Positions 1-64,000 of a DNA stretch of 64,000 nt are shown piece by piece. Position numbers and translations under genes: made by a program. The DNA comes from Malacoraja senta (lineage: Eukaryota). Every line of letters begins with the position of its first letter. Position 1 is the stretch's first letter. Under the pieces are notes generated by a model. That model saw nothing but the letters and a program-made list of their open reading frames with translations, ran no database searches and had not been told where the DNA came from. Where the stretch lies: positions 21,266,001 to 21,330,000 of the forward strand of contig CM075987.1 of the NCBI GenBank assembly GCA_038087875.1, given 5' to 3'.

Positions 1-182
1 ATCGATAGTCTTGAAATTAGGACGCTGTTTGGGGAATATCCCTCGGTCCGTTTTTCTCGAGGAACAAGGATGGGGTCATTCTAGTACGACCTCTCAGATC
101 TGGCATCCTTGTTTAATCGTGTCCACCGTTCCACCATACTGCAGAAGGTGGAGAAGTGCACAGAACCGAGTTGTAACATCCA

Positions 183-324
183 AAGATGTTGGAGTAACTC
201 AGTGGGTCCCGATCCGAACGTCGCCCATCCATAATCTCCAGATATGTTGCCTGACCCGCTGAGTTACTCCAGCATTTTGCGTCATTCGATTTATAAACCA
301 GCATCGCAGTTCCTTGTGTCCAAA
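183..324. mobile_element. Short fold-back Penelope-like (pLTR-derived) insertion
   Basis: GGAGTAACTCAG...CTGAGTTACTCC inverted arms; flanked by 12-bp direct repeat TTGTAACATCCA (171-182, 325-336). Confidence 0.75.
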
Positions 325-479
325 TTGTAACATCCAGCCTGGATATCAAACTCTCAAGTTGTCAGTGTGGACAGTTTAGCACCAAATGAAAACCGCCCAA
401 ACCCCATCATGCAAAGTTGTGGAGAAACATACATGATGTGTAAACACGTGCACGGGAATAGGCATCGCCCTGCAATCGC

Positions 480-720
480 GCGAGTCCCTTAGAGGCTGGA
501 ATTTGATTTGTTTTACCTCATAAAACCCGTATCGGTCGTGATCGTATCTCCCGGTGATACCAGATGTTTGTTGACCTCGGCCGGTAAAGTGGCGCGCTTT
601 CGGGCCGTCGCTAACCGAATGTCCACCGCCATCTTTGTAACTGGCAGTTTGCGGGCGGCCAATATAAATTGCGGTCCGGCATTTTTGATGTGGGCCAATC
701 ACACGCCTTCCAAATACGTT
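480..720. promoter_or_regulatory. CpG-rich EXOSC2 promoter/exon 1 with YY1-type sites
   Basis: Locally high CpG density; CCGCCATCTTT at 626-636 overlapping the start codon. Confidence 0.6.
517..632 (-). CDS. EXOSC2: Exosome component 2 (RRP4), first coding exon
   Basis: Translates MAVDIRLATARKRATLPAEVNKHLVSPGDTITTDTGFMR, matching the human EXOSC2 N-terminus (KHLVVPGDTITTDTGFMR). ATG in AAGATGGCGG context; phase-2 donor AG|GTAAAA at 516-515. Downstream exons are outside the window. Confidence 0.93.
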
Positions 721-874
721 AAAATTTATTCCCGAGTTTATAGATCCGAAATAAACAACAACAAAAACGAATAGGCAGAGAATAGAAATCTGACGTAAAA
801 ATAAAAATTTTGGAAACATTCAGACTGAGTAGCATCGGTGGAAAAAGAAACAAAGTTAACGTTTAAAATCACAA

Positions 875-1140
875 AATAACACAAAGTCTCGGAGTAAGTA
901 AACAGATCGGGCTGCAACTGTGGAGAACATGGATATAAGAAGTTTCAGGTCGAGATCTTAAATCGTCAGATTATCTAAACAAAGAAAACTTGAAACATAA
1001 ATCAAGTTAGTTACTAAGAAGGGTTCCAACACGAAACGCGTCATGTGCATGTTTTCCAGGGATGTTGCCTGACCCGCTGAGTTACTCCAGCATTTTGTGT
1101 CTTTCTTTGATATAAATCGGCGTGTGCATTTCCTTATTAT
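875..1140. mobile_element. Degenerate Penelope-like pLTR copies in inverted orientation
   Basis: Minus copy ~875-960 and plus copy ~1015-1140 (GATGTTGCCTGACCCGCTGAGTTACTCCAGCATTTTGTGT). Confidence 0.6.
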
Positions 1141-1189
1141 TACTTATTGAACAGTCAGGAGCATGTGGTTTGCCAGCATATTCTGGAAC

Positions 1190-1510
1190 AGCGTGTGTCC
1201 GCCATCTTTAATGCGGGCAGAGCAGCCTCAATTACTGCTCGGGACTACTTTCGCCATATTTTTTACTGGCAAACGCTGCGCGGCTCGTCTTTTTCCACTC
1301 GACATCTTTATGACTGGTATACTGCCGAACAATCTCACCAGTCACTCCGTTTTCTTTACGCGATCCGGCTTCTTTGGCGTCAGCTGCCATGTTTATGATT
1401 GAGAACAATTAGTTTTAATTTTGGCGACCGACTATCGGTTTTCATAACTAATCATTACTCACACAGTCGTTTATAAATTACATCGGTTGGCGCTTCCTCC
1501 AGGTACCAGT
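1190..1510 (+). promoter_or_regulatory. CpG-rich element with clustered YY1/THAP-like motifs (putative CIZ1 distal promoter or non-coding exon)
   Basis: GCCATnTTT-type motifs at 1201, 1253, 1301, 1386; many CpGs; possible donor CAG|GTACCA at 1502/1503. Confidence 0.5.
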
Positions 1511-1784
1511 GTTGAGATCGTGGAATATATTTCACAGGAATATAGTTACAACTATGTTAGTTAAGGTTAAATCTCTAATAAAACCGGGGAATCGCTGTCA
1601 AATGTTGTGACTGAAAATGGTGCTCACCGCCATCTTAAGTTTGTGTTCATTTGCAATATTTTAGAGATTCATCATAGAAACAAACCTGAGGGATCCCATC
1701 CCAACCTGAAATGTCATCTGCACATTCCCTCAACAGATGCTGACTGACCAGCTAAGCTCCTCCAGCACATTGTGTGTTTCTCCT

Positions 1785-2060
1785 GGAAACAGGCCGTTCA
1801 GCCCACCGAGTTCACACCGTACATTGACCACCCGTTCACACTGGTATCTTATCCGACTTTCTGGTCTCCTTACACTCCAGGGGTAATGTTGCAGAGGCCA
1901 ATTCACTTACAAACCTGCATATATTTGGCATGTGGGAGGAAGCCAGATCACCCAGAGGAAATCCCCATGGTCACAGGGAGAAACTCCACACAGACAGCAC
2001 CCAAGGTCAGGATCTGGCGCTTTGAGACATCTCTTCCAGCTGCGCCATTGTGTCGCCCCT
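1785..2060 (-). mobile_element. V-SINE (HE1-like) copy
   Basis: Reverse complement of the V-domain core (TGTGGGAGGAAGCCAGATCACCCAGAGGAAATCCCCATGGTCACAGGGAGAAA). Confidence 0.7.
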
Positions 2061-3557
2061 CCCCGTAACTGCCACCAAAGGGAACGAGGCAAAAATCATC
2101 CCATTAATACCGTTAGCCTGTTCTTCAAATGTGACAAGCTCATTCATATGCCAGAGTCCATGAAGTGTCATGTATTTACCATTTTCCACATTAATGTTTA
2201 AGCAGATGGGTTTCGGGAACATGAACTATGAACAGGAACATGCTCAAGGATGTGACATTTGGAACATAGTGTGGAAAAATTGTGGTTGTCCATTTTGATA
2301 GAAAAACAATAAGATCAAGTATATTTAAATCGTGAGAAGCTGAAAAGTGTCAATGTTCAGAGGAACCCGGGTGTCATTGTAAACAAATTGTATACACATC
2401 ACTGAAAGTTTATACAGAGTTACAGTAAGCAATCTTACCACAACAGGATTTGAATAGAAGAGTAGAGATATCCTTCTCCACCTATGTGAGATGGAACCCA
2501 GTGAGATGGCACCAAGAACATTGTGCACAGGTACAAACACCTCAACTAAGGAAATATGTTTCTGCAATAGATGGAATGCAGCAAACGTTCTGCCCTTTCA
2601 TCAAAATTCCAATTGACCCTCAAAATCACTTGGACCGTTACTGATACTTCTGTCTCCGTTCTTGATCTCTCTGTCTTCATCTCAAGAGAAAAACTATTCA
2701 TGGACATTTACTGCAAACCCACCAACTTCCATAGCTATTCAGACTACACCTCCTCCCATCTCTTTATTCCATAATGTTGTTATCTCCATTCCTCTCCCCA
2801 CTATCTGATTCCATCCACTTCTCTTCACCTTAATCTACTTATCACGTGCCAGTTCTTACCCTATTCCCTCACCTCTTTATACTACCTATTACCTCTCCAT
2901 TCTTTGAGTCCAAAGGAAAGGTCTCGACCCAAAGCATCATCTGTCCATTTCCTTCCACAGATGTCTCTCTGAGTTTGATCCAGAAAGTTTGTGTTTTGTA
3001 GCGAAGATTCACCAGCTTGACTCATGGGATGGCTGATTTGTGGTATGGGGAGAGATCAAGCAGTTTGGGCTGCACTCCCAAGTTTGTAGAACCAGAGTTG
3101 ATCTACTTAGAAACACAAAATTCATATTGACCTTGAAGCGAGGTATCCCCTTGCGAAATGACAATGTCACTCCAGGAAAAATACTGTGATATCTACCTTA
3201 TCTGTGCTTCTCTTAAATGTATATACTTTTATCAGGTTGCCCCAATGAAAACATTTAAGTTTGTCTAACCTGTCCTTATAGCCAGAAAAACACAAAATGC
3301 TGGAGATGTCCTCCAGAGATGCTACCTGACCCGCTGAGTTATTCCAGCATTTTGTTTTTTTTTGGTAAACCAGCATCTACAGTTCCCTGATATTTATACA
3401 CACTCCAATCTGGGCAATCTCTTGTGTCTCCGTCTATTTTTGTGTTGTCAGAATATTTACTAATCAGACTACCTAAGTATTGTATCAGCAATTTGGGGGT
3501 GTTCAAACGGAGTAACATTTGAAATCTCAGCCACTGCCAGACTTTAATGATAGTGCA

Positions 3558-3651
3558 GACAGATACAAAATGCTGGCATAACTCAGCGGGACAGGCTTCA
3601 TCTCTGGAGAGAAGGAATGGGTGACGTTTCGGGTCGAGACTCTGCTTCAGA
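3558..3651 (-). mobile_element. Penelope-like pLTR fragment abutting the CIZ1 promoter
   Basis: ATCTCTGGAGAGAAGGAATGGGTGACGTTTCGGGTCGAGAC matches the family consensus seen elsewhere in the window. Confidence 0.75.
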
Positions 3652-3886
3652 TATCGCCATTTTTATTGCTGGCGGCATCAGCGTGTAAAGCGCCATGTTT
3701 CTTATTGGCAGAAGCAGCCCGGAGTTACAACCTCCAGGCCGCCAGGAGCGCTGCGGCGGAAGTTTTGGTCGCGAAGGTCTTTCCTTTTCCGTCGCAAACG
3801 GAACGGTCAGAGGTGGCGAGGGTCTACTTTCTCCGCGAAAACCACTATAATCATCATTATTATTAATAATAAAGGATTTGGTTAGC
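3652..3886 (+). promoter_or_regulatory. CIZ1 proximal promoter/5'UTR (CpG-rich, YY1-type sites)
   Basis: CGCCATTTTT at 3655 and CGCCATGTTT at 3691; CpG-rich; immediately upstream of the ATG. Confidence 0.6.
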
Positions 3887-4011
3887 ATGATGTTCCCTCA
3901 GCAGCAGCATCATTTACAACAGCAACTGCTTCAGCTCCAGCAGCTCATTCATCAACAGCGGCAACAGCACCATCGCCATCCACTCCCGCCACCACAGACA
4001 GGCCCCAACCG
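3887..4011 (+). CDS. CIZ1: CIZ1 coding exon 1 (polyQ/His prion-like N-terminus)
   Basis: MMFPQQQHHLQQQLLQLQQLIHQQRQQHHRHPLPPPQTGPNR resembles human MFSQQQ...LLQLQQLLQQ...; donor CG|GTAAGT, phase 2. Confidence 0.9.
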
Positions 4012-5280
4012 GTAAGTCCTTCAATGAAGGCAGACTGAGAAGCTGGAACAGAGTTGTTAAAAAGTTTGTCGTTTGAAAATTCTGTAGGAAACCAAAATCT
4101 AATTACAGTGTCACTGAAATAATCGATGCAGTAACCTATATTTGTCTTTTTGACACTGATTCTAGAATAAGTAGCCGTTGGTTCGGTTCGATTTAGAATT
4201 AAAATTTAAACACAAACGCCTGCGGAATTGTGATCGGAAACGGGATCTGCGTCTAACCACGTTCAAGACTGTCTGTTGAGTGAGTGTGGCCAGCATTCAG
4301 GAGAATTTGCACGATTTATTTGGTGCTAATATTCAACTCTGAACACATACTCAAACAAATGACTTAATCAACTGCCGTTACTGTTAATGAGATCTTGTGT
4401 CATTCGTTGCCATGTTTCCGAGATTGCGCCATTTCTACCCTTCAAAGGTACTTATACTTTGGGAGATCCAGAGGTTGTGAGAAATGCTCAAGCAAATGCT
4501 ACTATTTATGTACATTCTAAAGTAAGGCTGGAACTTTAGATATGCTAAATGACCTGCATGGGATGCCACCATCTCTGTCAATGCTAAAACAAACACATAT
4601 AATATTTCAAACGATCTCAATGAAGCAAATGGGAAACCTGGTATCTGTTGTTATATTGCCATAGAAAACAAGTACAGATATGTCATTTTTAGGAAAAAAG
4701 TTTATTCCTTTTCCCGAGTCACCTCAACCCGGCTAAGATCTGTGAAAAGAAGTGAGGCATCAATAGTGATCCTCTCCCCACTAACCAAGTTTTATCCTGT
4801 GATGGCCGTTTCCACTAGGCCCACAAGCGGACGCAAGAAAACAACTTGCACTCAATTTCATCATCATATGACAAAATATTAGGAGCACTGGAGGATGCAG
4901 AAGGTGCATTTGATTCTCATTTCCAACACAATTTGAAGCAGTTATCTTTCAGGCTATTTAAAAGAAGTTTTATGAGTTGTTAAATTCTGGGAACAATATT
5001 GACTGTAAACCAGGCGTTAATTAGCATTTGCAGAAGGTGAGTGCAGGTCAATTGTTTTAGGTGTATGGTGCAAATATAATTACACTTTAAAGCTCTGATT
5101 TGAAACTGGGTCAGACAACATTACTCCTGTCCATTTCTACACCGGTTTTAACATCCTGGGAAAGTGAAGTTACTTTGTTTCAATGTTGTACAGGGCAGAC
5201 AGGTAATTCTGAGTAACAGAGTTGGTCCTCGTGGCTTGATCTCAAGATGCAAGTGGTTTATTCAAGTGCATGTAGGGAAA

Positions 5281-6578
5281 TGGATAGCAGCAACAGGATC
5301 GGTCCGAGTCAGCATGGATTTACGAAGAGGAAATCATGGTTGATTAATCTTCTGGAATTTTTTGAAGATGTAACTAGGAAAATGGACAAGGGAGAGCCAG
5401 TGGATGTAGGGTACCTGGACTTTCAGAAAGCATTTGATAAGGTCCCATATAGGAGATTATTGGGCACATGGTATTGGGGGTAGAGTGCTGACATGGATAG
5501 AGAAGTGGTTGGCAGACAGGAAACAAAGAGTAGGGATTAATGGGTCCCTTTCAGAATGGCAGGCAGTGACTAGTGGGGTACCGCAAGGCTCAGTGCTGGG
5601 ACCGTAGCTATTTACAATATACATCAATGATTTTGATGAAGGGATTCAAAGTAACATTAGCAAATTTGCAGATGACACAAAGCTGGGTGGCAGTGTGAAC
5701 TGTGAGGAGGATGCTATGAGAATGCAGGGTGACTTGGACAGGTTGGGGGAGTGGGCAGATGCTTGGCAGATGAAGTTTAATGCGGAATAATGTGAGGTTA
5801 TCCACTTTGGTAGCAAAAACAGGAAGGCAGATTATCTAAATGGCGACAAGTTGGGAAAAAGGGACGTACAACGGGATCTGGGGGTCCTTGTACATCAGTC
5901 TATAAAAGTAAGCATGCAGGTACAGCAGGCAGTGAAGAAAGCGAATGGCATGTTGGCCTTTATAACAAGAGGAATCGACTATAGGAGCAAAGAGGTCCTT
6001 CTGCAGTTGTACAGAGCCCTAGTGAGACCACACCTGGAGTATTGTGTGCAGTTTTGGTCCCCTAATTTGAGGAAGGACATTCTTGCTATTGAGGGAGTGC
6101 GGCGTAGGTTTACAAGGTTAATTCCTGGGATGGCGGGACTGTCATATGCTGAGAGAATGGAGCAGCTGGGCTTGTACACTCTGGAGTTTAAAAGGATGAG
6201 AGGGGATCTCATTGAAACATATAAGATTGTTTAGGGCTTGGACACGCTAGAGGCAGGAAACATGTTCCCGATGTTGGGGGAGTCCAGAACCAGGGGCCAC
6301 AGTTTAAGAATAAGGAGTAAGCCATTTAGAACGGAGACGAGGAAACACTTTTTCTCACAGAAAGTGGTGAGTCTGTGGAATTCCCTGCCTCAGAGGGCCG
6401 TGGAGGCAGGTTCTCTGGATGCTTTCAAGAGAGAGCTAGATAGGGCTCTTAAAAATAGCGGAGTCAGGGGATATGGGGAGAAGGCAGGAACGGGGTACTG
6501 ATTGGGGATGATCAGCCATGATCACATTGAATGGCTCGAAGGGCCAAATGGCCTACTCCTGCACCTATTGTCTATTGA
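5281..6578 (+). mobile_element. CR1-type LINE, 5'-truncated (RT domain and 3' tail), with stop codons
   Basis: QHGF..KSxLxNLLEFF, YLDFQKAFDKV, GVPQGSVLGP, KFADD and LVRPHLEYCVQFWSP motifs; short-repeat tail. Confidence 0.9.
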
Positions 6579-8789
6579 AATGGCTAGAAGCCTCTTCCAC
6601 TGAGTTACAAATAAGCATGGTATTTATACAGAAAATACAGCTGCACACTCTGTTTGGGTGATCAACAACATTTGATTTATTTATCACTGGGTCTCCTCAT
6701 TCATTGCCTCATGAGAGTTTGAGATTGTTCAGTTGCTCCTTGCCTGTTTTGAGTGTTTATTCTGTGACCTACATCCTGTCCCCAGGCTAAAGTTTAAACT
6801 GCTTAGTGCCTATACTCCCCTGACTATTTTATGTCTGCTTTGTTAACATCTTCAGTCTCTTTTTAGATTAATTGACTTATTGTCCTCCTTCACCATACAC
6901 AATGCTTAAAGTCACGTGCCTTCATTCATTAAGACTTAAAATTTTGTGACATGCAATTTTCTGACTTGGCTGAAAGCATGCTAGCAAAATGTCCAAGCTG
7001 AATCTAATTGTTTTTGAGTCTGAAAGAGTTTAACATTTTAAAGTAGAGAATAATTAAAATAGGCCAGCTTTCTCTTCCCAACTACAACCAATCTGAAGAA
7101 GGGTTCTGTCCCGAAACAGCACCTATCCATTCCCTTCACAGATGCAGCCTGACCTGCTGAATTCTTCCAGCACTTTGTATGTTGTTGAATAATTAAAATA
7201 TATGTATTCCATCTAATCCATTCATTGAAATATTGCAGTAACAATATGAATGGTATTGTGAGTATGGATGTTCTAAAGCAGTACATAAACATAATCTAAT
7301 AAAAATTGACACCATGTCCAAATAAGAATTAGATTGGCAACTAAAATATGGATTAAGGAGTGTCTCAATGGAGAAGTTTGGAGAATAAGCATGGGGTAAG
7401 GGTGATTTGAACACAAGAATAAGAGTTGTATAATCATGATCTTCAATTTCCACAATTCATTGCAAGACAGTGGGAATGAATGATGCATGAACGATATCTG
7501 CTGCAAAATTGGCTCTCTAAGTAATGTGGTTGAAATCTGGAAACCGCATTAACAGTTCTTTTCCTTATGCAAGCAGAACCAGTGTTTGGTAGAATGCATG
7601 CAACACATGATAGTGCAATGTAAATGCTGCACTGAGCACTTTTAATTGATGCCTAATGTTGCTGCAGTTTCTAGGAGCAGCAGGTGCAGCAGACCTCACT
7701 GTAAATAATGTGTACTGCATTTCAGACACAACAGTCTATCAGTTAATGGTCTGTACTCTTTGGGAGCTCTCAGTCTTGAAAGACGATGTTTCTGGTCTGC
7801 ACACATGTAACCCAAACAGAAATCACATATCGCAATTAGAAAAGGGAGTCGCAAGACAAAATTTGCCGTTGGTTTTCTCTGAACTTAGTATGAAGACACT
7901 GGCATTAATTCACGCGGTTAACATGCGAGGATTTTGCAGAGATAACATTGGCAACGTTGCTGTTGGGTAGACAACGTTTCACAAGCATATAGCAGGTCAG
8001 GGATCACTGGCCTGGTAGTCCATGGGTTTTCTGCCAGACGTAAGATTTTGATCTTCAAACGCCCTCTGTTCAGTTGACCATAGTCTATAGTGGCATATTA
8101 AAGGCAATGGTGAATTTCATCATTGATATATGTCTGGTTTCACTGAGTGGTCCATTTTTCCCTTGAACTTTTATTGTCAGAAAATTACATTTGTCAGCAA
8201 AGATACATTAACAGAGGATGCTGTCCAGTGGACATTTGTGTACGATTTGGTGATGACCTGGATTTCAACCTCTGAGCATGCTAAAACAGAAACATTGTCT
8301 GCCTACTGTAACTTAACTGCATACTGTAACATAACTAAGATGACAGCATGGTTTTCTAGTATAATTACCATTAGTTAAATAGTTTTACATTAGTTGAGGA
8401 AATTAGCTCCGCTCCACTGGAAAGTGTTTTATTTTTGGAGGTGTTACAGCATTGAAGGAAATGCTGGACAATAATAAATTCATATGTTCATAGTTCAAGT
8501 TGATGCAACGTTATTTGCCGTTGGTCTTCTCTGACAATGATTCTGTAGGTTTGTGGCTTACATGCAAACATAGGATGTCGGATTAATGTCGGCAGCGTAA
8601 TTTGTGGAGTAATTTTCTGCATCTATGAATCCAAGGCAGTAAGGAGATCAAAAGACCATGTAGAGTTTCTAGTGCTACTTCCAGTATTTCTCCTGGAGCT
8701 GGTGTGCATTGAAGGTCCACTGAGCCTTCAGGAGAGATGCAGCACTTCACCCATTGGGAGGAGGCAGATGAGAATGACCCTGACAATGA

Positions 8790-10235
8790 CTTCTGCTGTA
8801 GAAGGCAGGATTTTAGCAAAGCATTCGACAAGGTTCCACATGGTAGGCTGCTCTGGAAGGTTAGATCACATGGGATCCTAGGAGCTGAATAGATAGAAAA
8901 TTGGCTTCATGGAAGGAACCAGAGGGTGATGGTGGAAGGTTGCTTCTCGGACTGGAGGTCTATGACTGGTGGTGTGCCTCAGGGTTTGATGCTGGGCCCA
9001 TTGCAGTTTGTCATCTATATCGAAGATAGATACAAAAATGTTGGAGTAACTCAACGGGACAGGCAGCATCTCTGGAGAGAAGGAATGGGTAATGTTTTGG
9101 GTCGACTGGTCGGAGAACTAGGAAGGGGTAGGGATGGAGAGAGGGAAAGCAAGGGTTACTTGAAGTTAGAGAAGTTGATGTTCATACCGCTGGGGTGTAA
9201 GCTGCCCAAGCAAATATGAGGTGCTGTTCCTCCAATTTGCGCTGGGCCTCACTGACAATGGAGGAGGCCCAGGACAGAAAGGTCAGTGTGGGAATGGGAG
9301 GGGGAGTTAAAGTGTTTAGCAACCAGGAGATCAGGTAGGTTTAGGCGGATGAGCGGAGGTGTTCAGTGAAATGATCGCCGAGCCTGCGCTTGGTCTTGCT
9401 GGTTCCACCATCCCTCCTCCTTCCCAGTTCTCCGACCCGTTTTAATCTCACCGACTACATTTTATCTCTGTTTGCTTTGTTGTTACCTTCTCCCAGCTAG
9501 CTGATCTATTCTACATTTTCCTTGATCTCCATTCCCTTTGTCCTGTTGTTACAACATACTTCCTTTTCTATGTATCTCCCTCTCCCCTGACAACAGTCTG
9601 AAGAAGGGTCTCGACCCAAAACGTCACCCATTCCTGTCCCGCTGAGTAAATCCAGCATTCTGTGTATATCTTAGGTTTAAACCAGCATCTGCAGTTCCTT
9701 CCAACACGTCTTCTATAAGACGTTGGTGAAACTGCATTTAGAGTATTGTGTCCAGTTCTGGGCACCATGTTATTCGAAAGATGGTGTTTAAGTTGGAAAG
9801 GTGCAGAGAAGATTTACAAGGATGTTGCCAGGACTCAAGGATCTGAGCTATAGGGAGATGTTGAGCAGGCTCTATTCCCTGGAGCACAGGAGGATGAGGG
9901 GTGATCTTATAGAGTGGTATAAAATCATGAGAGCAATAGATCAGGCAGACGCACAGAGTCTCTTGCCCAAAGTAAGGGAATCGAGAACCAGAGGGCATAG
10001 GTTTAAGGTGAAAGGGGAAACATTTTAAAGGAACCTGAGGGATAACTTTTTCACACAAAGAGTTGTTCGTGTATGGAACGAGCTACCGAAGGTGGGAATT
10101 GAGGCAGGGACTAACGTAACGTTTAAGAAGCAATTAGACAGTTAGGGCGGGTTTGGAGGTATATTGGCCAAATGCAGCCCAGTGAGTCTAGTGTAGATGG
10201 GACATGTTGGTCTATGTGAGCAAGTTGGGCAGAAA
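8790..10235 (+). mobile_element. CR1 LINE fragment interrupted by a Penelope-like insertion (about 9022-9710)
   Basis: FSKAFDKV and GVPQG motifs to ~9020; CR1 resumes at ~9712 (YCVQFWAP, QRRFTRMLPG); its tail continues at ~10975-11015. Confidence 0.8.
9022..9710. mobile_element. Penelope-like element fragment with internal inversion
   Basis: Minus-strand part encodes the GIY-YIG C-terminus (RKLEEQHLIF.LGSL.P.GMNI.FSNF); plus-strand pLTR at ~9590-9710. Confidence 0.75.
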
Positions 10236-10970
10236 AAACATAGAAAATAGGTGCAGAAGTAGGCCATTCGGCCCTTCGAGCCAACACCACCATTCAACAT
10301 GATCATGGCTGATCATCCAAAATCGGTACCCCGTTCCTGCTTTCTCCTAATATCCCTTGATTCCGTTAGCCCTAAGAGCTATATCTAACTCTCTCCTGAA
10401 AACATCCAGTGAATTGGCCTCCATTGCCTTCTGAGGCAGAGAATTCCATAGATTCACAACTCTCTGGGTGAAAAATATTTTCCTCATTTCAGTCCTAATT
10501 TGTCTACCCCCTATCGTTAAACTGCAACCCCTGGTTCTGGACTCCCCAAACATTGGGAAAAATTTTGCTGCATCTAGCCTGTCTAATCCCTTTAGAATTG
10601 TATATGTTTCCATATGATATCCTCTCGTCCTTCTAAATTCCAGTGAATATAAACCCAGTCGATCGATTCCTTCATCATATGTCAGTCCAGCCATCCCGGG
10701 AATTAACCTGGTGAACCTACGCTGCACTCCCTCAATAGCAAGAATGTCCTTCCTCCAATGAGGAGACCAAAGCTGCACACAACACCCCAGGTATGGTCTC
10801 ACCAGGGCCTTGTACAACTACAGTCCTTGCTCCTATACTCAAATCCTCTTGCTATGAAGGCCAACATGCCATTTGCTTTCTTCACTGCCTGCTGTACCTC
10901 CATGCTTACTTTCAGTGACTGATGTACAAAGACACCCAGGTCTCGTTGCACCTCTCCTTTTCCTTCACCA
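10236..10970 (-). mobile_element. CR1 LINE 3' fragment inserted in the tail of another CR1
   Basis: ORFs 10347-10817 and 10799-10993 closely resemble the 5851-6501 CR1 peptides. Confidence 0.88.
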
Positions 10971-11141
10971 TTAGGAAGGGCCTGTTTCCACATAGTACCA
11001 CTATGACTCTCTAAGACAATAAAACATCTATGTAGTTAGCACAGTTGAACTTGTCTCCTATCTTGAATACATTATATGATTACAGCATCCTTGGGATACC
11101 CCTTCTTAACCTGCCAGAAGAAGTAGTTGAGGTAGATACAA

Positions 11142-12227
11142 TCTATCTCTATATAACTAAAAGTCTTCATTTTGTTTGTGCCCACGATGTGTCAATCTAC
11201 TTTTCCTATCTTCTACCAAACGCTAGGCCACAGCCATCCCATTTTCACATATCCTACTCACATTTTCCCCGTCGAGGCGATAAACATCTTCCTGTCGCAT
11301 TCCCACCTATATTACAGAAGTTGTTAATCCTTTAAATTTTAAAAACAGCCCCAAAAACACACCCATTTTGAAATAAAAACCTGAGTGACGTCACAATGCA
11401 CTCGCAAGGCAGGCGGGACACTCCGGAAGGGAGGGGCACTCCAGCGCTCGCCGTGAACAAGGAGTGGCGGTGGCTGCTGCCGCACGCCTGGAGCTGGAGT
11501 GAGGACCAAGCCCGGGGCTTGGCATGGAGTCGTGACCGGGGCCGAGAAAGAAGCTGCCGCTGGAACCAAGGACGAGCCTGAGTCCGAGGTCAGGGACGAG
11601 CCCGGAGATAAAGTCGGGGCCTGCACTGGAGCCCAGGCGGCAGCCGAGCTGACGGCTAGAGTCTACAGCCAGGGCCGGGCTGAGTACGAGAACCAGGCCC
11701 TGGCGCTGCTCTACAACCTCGGTTGATCCTAGGGAATGGGATGAGGGAAATGAGGAGGAGGGCGATGGGATGTGGGGTGGTAGAGGGAGATTGGGGGGGT
11801 GGCAGAGGGAGATTGGGGGGGGGGAGGGGGGAGATGGGGGTGGAGGAGGGAGATGCCCCTCCCTATCTACCCTCACTCCCACCCTCTATCCCCCACCCTC
11901 TCTACCCCCTCCCTCCCCCACTCTACTCCCTCCCTCTCTCTCTACCCCCCTCTCTCTCCCTCTACCCCCCCTCCCCCTCTCTCTACCCCCATCTCCCTCT
12001 CTCTCTCTACCCCCCTCTCCCTCTTTAACACCCCTCCATCTCTGCCACCCCTCCCTCTAGGGATTGAAGAGGTGAGGGTGAAGAGGAGGAGGGAGTGCTG
12101 GGGGATGAGGAGAAATGAGCCGCGCCTGCGCAGTTGGGGGCTCTGCGTGAGTGGTGCAATTATGCGCTGGGGGAACGGGTGAATGGTGGAATCTTGCGTT
12201 GGGGAGACGGGTCTGCACTTGGTCTAG
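11142..12227 (+). mobile_element. Non-autonomous Helitron
   Basis: Starts TCTATCTCTATATAACTAAAA and ends GGGTCTGCACTTGGTCTAG; inserted between A and T with no TSD. Removing it restores a CR1 tail (GATACAA|TAACATTTAAAAGAC). Confidence 0.8.
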
Positions 12228-13104
12228 TAACATTTAAAAGACAATTGGATGGGTACATGGATAAGACAGGTTTAAAGGGATGTGGGCCAAAGACAAGCAA
12301 ATGGGATTAGTTTAGATGGGGCACCTTGATTGGCATGGATGTGTTGCGATGAAGGGCCAGTTTACGTACTGTATGACTTTACATCATGTGAGATTGTGGA
12401 TCTGTGAACAGAAGCCTCTGTTGCCAATTTTTAAGCCTTAAATGATCTTGTTAACATTTTGCCGATTAGGAGTGGCAGCACTGTTGGATCATAACGGCTG
12501 TGGTGGGGTGTATCACAGAAACTTGCTGAAAGAAAACGTGGCTGGGGAGGTTGAATGAGATTTCTGGCTGTCAAGCATCTTGAAAGCTTCTCAGGCATGG
12601 TTGGTTTGCATTTCATTGACTCTCAGGTGTAAATGAATGCACCAAAAATACAGGACTTTTTCTTGTACCAACAATCGATGATTTTTGTGATTACTATTTA
12701 ATTCCCTGTACATTTTAGTTTTAGGACTGTCTTTTAACAGATTAAAGGATAGTTTTATGAATTGCTGGATGTTAAGGTTCCCCTATTGGATAAGCAATTG
12801 CTGTGGTCTTAAAATCTATTGCCTCCAAATGACATTCCCTTCAGTTTTCATTCTTGTATTAAAGTGCCTAGTCTGTTTTCTTACTTTATGATTCATGCAA
12901 AGGTTTTTAACGTTTTGTTTGCATATATGATATTTCCAAAGTACTCCTTGATAGGTTAAAGAAAAGGTGAACATTGACCATTCACAACATTGACCATTGA
13001 CAATAGCTGGCCAATAGAGTATTGGAAATGCAAGAAAAGCGTGGGTTAGTTTATACGCACCAAATTTCCAGAAGCATCAATTTTACTGTTGACCTGATAA
13101 TCTA

Positions 13105-13230
13105 TTTCAGTGTTGATAGATTAAGGTTGACCAGAAGCTTTGGAGCACATCACTCTCTCTAAAAATAGTAACACAGGATATTTTGAATTTTAACGTCTCA
13201 TCCAAAAGCTGACATCCCGAAGAGCAAAAT
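13105..13230 (+). mobile_element. Ancient Deu-SINE (SacSINE1/AmnSINE-like) relic
   Basis: AAAATAGTAACACAGGATATTTT...TTTAACGTCTCATCCAAAAGCTGACATCCCG resembles the Deu domain as recalled. Confidence 0.45.
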
Positions 13231-14187
13231 TATTTGCCAGTGCCCACGTGGCATGATGTTCTTGTGACTGTGGGTGGGATTTCAAACTACTGCAAAATAA
13301 ATTATACTTAAGAGTACTACCCATGAAGTCACAGTACATTTTATAACACCCAATTCTAGTCAAAATGATAGCAAGTGATACAATTAGAATCGCAAGGCAC
13401 AGAAATGCAAATTGCAAAGTGTAAAACAATTCTGATTATGGCCTCATAACTGTTAGGGAATGAATTGCTATACCTGTGTCCCATATTGGGGGTCAGGGAT
13501 TTGACTAATAATGGCACCAATAATAAATTAAAAGCTATTAATTCAAAGCTTACAATGATATGTTTCAACAGTTTAATGCACTAGCTCTAAGAAGCAGTGC
13601 TTTAAGCCTTCGGAATGGATGACTCTGAGGTTTTGTTAATCTGATAATAGGTAAATCTAAATAGGAAATCTGATGTTGAAGGGTGGATTTGCGAAGATAC
13701 TTTTTGTCGCAGTGTTTTCAATAGTTGAATGATGTGGGAACATTTCCATTTCAGGAAATACATTTGACCCATAAAAATGTTGACTTTTGCACTTAATGAA
13801 CCAAAAAAATGATTCTGACAACTTCACATGTGCACATGCCTGGCTTGATTTATACCAGTCGTGCTGTCAGGCTGTAATAGGAACTTACAGTGCAATGATC
13901 ATTTAAATGAATGTTTTAACAAGGGAAAATCCACAATAAAAGAAAAAGGGAAAAATGTCCCAATAGAGAATTGGAATTACAGATCAGGTATCAATTAGTA
14001 TATCGACAGATGGTTGTGTAACACAATCCTTCAATGAATTGCCTCCGCTCATTAAGAATTAAAATTGCTGATGTCACTTATTGTGTATCAGAAAACTATG
14101 ATCTATTATATTTTGACTTTAATCCACAAATAATTGTGCCTGTTGGGAAAATATTTGTTTTTTATATGTAGATAATTTTCTTTGTAG

Positions 14188-14366
14188 GGCTATGCAGCAA
14201 CAGGCACAAACGTTTCATCCTCGCCATCCTCTCCAACAGCCACGGCACCAACTTCAGCGGCAGCAGAAGCAAATGCCTCAGCTAAACTTGCATCCGGCCA
14301 GTCAAACTTCAATCCTTAATTCTAATCCTATGCTACAGCGTACCCTGATAATGCAGCAGATGTCAG
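14188..14366 (+). CDS. CIZ1: CIZ1 coding exon 2
   Basis: TTTGTAG| acceptor; ...QLNLHPASQTSILNSNPMLQRTLIMQQMSG resembles human LLNLQG..SLLNGSMLQRALLLQQLQG; phases 2 and 1. Confidence 0.9.
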
Positions 14367-14711
14367 GTGGGATCATACTGTTGAAAGTTATTAGCAAGAA
14401 TACAATGACTGAGACTATAGATTAAATTGCTATTTTAATATTGTTGTAACTTATGAAATGTTCACCTCTTGGTAAAATGTTGAACTTTTTCTAAGGTTTA
14501 CTGGTGATATTTTAATTGAGAAAATGAAATCATTTAAAATAGTTTGGATAATGAGTGCAGACATCCTTTAATAAGTTTGATAGCATTTTGTCAACATTGT
14601 GTGAGTCTGCGGTATAATTCTTTGTGGCTGAATTGATAACATGAATTAAAAATACATTCTGTTCCAATAAAATACACACTGATGGAGTTCAGTAACTTTT
14701 CCTGAGCATTA

Positions 14712-15176
14712 AGGGGCTCTCCCACTTGGGCGACCTAATTGGCGAGTTTAGGAGAGTTTGAAAAAATGTCATGTTGAAGATCTCCTTCGACTGTGTTGAA
14801 GACTAGCTTCGACTAGCTATGACTAACTTCGGGAAAATTGGACACCAAATAGTGGAGAGTGAAGACGACCTCCCTTCGACTATGATGAAGACTATCTACG
14901 ACTACCCTCGATTACCTACGCCTAACATGCCGGCCTACTACGACCTACTACGACTAAACCTACGAGTAAAAAATGTATCGATTTTTTCCATGGTGACCTT
15001 TTTTTACTCGCGGGCATTTTTCAACATGTTGAAAAATACGCCGCGACCTAGCTGAGGCCTCAAGTACACAGGGACTACTCTCGAGCATGAAGGAGAGTTA
15101 CAAAGACCTCCTACGACCTCATGTCGACCATGCTGCAAGTTTGAGTCGAGGGCAAACTCGCCAGAACAAAGCCCCT
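14712..15176. mobile_element. PIF/Harbinger-type MITE
   Basis: Termini AGGGGCT...AGCCCCT, TTA target duplication on both sides, internal CGACTA/CGACC repeats and palindrome TTTTTCAACATGTTGAAAAA. Confidence 0.7.
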
Positions 15177-15609
15177 TTAGCTTATCTAAACAAAAGGTGT
15201 ATTTGGTAGCTATAGCGATGAAAGTAATTGATTATTTGCCAAATGAACTAAGTTTAAATCTTAGCTACAGTAATTGGATTTTAGATTTAATCTTTTGTGG
15301 TTTGGCAATTCTCAACTTTTGTGTGCAACATTGAAGTATTCTTGCAGCTATCTATAATTTTATAATTACAACAAATTTGTTTTTAATGTATGTAATCATA
15401 TTGAACTGTGCCTTGTAAATAATTCTGACGATTACTCTAGGTCAATTTAGATTTAACAGCATTTTCATTTCTTTTACCTACTATATATGAATGAACATGA
15501 ACCTTCTAACTTTAATTAGGTTCTGTAGGAAAGTGATCCTGTTAGATCCTGAAATATACTTGTTTTGAATTTGCAGCTACTTTATCCCTTCACATCACTA
15601 GAGATGTCA

Positions 15610-15880
15610 CTCAGAATGAAAGGACGTTATTTTAGGAAGGAGATGAGGAGGAATTTCTTTAGTCAGAGGGTGATGAATCTGTGGAATACTTTGCCACGGC
15701 TGGATTTGTGGCGGCCAAGACTGGATTTTTTACGGCAGAGATAGATAAATTCTTGATTAGTGCGTGTCAGAGGTTATGGGGAGAAGGCAGAAGAATGGGG
15801 TTCGGAGGAAGAGATAGATCAGCCATGATTGAATGGCGAAGTAGACTTGATGGGCCGAATGCCTAATTCTACTCCGATCC
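15610..15880 (+). mobile_element. CR1 LINE 3' end fragment
   Basis: GAGATGAGGAGGAATTTCTTTAGTCAGAGGG...GATCAGCCATGATTGAATGGCG. Confidence 0.75.
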
Positions 15881-16220
15881 TTTAGGACATTACTTAACAT
15901 AGCTTAACATCCTCTCCAGATTGTCATGGTCAGGGAAAATATGCGACATTCTCGTTTAATTGTGATTTTTTTTTTTGGTATTGTATTTGTAGTGTGATGT
16001 CTGATTTATGATGGACTGCTGAAAGCTTTCAGAGATGGTGATGATTTGCCTTGTGTACGTAACTTTATAATGGGGATTATCTAAATTGGACAATCCAATG
16101 GGGAAAAAATTCTCGGTGAAACAGTTCTAAATACTGAAAGTAAACAATGTTTTGCGGTGACTCCATATTGCCAACACATCGTATTTTCTAAATGTCTGAT
16201 TCTCACGTCCAATTTTATAG

Positions 16221-16387
16221 GTGGTCTTCCTGGATACAGCATGCCTACACCAGGCCTACAGCCCTTCTTCCCACCAGGAGCCAGAGCATCAATTCTTGGC
16301 ACCCCTCCCGTTGGCATCCAACTACAGACTCCTCGCATCAGATTTGGGAGCAATCCCTTCCATCCGCATCTTCGCGGATTCAATAAA
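16221..16387 (+). CDS. CIZ1: CIZ1 coding exon 3
   Basis: TTTTATAG| acceptor; GLPGYSMPTPGLQPFFPPGARASILGTPPVGIQLQTPR...FNK; donor |GTAAGG; phases 1 and 0. Confidence 0.88.
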
Positions 16388-18039
16388 GTAAGGGGAAACC
16401 TCATTATAACTGAGTGAATCGTTTTTTATGAAACAATTGATGCAAGCGGATGTGTTTAAATATTATGTAAATCCAGGCAAATCGTAATAGTAGTGTCTGG
16501 TTTTCAATTGCATAGGTGAAATATTCAATCAAATGTTTTTTTTAAACGTATTTGGATATTTTTTGACTAAAAAGAGTACTCCACAGCTAGGTTAATGTGA
16601 GCCACTAGAATGCATTCAGTTAAAAGTAGTTAGTGTGAGGAATGAACTAAAATAAAGAAACATAAACTGTAGTTCCATTTCAATGACTTGCCTGGTAATC
16701 CCAGATGATACTGGATTCTCTAAAATGAAGGCCTGGATGAAAGACTATTGGGCTCTCCTGCTTCCATATGGTGGAGGATCTCTGTGACAATGGTTTCCAA
16801 ACATGCCTTGGTTTTAACCAGTTAACAGCGCAAAGGTAATGTTCACAGAGAATGCCCTCACCTAGAATCCTCCGCAAATACTTAATTGCATCTTCAATGT
16901 ACTGGATCTAAATCCTGGATCTGTGTATTTTACAATATTGTGAGAGTCCATATGAACTACCACGGTTATGAAAGGAGGTTAGCCATCTACTCCTCAAGGG
17001 GACAAATATACTTTGAAGCCGTATCATTGTTTTTCAATGAGCATGAAATATAAACTGAAAATACTGGAAAAAAATCCGCAGATCCGGCAGTGCTTGTGGA
17101 AAGAGACACAGTTCGTGTTTCAGATTGAAGACCCATTCAACAGAACTGAGAAAGGGGGAAAATAAGTTAGTCAAAGTAGCAGAAAAGGTGGGGAAGAACA
17201 AATGGAATGTCTATAACAGGGTGAAATGAGGGTGGTTTATGGCGATTTTTGTTGTTTTTTAAAAAGCACAGTAATCTGACAAAATAATGATTGTATACTC
17301 GATTAAAATAAAAGAAAAAATTGTTCACAGAGTTTCTGCTGCTTGTGAGTCCTTAGTTTTTGCATTATGGCAGAATATTTTGTGACTCTTCTCAGTTAGA
17401 ATTTATTTTGAAGCATTAATTGGACAGAGGGCAGAAAATGTGGCTGGGGTTGGCTCAATTGGACGGAATTTACATCAAGACCACAGTTAACAGTAGTTTA
17501 CACACGGCACAATTCAGAACATTATACAAATTTCATACATTCAGAACAAAGAGACACGGTCAGAAATTTTGTTCACATAATTGCTATCAACTGGTAATGA
17601 AAAGTAAAATCAACTGCAGTGCTAAAAATATGAGTTGAAAATATATGAAGGAAACTCATTGATGTAAAATCACTCTAGCTCTCCACAATCACTTTTGCTC
17701 TCCCCAGAAGCTATCTGATTTGAATATTTGCAATAATTGGTATTTTTATTGCTATCACTCAGAAATTACTATTATAAGCAACGTCCCAAAGTTAATTGAC
17801 GGCTGTATTGGCCCCGGCGTGTAAGTGAGTGGTAGAATCTGGAATTGATGGGAATGCAGGAAAAGTAAAATAGGATTAGTGTAGGTGGGTGCTAATTGGT
17901 CAGCAGAGGCACGACAGGCCAAAGGTCTATTTTGGTGCTGTGACTATTACAATAACTGAAGAACTATTAGTCATTGAAAGTGTTGCTTTAAAGACAGGGG
18001 TTAATGAATTGGAAACAAAACAACATATTTAGTTTTAAT

Positions 18040-18325
18040 TTTAGAGATACAGTGCGGAAACAGGCCCACCGAGTCCGTACTGACCAGCGCTCTCTGCACA
18101 TTAACACTGCCCTACTAGGGACAATTTTACATTTATACCAAGCCAATAAACCTACAAACCTGTACATCTTTGGAGTGTGGGAGGAAACCGAAGATCTCAG
18201 AGAAAATCCACATGGTCACAGGGAGACTGTACAAACTGCATACGGACAGCATCCGTAGTTGGGATCAAATCTGCGTCTCTGCCGCTGAAAGCGCTGTAAG
18301 GCATCAACTCTACTGCTGTGCCACC
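18040..18325 (-). mobile_element. V-SINE copy
   Basis: V-domain core in reverse complement. Confidence 0.75.
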
Positions 18326-18585
18326 CCATATGTATTCACAATTCACATATGTGTGAATTCACTTAAGAATGTGGATTTTCAGGAAATTGGGTACCTTTTT
18401 AAAAGTTTGTTTTCTTAGTCTGCTTTTCAGGATCAGGTATGTATCATAGATAATGCAGCTAATAATAAATATGTATGTACACCTTCACTACAGCTTCTTG
18501 GATAACGTTCCAATCTGATGCCTAAGCCCATATTTAATGTCTAGTGCGTAATTTCCCACTGAAAGCAAAATGTTCTGACTTGCAG

Positions 18586-18694
18586 GATATTAAGAGAATG
18601 CAAGACATGAGAAGAGATCGTTATTCTCCGAGGGAGCCGTTCAGGGCAAATGCGAATAATAACAAGACAACGCCTGGAGCAAAGGTGACAACAG
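18586..18694 (+). CDS. CIZ1: CIZ1 coding exon 4
   Basis: TTGCAG|GAT; DIKRMQDMRRDRYSPREPF...KVTT; donor G|GTACTG keeps phase with the next exon. Confidence 0.75.
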
Positions 18695-19067
18695 GTACTG
18701 ATTATGCAAAAGAAATTGTGTTAACACAGACATGCCCCGAATCCTTAAAATAAACTGCAGAATAAAAAGGCGAACCAATCATTTTGCTCCTTTCTAACAT
18801 AGATTTTTTAGATTTCAGATGTAGAATGCAATGGATCAGTATTCTTTTTACAATAGATAAACAAAGCATTGTTCACTTGAGGGCATGGCAAGGCAAGTAT
18901 ATGTCATGCAGGAGATTGCATGGCTAGTGAATGGAGTAGGTTTGTAGAAATTGCATCAAGGTGGAATAGAATAGATTGGATGAACCAGCCAGCCAGTTAA
19001 CTTTTATCCTTTGTGTCACATAACACCAATGTTGTGCTAATCTCATATTTATAGAAAGATGCTTTTG

Positions 19068-19355
19068 GGTGGCACTGCGGTAGAGTTGCTACCTTACAGC
19101 ATCAGAGACCCGGGTTCTGACTACGGGTGCTGTCTGTATGGAGTTTGAGCATTCTCCCTGTGATCGCATGGGTTTTCTCAGAGTGTTACAGTTTCCTCTC
19201 ACACTCCAAAGACGTACAGGTTTGTATGTTAATTGGCTTTGGTAACATTGTAAATTGTCCCTCGTGTGTATAGGAGAGTGCTAATGTACGGGGTGATCGC
19301 TGGTCGGCACGGACTCGGTGGGCTGAACGGCATGTTTCCGTACGGTATCTCTAAA
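19068..19355 (+). mobile_element. V-SINE (HE1-like), near full length
   Basis: tRNA-like head (GCGGTAGAGTTGCT...GACCCGGGTTC) plus GGAGTTTG..CATTCTCCCTGTGA..GTTTCCTCTCACACTCCAAAGACG core. Confidence 0.8.
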
Positions 19356-19994
19356 GTGATGTGAAAGAAATGCTGCCTTTACAAATTGATATTTTTTTAA
19401 GTTTTCCTGTTTAATGCGTGAGGATTTGATCATTTATTGGCAGTACAGGTTTGTTCTGAATTGTTAATTAAAAGAATCTGAAGTGCAAGTTGTCATTCTT
19501 CCACTCCTTATTTTTTGGGGTGCTTGCCTCATTTTGGCCTTGTGGTTGTTGCTACTAGCATTGGCAGGAGTGGGATGCCTGGGAACACACTAGCTTTTTC
19601 CTTCTATATCTTTTTCTTATTCCATTCATGCTGCATCCGTCACAAATAAAATAATTTAATAATGTAATGACAGGCTGAAATCAAAGGAAACTTAAGTGTC
19701 AAATTACAGAAGTTATTTTATGTTCTGAACCCACTCCAATACTTGTGCCTAATTGGAACCATATTTGTCATTAAATTGTAATGTTAATTTATGAAGTCTG
19801 AAACCACTTTTGTAAAGTTGCAAGAAATTGATTTGGTAATTTTAAAATGTGTAACCCTCTCCATCAGTATAAAAAAAATATTAAGTTAAGCAACTTGGTA
19901 TGGTGACTTCTATTAGACCAAATTAATCAATGGGAAGGTAAGCATTTTCACTTGCAACTTTGTAAATAGAAATAATTGTATTATTTTGCCTCAG

Positions 19995-20100
19995 GTAATA
20001 AACATGTTGATACAAAGAAGGCAGACGTTTCTCTATCTCTGAAAACTCAGGACTCCATGAAAGCTGATGAACCAGAAGTAAAAAAGAGAAAGCTTGGGAG
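19995..20100 (+). CDS. CIZ1: CIZ1 coding exon 5 (NLS-like EPEVKKRK)
   Basis: TTTTGCCTCAG| acceptor; donor AG|GTACTT; phases 1 and 2. Confidence 0.8.
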
Positions 20101-22886
20101 GTACTTGGGATTTTATTTAAATTGGTTCTCTTTATCCCACCTTCCCCTGGGACAGCGAGTATTCATAGACTTTGTTGTTTTTGATCAGAAATGAGGCTTC
20201 ATCACCCGCTGAAACCTTCATATAATCTTTTGTTACTTTTAATTGAAAATGAAAATTATGAACCCGTTTGACATATTTCCAAGACAAAATGAGATAAATA
20301 ATTTGGAAAAATTAAGGTGTATTTATTTTTAAATTTAAATAGAATAATATGATGAACTATAAACCTTGAAATACTTGGGCTCTTTTGAGGAAATATGTGA
20401 GAGGAAAAAAGACACAATTTTATGTTGTGCAATTCTGACATTCGCATAAAATAGCCATTTGAGTTTCCAGCAAAATTGTGTTTCACTAGACAGCACTTCA
20501 GAATTGCTAAACTTGGAATTGTAATTATCATTCACCATAGATAATGTTGTACAGGTGCATTGTAAATGAGCAAAGAATGAACTCCAAATCTTGAGGGGGT
20601 GGGAGGTGAATAAACCTTTAACCCTGGGGAATAGTTTATACGTCATTGAAGCTGTGCTTTGTTTCTTTAAGATAAATTGTTTATCTCGACGGTCGAGGCT
20701 TTATTTCTACTGAATATCTTTGTGCAAATGTTTTGCACAACACAATAATGTGAGTCAGTTGCATGTTCTTATTTTGAATTTCGAACGCAGCAATTGGCCT
20801 TCCCTGAGGGGATGCCGAAGGTAATTTAGATGAACTTGTTTTAATATTTTTCACTCCAGCTGTTGACTTGGAGTATTAACACCTTGGTCTTTTAAACCAG
20901 TTTGTATGACGCTCTGTGAAGTAAGACTGCAATCGTCTGATAATAATAGTTTAAATAGGTTTTTAAATGGCAAAATTGAGCGTCACCGCTTAAGATTTGC
21001 AGCAGTGACCTTAAATAAGTAAAATGCATGTCTTTAAGAAAATAAAACCTCTTCAGTATTTTAGAATTCAAATAAAATGTTTATTGATGATTTATGGGCA
21101 CCTTTTCTTAGATTTTTAATAAATCTGCCATATAGTTGCATTTAAATCGAATTGCTACTCCGCCCATCCCTAGAAGATCCTGATGGCCCATTCTCAGCTT
21201 CCCTCTGTTGGAGAATAAAAATAAATTTAAAATACCGTAAAACTAAAATTAAAACATCAAGATGAAGAAAAATAACTAAACTACTTACCTGCCCTTAATT
21301 TCTCCCTGGAGTCAAATACCCTACTTAAATTAATGTGGTCAAGCTTTTAATCTTGACCTTCTCTGCTATAAAGCTGAGGAGTAGAATGTAAAGAGCACCT
21401 GGCTCTTTAAATCTGTGCTCCAGTTTATGTACAATTTCTGTGCTTCAACAGTGGGTGAGTAATAGAAGGCTGGCCATTCACTAAAAAATTACTGGATAAA
21501 GTATGATCTAGCCTAGGCTGAGTTGTCTCTGGTCTCAAACCTAGAACAGCACCAGAAGAGGTTTTCCCAGAAGTAATGAAACAGTACAGCACCTGGGACA
21601 ATTATGAGTATGTGGATCTGTTATTAACGTTACAGGGTGGAAATTATAATACTACAAATCCTATTTTTGTTTCTTCTCTTCCTCTCACTTTCTTAAAAGG
21701 GGCTATACATTTTAAGATTTATAGATCATCATATTATTGTATTTGAATTGTTTTCAAAAAGCAATTTCCTATTGTGCCTTTAAATTAGAAATATACCCCA
21801 GTTCTTCACAATTATGCACTTCATTTTGGCTTTGGACATAGAGAATGAGTTTGGAATTTTTTGGCTTATCTGGTTGTAACTAAGAGACAAAATGTGCAAC
21901 AAAAAAAACTCAGTAGGTTTTCCTAAACCACCTCAGTCCCCCTGTCCGTTCCCTTACCGATGTATTTGTCTGCGGCCTCTTCCATTGCCAAATTGAGGTT
22001 ACATACAAACTGCATGAACAGCACTTCATATTCCGCTGGGGTGCCAATTCTCCAATTGCAGGTAAACCACCCTCTTTCTCCTGATCTATGCAGGTTCTCT
22101 CTTTCACATTTTCTTTCCCCTCTTCCTACTCACCCCCCCACCCCATCATTCTGATCTACTCACTGTTGCTCCTTTAGGTTCTACATTTTCACCTTTCCTT
22201 ATCAGATTCCACCATCTGTAGCCCTTTGGGTTCTCCACATCACCTCTCCAACTCATCTGTGAATCAGCCCCGGGATTCACCTTTCTCCCAGCTCTTGTCC
22301 CACCCCTTCCCCTCACCTCTTTCTGCTAGTTATCTCCCCTCTACTCCAGTCTTGAAGGATCCTGACCCCAAACAATGTCTGTCCATTTCCCACCAGAGAT
22401 TATGCCTTGTTTGCTGTGTTCCTCATGTAGTTTGTTTCTTTTGCTCAAGATTCCAGATCTGCAGTGTCTTGTATCCCTAAATAAGATGTGGTTTACTGCC
22501 CAGTTAATCCTTTGGATTTGGTGATACTGATTGAATGAGAATGTTGTCACTAGAAGGATAGTATTCAAGATAATCTTGTGTCCCGTGTATAAATCCATGG
22601 ATAAACAGTTATAGAATAAAACAGCTTGTGAAAATTAGCTCAAAGAATCATCCAGTTATCTCATTTACAATTATCTTGAGGGTTTTGTTCCATTCTTTCA
22701 ACTGGAAAAAGTGCTGTTATTCCCTTTTCCATTAAGCTTTAGCAATTAAAAATTCTGCGCCTAATTCATCGTGGTTGGAAATCTCAATATTTTAAAAAAT
22801 ATTTCCATGAAGCCCTCTGCTACTTATGTCCTGTTACTTTCATTAACTCAGTGGGATTTAACAAAGTCATTTTCTTCTTTCTGCAG

Positions 22887-22960
22887 CCAAAATGAAGATG
22901 ATGTAATTGAACAGTCTAATTCGGGCGAGCCAACCATATCAAAGAGTACAACGAATGAAG
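22887..22960 (+). CDS. CIZ1: CIZ1 coding exon 6
   Basis: Strong acceptor TTTCTTCTTTCTGCAG|; QNEDDVIEQSNSGEPTISKSTTNE; donor G|GTGATT; phases 2 and 1. Confidence 0.78.
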
Positions 22961-23770
22961 GTGATTTAAAGAAAACTACTTTGGGAATCTGTAATAAAAG
23001 TGCAGAAGATACTCTGCTATAACTATCAAAGGCCAACAAATCACCTGCATTTTAACACTTAATTGTAACATCCAGTGCTATTTATCTGTTATAGAGGTGT
23101 GGATGATTGTTTATCACCACCCTAATGTTATTTTCTGACTCCCACACTTCCCAGTGGTTTCCAGCTATGTGAATTTCAAGGAAAACATTGTAAGTGGTTG
23201 TGTTGCTACTTCTTATCCAAACGAATGGATTTTGTCAGTGTCTTAAGGTACATTGTTATAGTTGACTGATGATACAAAGGCTAACACTGGAAATACTGCA
23301 CTAAGGATAACAGCTGAAAATCTGGAAATTGTGATTGAGTAAATATATGATTGGTTGAGCTTTTGCACTTGTATTGTCAGTTGAGGGAGAACTTTGGGAC
23401 AATCACTGCGAGAATAACATTCAAGTTATTCTCAAGTAAATATCTACGGATTAACCGTAATGGAATAAATCAGGTTGTTGAATTTATCACAGAACTTTTA
23501 CATAGTTTGAGTTTTTTTGTACTTTTCTTACCTGGATGAGATTCTGCTGTCCTCTGTAGTGTCCAATTGCAGTAAGAGAACGTGCCAATGTAAACTTTTT
23601 CCAATAGCTTCACGTTTCTTCATAATTAGAAACTTTTTTTTCCAACAGCTATGGTATTTTATATTCTATAGCCTCTTCTTGATCTATCCTGGTAGTGGCA
23701 GCTAGATTCCAGTCTGCCTGTCAGATTGCTTGGAAAAGCAGTTTAGTTTATTTTTTTAATCTATTTACAG

Positions 23771-23835
23771 AAACTGATAAAAATGAAGAGAGTGGAGCTG
23801 GTGAGAATTTAGAACACAATGCAGCGAACACAGAG
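23771..23835 (+). CDS. CIZ1: CIZ1 coding exon 7
   Basis: TTTACAG| acceptor; ETDKNEESGAGENLEHNAANTE; donor |GTAAGA; phases 1 and 0. Confidence 0.78.
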
Positions 23836-24169
23836 GTAAGAATAACTTTTTTCACTGTATGCTTCCTTACATTATGCCTTTGGTCAAGTGGAGGAAGCCA
23901 TAATGGTTTAATGGAAGACAGATATCCCCATTAAACGTGGGTATCTTTGGATGGTTCTCGGTGTCATAAAAGACCCTGAATAGTCTTGTCTGTAGTTCGT
24001 GGCTTAACAAGGGCGGGTTGACAGAAACCAAACATTATTTTTCTTAGGAATTTGCGAAGATCACTTATCAAAGATAGTGTGGTTTCTGATTTTTGTTTGC
24101 TTTTGCAGATTGCAATAAAATGGAAAATGCACCCTTTTGTTATTGAGAAACAAGGTCAGTGTTGGAGAT

Positions 24170-25785
24170 ATCAGTGGAGAATACAAATATGCTAGGGCAG
24201 TTTGAGATTGAGAAGGAGGTGATGCTGAGGCTATTGAAGACATTAAGGTAAATAAGTTCCCAAGGCTTGGTGGGATCTATTTAGGGTTATTTAGGGAGGC
24301 AAGAGCAGAGATTACAGAGGCCTTGATGAGGATCTTTGTTTCTTCTCCAGTCAAAGGCGAGGTCCCAGAGGGCTGGTGAATGGCCGATGTTGTTCCTTTG
24401 TTTAAGAAAGGAAGTAGAGAGAATCCAGACAACTATAAGCATGTGAGCCTCACATAAACTAGTGGGAGGGAAACTATTGGAGAGAATTCTTCATGATAGG
24501 ATTTACTCCCATTTGGAAAAGAATGGGTTAATTAGGGATGACCTACATGGTTTTGTACGCATCAGGTCCTGTCTCAATAACTTGATTGAGGTTTTTAAGG
24601 TGACGAAGGAGATTGAAGGTAGGGCGGTGAATGTTGTGTTCATGGATTTTATCAAGGCATTTGATAAGGTCAGTCATGGTAGGGTGATCCAGAAGATTAA
24701 GATGTATCAGATTCATTATGACTTGGTCGTATGGATTCAGAACTGATTTATTCATAGAAGACAGGGTTATGGAGGTGGGTAGATATTCTGTCTGGAGGTC
24801 TGTGACCAGTGCAGTTCTGCAGGGATCTGTGCTAGGACCTCTGCTGTTTGTGATATAAATAAATTATTGAAACCTAAATGTAGATGGGTTGGTGAGTAAG
24901 TTTGGTGATAACACCAAAATTGGAGGAGTTGCAAACAGTGAGAAATGCTGTCAGAAGATACAGCGGGATATAGACCAGCTGTAGAAATGGTGGAGAAATT
25001 TGCAAATGGAGTTAAACCCGAGCAAGTGTGAGGTGTACTTTGGGAGGTTGAATGTAAGGAGACAGTAAACAGTTAATGACAAGACCCTTAACAGCATTGA
25101 TGTGCAGAGGGATCTTGAAGTCCAAGTTCATAGCTCACTGAATGTGGCAGCGCAGTAGATAGAGTAGTTAAGAAAACATATGGTATGCTTGCCTTCATTG
25201 CTGGGCGCAGTGAGTATAAAATTCACGAAGTTACGATGCAGCTCTACAGGACTTTGGTTAGGCCACATTTGGATTATTGCGTGCAGTTCTGGTCACCCAT
25301 TACAGGTAAGATGGGAGGCTGTGGAAAGGGTGCAGAGGAAGTTTACCAGAATGCTGCCTGGATTAGAGAGTTTCAGCTACAGAGGTTGGGTAGACTTGGA
25401 TTGATTTCTCTGGAACATCGGAGGTTGGGTTGAGACTTGGTAGAAATATATACAATTATGAGAGGTGTAGATGGGGTAGAATCTTTTTCCTATGATGGAA
25501 ATGTCCAACACTGAAGGACATTGTTATAAGGTGAGAGGGGGAAACTTTAATGGAGATGCAGGTTTTTTACACAGTGATGGGGGTCGAATGCACTGCCAGG
25601 GGGTGGTGGAGGCTGATACAAAAGTGGAATTTAAGAGGCTTTTGGATAGGCGTACGGAAGTGTAGGGAATAGAAGGATATGGATCATGTACGTATGGGCA
25701 GATGACATCAGTTTAACTTAGCATCATGTTCGACACAAACGTGGGGTGAAAGGCCCTTTCCTGTGCTGTATTATTCTATGTTCAT
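24170..25785 (+). mobile_element. CR1 LINE, 5'-truncated and degraded
   Basis: RT-like peptides (HGF..RSCLNNLIE.F, MDF.KAFDKV.H, LVRPHLDYCVQFWSP) with frameshifts. Confidence 0.88.
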
Positions 25786-26098
25786 TTTCTATGAATAGGT
25801 AATACTAATTATGTAGGAAATCCCCACAATAGCAGAAAAAACACTGTTCCAATTAAGCATGATGACAAGCTTGGATTTCAAAGTCTATAGATTTGCACTA
25901 AGAGATGGCCAAAGGCGATATGGCTTTCTCGTTTTGATTGTAAAATCAGAAATCTCTATTGTTAAATAATGAAGAAGTCTTGATGGTAGTTTGGGGGGTG
26001 GGGGGGGGGATCTTTATTCCAAGAAAATTCCCATCTAGTGCAATTTAGTTTAACATTGTGATGATCCACAAGGAAAATGCTAAAAGTGAATTTATTTA

Positions 26099-26418
26099 AG
26101 GCCCTGTCCTACTTTCCCCGAGTTACTCACGAGCTCTCCCGAGTTTTCCCCTTGATTCGAACTCGGGGAATGTCGGGTAATGTCGGTAGCGAGCTCGTAG
26201 GAGTCCGTAGATGTTTCGTAGCGGCTCGTAATGTCAGCCGTAGGAACTCGGGGCATCAGGTGAGTCGGGGCGTTTTTTCAACATGTTGAAAAATGACCAT
26301 GAGTAAAACAAATAGCCCCGAGTACCTACGAATGGCTATAACCTTAATTCACCGAGTTCGAATCAAGGGGAAAACTCGGGAGAGTTCGTGAGTAACTCGG
26401 GAAAGTGGGATAGGGCCT
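26099..26418. mobile_element. PIF/Harbinger-type MITE with ~68-bp TIRs
   Basis: AGGCCCTGTCCTACTTTCCCCGAGTTACTCACGAG... and its near-perfect reverse complement at the right end; TTA TSD at 26096-26098 and 26419-26421. Confidence 0.85.
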
Positions 26419-26812
26419 TTACTCGTGGATCTCTCATTGATCATGATGCCCTGTTATGCCAAGTGACAGTGATACAATTTGGGCCTAAACCTGGTGAAAT
26501 TTCAGGAGGAAGGTTTTGTGAATTGTTTTTATCTTTTGTAACAGTTTGTAAATTCTGGTTGAGGAAACGAAAGTAAAAAAAATGGGATATGTTTGTTTTT
26601 TTGCAACTCTTGATTCACGTATGTATCTTTGGAAATGAGGAATTGTTTGTGTAAATGATGCACAAGATACTATGATGATTTGTATGCCACATGTCAATTA
26701 ACAAAGCAAGTATTGTGCTTTTGCTAACTATCCCTCTCTGTTCAAATTGGTCTTGATTCCCACTGAATGACAGGGTTTACTGAGAAAACAAGTGTAAATA
26801 TGTATCTTATAG

Positions 26813-26992
26813 ATGCTGAGTACCATGAGTTCACTGAAAGTAACGATCCAGCAGAGCAGTGAGAGTCGGGCAATCAGTACATCTGCAGCTGATTCTGGAT
26901 CCATGGGCAATGAGGAGTCTGGGGAGGAGTTGGAATCCATGCCTATCAAGTTCATCTGTTATATCTGTAATGTCAACTGCTATAATCAAAAG
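26813..26992 (+). CDS. CIZ1: CIZ1 coding exon 8 (SLKVTIQQSSESR motif; start of ZF1)
   Basis: Matches human SLKVTILQSSDSRAFST and FCYIC; donor AAG|GTAAGG. Confidence 0.93.
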
Positions 26993-27649
26993 GTAAGGCA
27001 AGTGGCACTGACTTGTATAATTGAATGAACAATGGAAAGGATCTTTGATCATTTGTATAATCCTCTTAAGGTAGCTATTCACATGAAAGACTACAAACAA
27101 GCTTAATTTAAATGACGAGGAATCTAGTTTGTAATTGGGAAGACCAGTTCATACCTGTAAAGAAGTTATTATTGATGCAACAGCCGCCCAGGCAAGGCTG
27201 TGCAGTAAATGTATCTGCACCAATCCATGGGGACCTTCTGCTTGCAACAATTGCACAGAAGATGGTAATTCACAATGGTTCCCTCTGGAGGTGGTATTGG
27301 ATGGATGTATCGTGGGGATATGCACAGATGCAGTCTGAGCCATATCCCTCTGTTTACAGTGGCAAATTGGATCAGCAACACACCTTTATTCTGATGAAGT
27401 AGCCAGATTTCCCCTGTATCCTACACTTTAACACTTGCACTCAGCTCGGAGCAGAATTGCTTCCATTTGAATGGGGAATAAGGTGAATTTTATGATACTG
27501 TACGAAAGTTTAAAAGCCAGAGCAATAGGCTGCCAAATTACTGTGCTTTATATACTGTCACCTGACAGACTCACATTTTTGCAAGTTTATGCAGCTTGAA
27601 GACAACCGTCTTTGCAACTCTCGAAGTAATTTATCTAAAACAATGTCAT

Positions 27650-28170
27650 AGTGATACAATGTGGAAACAGGCCCTTTGGCCCAACTCTTCCACACCGGCC
27701 AAGAATGTCCCAGTTACACTAGTCCCACTTTCCTGCACTTGGTCCATATCCCTCCAAACCTGCCATATCCATGTACCTGTCTAATTGTTTCTCTGGCAGC
27801 TTGTCCATACACCCACCACCCTTTGTCTAATTGTTTCTCTGGCAGCTTGTCCATACACCCACCACCCTTTGTGTGAAAAAGCTACCCCTCGGATTCCTAT
27901 TAAGTCTTTACCCCTTCACCTTGAACCTATGTCCTCTGGCCCTCGATTCCCCTGCTCTGGGCAAAAGACTCTGTGCATCTACCCGATCTGTTCCTCTCAT
28001 GATTTTGTATACCTCTGTAAGATCTCCCCTCATCCGCCTGTGCTCCATGGAATAGAGACCCAGCCTACTCAACCTCTCCTTATAGTTCACACCCTCTAGT
28101 CCTGACAACATCCTCAAATTTTTTCTGAACCCTTTCACGCTTGACAATATGTTTCCCCATAACCTGGTGC
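27650..28170 (-). mobile_element. CR1 LINE 3' fragment containing a 46-bp tandem duplication (27781-27872)
   Basis: ERLSRLGLYSMEHRRMRGDLTEVYKIM on the minus strand; exact duplicated unit CTAATTG...CTTTGT. Confidence 0.82.
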
Positions 28171-28479
28171 CCAGCACTTGTCTTAGAAATTGTATAATGC
28201 AATAAGTGAAGGAGAAATGCATAATACAGCAAAGACTCCACGTGTCTTATGGAATGCCCTGTCAGCAAAGACTTGTCAAGTTATTGTCAAGGTAAGCATT
28301 TGAGAAAGGCGCTTGACAAGTTCTCGCAATATTGGTTGGATGACGGATGCAGAAATGCGCTCAAAGCAAATGTAAATCTTGTCTCTGAAGAAAACTTATG
28401 ATTCTGTCCACTATTGCTTGGATTTTGCATATTTGGTTAAAAAATTGTTAATGTCTCAATTTACTTTTTTCTTTCAAAG

Positions 28480-28604
28480 AACTTTCAGAAGCACATGATA
28501 GGGACACGCCACCATCAGAGACTCTTGGAGATTCAGCAGATGAGTAATGCTTGTATGTCCACATTAATTCCAGCGACAAGCTCAGTGGGAAGAAGCAGAG
28601 AAAG
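28480..28604 (+). CDS. CIZ1: CIZ1 coding exon 9 (ZF1 end)
   Basis: NFQKHMIGTRHHQRLLEIQQMSNACMSTLIP resembles human EFQDHMSEPQHQQRLGEIQHMSQACLLSLLP. Confidence 0.92.
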
Positions 28605-28957
28605 GTGGGTGCAATTGCTGGCGATTGATAATTTGGAGTGCTTTGAAATACTTGACATTAAAATCGCTACAGAAAGAAATCTCTAAGTGTTGAATTATGT
28701 ATAATCTTCAGCACAAACAGATTACTCAGGTTAATTGTTCAAACGCCGGTTTTATATTCCCAAGCCTCTTTCTACCTCACTTTTGAATCTTGCAAGTATA
28801 ATTTTAATTTTCTATCCTGTATTTATCTAGCATTCCCTAAATATTCCAGTTGTGTCCAAACACTCCCCACTGGAGCAATTTTTGGAAGGTGAGATCAGGT
28901 AAAATCTGAGGACGGGATACCCCAGCCAGTTCTAAGTAACTCTTTCTTGTTTTACAG

Positions 28958-29045
28958 TGACAAAAAACGACCCAGATGGTGTAGTACCTGCCAGGGTCAT
29001 TTCAGAGGGAATATAATTGAGCACCGCAGGACACAGACACACAAG
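28958..29045 (+). CDS. CIZ1: CIZ1 coding exon 10 (ZF2)
   Basis: RWCSTCQGHFRGNIIEHRRTQTHK resembles human RWCNTCQLYYMGDLIQHRRTQDHK; GT-AG bounded. Confidence 0.93.
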
Positions 29046-30679
29046 GTAGACAGAAAATCTTTCCACAGATATTGCTTGTGTTGTACTACCATTTGATGAA
29101 TGTCTTTAGTGAAAAGTTAGTTTTCCTTTTAAATATTGAGAGCTCCTCTGAAGCTTTGGACTAACATTTCAGGTGTTAACAAATCTTGTGCATTTAAAGC
29201 ATTTTCTGTCTTGCTTTTGTTTAAATATGCTAAAATATTTTTACTACAACAAAATATCCTCAAAACATTTTGGGTTGCATCATCATGAGTCAAGTCAAGA
29301 ATGTTCTATGTCGTTTGTCTCAAAACAGAACAATGAAATTCTTACTTGCAGCAGCACAACAGATATGTAAACATAGTTTTATGTAAATACAATGCAAATA
29401 ATAATGGCAGGAGTGAAATGAGAGTGTGACCAGGGGGTGGTCTGAGTCTCTGATGCTACCTGCCTTCTTGAGGATATAACGCTTGTAGATCCCTGTAGCT
29501 GGAGGGCAGGTCAGTACCCGTAATGGACTGGCAGTTTAGAGATACACTGCAGAAACAGGCCCTTTGGCCCACTGAGTCCGTGTCAACCAGCGATCCCTGT
29601 ACACAACACTATCCTACACACACTAGGGACAATTTACAATTTTACCAAGCCAATTAGCCCACAAACCTATAAGTTTTTGGAGTGTGGGAGGAAACCGGAG
29701 CTCCCCGAGAAAACTCACACAAATCACGGGGATGTTCAATAGGTTTTCCTTATCAAAGGTGAACAAATCTAGAAGATGCAGTTTAGGGTAAGGGGTAGGA
29801 GATTTGGAGGGAATCTGAGGAGAAGCTTTCTGCGAAAGAGTGATGAGTGCTTGGGTTGTACTGCCAGATAGAATGCTGAAAATGGTCGCTGACGGCATTT
29901 AAGAAGTGTCCACATAAGCACTTCAATCGCCTAGGCATTTAAGGCTATGGGCTAAATGCTGAAAGATGGGATTAATAGGGATGGCTTCCCACTGGTTGGT
30001 ACGGGCATGATGGTCTGAATGGCCTGTTTCCATGCTGTAATACGCTATTCTGTTAGAATTGCAAAGGGTGGAGTGAGACTACTTTGATTCCAATTGCCTG
30101 TAAATTATCATTGTAGAAAAATAATAAAATGATTTGTTAAAAAGCCTCCAACTTTGAAAATGATGATACTGCTGTTGGATTTGATGCTCATACTTGTGTG
30201 TAGTACTGGAAAAAACAAAGCACAAAGTACTGAAGTAAATCAGCAGATTAGGTAGCATCTCTGGGGAACATGTATAGGCGATGATTCGGGTCGAGACCCT
30301 CCAGACTGATTGTAGTGGTACTGGAATCTGTATGACAGAAGGTCACTCAGGGAAGGGAAGTCACAACTGAAGGACTTTTATTTTCATCATGTCATAATGC
30401 CCAGCTGTGCAAAACAATTTGACGGCCCATACGTTGTTTTGAAATTTGCTCTGACACTATTTGTGTATATTCTTTCCGGGTTGTTGGTGCAGTGGTGCAT
30501 GCATGATCTTTAATTTCGAGGTGGATGTAGCCCCAGCCAAAACTATGTGAATAGTATAATAATCAAGAAACTGGCTCTCCATTTCTTTTGTGTTCCATTT
30601 TTTTTTTTAAATTGAAACCACTAGGCAAATCTCGTCCCATGCTGCAGCTACGTCATTTATGTTCTCTGTTTCTCACTAG

Positions 30680-30793
30680 CTTTCTAAGTACTCTCTGCGG
30701 CCTTTCTGCACTGTTTGCAGCAGACATTTCAAAACCCCCCGCAAGTTTGTGGAGCACATGAAGTCGCCAGAACACAAGCAGAAAGTGGAAGAG
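30680..30793 (+). CDS. CIZ1: CIZ1 coding exon 11 (ZF3)
   Basis: LSKYSLRPFCTVCSRHFKTPRKFVEHMKSPEHKQKVEE resembles human SLRPFCTVCNRYFKTPRKFVEHVKSQGHK. Confidence 0.95.
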
Positions 30794-32257
30794 GTACACT
30801 AACCTTTTTTCTAACCTTTTCACTTGTTTCCACAGTGGGATTTGTGGGACATTTTTAGGTCAATTTACTTTCATGCATTTGGAATAGCTATTCCTGTGCC
30901 CTAGAGCAGTGCAGATGAATTACAGCGTTCAATGGCAACATTTATACGGAACCTTCAATGTATTGAAACTGAAATGGGGCTTCACAATTGTGTTATTGAA
31001 TAAATTTTTACCAATGAGACACAAGTTGATGTTAGAACAGCTGAACAAGTGACGTCTAAGAGGTGAGTTTTATAAATTATCGTAAAAAAAATAATACTGT
31101 TATAGTTTATTATGGATGTTTCAGAGCCTGGATGAGTGGAAAAACAGATTGGCAGAGACTGGGTGTAAAATCAGGCATGTGCAAGAAGCTGGCATTAAGG
31201 AAGCAGGGAGTTCTTGAATGGATGTAGGAGTAATTGAGATTGCAGATAATTAGGAGGACCAACATCATGAAGTGACTTGAATACTTGAACAATGAGGATT
31301 TTCAATTTGAGGTTTTGCTGTCTTAGGACAAGTGTAAAGGCAATGACCAAGGTGCTTTGTGATGATTGGACTGTTATCCATGACTTGCCTAGAGACCATT
31401 GAGATACTTATCTGAAAAATGTCTTCATTTGGACATGTTCTTTAGGATCCCAATTTTGCACTTGGACTTGGTTTTGTCAGCTTTAGAAAGTTGTGTGTTC
31501 AACTCCATACCCAGAGTAGGGTAATATTTATGTGCAATGCATTCTTTTAATAGACCTACGTTCTTATTTGAATGGTCAAATGGATGTTAAAGCTGAAAAG
31601 TATTGCATTCAGCTGACAGAGCCCAAAAGGCAGATTTCAATCATAATCAAGTGCTGTTTGTATGGAATTTGCACCTTTTCACTGTGCATAGATTTCTTCC
31701 AAGTTCTTTGGTTTCCTCCCAGACCCCACACTGTAATTTGCCTCCAGTGTAGAGATATGTAGTATCTGGGGGTGTTGAAGAGAATGTTTAGAACATTTTT
31801 TAAAATGGGATTAATGTAGCATTACTGAAATATGAGTAATTAACAGTCTGCAGTTTGATTGCAGGGTTGATGGACCTGTTTCTTTTTTGTATTGCTCAAT
31901 GACTTGTTATAATCTTTTTAAATAATGCTCTTTTCTCCTGCTAAAAAGATAGAAATTATGCACATTTCCTTCTGACCCTGAGATCAACAGGTGTGTTTTG
32001 GCTAAGTAGGTCTAACTATTTGGAAAGAATGCACCAATCCATGTCCTGCATTAGAAGCAGCCAGATGAACTTAATTTACTTAAGAACTTTTTTGATTATA
32101 AACTCGGCTCATTTTCTGAAAACTTACAAACATAAGTATACTAAATACAGTTTGGTATTAGTTATTTTTATTGACTGTCCAAACCAAGATTAAAATGGCT
32201 CTTCCGGATAGCTGTTTGGGATGCAAGTATCCAAACGTGTAAATAAAAATGTTTGTT

Positions 32258-32469
32258 CTTAGACACAAAAAGCTGGAGTAACTCAGAGGGACAGGCAGCA
32301 TCTCTGGAGAGAAGGAATGGATGACGTTTCGGGTCGAGACCCTTCTTCAGACTCGACCCGAAACGTCACCCATTCCTTCTCTCCAGAGATGCTGCCTGTC
32401 CCGCTGAGTTACTCCAGCTTTTTGTGTCTATCTTCGGTTTAAACCAGCATCTACAGTTCCTTCTTACAC
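32258..32469. mobile_element. Fold-back Penelope-like pLTR element with hammerhead-like core
   Basis: 79-nt inverted arms (32260-32338 and 32352-32430, 2 mismatches); 12-bp TSD AAAATGTTTGTT (32246-32257, 32470-32481). Confidence 0.85.
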
Positions 32470-32489
32470 AAAATGTTTGTTTTGTTTAG

Positions 32490-32768
32490 TTTAGTTTAGA
32501 CATGCAGTGTGGAAACAGGCCATTCGGCTCACCGAGTCCCCACCGACCAGTGATCCCCACACACACACTAGGGGCAATTTATATTTATACCAAGCCAATT
32601 AGCCTACAAACCTGTACGTCTTTGGAGTGTGGGAGGAAGCCGAAGATCTCTCAGAAAACCCACGCAGGTCAAGGGCATAAACTCCGTACAGACAAGCACC
32701 TATAGTGAGGATGGAACCCGGGTCTCTGGCGCTGTAAGGCAATAGCTCTACCGCCACGCCACCGTGCT
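32490..32768 (-). mobile_element. V-SINE copy
   Basis: V-domain core and tRNA-like head in reverse complement. Confidence 0.78.
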
Positions 32769-34010
32769 AATTGTAATGTATATAATCTGTGAACAAAAGG
32801 TAGAATTAATTATCTGTATCTTTAATAGAACAATATTTGTGCCGGAATAGGTCATACTTGTTACTCTCAACGATATCCAAGATGTAAGCTCCCTTGCATT
32901 AATTTCAAACAATTTTTTGGGCGGGATGTTAGAACATTAGAGGTAGAAATAGCGCATTCCGCCCCAATTGTCTACTGTGCTATTCTGTAAGATCATGTCT
33001 GATTTTGGTTTTGCTTTAACTCCAGTACCTGCGTTAACCCAACTGCGTTGATTTCCTTATTATCTATGTCTATCATTCTCTGCCTTGAATGTGCTTGGGG
33101 ACTGCCTCCATGTACTTTGGAGAAGAATTTTAAAGGGTTTATATTGCTATTCCATGAGTGGAGAGATTTTTTATCTGAGTGCTGAATGCCCAACCCTTTG
33201 TACTGGTCCTTTCAGGTCTTTTCAAGAATTTTGAAGGACTTGATGAGATCACTTTCAGAGCCATCTTAAATCGGTATTCCCACATTGCACCGCAATTTGA
33301 CACAAATGAAATTTTGATGAGACCAGTTCACAGGATGGTTAAACAACATTGCTGGGTGTCAGGAGTCGCCTCGGCCAAACCAAGCAATGGTAGACTTCCC
33401 TTCTTAGACATTAATAAATAATTTATTAATGATAATTTAATAATTTATGCAATGATAGATTAATGCTCGCCTTGATTGATGTTGCAAGATTTTGATCACA
33501 AATTTAATAGACTGTCTTTAAAATCTTTTACAACAGTTACATTTATATTCATGTCCCTATATCATTGGTACATAAAAAATAACAAAACAAGTATCTTATA
33601 GGAGAGCATCTCCACCAGTGATTTTTCATAACTCATTCTGGTATCTCTGGACACATCCAAGGGTTTGTCCTTTGCTCCCTCTTCTTCTTCCACCTGTCCC
33701 AAGGCAGAAGCATCCAAATATTTCTGTCTTTAAAACATTTTAAAATTTTGCATTTGTGTTGATGAACCTCTTCTCTTGACTTTTCCATACATAGGTAATG
33801 TTAATTGCTAATGCAAAGTCCAAATATGGACAATTCATTTAAAAACTGGAACTATCTAAGCCACATAATTGAGAGTTGGAAGGGTTGGTGGGTTGATACT
33901 TGGGGAAGGTTTTCAGGAAATATACACATTTGAGATTTAGGCAGGTATACCACTTCTTTACGTTCATCACCCTGTGTAATTGTACATTGTTAAATTGCAT
34001 TTGTTGCCAG

Positions 34011-34175
34011 GTTAAACTGCAGCGCAGCTCCCTGGATAAAGATCAGGCTGGACAAGATGATCCAGAGGACATGATTACTGTTGATGCAGTTGGTTGCTTT
34101 GATGAAGATGATGAAGAAGGAATGACCGAGGGTGACGACTGCGATTCTGATAGTTTAAGTGAAAGTGATTCTCAG
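34011..34175 (+). CDS. CIZ1: CIZ1 coding exon 12 (acidic domain)
   Basis: MITVDAVGCFDEDDEE resembles human FITVDAVGCFEGDEEE; phases 0 and 0. Confidence 0.93.
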
Positions 34176-35205
34176 GTTTGTCAATATGCTGTCAGAACGG
34201 CTTGTAATTCCTCATTCCGTCATGTTTAAATAATAATTGTTACTCAATACAGTATGGATGATGAAACTATATCTTTAACTGTTCTATTACTGTTTTTTAT
34301 GTAGTTAATCTTTACAACTCTAATGAAATCATTTGTCATGGTAGATACATTTTTGTTTTAATGTGTTACCACAGGTACTCATTTGTACAGTATTGCTAAT
34401 GTACTAAAGGCTTTTCACCACATTATCAAAGTTTGACACCAATTGTATAAAATGAGGCAAGGGCAGATGACCAAACATCTTATGAAGGAGATTTTAAAGA
34501 GTATCTTAAATGAGGGTAGAAACAAAAGTTTAGAGAGGGATTTTAATAAATTGGGAGCCAGAGAATGGACGGAATAGCAATCATTACCAGCGTGAAGAAA
34601 ATATGTATGTGCACGAGCTTAAAGTCCCAGGCAGACAGAGCCAGAGTATATTGCATAAATGGGAAGGGTGGAAGAGATGGATTTTTAAATTAAGATGTTG
34701 AGAGATGAGTAGCAGTTAGTCTAGATTAGCAAATTATTTGGTAGGAATTGTCAATTCATTTTTTTCCAGGAAGCAAAGGAATTGCAGTAATAAAATGCAG
34801 CTCTAAAATAATGAAGATTATAAGACTAAAATTGATAAATACTCAATCAGAGTCATTGAAACAAATTTCACAAACTCTGAACAGATTGGAGGTTAAGAAT
34901 CACAAAGATTGGCAGTCGTGTGATGTGGTACTGCTGAAAGGATAGCTTATTTGGAGATTGAAACCTATTGAGAAAGAGGACAAAAAAATTGTGGGAATTG
35001 CTAATTATTTTTTTTAATTCCCTCATAAGAGGGAGAAGAAACACATAAAGGCCCTTTAGTTAGGAAATTAACAGTTAACCTGGTAGAGGTAATCATAAAT
35101 AAACTCAGCATGGAATGTAAGTTTTGGCCCAACTTGCCCATGCTGACCCAGTTGCCTACCTGAACTAGTCCCATTTGCCACATTTGGCCCATATCCCTCC
35201 AAACC

Positions 35206-35416
35206 GTTAGATTGACACAATAAGCTGGAGTAACTCAGCGGGTCAGACAGCATCGCGAGAGAAAAGGAATAGGTGACGTTTCGGATCGAGACACTCCTCA
35301 ACCTAAAACATCACCTATTCCTTTTCTCCAGAGATGTGTCTGACCTGCTGAGTTACTCCAGCTTTTTGTGTTTTATCTGTGGTTTAAACAAGCATCTGCA
35401 GTTCCTTCCTACACAT
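35206..35416. mobile_element. Fold-back Penelope-like pLTR element inserted in a CR1 tail
   Basis: Inverted arms (AGCTGGAGTAACTCAGC / GCTGAGTTACTCCAGCT); 12-bp TSD TCCCTC(C/T)AAACC at 35194-35205 and 35417-35428. Confidence 0.78.
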
Positions 35417-35706
35417 TCCCTCTAAACCTTTTCTATCCATGCATCTGTCTAACTGCCTTTGAAATAATATAATTTTTCTATTATTATTGCTTCTATTATT
35501 TCTTCTGGCAGTTCATTCCACATACTCACCACCCTCTGTGGAAAAGCTTGTTCCTTTCTCTCCCCCCCCCCCCCCCCCCTTCACCTCAAAATTATGCCCT
35601 CTGGTTTTGCTTGACATCTCTGAAATAACATGGTATTTACAATTTCTTGAATAAATGTGTATTTTAGAATGGGGGAGAAAAAAAAACATCTGCTTTGTAT
35701 ATTTAG

Positions 35707-35758
35707 ACCTTGATGCCAGAATACCGGAAGGAGCCATATGATACAGAGACTGTATATG
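35707..35758 (+). CDS. CIZ1: CIZ1 coding exon 13
   Basis: TLMPEYRKEPYDTETVYG, comparable to human ETYSPNTAYG; TTTAG| acceptor and G|GTGAGT donor. Confidence 0.85.
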
Positions 35759-38746
35759 GTGAGTACTGAAAAAGTAATGTTGATCAGTGCTTTTCTTCAT
35801 TAAACCCTAATAAATTCACCCAAGTAAGGCAAACTTAATAATGTAGACTGGGAAAATCACACAAATGTTAGTTTTTAATTTAATGAAATGTTCCACATTT
35901 TCTACACTGGATTTTTGTAATATATCCAATGTAAGAAATCAAGGAATCTTACATAATCAGATAAGCGGCAAGTAAAGGGAAGTTCAGGATTGGTGACGGA
36001 AGCGTTCAGCTGGGAGTATAGATTTTGAACAGGATCCCAAAGAGAATGATATAAAGTTGACTACAATTCCATAATTGAAAACTTGGATGGCTGGGGCCAT
36101 GGCTGATGATGGTAGATGGAAAGAAATAAGAATCAGAGAATTATCGGATTCAAAGAAGTTGCAAAAATACAAGGGAAATGCCGTGGCTAGATACGTGTGA
36201 GGTTCACGTTAAGGAGTCAAAAAGAAAACCCCATGTGACAAATGGTTGGTTTGGTCTGAGATATTGCCGAGGGGAGTAAATAACCAGTGAAGACAATCAT
36301 GTTGGGATGATGGTGCCAGGTTTGAAAGGAAGATCAGAAAGCAGATGACAGCATCAGCTAGCATGCACAATGAGAAGGGAAATTGGTGTGTGAGCAGTTT
36401 AGTACAAATAGGATTGTCAGAACTACTGGGTCTATATGGTGCATCTGAAGAGGACTGTGGAACTGGGAAAGTATCTCAAGGAAATTGTGGGTTCAGGGTT
36501 GGGCTAGAGAACAATTATGGGGAAAGTTTAGCTTGGTGGATAGGTAGAATACGGAAGGAACAGAATAATTATTTTGCCCTTAGTTTAAAGAAAGATAATG
36601 AACTGTTTGCCAGGCAACACAAATTGATCTAAAGAGGTGCATTGGGAGTTAAAACAAAATAGATTATCTGATTTTTCCAATTGAGTTGTGATATTATACT
36701 TGTTTCCAGAAGGCTGTTATCTACTGTGATGTTCATCGAAGGGTTTCGGCCCGAAACGTTACCTATTTCCTTCGCTCCATAGATGCTGCTGCACCCGCTG
36801 AGTTTCTCCAGCATTTTTGTGTACCATTGGTTTTAAATGGTTGCTGTTAGTCTAATTACTCCCATGCTGTATTTTTAACAAGATTATTATCTATCAAATT
36901 ATGGGTTTGGCATCAATTATGATAACTCAAACTTTCTGCATATAAAGAGTTTGTTCTGATCTCATATGTACAAGTCCATTGCACACATCTGCTCTCAGAT
37001 TTGTTCATTGAATTTAGCAATTAAAGAATAGTAGAATAATAGATTGTAAAAGGGCTGGTGTTATAATGAGCAATCATTTGGGGGGAAGAAGGGAGCAGAT
37101 AGGTATACTGTCTGGGTATAAATAAGAAATGCATTTTGTGTGCATGGATTGATAGGTGGTTTATTATTCTCACTATGTTAATGTGCAAAATAGGAAAACT
37201 CATTAAAAGTACAGTGTGAAGCCTTCGGTGTCTCATCCCCATTTCAACATGTTGAAACCATTTTTTAAAAATCCTTTTTCTCCTCGCAACTTTTTTTCGG
37301 AGCTTCTTGGTTTAAATTACGATAGCATCCACTGACAGGATAGAGATGCCCATCTGCCTTCTCCAATTACTGTATTCATCTAAATTGTTTCAGTAATTGG
37401 ACTAAATTGTTTGGACTAATCTGCAAATAGAACCAGAGATATCCTATCCTAAATGCCTTTATGTAAGTCCGGATGCATCTCTTTCTGTGATAAACATTAC
37501 CATTCCTCTGCCATTTTTCAAACTTCACTATCTTGCATGAAAATGACAAGGGTGATGTCTCCCTGAAAATATTGTCAATTTAGGAATAATCAGTCATTTC
37601 ATTCCTCGGGCCTGTACCCTGCCATTGAGCTGGATTGTGATTGAACTTTCATTTCACTCCATTTTTCATCTTTTATTTTATCCTCCAATACCTGATTTTA
37701 AAAATCTGGCAGTCCCTAATGTGAAAATTTCAATGGAGCTCCACCGTCCACCATTTCCCTGGGGGAACAAATTTCAGATGTGAAGATGCTAGTGAATTGA
37801 AATTCCCTGATAGCATTAATACGATCTTTTGTTCAAGATATTTCCACGAGAAGAAATAGTCACTGCAATTACTATCACATCTTCATTAAAACAAAATATC
37901 TTGAGTATGTTACCGTTCAACTTTCTAAACTCGAGAATACAGATGAACTTTGTCCATAGTCTCATATTTTAACCATTTCAGGCACAACGTCAAAGCTCCA
38001 TCTTTGTCTTTTGCCTTTATAAATCATTCTTCGAATCCCAAATTTATCCAATTAGTTTTTTATAGAATACTATTTCAGATTGGAAAGCTGGCCAGAGAAA
38101 GTAATTCGACCCGAAACGTCACCTATTCCTTCGCTCCATAGATGCTGCCTCACTCACTGAGTTTCTCCAGCATTTTTGTCTACCGTTGATTTAATTATCG
38201 CTTTTGACCCCTCAAACATGGAGTTCATACACCAAACAGCAGAACCTTTAAAAACAAGTTTAAATGGGACATGTTTTTCCAAAGTTCAGTCTTTTCCATT
38301 CAATTTAAAAAATATATAGATTGCCTATTAAGTTATTTAGAATCAGTTGATTACAAACAATAGATTCCAGTTCTGATTGTCATTCTCCTGTTGCTCAGCC
38401 TACCCTAAGTGCCTAGTTATATCTAGTGCAGATTACTAAATTGGTTCTTGTACCAAAACAATATGTATCCATAAAATAATTGTGACTTTCCATTATAATA
38501 CCATGAAAACCTTTCACTATGCACCTCCATTTATCTCTGAATCTGGAAGTTGATTTATTTTTATGTGTAGCCTTAATTCATAATGCTGATTGTGCCAATT
38601 TTCTGTTAATTGTTATACAGTAAATTTTCATTTTTTAAAGTAAATATTGTGTGCAATTCCGTGTTTACTTTTGATTTGTGTGCTTTTATGATTAGGGCAC
38701 ATTCAATGTAACTTAGTGATCGTCTTGGTTCCCCTCTCCTCCACAG

Positions 38747-38868
38747 GCCAGGAATATGTGGTCCCTGTGACAGGTTTCCTCTGCAAGCTGTGTCATAAAT
38801 TCTACCATTCTGAGTCCACTGCCAGATTTACCCACTGCAAGTCACTGATGCATTTTCAGAACTTTCAG
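38747..38868 (+). CDS. CIZ1: CIZ1 coding exon 14 (matrin-type/MH3 zinc finger)
   Basis: QEYVVPVTGFLCKLCHKFYHSESTARFTHCKSLMHFQNFQ resembles human VDFLVPVMGYICRICHKFYHSNSGAQLSHCKSLGHFENLQ. Confidence 0.95.
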
Positions 38869-41643
38869 GTTAGATGGTTATTCCATTTAGTGGCCAATAT
38901 TTCATTTTCTTTCCCTCCTCGCTATCTTTATCATCTCTCAACCCACCTAATTTCTTTACCTTTCTTTTCTATCCTCTTTTTTAACCCACCTTTCTTCTTG
39001 CTACCACCCTTTCTCACCCCCAGCCATAATCCATCCACCCCCCACCCCCCTTCCTTCCTGGGCCCTTTCTCCAGGGCCTCTCTCTTTCTGTGCTTTCCAA
39101 TTATGGTGTTTAGCATAGTCTCAGGCTTGCTTTAAAATCCCTTCACTTCTACCAAATGTACTTCTGTTTAATGTAAGCAACTAAAATGTTCCCAGTTTAA
39201 GAAAATGTATCTGAATTATTTAATCTCCCTGGGGTGCTGTTCGATCGAGCATTTAAGCATCCATGTTGTGTTGGTGAAAATGTACCATGCAGTTTTAAGT
39301 TTTGTCCTATTCAACATACCTCTCTTTAACTGGTCAAAATGAGAATGAAGTGGTTTATATTTGGAAAATCAATCATTTTAATAGCTCCAAACTAGATGGG
39401 AATACCATGTTTGTGAACTTTGTTCCATTGATTTAAATTAAAGAATTTTATAGACATGATTCACCAGAAAAAAAACAGTTGAAAATTTGTAATTGAGGTA
39501 GTGCCATCCAGAGATGCTGTGGAATCAGGAATGTGGGAAAGGACACGGGCATTGAGGTACATTGTTTGGCAAACTAGGTTAGCTTTGCATCTATCCTTTT
39601 GCTAGATCTGGATGCGTTTCATGTTGTTACCGATTCCTCAATACAAAATGCTAATGACGAGGTATTGATAATGTATCCTCGTGAAGGAAAATTGGAGCAA
39701 GTCTGTGACCTGTTAAGCATTAATTTTCTATTGAGCTTTGAAGGTTTAAATTATGGCTACTGTGCTATTTGTTTTACATTTGAAGTAATGTATAATGGCA
39801 GTCCAATTGTCATCTTATGTTGTTTCTCATTTATTTGAATCCTCTTCACTAATTTGTAGTCTGTCACCATGCAGTTATTGTTTGCTGGACTACAAGCTGC
39901 TTGCTTTACCTACTAATTCTTGGGGTTTCACATTTCTCTTTTCCGTCTTAATATTGCAGCAATGTTTCTTGGCGTGTTAATTGTTCTATAGAAAGTAATT
40001 GGGCAAAAAGTTTTGTTGTCACTTTTGTAGTTCAATTTCGAGCTGACTTCCTCCTTTAGTACCACGCTAGCCCAAGCACAAAATGAGGGAACAACTCCAC
40101 GCATTATTAGGGATTTGAATGTACCAGTCCCCACCTCCAACGCATAAGCATGTGATGCATTTATGAGTTTAAGGAGAAGCAGCAAAAGATGTCGTCTTCA
40201 CACATTTGACCATGCACCGTTTTTCCAATTATGCGACTTAATGTCATTGAATTATTCAAGTAACTGTTAAAATTTGCAGCTGTACAGCTTCGTACTTTTG
40301 TTGCATCTAATCCATTCCAAGCAACAAAAAAAATCCAATATAATTACATTTAGTTAGTGCAGTTCCACACTGTGCAGCATCTTTTACATTTACATACACC
40401 TTTGTGACTGGTATTTTTTAAATAATGTTTTAAACGTGCCATGGGTTTGCTTTCACAGTGTAAATTTTGCGTTAAACCCCGAACAAAAATCTCCAGCATT
40501 TTCAGATCTCCAATTGCATAATTTGGATACCATCTTATGTTGCAACAAGCCATTGGTGCTGGTGTTGCTGTCAGCATTTCGATGGCATTATGCTATTCGT
40601 GTCCACTCTGTTCGCCCAGTCCTTTGGTAACTGGTGATTTTTCAGGAGTATATGTTAGGATGCCTAGAAGGCTGGAAGGAGTACTCTTTAGACTAGATTA
40701 TCAAACAACCTAACACACAGGAAGTTACATTGCTCTGTATTTTAAGTAAATGTATCATGAATTGTTTCCTATGCAACTAATATTTGGTGTTTCGGAACAA
40801 ATTCCTAATAGATCCAAAATGCACTTTGAGAATTTCCCTGAAGTATTGGTAAAGTGGTTCCCATTTGTCAGGTGAAATAGGTCAGTGGTAGGTGAAATAT
40901 GTTTTAAATTACTTTATATGATCACTCAATTGTTCCAATGGCAACTTCTCCGGTAGAGATCATCTCCTCCTGTTGAATTCATCTACTCCCACGGAGGTAC
41001 GCATAACAGAAAATCCATATTTCTGTCAGTATACAGTTGACAAAAGTTAGAACAGAGAAGCAAGTTTTAAAGAGCATCTTGAATTAGAAGATAAACTTCG
41101 GATCTGGGTGGCAAGAAGGACATTGCAAGGATTAAAACTGCAAGATGCCAATATGAGTGAAGTGACGAGATCTTAGAGGATTTGGGATAGTACCCCTGTT
41201 ACATGGGTTGTTTGAGGACTTGGAGGGATGTGAAAACCCTTAAGAGGATTTAAATAAATTTGGAATGAACAAACAGGTGATTATTTGGAATGAACAAACA
41301 GGTGTAGCGATAGCATTGAGGTTCATCATGTAACAGGTCATTGACTTATTAGGAGTGGGGTTGTTTTACATATTGTAAATTCTTTGTGCTGAGTAAGTTG
41401 TTCAGCATCAATATAATTCCCAGTAAAATGGGGGGGGAAATTGGACAGTGAGAAATATTTATAACAATTGTATGACATCAGTTACAAGATGACAAAGATT
41501 TAGAAGGTGGTCACTTCACAACATTCTTAAGCAGGAAAAAACAAAGCATTGGATCTTGAAGAGGAAGTATTAATGCTATTTGTTCGCAGTAATCTGAGAT
41601 TTGAGCCTTTGTCAGTTTTTTCCTGATTTCTTTGTTGATACAG

Positions 41644-42609
41644 GGTTACAAAGCACAAAGAGCCCAGGATTATTTATCAGTATCTTATCAAGACCCAGCG
41701 GCTTCTGTGGTGGACAGCCTTGGTTCAACAGATGATCAAATACCAGCAAGTGGGAACCAAGCGGAGGAAGACCTAAAATCTGCAAACATCACTGGCAACG
41801 ATCCTGAAATGGAAGTGGCAAGTTGTGAAGCGGAAACTGCTATACCTACAGATGACGATATCATTCCCAATGCAGCCGATGGTAACAATATAGACAGTTG
41901 TTCCCCTTTGCAGAAGCTCCAGCCTGAAAATCCAGATGGCAGTGATCAAGGTGATACAGTCATTGGCGATATGCCTGATGTGATGTTTGATAGCAACTTA
42001 ACAGACAGCCCGTGTACAAAGAACGAAATGCCAAGTGGCAAAGTGGAGGGAAAGCAGGAACCCGGCTCTGACAAATGTGAGTCGAGTTGTGAAGCTGAAA
42101 CTGCTACACCTTCAGATGACGGTATCATTCCCAATGCAGCCGATCGTAACAATATAGATAGTTGTTCCCCTTTGCAGAAGCTCCAGCCTGAGAATCCAGA
42201 TGGCAGTGATCAAGGTGCTGATGTGAAGTTTGATAGCAACTTAACAGACAGCCCGTGTACAAAGAACGAAATGCCAAGTGGCAAAGTGGAGGGGAAGCAG
42301 GAACCCAGCTCTGACAAATGTGAGTCGAGCTCTATTGTGGGCAGTGAGGTGGCAGATGAAGAGCAGGATGGGAATGAGGAATGTGACCTGGGCTCCTCCA
42401 AGGCCGAGGAGCCCAGTGAGACGGAGGATGGTGAAGACGAGCACCTGACTGATAGCTGCCTGGCACAGAAGGAGGGCGAAGAGACAAATGTCAAAGGCAA
42501 AGAAAATGAGCTAGGTGAGGAGGATAGGCCTGTGGAACGCAAAATTCCCAGAACAAGATCTGGCAGGGCAGTGCGTGGTCGTCGTCCCGCTTTGAGGCGG
42601 AAGAAGTAA
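41644..42609 (+). CDS. CIZ1: CIZ1 last coding exon (321 aa, acidic, internal duplication, basic C-terminus)
   Basis: TTTCTTTGTTGATACAG|GGT; starts GYKAQR (human KYKAAK); open to TAA 42607-42609; ends RTRSGRAVRGRRPALRRKK. Confidence 0.85.
   Translation, partial: GYKAQRAQDYLSVSYQDPAASVVDSLGSTDDQIPASGNQAEEDLKSANITGNDPEMEVASCEAETAIPTDDDIIPNAADGNNIDSCSPLQKLQPENPDGSDQGDTVIGDMPDVMFDSNLTDSPCTKNEMPSGKVEGKQEPGSDKCESSCEAETATPSDDGIIPNAADRNNIDSCSPLQKLQPENPDGSDQGADVKFDSNLTDSPCTKNEMPSGKVEGKQEPSSDKCESSSIVGSEVADEEQDGNEECDLGSSKAEEPSETEDGEDEHLTDSCLAQKEGEETNVKGKENELGEEDRPVERKIPRTRSGRAVRGRRPALRRKK
41821..42327 (+). repeat. In-frame tandem duplication (264 + 243 nt) in the CIZ1 last exon
   Basis: Two near-identical SCEAETA...SDKCES units; the second is 21 nt shorter. 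Confidence 0.92.
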
Positions 42610-43685
42610 TTTATTTTTGTGGGGGGTTAATTGTACACCACTGGGCTAAATTTCACCGCCTGCAGTGTATAAAATACTTCTGCCAACATTTTAAATTCAC
42701 AGTGGGTTGGTCACCCATCAATGGTTATATATTTCCCTTTCTCAGTGAGGGAAGAATCATGTGTAAGTCCATTGCTGGTTGTGACTGTAAAATCTCAATG
42801 CAGTATCCATTCAGAAATATTTTCCATCCTGTTATGGAATTAGAGATGACCGCAGTGCTCCAAAGATTTTACCATTGCATCTTAAGAATATTTGTCTTCA
42901 GTGTTTTTATTTTAAGGTGTCATTACAGACTTTATTTACTGTGGTTGAATTATACCATTTGATCAACCATTGCTCTTCATGGCTGATGAGTCAAGCTTGG
43001 GTAAACGGAATGAATGATCAGTTGTAGGCTTGAGACCCTTGCTTACTTTAAAAAAAAATGTTTCCTTTCAAATTGGCAAGCGATTGTGAAGTTGATGTTG
43101 TTGAGTAGACTGTAATTACTCCAACTAGGATACCTTTGCTTTGTGATCATCATATGCAACTTGTATCACTGAATGCAAAGTACAATATCAAACCAATTCC
43201 CAGTACCATGATAAATCTACTTTTAAACAGTATGTGCACCTCACTTGGTACAAAGTAGACAACTTGCTGTGCAATGCAAGATTAATTGCATGTTGTGTGA
43301 ACTGCATACTTACATACGGACATACCTCACCTAGGTAGTCATGCAAATTCTAACAATCTGCCCTCTTGAAGCATTGAGAGAAGGGTTATTGGCCAATGAT
43401 CCAGAAAAGAGAATTCCAGTTACAGTGGTTAATATGGAGCAACTTGATAGATGCTGTTTTTAGCCTCAGTTATCAAGTTCAGGTTCTTTGCACATGCAAA
43501 TAGATTAAAGTCAAGCATGTATGGGGATAATTTCTGATGTATTCCCAACAAACCTTCCAAATCGCTTTTCAAAGCACCTTTTCGTGATGAGCAATTTTAT
43601 CAAGTCACGTTTAGTTCTCATGTTAGCATACAAGACTATTCTTGATATTGATGCCAATATAAAATTGATAACATCATTCAACTGA

Positions 43686-43691
43686 AATAAA
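43686..43691 (+). terminator. Candidate CIZ1 polyadenylation signal
   Basis: First AATAAA I found downstream of the stop codon, about 1.1 kb away; position only, no transcript data. Confidence 0.35.
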
Positions 43692-46600
43692 ATGTTCACT
43701 TTTAAACAAAAACACAAGCAATGAGACTAGGTGTGTTCCAGCATCTGTAATGCAAGGAACAGTACAAGGTTATTTAGCTCCTCCAGCTTGTCTGCTGATC
43801 AATGAAAATATGGATTATCTGTTAATACCATGTCCTATAACTCCTTCGAAGAAAAGAGTCTTACATTTTTGGATTCAAAGTTGGTAGTTGATCTAGCAGT
43901 AGGGCCTCAAATCTTTATCATCCCATGAGTGTTGAAGTTTTTACATGATCACTGATAATAGTTTTTTGAAATCTTCCCTACTTTTCAAGCCTAACCAGTG
44001 GAAAAAAAAGTTCCCCTCTTCTGTTACTCCCCCTCCCACACCATGGCACCTCTGTGTAATTCACCAGTATCTTGAAACGGTAGTCAAATCCGTGCTTAAC
44101 CTAGGTTTCCCAGGAAATTCAATCTTATTTTGTGTGATCTCCAATCATTCAATTTGCAACTTCCTCCATATGTTTCTCTTCAACCATTGTGGTCATAGAA
44201 TTTCCATTGTGTTACTTTATTTTCTGAACCCTGCCAAGTTTTTTCTCCTACTTTAAAGCTATTTTCAACATTGTTATTCTAAGACAGACAAATTGAACAG
44301 GTGAAATGGAAAGTGTGTTTGACTGTCGTTGATGCTGTTTTCGACCTACAATTCAAGTACTAGTCTGCTGCATCGTCTTCATGATAGATCGCATAGCCAT
44401 ATATGAGCATATTTTTGACATTCATATCATATATTGGTTATTTCAGAATTAATGATCACATTGCTCGCTCCACATGCATTGCGCTGTCCCTACTTACAAG
44501 GGAAAAAATCTGACTTTCTGTAAAGCCAAAATCCAGAATTACTTTAATAATGTCTGAAAAAAATCAATAAGTCTGTGGGTTTATTTTTCTTCCAATTTGA
44601 TGGACCAAACTTAAAATTTAAACCCAGCTATTTATGATGGGAATTTATTCAAATGAGCCAGAGTTTCCCATTAAATCTTTGTTCCATTTCTTGGGTGATG
44701 TGGTCCTTCGTTCTTGGAGATCCACTTGTGGAATAATATAACCGAAGAAAGACAAAAATGTGAAATGGTAAATATACCAAAACTGGGTTTGGTTCCTTCG
44801 TCATATAGTACATCTCTCAATGAAATTCTGCCGAATTGAGTCTCCCCATTTACTGCTGTCTCATTTAATCTATTTGGGTGAAATACTGCAGTCCAGGAGG
44901 CGAAAATCCCCTGTCTCATATGCACCCATGAAGATAATGATCTGTAAAATACAAAATTAATGTTTTTTTTATTTTTTAATTCTCTAAAAATGTGACATTT
45001 GATATGTAGCAAATTAATTTTGGATGGACAGTCATGTATTTAGGGTAATGGCGCATTAAAAGGGTAACTTTTTTTGAGGTAGATTTCCCTTTAAACGTTG
45101 AATTTTTGTTATAAACGTTGCTGTTTGTGAGTACTGTCATTTTTCTTAGTGAAAATGCTGTTTCTGGCATAGTTTGAAAACCATGTTTAAGTTGGTGGTT
45201 GAATAGCTTGCTCTTAGGTTTCAGGAATAAAATTTCAGGAACAAAGTTTCAGCCATACCTGTTTCAAATGATCTGTTAAATACATGGCAACTTTGGTTTT
45301 TCTACTTAAGTCCTTGACTTGTCGATTTTTAAATTTGTATTGCATCTGCACCAAAATGCAAGTTTTAGTGTACAGTCGCACCAGCAGCATCTCCCCCCTC
45401 CCAACCTCATTTGATTTCAATCACTCTCATCTGGTGTTTCGACCAATACCTAGCCAGAAGCTTTATGTATAATTGTCTATTAGAATTATATACATTGTTT
45501 TGATGTCTGAGCAAATGGTCACTTACCCAAAATATAATCACCTCATCCAGGTTCAAAGGGAGCTAATATTTGCATAACTATGGCCAGGGTTTCTTTCGTA
45601 ATCTCCTCTGATTAGTTTAATTTGTATTCTTTGCATTGGTAAGAACCAGGAACTTTTGTTTTCTGAACAGAATGCTAGGAAAACACTAAAGTACAAGCAC
45701 GCATTCAATATTGTCATTAGCCTTTTTTTCTCCTGGCGTAGGAAGTTGGTACTCTTTAAAATATTAAAAAAATAAGTAAAGGAGCAGTAATGGTCCAAAA
45801 TCAAAAGGCTATAAATGGAAGTTTTGGGATTAATGAGGGGAAAATAACCTTGTTTGCTATTAGCCATGCGTTTATGTAAAGGAAATCAGTCGTCATAAAG
45901 TCATATCAATGACTAGAACAGCCATTCACACCAATATACATGTTTCCTAAATGCCCAAATAGATGGATATTATTAATATAAACAAATTCAGAACAAATTA
46001 GTTTATTGCAGATTCAAACTCGATTCATTTCAAAGCAGTTTTAATGCCTTTTCCAATTTGGGGAGACTTCAAACACTTAGTCCTTTTCAACCTACGCCAT
46101 TAGATTCAAATTTCTTTCAAATTTCTTTCCCATCCTCCAAAAGGTAGATATTCTTTTAGTTTACAGTTAAAATCAGGTGCTGACATGTTGCTCTAGCTCC
46201 ACGCCCATCACCTAAATATTCTCCCTGTATGCTCAGCATCGGTGAAGCAGTTATTTAATAGAATTGAATGCAAAATTAAATTAATTAAAAATAATTGTAT
46301 TATATTGTTAACATCGTTTTCCCAAAAATTAAAAATCATCTTGCCTGGGTTCCAAGAGAAGAGAATATTTGTGAGAGGCTAAAATTGGCATCTGTGGCCA
46401 AAGTTATTTTTTTTAACAATCTCTTCTCATTGGTAATCTGCAAATCTCACAATGGTATTTATTTGAATAGCCTGCTCAGGAAACACCAGTGAAATAACAC
46501 TTAGAATGAATGTACATGTTATATAAAGTGTCTTGCTTAATTTAGAGAAGTGGACATTCATCTTTCCCAGTCATTCTGCATGTTAGATATACAATACCTA

Positions 46601-47885
46601 TATTTTCAGGTTACTGCAGGAATCATTTCCAAACTTTATACAAATGTTTTGCCATTACTTGGGTACCAACTAACATACCCAATTGCCTGGATTGTTCCCT
46701 GCCTAATTTTGAAATCTTGCACTACAGTGAAACTGAAATAACACTGAATACTCCATCAGCAAGTTGAATTACTATTGGTGCGGGTAGTACTAAATTATTC
46801 ATTTGTGTGATTAATATAACTTTCAAAGCAGTTAATAACATTTTATTTCCATTTAACTAATTCTTGAGCCAGTGTAAAAGATTTTAGCTTTTTAAATCAG
46901 CAGCTTATTCCATTTAAATAAGTGAAGCAGAGCCTTGCAAGATGTTCTTTTAATTTTCCTTCATCATCCATGTTCTACAAGACGGCCAATGGAATGGTAT
47001 GGCTTTAACTGGATTACAGAACCATTTAATTTTTCAAAAAAAGCACAGAGCTCTATACTAGCCATTCCTAAGTAACAGATGCACTGAAAAACAACAATAA
47101 AAACAAAATACATTTGTTTCTGGCAGCAAACACTCGGACGAGGGGGAGAAGTGTGGAAGCTGGGAATGTTTGAGTTAGAGAACACTTTCAAATTATCTTT
47201 GAAAATAGTCAAGAGATTAAAAGATAAAACAAATGATTAGCATAATAAGGGTACCACTCTTGATTTAGCAGCAGGAAGATTAGACATTTTAGAGTGACGT
47301 TTATTACAGAATCTGGCGAATGGACGGAGTTGACAGAAGGCTAACCAGTAAATTAAAGGGAAAATTGAATTGTCTTGAAAAACATGAATTCAAAATTATG
47401 AAAATGATTGTGGGATTTGTTTACTTTGAAGATTAACTGGGCAAGCTTACAAAAAACTAGTAGCCTTTCAGTCCTGTCCAAGTACTGTTGCATAAAAAAC
47501 AAACATCAAGGTGTTCCATTTGAAATATAAATGTGTTCTTATCCAGCAAAAGTTATGATTAGAAGATGCAGTACTGGTTCCTTGAAGAGATGAATGGGGA
47601 ATTACACAATTAAAACCGGCAAGAAAAATAGATGGAGTAATAAAGAACTGCAGGTGCTGGTTTCCAAAAACCAACTAAGCGCTGGAGTAACTCAGCCGGT
47701 CAGGCAGCATCACTGAAGGACACGGGTGATGTTTTGAGTCGGGACCCTTAAGAAAAAGGAAGCTACATTGTCAAAAGATATCAATGGAGCAAGACTGATG
47801 AAAATTGTTAACGTGCATCACAGGAAACTTGTGCAATAGTTACAATCAACAGAATTATTACAACTTAATAGAAAAATGATCTCCG

Positions 47886-48076
47886 TCAAGCCTTCTGGTT
47901 CTTGGATTCTATTGAAAGGACTGTTGCATCAATTTGTTGCTGCCTAAATTCCATCCTTGCTTGGCGATTTGACTCCAACAGTTCTTGAAATTTAGCATTT
48001 AGTACATCGTTCTTCTCCTCAAGGTTATCCAAGCAAGAGTTGATCTGATCAAGCATCAAGTTGAGTGTATCATATT
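47886..48076 (-). CDS. BBLN: Bublin coiled-coil protein (C9orf16), coding exon 2
   Basis: EYDTLNLMLDQINSCLDNLEEKNDVLNAKFQELLESNRQARMEF resembles human EYAAINSMLDQINSCLDHLEEKNDHLHARLQELLESNRQTRLEF; acceptor TTTGACAG|; TGA stop. Confidence 0.95.
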
Positions 48077-49162
48077 CTGTCAAAGATGGACAGAGGTGAG
48101 GAATACATCTTTAATTACAGACTGAATTAGACACAACAGAAATAACAAAAGTACAACATTGAGTCACATTTGCAGACAATTAATTACTTTTGGCAGGTAG
48201 TCCATTATAATATAAGATTTGCAAACAAGGGTTTTCACATGACTGAGAGACGATTGCAATGAAGTGTTTTCTTGGGATACTCACTGGGGGATGACCGATT
48301 AAAACACCTGAAAGAATACACGCATTTTCAATAATATGAGAAATTACATCCACTGTGGAGGGAAGACATGCCTGTTTGGAACAGTTCTTATTGCAAATGT
48401 ACTCTGGCACCATCCATCAACTCTCTCTGCTGCATCGACTACATTGGGGTTGCCTCGTGCAGAACACGTTGATTTCATTAACTTTACAACCTGCCATCAA
48501 ACTCACTCGGACTATTCTTTCTTGGTCTCTCTATTACAAACTCATCAACTAGTTATCGGAAGGAAACCACCTCCCATCCTTCCTCTTGCAAAGACGCTAT
48601 CCTCTACTCTAAATTTCTCTGTCTCCTCTGCATCTGCTCACAAGATGAAACTTTCCATTCTAGGACATCCAAGATCTTTATAAACATGGTCTCTTTGCAA
48701 CCCCACCCCCCATTGCCGTAGATGGATCCCTCCTCACCTGTATCCTGTTATTCTGCACTCGTGCCCCACTGCCCAGATCGTGCAAGGAGGGTTTCACTGA
48801 AACTTACATTTTACCCCATCATGCCCCCCGCATCCAACACCTCATTCTCTGCATTTCCGCCGCCTGCTATGTGATCTCACCACCAGTCATATCTTCCTAT
48901 CACCACCCCTTTCTGCCTTCCACAGAGACCGCTTCCTCCGAAACTCCTTGGTTCACTCATCCCTTCCCACCCAAATTGCCCCCTCCCCTGGTACTTTCCC
49001 CTGCAACTGCGGTAGATGCAACACCTATCCTTGTACTTCCTTCCTCATATCCATCCAGGGACCCTAGCAGTCCTTCCAGGTGAAACAGATATTCATGTGC
49101 AACTCCTTTAATCTTATCTACCTCCGGCGAGACCAAGTGAAGACTTGGTGACGTCTTGGTCA

Positions 49163-50465
49163 GCGCAGTGACACAATGGTAGAGTTGCTGCCTTACAGTG
49201 CCAGGGACCCGAGTTCAATCCTGACCACGGGTGCCGTCTATATGGAGTTTATATGTTCTGATAACCGTGTGGGTTTTCTCCAGGTGCTTCGGTTTCCTCT
49301 CACATTGCAAAGGCGTACAGATTTGTCGGAAGGAACAGCAGATGCTGGTGTAAACCGAAGATAGACAAAAAGCTGGAGTAACTCAGCGGGACAGGCAGCA
49401 TTTCTGGAGAGAAGGAATGAGTGATGTTTTGAGTCGAGACCCTTCAGACTGATTAGAGATAAGGGAAATGAGAGATATAAACGATGATTGAGAGATAAAA
49501 GAACAATGATTGAAAGATATGCAAAAAAAGTACCAATGATAAAGGAAACAAGCCATTGTTAGCTGTTGGGTGAAAACGAGAAGCTAGTGGGGGATGGAGA
49601 GAGGGAATGCTGCGGCTACCTGAAGTTAGAGAAATCACAATTCATACTATCCACTGGACTGTAAACTGCCCAAGCGAAATATGAGATGCTGGTCCTCCAA
49701 TCTGCGTTTAGCCTCACTGACAATGGAGGAGTTCTAGGACAGAAAGGTCTGTGTGGGAATGGGAAGGAGAATTAAAGTGTTTAGCAACTGGGAGATCTGG
49801 TAGGTTCAGGCGGACTGAGCGAAGGTGTTAAGTGATACGATCGCCCAGTCTACGCTTGGTCTTGCCGATGTCTAAGAGTCCACATCTTGAACAACGGAAA
49901 CTGTAAATGAGGTTGGAGGAGGTGCATGTGAACCTCTGCCTAGCCTGCAAGGACTCTCGGGGTCCCTGGACAGAGTCGAGGGAGGAAGTATAGGGACAGG
50001 TGTTGCATCTTTTGCAGGGGAAGGTACCTGGGGAGGGGATGGCTTGGGTGGGAAGGGATGGGTTAACCAGGGAGTTGCAGAGGGAACGGTCTCTGCGGAA
50101 AGGGGTGGAGATGGGAAGATGTGACTACCGTTGGGATCCGGTTGGAGGTGGCGAAAATTTCGTGGGATTCTGTGTTGTTTGCGACAGCTGATGGGGTGAA
50201 AGGTAAGGATTAGAGGGAAGGGGAGCAAAGGCAGAACTGCAGGGTACCGAGGAGACTCGAGTGAGGGTCTCATCTATGATGGGAATGGGGAACCTCTGTT
50301 CCCTAAAGAATGAGGACATCTTGGATGTCCAGATTTGTAGGTTAATTGACTTCGGTGAGTTGTAAAATTGTCCCTGGTGTGAGTAGGTTAGGGTACGGGG
50401 TGATCGCTGGTCAGTATGGATTCAGTGGGACAAATGGCGTGTTACCCTGCTGTATCCCTAAAGTT
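49163..50465 (+). mobile_element. V-SINE interrupted by a Penelope-like insertion
   Basis: 5' half 49163-49326, 3' half 50330-50465. Confidence 0.78.
49327..50329 (-). mobile_element. Penelope-like retroelement, 5'-truncated (GIY-YIG end plus pLTR)
   Basis: 9-bp TSD CAGATTTGT (49318-49326, 50330-50338); minus strand gives a GIY-YIG-like C-terminus. Confidence 0.8.
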
Positions 50466-51074
50466 TAAATCTCCGTAAGACCTGCTAAATCATCCAGTTG
50501 CTAACCATTTTAAGACCCTTTCCCATGCTATCTTTTATGTCCTAGGCCCCTCCATTGCCATAGAGGCCAGGTGCAAACTGAGGAACAGCATCTCAGATTC
50601 CGCTTTCGTACATTACATTCCGGTATGAACATTACATTCTCCAATTTTAGATAATTAACTTACAAACATCCACCCAGCCCCCTCCTAAAATCAGTATGAT
50701 GAAGGGTCTCTACCCGAAACATCATCTATCGATGTTCTCCAAAGATGCTAACTGACCTGCTGAGTTACTCCAGCATATTGTGTCCTTTTTTTAACCCGTT
50801 TAAGTCGAAAGATGTACGTATCCCTCCATAATTAATCAGCTGGTTCATATCCAGATCTGGTGTGAGGCACTGGATCTGGTAGCTTCTCTCCGCTACTTTA
50901 ACATATTACCTTTATGTTTATTATTATCACAGGTATTGAGGTGCAATAAAAAGCTTTATTTTTCATGTTATCCAAACATATAAACCCCACACACTACATA
51001 GATGCCAAGCATGCGAATTCTATCCAACGTCTGATATATTCGTTAGCGAACACACGCACACACATATATTTACA

Positions 51075-51500
51075 GATCGTTTTGCTGAACACCTCCACTC
51101 AGTCTGCCTTAACCTACCTGATATCCCGGTTGCTCAGCACTTTAACACCCCCTCCCATTCCCAATCTGACCTTTCTGTCCTGGGCCTCCTCCATTGTCAG
51201 AGTGAGGCCCAGCGTAAATTGGAGGAACAGCATCTCATATTTCGCTTGGGTAGTTTACACCCCCAGCGTTATGAACATTGACTTCTCTAACTTCAAATAG
51301 CCCTTGCTTTCCCTCTCTCGCCATCCCCTCCCACTTTCCCAGTTCTCCCACCAGTCTTCCTGTCTACGACTACATTCTATCTGTCCCGCCCACTCCCCTG
51401 ACATCAGTCTGAAGAAGGGTCTCGACCCGAAACGTCACCCATTCCTTCTCTCCAGAGATGCTGCCTGTCCCGCTGAGTTACTCCAGCATTTTGTGTTTAT
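51075..51500 (+). mobile_element. Penelope-like 3' fragment with intact hammerhead-like core
   Basis: Encodes QRKLEEQHLIFRLGSLHP..MNIDFSNF; CTGAAGAAGGGTCTCGACCCGAAACGTC at 51409-51436. Confidence 0.82.
51409..51436 (+). ncRNA. Minimal type I hammerhead-ribozyme-like motif in a PLE pLTR
   Basis: CUGAAGA-(A)-stem II GGGUC/GACCC-GAAA-CG-UC; identical copy on the minus strand at 32323-32350; helix I is weak. Confidence 0.55.
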
Positions 51501-51806
51501 CACACACAAATATATATATACACACACTGAACTTGTTTTTGTCGTTTATTATATCGTTTACAGAGTACTATGTTTACATATTCTGTTATGCTGCTGCAAG
51601 TAAGAATGTCATTGTTCTATCTAGGACATATGACAATAAAACACTCTTGGCTTGTCTCTTGATCAATCTGAAGAAGTAAACACGAAATGCTGGAGTAACT
51701 CAGCGGCTCAGGCGTCGTTGCCTGTCCATTCCTTCAACGGACGCTGCCTGACCCGTTGAGTCCCTCCAGCACTTTGTGTTTTGAGTTTCCGTCCACTGAC
51801 TTTTAC

Positions 51807-51873
51807 CTTCAGCAGGTACATCGTCCTCTTCATGCTCCACATTAACAGCCGGCTCCCCATTCGGTCCCGACAT
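51807..51873 (-). CDS. BBLN: Bublin coiled-coil protein (C9orf16), coding exon 1
   Basis: MSGPNGEPAVNVEHEEDDVPAE resembles human MSGPNGD...; donor G|GTAAAA, phase 1 matches exon 2; total 85 aa. Confidence 0.92.
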
Positions 51874-52699
51874 TGCAACAAAATCCCCTCCCCCGGTGGT
51901 TGTAGCAACTGGAGCTTCACCTCTGACCTCAATGTAACAACCGGCTGCAAGGGGCCCTAACACGGGTTGTCCCTAACCCGCCTGAGAAGAGTTCACTTAA
52001 TTAATCGTCAATTGTTTTTACCTAAATCATTTCAAGTACAAAAAAAGAACATAATTCGGAGGATTATCATAGATTCCGGCAGCGAGGCAGACAGTCGGCT
52101 GCGATGACGATCTTGTTGCAATGTCAGCAGTTTGCCCTTGGTTGAAAGGGTTCGCTTAAAAACCCTGGAGGAAAATAATAGAAAGTCATTAACTTCAGGC
52201 CACAACACTTGTTAAAGTAAGAAAAGCTCCTCCAAGAACCCCTGAGAAACGTTGTATCTTATCATAGCTATTATGTAAGATGCACAGCGACCGATACTGT
52301 GTAGAGGCCAGAAACAACATAATACTGATTGAAGAATGAAACGCATGTTTGTTAATAAATAAGTATATCAGATTTTTGAAGAAGTCACGTGCTGTGTATC
52401 AACATGGTGTGGGTTTAGATCTGAGAGGGGAGTTGGGGGGGGGCAGGATTGATGCTGAAGAGACCACCTCTGACAGTACATACTCAGTGTTGAGTTGCAG
52501 ATAATTCATTTAGTCAGATCTGAGGTCACATAATTTTCAATCCCACCTTCAAATGTAGTAGTGCACACTGATAATGCCATTTCCACAGTGAAAGTCTTTC
52601 AGTGCCAATAGGGCACAGTATTGGGGGAAGTATGTTAATATGGATCAGTTTTCACAAAATTAGTCTTTCTTGGGCTGAAAAGATGCAAATGGAGGAGTG

Positions 52700-53665
52700 C
52701 CCCCAAGATCAGTTTTTATTTCAATTGATTCCTTTTTATAGGACTGACTCGGAGGATGGGACAGGGTCAATTTTGCCAAAGATGCAAAAATAATTGGGAT
52801 GGGCATGTTGTGCTGAGGATGTTTGACTCTGCAAAAGTCTACAGATGATTTGAGTGAAGGAAGTGGAAACTAAATGTGGGGAAAAGATGAACTAATGCAA
52901 TTGTGTAAAAAATATCAAAAGGCAGATCATTATCTAAAAAGAGAGTGGTTGTAAATAAGTGCAGTATAGAGGGATCCCTTACATGAATCAGAAAAAAACA
53001 GCAGGTGGGTGCAGCATGTAGTGTAGGAAGGCAAATAGCATATTGGGGTTTTCTTGTAAGGGAATTCGAAGTTTAACAATAAATAAAAAAGGTTAAAATT
53101 GTACAGGTTGTTCGAGGCTGTCTGGAGAGGTTGTCTGGACTACTATATATTATTTGGACTCCTTATTTAAGAAATTATGTCACAAGTGATTGACAAGGCT
53201 AGTTGATGGAAGGGTTTTCTTGTCACAAACAAATTGTCATAAAGAAGTTGGATTTCTATTCTTTGGCGTTTAGAAGAATGAAGGGTGAGCTTATTCAAGA
53301 TTCATGGGAGAGAGAGAGTCTCGAAGGAGCCTCAACTGGAGAGTGATAGTCTCAAATGAGGGGACAAATTCATAAGAAATGGGGTTGTCATGTAAACCTG
53401 AAGAGTGCAGGAAGTTCTTCCCACGGAGAATGGTGAATCTCTGGAATTCTCTCCTCCAAAGGATTGTGGAAGCAGGATAATTGGAGGTATTTAAGGAAGG
53501 GGTAGCTCATTATTTTTGAAAGATTAGAGAACTGAGAGCTTTGGGGAATTGGTGCAAAAGAAAAGATGAGACCTTCGGCAGATCAGCCATGTTTGTATTG
53601 AATGGTGGGCAGGCTTGAGGGGGCGAGGGGACCATTCTGGCTGCTATTTTATGGTGTTCTTGAAA
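52700..53665 (+). mobile_element. Heavily degraded CR1 LINE
   Basis: Residual RT/3' sequence (GGTGAATCTCTGGAATTCTCT, GATCAGCCATG..TTGAATGG). Confidence 0.65.
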
Positions 53666-54781
53666 AGCACACAGGAATTTCAAGTTGTGAAAGTTGGTCC
53701 AAAAATGTCAGTAAATACACAAGGAGCGAAGAAGGGTGGGACTCAAAAAGTCACTTTTCCATGTTCTCCAGAGATGTTGCCTGACCCACTGAGTTACTCC
53801 AGCACTTTGTTTTTTCCCCCCAAAAATGCCAGTTCTGCCTTACATTTTCAACTCCTATTTTAACCAATTAAAATATTTCAGAAAATGCAGATTCATAAAC
53901 TATCATATTTAGATGGAAACACAAGGAAGTGCAAATGTAGGATTCTTGAGCAAAATACACAGTGCTGGAGTACACTGCAGGTCATGGAGTTTATACTGCA
54001 TGGAAATAGGTCATTTGGCCCAACTTGTCCTTACTGACTCGGATGCCCATTATGCTAGTCCCATCAGGCAGCATTTATGGAAGGAATGGACAAACGTTGT
54101 TTAGGTTGGGACCCCTCTTCTGACTGAATGTCGGAGGGGGGAGAAAGCTGGAAAAGAGGTAGTGTGGGACAAAGCTGGAAAAGAGGTAGTGTGGGACAAA
54201 GCCTGGCAAGTGATAGGTAAATACAGGTGAAGGGGATTTGATGAAGATTGTGAGTTGGAATCCAACGCTTATCCCCTCCAGAGACAGAGGCCAATTAAAA
54301 AAAAATCCCTTGTTGTTCTGGCTGAGTCAATTGATTAGACTGTTTGCCTTTGCGATATTAGAGCTAATACCTATTAAAATATCGAGGTATTTCGTTTTTC
54401 AAAGGTTTTTATTTATTTTTGTTTGTTAAATTAAAAATATATATATTGTTGTGCTCTTATTATAAAGAATGGCACACTTGTTATGTTTGGGGGCTGGTGA
54501 CACTGAGGCAATTCTCATGGTCAGGTTAGGACTAAATGTGGTCGTGATTATTGGATTTTTGATTTGAGCAGTTAGTTTACAGAGTTAGATTACATTTTAC
54601 GTTGCACAAACAAAATTATTTTATCAGCACTGTTATAGCTCAGGAACTCAATCGACGAGAAACTCTGTTCTACAGTTGAAATGCCAAGAAGGCATCTGAA
54701 AGGAGAACAAAAAATCGGCATTGAAGCAATGCAATGCGCCTTTAAAAATACCAGGACTGAACCTCTTTCCGCGACGTAAAG

Positions 54782-55045
54782 ATGGCAGCTTCCTGCGTTG
54801 GTGCAGGGTTGTATTGTAGCCGTCTTGCAGCTTGCAGGAATGTCGGTAAATGGCAGTTCCCGGCGCTGCAGTCTGGCTGTCGGTTGTATGGTCACGGCGA
54901 GGGTTTGCAGAAGAAGCTAACGGAGAGATTGATAGCTGGCAACACAGCGCTGGGCTTTGCATTTGTGCTGGGTGGCACCCTGGGTCTGTATCAGACAGTC
55001 AGGCATTATGCACGGCAGCATCAAGCCCAGCAGCAACATACAAAG
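54782..55045 (+). CDS. PTGES2: Prostaglandin E synthase 2, exon 1
   Basis: AAGATGGC start; presequence-like N-terminus and hydrophobic ALGFAFVLGGTLGLYQT (human LALGGALGLYHT); donor AAG|GTAAAC. Confidence 0.88.
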
Positions 55046-55779
55046 GTAAACACTGGAGAAACTAAGCAGCAGGAAAGTAAAATCATGGTTTAACTCTGTG
55101 TACTGGATCAAACTAGATGTATTTAAAACTAAGGTGGGTCGGAATTTATTCCCACGAAGGGTGGTGATTATCTGGAATTCCGTATTCCACAGTGCAGTGG
55201 AAACGAATTACTTGTTATTAAAAGAGGAGGCAGATCATTTTATTTAAAAGATTATGAAACTGAGAGCTACGACGAGAGGCTGTAATACACTACCTGGGGT
55301 AATGGTGGAGGCAGACATGATAGTGGCGTTGAAGAGGATTTTAGATGGGCACATGGATATGGAGGGATGGATCAGGTGCAAGCAGATGAGATTAGTTTAA
55401 CTTGGCATCTTGTTTGGCACGGACATTGTGGGCCAAAGTTCGTAAGTGCAATACTATTCAATGTTATAATATCAGTAATTGTAGCCTATTGGGTTTTCAA
55501 CGTTTTGAATTTGTGAGTTTTCACAGATGCAGCTTAAATACAATTCAGATCAGAACACTGTCCAGTTAAATTGAGTTATTTTGTTGTGGCAAATATACTT
55601 GAAAGAATGTTAAACTTTTTTTGTTTGAAAAATGTAGGAAGCAGTGCTATGAAATTGTGCTGCTTTTCTGAAAATATGAGTAATTCTGATTATTTTTTTT
55701 GGTGGGGGAACTTGAGTTCAAACCAATTAATTTAACATATGTTGCAGTCCAGAGGGGTGTCATCATTCAATTCCCTTTG

Positions 55780-55955
55780 TTGGGCAGCTTAGTGGGGGAC
55801 TTATAGAATATCCATCTCTCATTCAACATTATAAAAAGATCTGGTAATTATCACTTTGACTTGTGTTTCCTACATTACAAATGACTATAATTCAAATGTG
55901 TGTTTCATTAGCTCTAATGAATTTTGGATATCATGAAGTCGCAATATTTGCAAAT
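55780..55955 (+). mobile_element. Ancient Deu-SINE/L2-like 3' tail relic
   Basis: ATCTGGTAATTATCAC...GTTTCCTACATTACAAATGACTA...TTCATTAGCTCTAA resembles the recalled SacSINE1-type tail. Confidence 0.45.
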
Positions 55956-56624
55956 TTTATTTATCCATGTGAAAAATGGTGATTGGTTTCAAACATTTTC
56001 ATTTTTTCCCCTTAAATGTTAATGTTCAATCAAGATCCCATATTGCAACTTTCTAATGAAAGCAATGGTTTTAATTTCACATCATTATCAGTATTGTATA
56101 AAACAACAAATTAATGTGCGAACAGGGCACAATATTTACTTGTTTTGTCAGTGTAGCAGACACTTCCAAGTAACTTGATATTTTCAAGATCTAGAACAAG
56201 TGCTGTATAACTTTTTTGAGTTCTGAAATTTATTATTGCTAAATTGTTTGCTTTCATTCCTGGGGAACAGGAACAGGATTATGTAATTCTGCCTTTTGCA
56301 TGTGCTGCACCTTTCCAATAGATAATGGTTTATCTGTTGCCCAACTCCTGTTGCCACCTTTGATTCTGTAACTTTTGGTGTACAAGATATTTCTGTGTTG
56401 ATATTTCTACTGACCAGAAGCCATAACACCTGCTAGGTGTTCCACAACTTGTCAACCTTTAGTTTACATGTCTGTCAGTGTACCAGACTCTGGATCTGTT
56501 CCTAATGTTAAAAAAACAACACAAAGTGCTGGAGTAACTCAGCGGGTCAGGCAGCATCGCTGGAGGACATGGATAGGCTACTTTTTGGGTGTAGACCCTT
56601 CTTCAGACCCTGACAAAACATCAG

Positions 56625-57226
<602 letters not shown>

Positions 57227-57951
57227 TAAATGAACATAAATACAAAATACTGAGCATTTAAAAAAAAGTTATACTTTGTATGTGGGGGTGCAGTTTTCTG
57301 GATGGGGATGTAGGAGTTGATGTAAGATCTTTACGATGAGTAATAATGGTCAGTATCATTACCTACTGAAGAATATTAAAATCTGAAATAGAATCTGAAA
57401 ATGTTCTCAAAACCTGAAGGTTGGGCAGCATCTGTGGAGAAACAATCCGGGTTATCAATCAACAGAATTGATGACAACGTAGAAATGTTTCTTACCAATG
57501 TGGGTTTTAACTTGAAAGGGTAATTAATAGGGTACAAAGCAATTTGTGATATCTAAGAAACATAAATAGAAAATGCAAGAGACATAATAGGCAAAGACCA
57601 TGGGGAGGGAGCAAGAGAGTCGACATTTCAGTTGGTCCTGGTATGAGATTGCATAAATCTCATACCAGTTTGATGTATTATCTAAATCTATGTCTCTTTT
57701 CCTTTCCTACCTCTTTGTTTCTTTTTCTTTTTCATGTCTGAGATCATTTCCACTCTTTCTTCACCCTACCACTTTTCTTCATTCTCTCTCTACAAGTTTC
57801 ATAACATGTTTAATGTAGGTTTCAGATTCTTTTAAAATGAAATCTAACAAGTAAATGAATGTAGTTTTTGGCATTAGAGTGTAGAGTTGGTTAATTGGCA
57901 GTTGTAAGCAATAAACAGCTTGTAACCAATTTTTATTTATTTCATTTTCAG

Positions 57952-58007
57952 CAAATCAACGATTCCTCGGTTATCATCAGTGCTATAAAAACATATTTAG
58001 TGTCCAG
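57952..58007 (+). CDS. PTGES2: PTGES2 exon 3
   Basis: QINDSSVIISAIKTYLVS; phases 0 and 2. Confidence 0.93.
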
Positions 58008-58844
58008 GTAAACTAAAAGTGGCCACTGTCAATCATATTACTTTTTATTTCCAAGTTTCTTGGCTTTGTGAAGTTTACACTCCTACTCAGTTTCAATCTT
58101 CTGTCCTCAAAACATTTTTCTGCCTCTGGCTATTAGTTTTGCTTTCTTTATTTTCATCCTTTACATTTATAAACTTTATTTAGTTTTCTTTTGATGTTTT
58201 ATTTGAACACCAATGAATCAAAGTTGATTTCTTTGAAACCATCACTTTCTCTTCCCATGTTCCAGTTGTTAAGTGTTTTGAGGCAGTAATACTTAAAATT
58301 ATATTGGCTTTAAATATTTTCATGATAAATTTAGAAATATTAATAAAATTGAAAATGTTCAATCACAAAGATGAACATTTTAATTGGTATAGTTGGTTCA
58401 CCTATAAAGTCATATGGAGCCATTCATTAATATTTGCATATGGTAGTCAGTCTTGTGCTACTATTGTCTTTGATTTTAAATGTTAGATCTTATCAAATAG
58501 TGAAAGACCTGGACAGGGTGGATGTGGAGAGGATGTTTCTACTAGTGGGAAAGTCTGGGACCAGAGGCAATAACGGAATAATCAAATGGGGTAGAGTTAA
58601 GAGTATGTGGCAGCGTCTCCAGGAAGTAGGTTATAGATTCATACAGCACAGAAACGGGTCGTTTGGCCCAACTTGTCCATGCTGACCAAAATGCCTCATC
58701 TTAGCCTGTCTCATTTGGCCGCATTTGTCCATATCCCTCTATAACTTTCCTATCCGTGTACCTGTCCCAATGTCTTTTAAGTGCTGTTATTGAACGTACC
58801 TTAATTACTTCCTCTGGCAGCTCATTTTGATGTACCCACCATGT

Positions 58845-59580
58845 TCAGGCTTGCAAGTCCCTGTATCTTCTCCCAGAAAGTAGAAGGGAGAAAAGAGAAT
58901 GGCCAGGTGACAGACGTCCTTGATGATGCTTCCTGCATTTCTAATGCAACCCACCGTGAAGATGGATTGGGTGGGAGGAATTGACAAGCCTGTGATGGAC
59001 TGGGTTACATTCACCACTATCTGCCAGTTTCAGACGGTCAAGAGCAGAGCAGTTGCCATACCAAGCTGAGATGCATCATATCAGAATAGTTCGTCTGGCA
59101 CATCTATACCTGTATAAGTTTGAGAGAGTCCTCGTAGACATGCTAACTCTCATTCGTCTAAGAAAGTAAATGCACTACTGCACTTTCTTGATCACCACTT
59201 CATTGTGAAGGGACCAGGTTAGGTTGTTGGTGATATGAATGCCTTGGAGCATGAAGCTGCGGCCATCTCTGCAACAGCACCTTTACAAATTTGAAAGTGC
59301 ACACAACCAGGCTCCGGAACAGCTTCTTCCCCTCCATTATCAGGCTTCTGAATGGTACTTCCATAGACTAGTGTACTGTCCAATTTGTTGCGCACATTGG
59401 ATTTTGTCTATGGGACTGATGCACTACATTGTTAGAACTATATTCTGCACTCTGTATCTTGCCCTTTGCTCTACCTTGATTTTTGACAATTGTATTTATG
59501 TGTAGTATCTGATCTAATTGGATAACATGCAAAATAAAGCTTTTCACTCGGTACATGTGACAATAATAAACCTAACTTAG
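58845..59580. mobile_element. Rex1/Babar-type LINE remnant (minus body, plus-strand 3' tail)
   Basis: AACAGCTTCTTCCCCTCCATTATCAGGCTTCTGAA...GTGACAATAATAAACC tail; minus-strand ORF remnant ~58845-59280. Confidence 0.55.
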
Positions 59581-59666
59581 AACATGTTGTTGCTTGCAAA
59601 TACTGGTACTCTTGACGTGTATTTACGATGCAACTTAAAACGTACTGTTTTCTCACTCTTTTTCAG

Positions 59667-59819
59667 GGACAGAAACCTACATCAGGTGATATCATTTTAC
59701 CCAGAGCTGAAATCAAAAAATGAGAAGGGGAAAGAGATCACTGAATACAACAACAAGTACTGGGTGATGCTGGAGGATCAGGATGAGCAGCAATTCTATC
59801 CCAATAAGGAGACTAGAAA
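59667..59819 (+). CDS. PTGES2: PTGES2 exon 4
   Basis: FYPELKSKNEKGKEITEYNNKYWVML; phases 2 and 2. Confidence 0.94.
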
Positions 59820-59871
59820 GTATGTTGAACTGAAGCATCAATAATATCTATCATTAAATTTTTATATTTCA

Positions 59872-60512
59872 CTAGACCAAGTGCAGACCCGTTGGGTCTG
59901 TTCCCGCAACGCGCGGTTGCAAGAGGAGGGGGCGGCCTGATGTCATCGCGCAATGCCACGCGCTAGGCGTACGCCGTCGAGACGCTGCGTACGACGTCGA
60001 GACGCTGCGTGCGACGTCGAGACACTGCGTACGCCCTCAATGCGCCTGCGAGCCGACAGGCCGTTGACGCGCGGGATTTTCGGACAGTGCAAGCCAGCGA
60101 GGAAGGCGAAAAGCAGCGGGGGGAGTAGGCGATCTTTGGCTTCGGCCAGCGTGACAGAGCCTGGCCTTGGGGGGGGGGGGGGGGAGTGGAGGAAGTAAAA
60201 TTGCTAGCGAAATGGGAAAAATGTCGGTGTTTTTGGAGGAGAGCCAGGCGGCAGCAGCCGTTATGGTCGCTGGCCAGCAGGAGGCGGAAAAAATGAGTGA
60301 GTGGGGGGGGGGGGGGGAAGGATTTTATTTAAAATGTGTACTGAAATATGACTAAATTTAATGAGGAGTGGATGAGCGAATGTAAAAGTGAAATGGCTAG
60401 CAAAATGGTAAAAATCTCGGCGTTTTTGCGTGTGGTTTTGGCGGAGTAACGAATCAAAGGCCAAAAATATGACATACACCTACACACACACAGAGTTTTA
60501 AAAGTATATAGA
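59872..60512 (-). mobile_element. Non-autonomous Helitron
   Basis: Minus strand starts TCTATATAC and ends with hairpin CAGACCCAACGGGTCTG + CACTTGGTCTAG; A|T insertion, no TSD. Confidence 0.82.
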
Positions 60513-60950
60513 TGTATATCATTTGTACTAACAAGGACAGATATCTGTGTCATCCAGTGTGTTCCCTCTTTCCACCACCAATGAATTATGAAAAACTCAG
60601 TCCATTTTTTTTTTTTTTGAAATGCTACAGTTTGTGTGCAAAAAGTTCCCACTGTGCCACTGAATCACCACCATTTGGGCCAGGTTCAATGCGGCAGAGT
60701 CTCTATACTTTGCAGTTAGTCTGGCCGTGATTTGATGGTGGTGCTATGACCTTGCGAAGGGAAACACCAATCTATGTGCAAGGATTTGTTTTTGACTGTA
60801 TTTTAGGATTTATCAAATGCACACTTCACTTCCCCATACCATTCAGAAGTATGAGGGGAGATTGGTCAATGTGAACTTCTTCCCACCTTCCCCCCCCCCC
60901 CCCCCCCCGCTCCCCCTTTCCAGCCTACAGATGCCCCTGTACATCTAAAC

Positions 60951-61178
60951 CAGGGGTTCCCAACCTTCTTCGTACCGTATACCCCTGGCAACTTTTCGAA
61001 AGTAAATTGACCCCCACCCTGTTTTGTTCAGTAATTGGAGTTTACACTTCTACCAAAATAAAGCAACTGACAAAGGGGAAAATTAAAAAAATACTGTTTT
61101 TAAACATTATTATTTTAAGGTCCAGAATCAACAAATTTACCCCCTGGGGGTAAATTTACCCCAGGTTGGGAACCCTTG
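60951..61178. mobile_element. hAT-type MITE
   Basis: TIRs CAGGGGTTCCCAACCT / AGGTTGGGAACCCTTG; 8-bp TSD ATCTA(A/G)AC. Confidence 0.8.
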
Positions 61179-61179
61179 A

Positions 61180-61479
<300 letters not shown>

Positions 61480-61601
61480 TAGATTTTTTAGAGGATTCGG
61501 GAACCTGAACTCCCAATGAAGAAGCTGCATCACATTCTTTGGTTGTTTAATCTCAAATAAAGTTCTAATCTTCCTTTTTGACCTTCTGTGCATTGTCATA
61601 A

Positions 61602-61754
<153 letters not shown>

Positions 61755-61834
61755 TAATTCTGGATTATATTTGAGTGCCTTGATCCCACAGCTGAAAAGT
61801 TACAACTTCCAGGAATGTTTGAATAAGTTATGTG

Positions 61835-62085
61835 TCTTTGGCCCAACAACTCCATGCTGACCAGCGATCCCTGCACACTAGCACTATCCTACATGCACTA
61901 GGGACAACTTACAAAATTTTTTTTTCAAGCCGATTAGCCTACAAACCTGTATTTCTTTGGAATGTGGGAGGAAACCCACGCGATCACAGGGGGAACGTAC
62001 AAACTCCATACTGACAGCACCCCTGGTCAGGATTGAACCCGAGTCTCTGGTGCTGTAAGGCAGCAACTCTACCACTGTGCTGCCC
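61835..62085 (-). mobile_element. V-SINE copy
   Basis: V-domain core and head in reverse complement. Confidence 0.75.
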
Positions 62086-63117
62086 TTGAAAAGAGGTGGC
62101 TGAACGATTAACCAGAGGGAGCCTTTATGATACAGAGAATTTGGTAGATTAGATGCTGAGATGTTACTACTAGTAGATGAGGAACAGAAATAGAAAATGT
62201 ATTACTATTAAAGCCACAGGGGAATTTAACGGAAACTTCTTTAGACGTATGGTTGTGAGAAAGTGGAACTCGCTTCTCCAGTAGATGATTGAGGTAAGTG
62301 GTGTTCCTCTTTTAAGATGAAGATGGCTAAGGACATGAGGTGTGAAAGGATATGTTTATAGTGCGTGAATGAAGATGGGAGAAGACTTGAACACACAGGG
62401 AACTGCAGATGCTGGAATCTTGAGCAAAACACAAAACGCTGGAGGGATTTGGTGGGTCAGGCAGCATCTGTGGAGGAAATGGGCCCTTGGGAGAAGACTT
62501 GTTTGGAGTAGACACATGTTAAAACTGAAATGTCTTCCCCTAGAGGGGGTGGATCTTCAGAAGCAGCCTGGATTAATTGTGCAGACAGTCCTGTTCCTGC
62601 AATCAAGTTGATTTAAATCACTTACATTTCCTTTCATTAAAAATATTTCCCACTCATCATATATATCACCATTTCCTTCTATTCCATAGCCCTTTATGTG
62701 TTTATTCTTCTACAAGTGCATCAGCAGTATTCAACTTATCTACTCCCTTTGAAAGCAAGTACCCTGCTTTTTAACATCTCTCTTGGTAAAGAAGTTTCTC
62801 GTGAATTCTTTACTTGATTGAAACACTGAACTGCAGATTCTGATGCTACCCACAAAAAGAAAGCTCTTCTCTACTCTGGACTCAAATGGAAATGCCTTCT
62901 CTTGATGCTGCATGATCTGCTGAGTTCCCCTAGCACTTGGTGTTTTGCTCAAAATTCCAGCATCTGCAGTTCCTCGTGTCTCCATGGAAATGCCTTCTTC
63001 ACCTCCGTCCTATCAAGTTATTTTTAAAATATCTTCAGCATTAATCGGGGCATCTTTCATTCTGCCTTTTTGAAGCGATGAGAGCTCCACACTGTCTAAT
63101 TATCCCATTGGGAATAA

Positions 63118-63333
<216 letters not shown>

Positions 63334-64000
63334 ACATTTCCATTCATGATTTTGAACAGACAACTGGATCTTTATGCAGAGAAGAATGGGATTTATTTAA
63401 AAGCTCACAAAACATTCACCCTTTGTTAACAGAGAGTGTGAATTGGTGCAATTCATAGCTTAAATCAGGTCTAAAGCAAACATCAGGGCAAGCTTGATAT
63501 TAAAATAAAATTAATGAATGTAGTCTTGTGCTGTTTGTTCCTAACTCCATTCAAGTGCTGGAATCTTGAGCAAAACACAAAGTGCTGGAGGAACTCAATG
63601 GGTCAGGCAAAAATAATAAGCAAAAATAAAATAAACAACTGAATTATCCTAAACACACAGCAATCCAGTACATTTGTGGAGGGAATGAACAAGTTAATGT
63701 TTCTGCTGTGATACTTAAGAACTAGTAACAGTGGTCTGCTTTTAAATGGGAACAAAGAACAGAAGAGAAAAAGGAACCAAAATATACAGATAGAATTATT
63801 GGTAGGAAGACTGTTCCGTGCACATGTTGTCTCTTTCATGGCCCTTTGTTTCACTTGAGTGCTGTTTTCCCTTTCCTGAAAAATTAGAGAGCAGAAGAAT
63901 ATTCTCTAAGGTCTGAGCCAATATTTATTTCTGCAAGAATGGAACCATATAATCTAATCATCATCTTGTATTGAATTGTTCTATTTGTAATTGGCTGCCA

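Follow-up and report, generated by a model that had tools for sequence, protein, structure and literature searches.

A candidate YY1 and THAP-type promoter module duplicated upstream of the EXOSC2 start codon in cartilaginous fishes

A repeated composite motif between two head-to-head genes

The window, which is the whole 64,000-nucleotide (64-kb) stretch of Malacoraja senta DNA analysed here, contains coding exon 1 of EXOSC2 on the minus strand (517..632, MAVDIRLATARKRATLPAEVNKHLVSPGDTITTDTGFMR; donor GT at 516-515), whose translation matches the exosome component RRP4 of sharks and skates, and, head-to-head with it on the plus strand, the first coding exon of a Q-rich, CIZ1-like neighbour (3887..4012). 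The orthologous gene call of this neighbour gives an 881-aa product with zf-C2H2_jaz and zf-C2H2_14; a homologue search with its 325-aa ORF found no match, and tblastn with its Q-rich exon returned nothing informative. A dispersed repeat copy (1016..1106) lies between CpG patches 1 and 2 and sets them apart, further dispersed-repeat copies (D1, I1-I3) lie at 230-287, 1723-1780, 3283-3365 and 3556-3647, and Rfam gave no match in positions 1-5000.

A sequence-only reading of this region had described a composite motif of fixed spacing, and all the 20-mers that it listed were found where it had placed them. Exact matches to GCCATNTTT-N6-GGC occur five times in the 64-kb window, on the plus strand only (628, 1201, 1253, 3656 and 3692), against an expectation of 0.02, and 0 of 100 shuffles reached five; when just the three CpG-rich patches are shuffled, 0.002 composites are expected. 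GGC stands at +15 in 5/6 cores of the CpG-rich patches (P ~1e-6, with 30 offsets allowed for), and of the 15 GCCATNTT cores in the window 8 fall within 628-4409, while none of the seven outside that interval has GGC at +15. The five exact copies of the earlier list therefore stand, whereas the other two, 678 (mutated in Malacoraja senta) and 1301 (degenerate), are weak; an independent repeat search grouped six 22-nt copies in one family (D2), 1301 among them. That the copies are not a tandem repeat also holds for the window, where Tandem Repeats Finder gave no array and the flanks of the units are unrelated.

Read on the minus strand, the sense strand of EXOSC2, the unit is T-n-TGCCAGYA-wy-AAAsATGGCGG. 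Module 0 (626..648, cTGCCAGttacAAAGATGGCGGt), which corresponds to copy 628, holds the EXOSC2 start codon as its ATG (632-630). Module -50 (676..698, AAAAATGCCGG; PWM 14 bits) overlaps a CCAAT box and has GGCC in place of TGCC; copy 678 thus carries GGCAT and GGCC variants in the window, and its YY1 core is perfect in three other skates. Farther upstream on the same strand are module -573 (1199..1221, cTGCCCGcattAAAGATGGCGGa), whose reverse complement TGCGGGCA is a classical TxxGGGCA, module -625 (1251..1273, tTGCCAGtaaaAAATATGGCGa), which is conserved in other skates, and the degenerate module -673 (1299..1321, TACCAGtcatAAAGATGTCGa), the copy 1301 with GACAT and GGTA, which has the same degenerate form in Amblyraja and Leucoraja and is further decayed in Rhinoraja. 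The most distal copies are module -3028 (3654..3676, cCGCCAGcaatAAAAATGGCGa), with TGCC in Amblyraja and Leucoraja, and module -3064 (3690..3712, cTGCCAAtaagAAACATGGCGc), which shares 21/22 identity with Stegostoma module -529 (E = 3e-5). Two minus-strand cores stand without TGCC: a YY1-like core at 1384..1406 (AAACATGGCAGC), which opens a short ORF ending at a GTGAG donor-like site, and a YY1 core at 1627..1649 (TAAGATGGCGG), directly followed by GTGAGC and conserved in four skates; the latter, at 1629 in the plus-strand numbering, was absent from the earlier list. A coding repeat was rejected, as the ATGs of the modules are not in one frame.

Anatomy of the module and candidates for its two halves

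The logo of 21 modules from 6 species has T in 18, G in 19, C in 19, C in 21, A in 14, G in 16, Y in 21 and A in 16, followed 3' of this TGCCAGYA box by AAA, s and ATGGCG, with the module flanks at background. In the 3' half, AAA is kept in 19-21/21 modules, ATG in 21/21 and GCG in 20/21; the modules conform to the YY1/TISU core consensus AAnATGGCG(GC), and the sole free core base is the degenerate n of GCCATnTT, at its known position. The assignment of this half to YY1, already proposed from the window, appears well supported. To our knowledge, YY1 is the one common promoter factor with a directional site just downstream of the start.

The TGCC box always lies 14 nt before the A of the ATG, and TGCC at -14 to -11 (the GGCA core on the other strand) is exact in 16/21 modules and has at most one mismatch in 20/21. 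The spacer does not vary freely, as had been supposed, since the A, G, Y and A after TGCC make 4/6 of its positions constrained across the 21 modules and 6 species, so that the unit is one contiguous motif of ~22 nt. The THAP domain requires a GGCA core (PMC5511047), and TNNNGGCA is given as the THAP1 site (PMC11811203). The agreement with that site is partial: A at -7, which is the T four bases 5' of GGCA in the THAP1 site, occurs in 16/21 modules and may just belong to the A-rich run before the ATG, the exact THAP1 site is present in only ~11-12/21 modules, as is exact TGCCNNNA, and most modules read TGCCAG (TGGCA) and not the THAP1-preferred TGCCC (GGGCA), with C at -10 in 5/21 and full GGGCA in 3/21. 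The skate -573 copy and the sturgeon start copy are perfect TxxGGGCA.

The same box can be read as an initiator. Each module would then be a complete short-leader core promoter, with TGCCAGT placing the start at an A ten bases ahead of the ATG and AAAsATGGCGG serving as the downstream TISU/YY1 element; the array would be a row of alternative starts, its spacing set by leader length and not by two factors. In agreement with this, the start copies of skates, Narcine and Stegostoma carry a GCCAGT that conforms to the human initiator consensus BBCABW; the median TISU leader is 12 nt long and its motif is located at +5 to +30 relative to the start site (PMC2518114); YY1 is found within ~30 bp downstream of start sites (PMC11160661); and the transcript-genome match of L004 begins ~15-18 nt before the ATG, at or just 5' of CTGCC. 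However, BBCABW stands at the fixed place in just 7/21 modules, against 16/21 for exact TGCC, neither the sturgeon start copy nor skate -573 has the CA, both reading TGCCCG, and ORF P0283, derived from a transcript, reaches upstream of the ATG by 66 nt or more; moreover, the L004 junction may be an artefact, because the first 28 nt of its 43-nt leader are a dispersed repeat. Skate transcript contigs carry 43 to 66 nt or more of sequence 5' of the EXOSC2 ATG, so that a strictly short TISU leader is not established. We consider the initiator unlikely to explain the modules. A THAP-type GGCA site appears the better, if unproven, fit to the TGCC half.

Upstream copies would put extra ATGs into such longer transcripts. 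Alternative first exons behind the Leucoraja X2 isoform were rejected, the isoform being a case of exon skipping.

The 5' half could also be bound by another factor, or a single long zinc-finger protein could read all 22 nt, with no THAP protein involved. CTGGCA or TTGGCA, which we take to be an NFI-type half-site, is present in 14/21 modules, and the contiguous motif with constrained spacer bases is what one long footprint would give. Against this, the five modules with C at -10, the sturgeon start copy included, lack TGGC, with GGGCA in three of them; no match to a known family was obtained, and the ZNF143/THAP11 composite is absent from the promoter, ACTACAnnTCCCA having one chance-level match in the window, at 21651, and none in the promoter. 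This possibility seems to us somewhat less probable even than the initiator. Among other candidates, RFX, Kaiso, HIC1 and ZNF143 did not fit the TGCC half, by eye against remembered consensus sequences, and NF-Y was rejected as a general partner, CCAAT being present in only a few copies.

A THAP-type factor beside YY1 is in line with several mammalian reports: promoters are occupied jointly by THAP1, YY1 and HCF-1 (10.1101/2020.07.19.210773, PMC13631171), human THAP1 ChIP-seq gives as its top motif the YY1 motif plus a fixed extension (PMC3950668), and anti-YY1 supershifts the Tor1a THABS probe (PMC5511047, as "data not shown"). The literature, searched for THAP1 together with TISU or with EXOSC2 and for a fixed distance between YY1 and THAP1 sites, yielded only co-occupancy, never a spacing, and the portion of the supplementary data of PMC11811203 available to us includes neither EXOSC2 nor CIZ1.

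Deep conservation of the array upstream of EXOSC2

Orthologous EXOSC2 promoters were compared in three other skates, Narcine (electric ray), Stegostoma (shark), Callorhinchus (chimaera) and sturgeon (Acipenser), and in all eight species, the window included, a module lies at the EXOSC2 ATG, the upstream copies not being at a translation start. With the orientation and the 14-nt interval from TGCC to the ATG unchanged throughout, the array lies upstream of EXOSC2 in the three other skates, in Narcine (2 module copies), in Stegostoma (7) and in Callorhinchus (7, six of these in a 70-bp tandem array), and sturgeon has a single module, at the start codon. Sense cores with TGCC exactly at -14 number 4/7 in the window, 2/2 in Narcine, 6/7 in Callorhinchus, 4/6 in Stegostoma and 1/1 in Acipenser, and no antisense core was found in any lineage compared; over ~210 kb of loci the pattern is confined to the EXOSC2 upstream region, on the sense strand only. 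The fixed spacing first noted in one skate is the same in the orthologous promoters of skates, electric ray, shark and chimaera, a strong outcome for a comparison proposed beforehand as a test of conservation, and it extends to the start codon of sturgeon. Two other starts have the core and no second half: in a further species (L001) the EXOSC2 start has ATGGCGG, yet neither TGCC nor the array, and at the PTGES2-like start (54783), the one other TISU-like start of the window, TGCC is missing from -14.

Between the Stegostoma and skate promoters essentially the modules alone align, besides a few 10-11-nt matches at chance level. Module -50 has likely orthologues at -52 in Stegostoma, -53 in Callorhinchus and -67 in Narcine, with a common CAT(A)TC spacer signature; the start copy and a -50 copy, at the least, would be older than the divergence of chimaeras from the shark and ray lineage. 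As all copies derive from one unit, their shared spacing is inherited, and only its retention argues for function. The copies might accordingly be taken for neutral relics of start-codon minisatellites that share the spacing through one duplicated unit, the upstream ones being functionless; the young tandem array of Callorhinchus (unit 70 bp, 5.3 copies, 92% identity) and the persistence of start-like bases after ATGGCGG in some upstream copies are what such an origin would leave. Skates and Stegostoma, however, keep both halves while flanks and free bases are randomised, shark and skate copies look orthologous, the window has no array by Tandem Repeats Finder, and a 22-nt motif would not survive in neutral copies over the shark-skate distance, all of which makes neutral persistence very improbable.

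The array had been placed across the EXOSC2 and CIZ1 promoters, a position that the comparison does not bear out, as all copies in all species point the EXOSC2 way. In Callorhinchus the N-terminus of the same neighbour lies 718 bp from the EXOSC2 ATG, and in Stegostoma and Narcine the array is present with no gene called within 6 kb upstream. The array goes with EXOSC2 and not with the CIZ1-like gene, and the two copies near the latter are the far end of one array spread by insertions, which in skates split it into three CpG-rich patches and so brought its far end beside the CIZ1-like gene. The suggested regulatory link from THAP1/YY1 to CIZ1 is likewise not supported, the proximal copy being the EXOSC2 ATG itself, and the connection to dystonia is an association by name only. 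The locus can be seen as a bidirectional promoter that is compact in the chimaera (718 bp) and was widened to 3.2 kb in skates with its functional units surviving.

Relation to known promoter elements and proposed role

The proximal copy is apparently a YY1/TISU-type start. The module resembles the TISU element and the core-promoter YY1 motif (SAASATGGCGGC) in its AAsATGGCGG core with the start codon as the ATG within, in its strict orientation with the gene and in belonging to an RNA-processing housekeeping gene (PMC2518114, PMC11160661), RNA processing being enriched among TISU genes (PMC2518114). It differs in that TISU is a single 12-nt element, whereas the EXOSC2 module adds a TGCCAGYA box at a constant distance upstream and occurs in arrays of 2 to 8 copies, all facing one way. 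With the THAP1-YY1-HCF-1 module, for which co-occupancy is shown at SHLD1 and myelination genes, it shares a GGCA-type box adjoining a candidate YY1 site in a CpG-island promoter, but most EXOSC2 modules have TGGCA and not GGGCA. The THAP11/ZNF143 composite (SBS + ACTACA), whose motif centres keep a fixed distance of 8 bp (PMC12698189), is alike in concept, a rigid pairing of a zinc-finger factor and a THAP protein with HCF-1, and is of other sequence. The EXOSC2 array also has several YY1 sites of one orientation within a CpG island. Clustered same-orientation YY1 sites were reportedly described by Kim et al. in 2006 in the Peg3, Xist and Nespas control regions; those are mammalian imprinting and X-inactivation regions without a fixed partner box, whereas EXOSC2 has a fish housekeeping promoter.

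From the anatomy, rigid spacing, orientation and deep conservation described above we infer the binding proteins and the role of the array as follows. The element would be a bipartite, orientation-fixed promoter module of ~22 nt, its 3' half a YY1 site that in the proximal copy also provides the TISU-type context of the EXOSC2 start, and its 5' half a separate recognition box with the near-invariant core TGCC, most likely bound by a THAP-domain factor of THAP1 type adjoining YY1, with HCF-1 as a possible bridge between the two. The module would have originated at the EXOSC2 start and later been duplicated upstream, as the start-like bases after ATGGCGG in some upstream copies suggest, each copy keeping both halves since then while its surroundings decayed. 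The one-directional cluster may recruit YY1 together with its partner to the CpG-island promoter and determine where, and in which direction, EXOSC2 initiates, in line with YY1 sites lying just downstream of start sites and acting strand-specifically (PMC11160661). To this model as a whole, a candidate bipartite YY1 and THAP-type promoter module duplicated from the EXOSC2 start, we assign a probability of roughly 0.5.

That THAP1 shares promoters with YY1 is known; no fixed geometry is described in the literature searched. Judged from its sequence, the module is a conserved piece of promoter grammar, and the locus offers a natural experiment in which ~20 copies in six species have diverged everywhere but in two blocks at one spacing. 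Should the partner be a THAP protein, these copies would give the binding grammar of the THAP1-YY1-HCF-1 complex together with natural variants for assays; otherwise the module would mark another YY1 partner. More tentatively, and with odds clearly against it, TGCC-N10-ATGGCGG may be a general rigid THAP-YY1 (HCF-1) composite of jawed-vertebrate housekeeping promoters, at least 450 million years old and the YY1 counterpart of the THAP11/ZNF143 composite, and tandem amplification of start-codon modules of this kind may be a recurrent route to promoter strength and direction in cartilaginous fishes.

The composite and the EXOSC2 start codon

The seven 20-mers on which the sequence-only reading based a rigid GCCATnTTT-N6-GGCA composite were all found at the coordinates claimed, and GCCATNTTT-N6-GGC has five exact matches in the 64-kb window (628, 1201, 1253, 3656 and 3692), on the plus strand only, against 0.02 expected. 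Eight of the 15 GCCATNTT cores (the YY1-like half alone) present in the whole 64 kb lie within 628-4409, and GGC at +15 is absent from all seven cores outside this interval. When the CpG-rich patches alone were shuffled, 0.002 composites were expected, and GGC occurs at one shared offset in 5/6 cores of these patches (P ~1e-6, corrected for 30 offsets). An independent repeat search of the window placed six 22-nt copies in one family (D2); a matrix made from the known copies detected no further copies in the window, and Tandem Repeats Finder no tandem array.

EXOSC2, which in sharks and skates encodes the protein named exosome complex component RRP4, has exon 1 at 517-632 (minus strand) and its start ATG within copy 628; therefore, the sense-strand reading of this copy is cTGCCAGttacAAAGATGGCGGtgg, recognizable by its bases as a putative YY1 core-promoter motif in the form termed TISU. 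This 12-nt element has an invariant ATG, used as start codon by 64% of the genes that carry it, and is enriched in RNA-processing genes (PMC2518114). The remaining copies in the window have the same orientation as the start copy. A PTGES2-like gene, recognized by a GST_N/glutaredoxin exon (56867-57226, plus strand), also has its start ATG (54783) inside a YY1/TISU-like sequence, gtaAAGATGGCAGC (54771-54800, plus strand); at this start, the only other TISU-like one in the window, TGCC at -14 is absent. In an outside sequence from Logan run SRR26493809 (L001, 760-800), EXOSC2 begins MAVDIRLA at gtaATGGCGGta, with ATGGCGG present and without TGCC box, array or CpG island.

Conservation and origin of the modules

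Orthologous loci, reached from the exon-1 peptide through full-length EXOSC2 proteins, were compared in Amblyraja radiata, Leucoraja erinacea, Rhinoraja longicauda, Narcine bancroftii, Callorhinchus milii, Stegostoma tigrinum and Acipenser ruthenus, the intergenic identity of the window to the three skates being 96.7%, 95.7% and 91.9%, which makes the window that of a fourth rajid. The module was found in all the species compared, each time on the EXOSC2 sense strand and always including the start codon, with TGCC occupying positions -14 to -11 relative to the first base of the ATG. Named by their offset from this ATG, the sense-strand modules are two in Narcine (0 and -67), seven in Stegostoma (-561 to 0), the start copy plus six more in Callorhinchus (-53 to -411), and a single one, on the start codon, in Acipenser (gTGCCCgtagtTAAGATGGCGGc). 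TGCC stands at -14 in 4/7 sense-strand cores of the window skate (P 6e-9), 2/2 of Narcine (P 3e-5), 6/7 of Callorhinchus (P 6e-12), 4/6 of Stegostoma (P 8e-8) and 1/1 of Acipenser (P 6e-3), and for antisense cores the count is zero in all five lineages. Within the ~210 kb of compared loci, the pattern is confined to the region upstream of EXOSC2. The observed composite is confirmed and extended, and the earlier interpretation is right in part, as regards a rigid composite with a putative YY1 half and its conservation in other elasmobranchs. Five of the Callorhinchus modules lie wholly within a 70-bp tandem array (5.3 copies, 92% identity); this minisatellite, each unit of which combines a single module with a (TG)n tract, takes up the greater part of the 718-bp EXOSC2/CIZ1-like intergenic region (5576-5954 of the Callorhinchus locus, L007).

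The consensus of 21 modules, with skate orthologues and Callorhinchus tandem units each counted once, is T(-16) n T G C C A G Y A w y A A A s A T G G C G G. Only -6, -5 and -1 are variable within the motif, the last being the position known to be degenerate in the YY1 consensus, and the flanks are at background level; the spacer, previously described as freely varying, is mostly constrained across these modules. Between the Stegostoma and skate promoters (700 vs 3300 bp), essentially the modules alone align, with the exception of a few 10-11-nt matches at chance level, and the best module pair is identical at 21/22 positions (E = 3e-5), an alignment that amounts to a phylogenetic footprint. 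Both halves were kept in each copy while the surroundings decayed, which speaks for selection acting on every single copy and against copying in recent times.

In some upstream copies, start-like bases persist 3' of ATGGCGG (Callorhinchus -53 has ATGGCGGACATCC vs ATGGCGGTGGACATTC at the start), indicating that the modules derive from a duplicated EXOSC2 start region. A CAT(A)TC signature is common to the -50 copy of skates, Narcine, Stegostoma and Callorhinchus, and hence a minimum of two copies seem to be older than the divergence of chimaeras and elasmobranchs. The distal pair of the skates (-3064 and -3028, 36 bp apart) matches a Stegostoma pair (-561 and -529, 32 bp apart).

Candidate factors and transcript starts

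The 3' half of the module fits YY1 at every defining base of the sequence; YY1 sites are found downstream of start sites, up to ~30 bp away, and act in a strand-specific manner (PMC11160661). The 5' half fits best as a candidate THAP-type site. The THAP domain needs a GGCA core (PMC5511047), and the THAP1 site has been given as TNNNGGCA (PMC11811203). Exact TGCC is present in 16/21 modules, as is A at -7, the equivalent of the THAP-site T; a perfect TxxGGGCA occurs in the sturgeon start copy and in skate -573, and the full TNNNGGCA in approximately half of the modules, but most carry TGCCAG, not TGCCC, which counts against a THAP site. Findings in mammals speak for the THAP reading: THAP1, YY1 and HCF-1 co-occupy promoters (10.1101/2020.07.19.210773, PMC13631171), motif discovery in human THAP1 ChIP-seq ranks first a YY1 motif with a fixed extension (PMC3950668), and anti-YY1 supershifts the Tor1a THABS probe (PMC5511047). 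The searchable literature yielded neither a statement of fixed YY1-THAP1 spacing nor a paper joining THAP1 with TISU, an absence that is no proof of novelty.

Alternatively, GCCAGT may be read as an initiator (BBCABW) with a leader of 10 nt, which suits the elasmobranch start copies but only 7/21 modules, and fails in sturgeon. Transcript evidence on the EXOSC2 start site is weak and mixed. In a skate EXOSC2 transcript contig (L004), the match to the genome begins only ~15-18 nt before the ATG; its first 28 nt (1-28) are dispersed repeat, joined to the start module at CTGCC or just 5' of it, through an insertion specific to the lineage or through chimeric assembly. In another skate contig, the ORF extends 66 nt or more upstream of the ATG. 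Two minus-strand YY1-like cores without TGCC precede consensus splice donors, one at ATGGCG|GTGAGC (1620-1640) and the other, after a 17-codon ORF, at ACTG|GTGAGA (1336-1392). Both cores are kept in four skates, the donor region of the latter being deleted in Rhinoraja, and they may represent unannotated alternative first exons of EXOSC2.

The array and the CIZ1-like neighbour

The head-to-head neighbour of EXOSC2 is a Q-rich gene starting at 3887 (plus strand), considered CIZ1-like from zf-C2H2_jaz and zf-C2H2_14 in orthologous gene calls and from the PTGES2-like gene that comes after it, with no direct name match. Its start lies just 718 bp from the EXOSC2 ATG in Callorhinchus, whereas the skate gap is 3.2 kb and holds several dispersed-repeat copies; consequently, the three CpG-rich patches are parts of a single bidirectional CpG island that insertions have separated. 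Five copies of this repeat, with core CTGACCCGCTGAGTTACTCCAGCATTTTG (230-287, 1048-1105, 1723-1780, 3305-3362 and 3556-3647), bracket the patches and are the likely agents that lengthened the region. The copies assigned to the CIZ1 promoter (3656 and 3692) are the distal end of the EXOSC2 array. In Stegostoma and Narcine, the array is kept with no gene called within 6 kb upstream; this leaves a specific YY1/THAP1-to-CIZ1 link without basis, and the earlier emphasis on CIZ1 is wrong.

Two YY1-like cores, GCCATGTTT and CGCCATTTC, are spaced by 21 nt in intron 1 of the CIZ1-like gene (4409-4440, plus strand); the pair is oriented as the array and kept in Amblyraja and Leucoraja. The strongest CpG-island signal of the window is a CpG-rich tandem repeat of ~20-nt, cgtcgagacgctgcgtacga-like units (59930-60050), which is apparently internal to the PTGES2-like gene, not at a promoter.

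The claims on the EXOSC2 module rest on one locus, and the module draws on known kinds of elements, namely the TISU/YY1 element, clusters of YY1 sites and THAP-YY1 co-binding; it stands out for a rigid 22-nt form, for being arrayed and for having been conserved at the start of EXOSC2 over ~450 million years.
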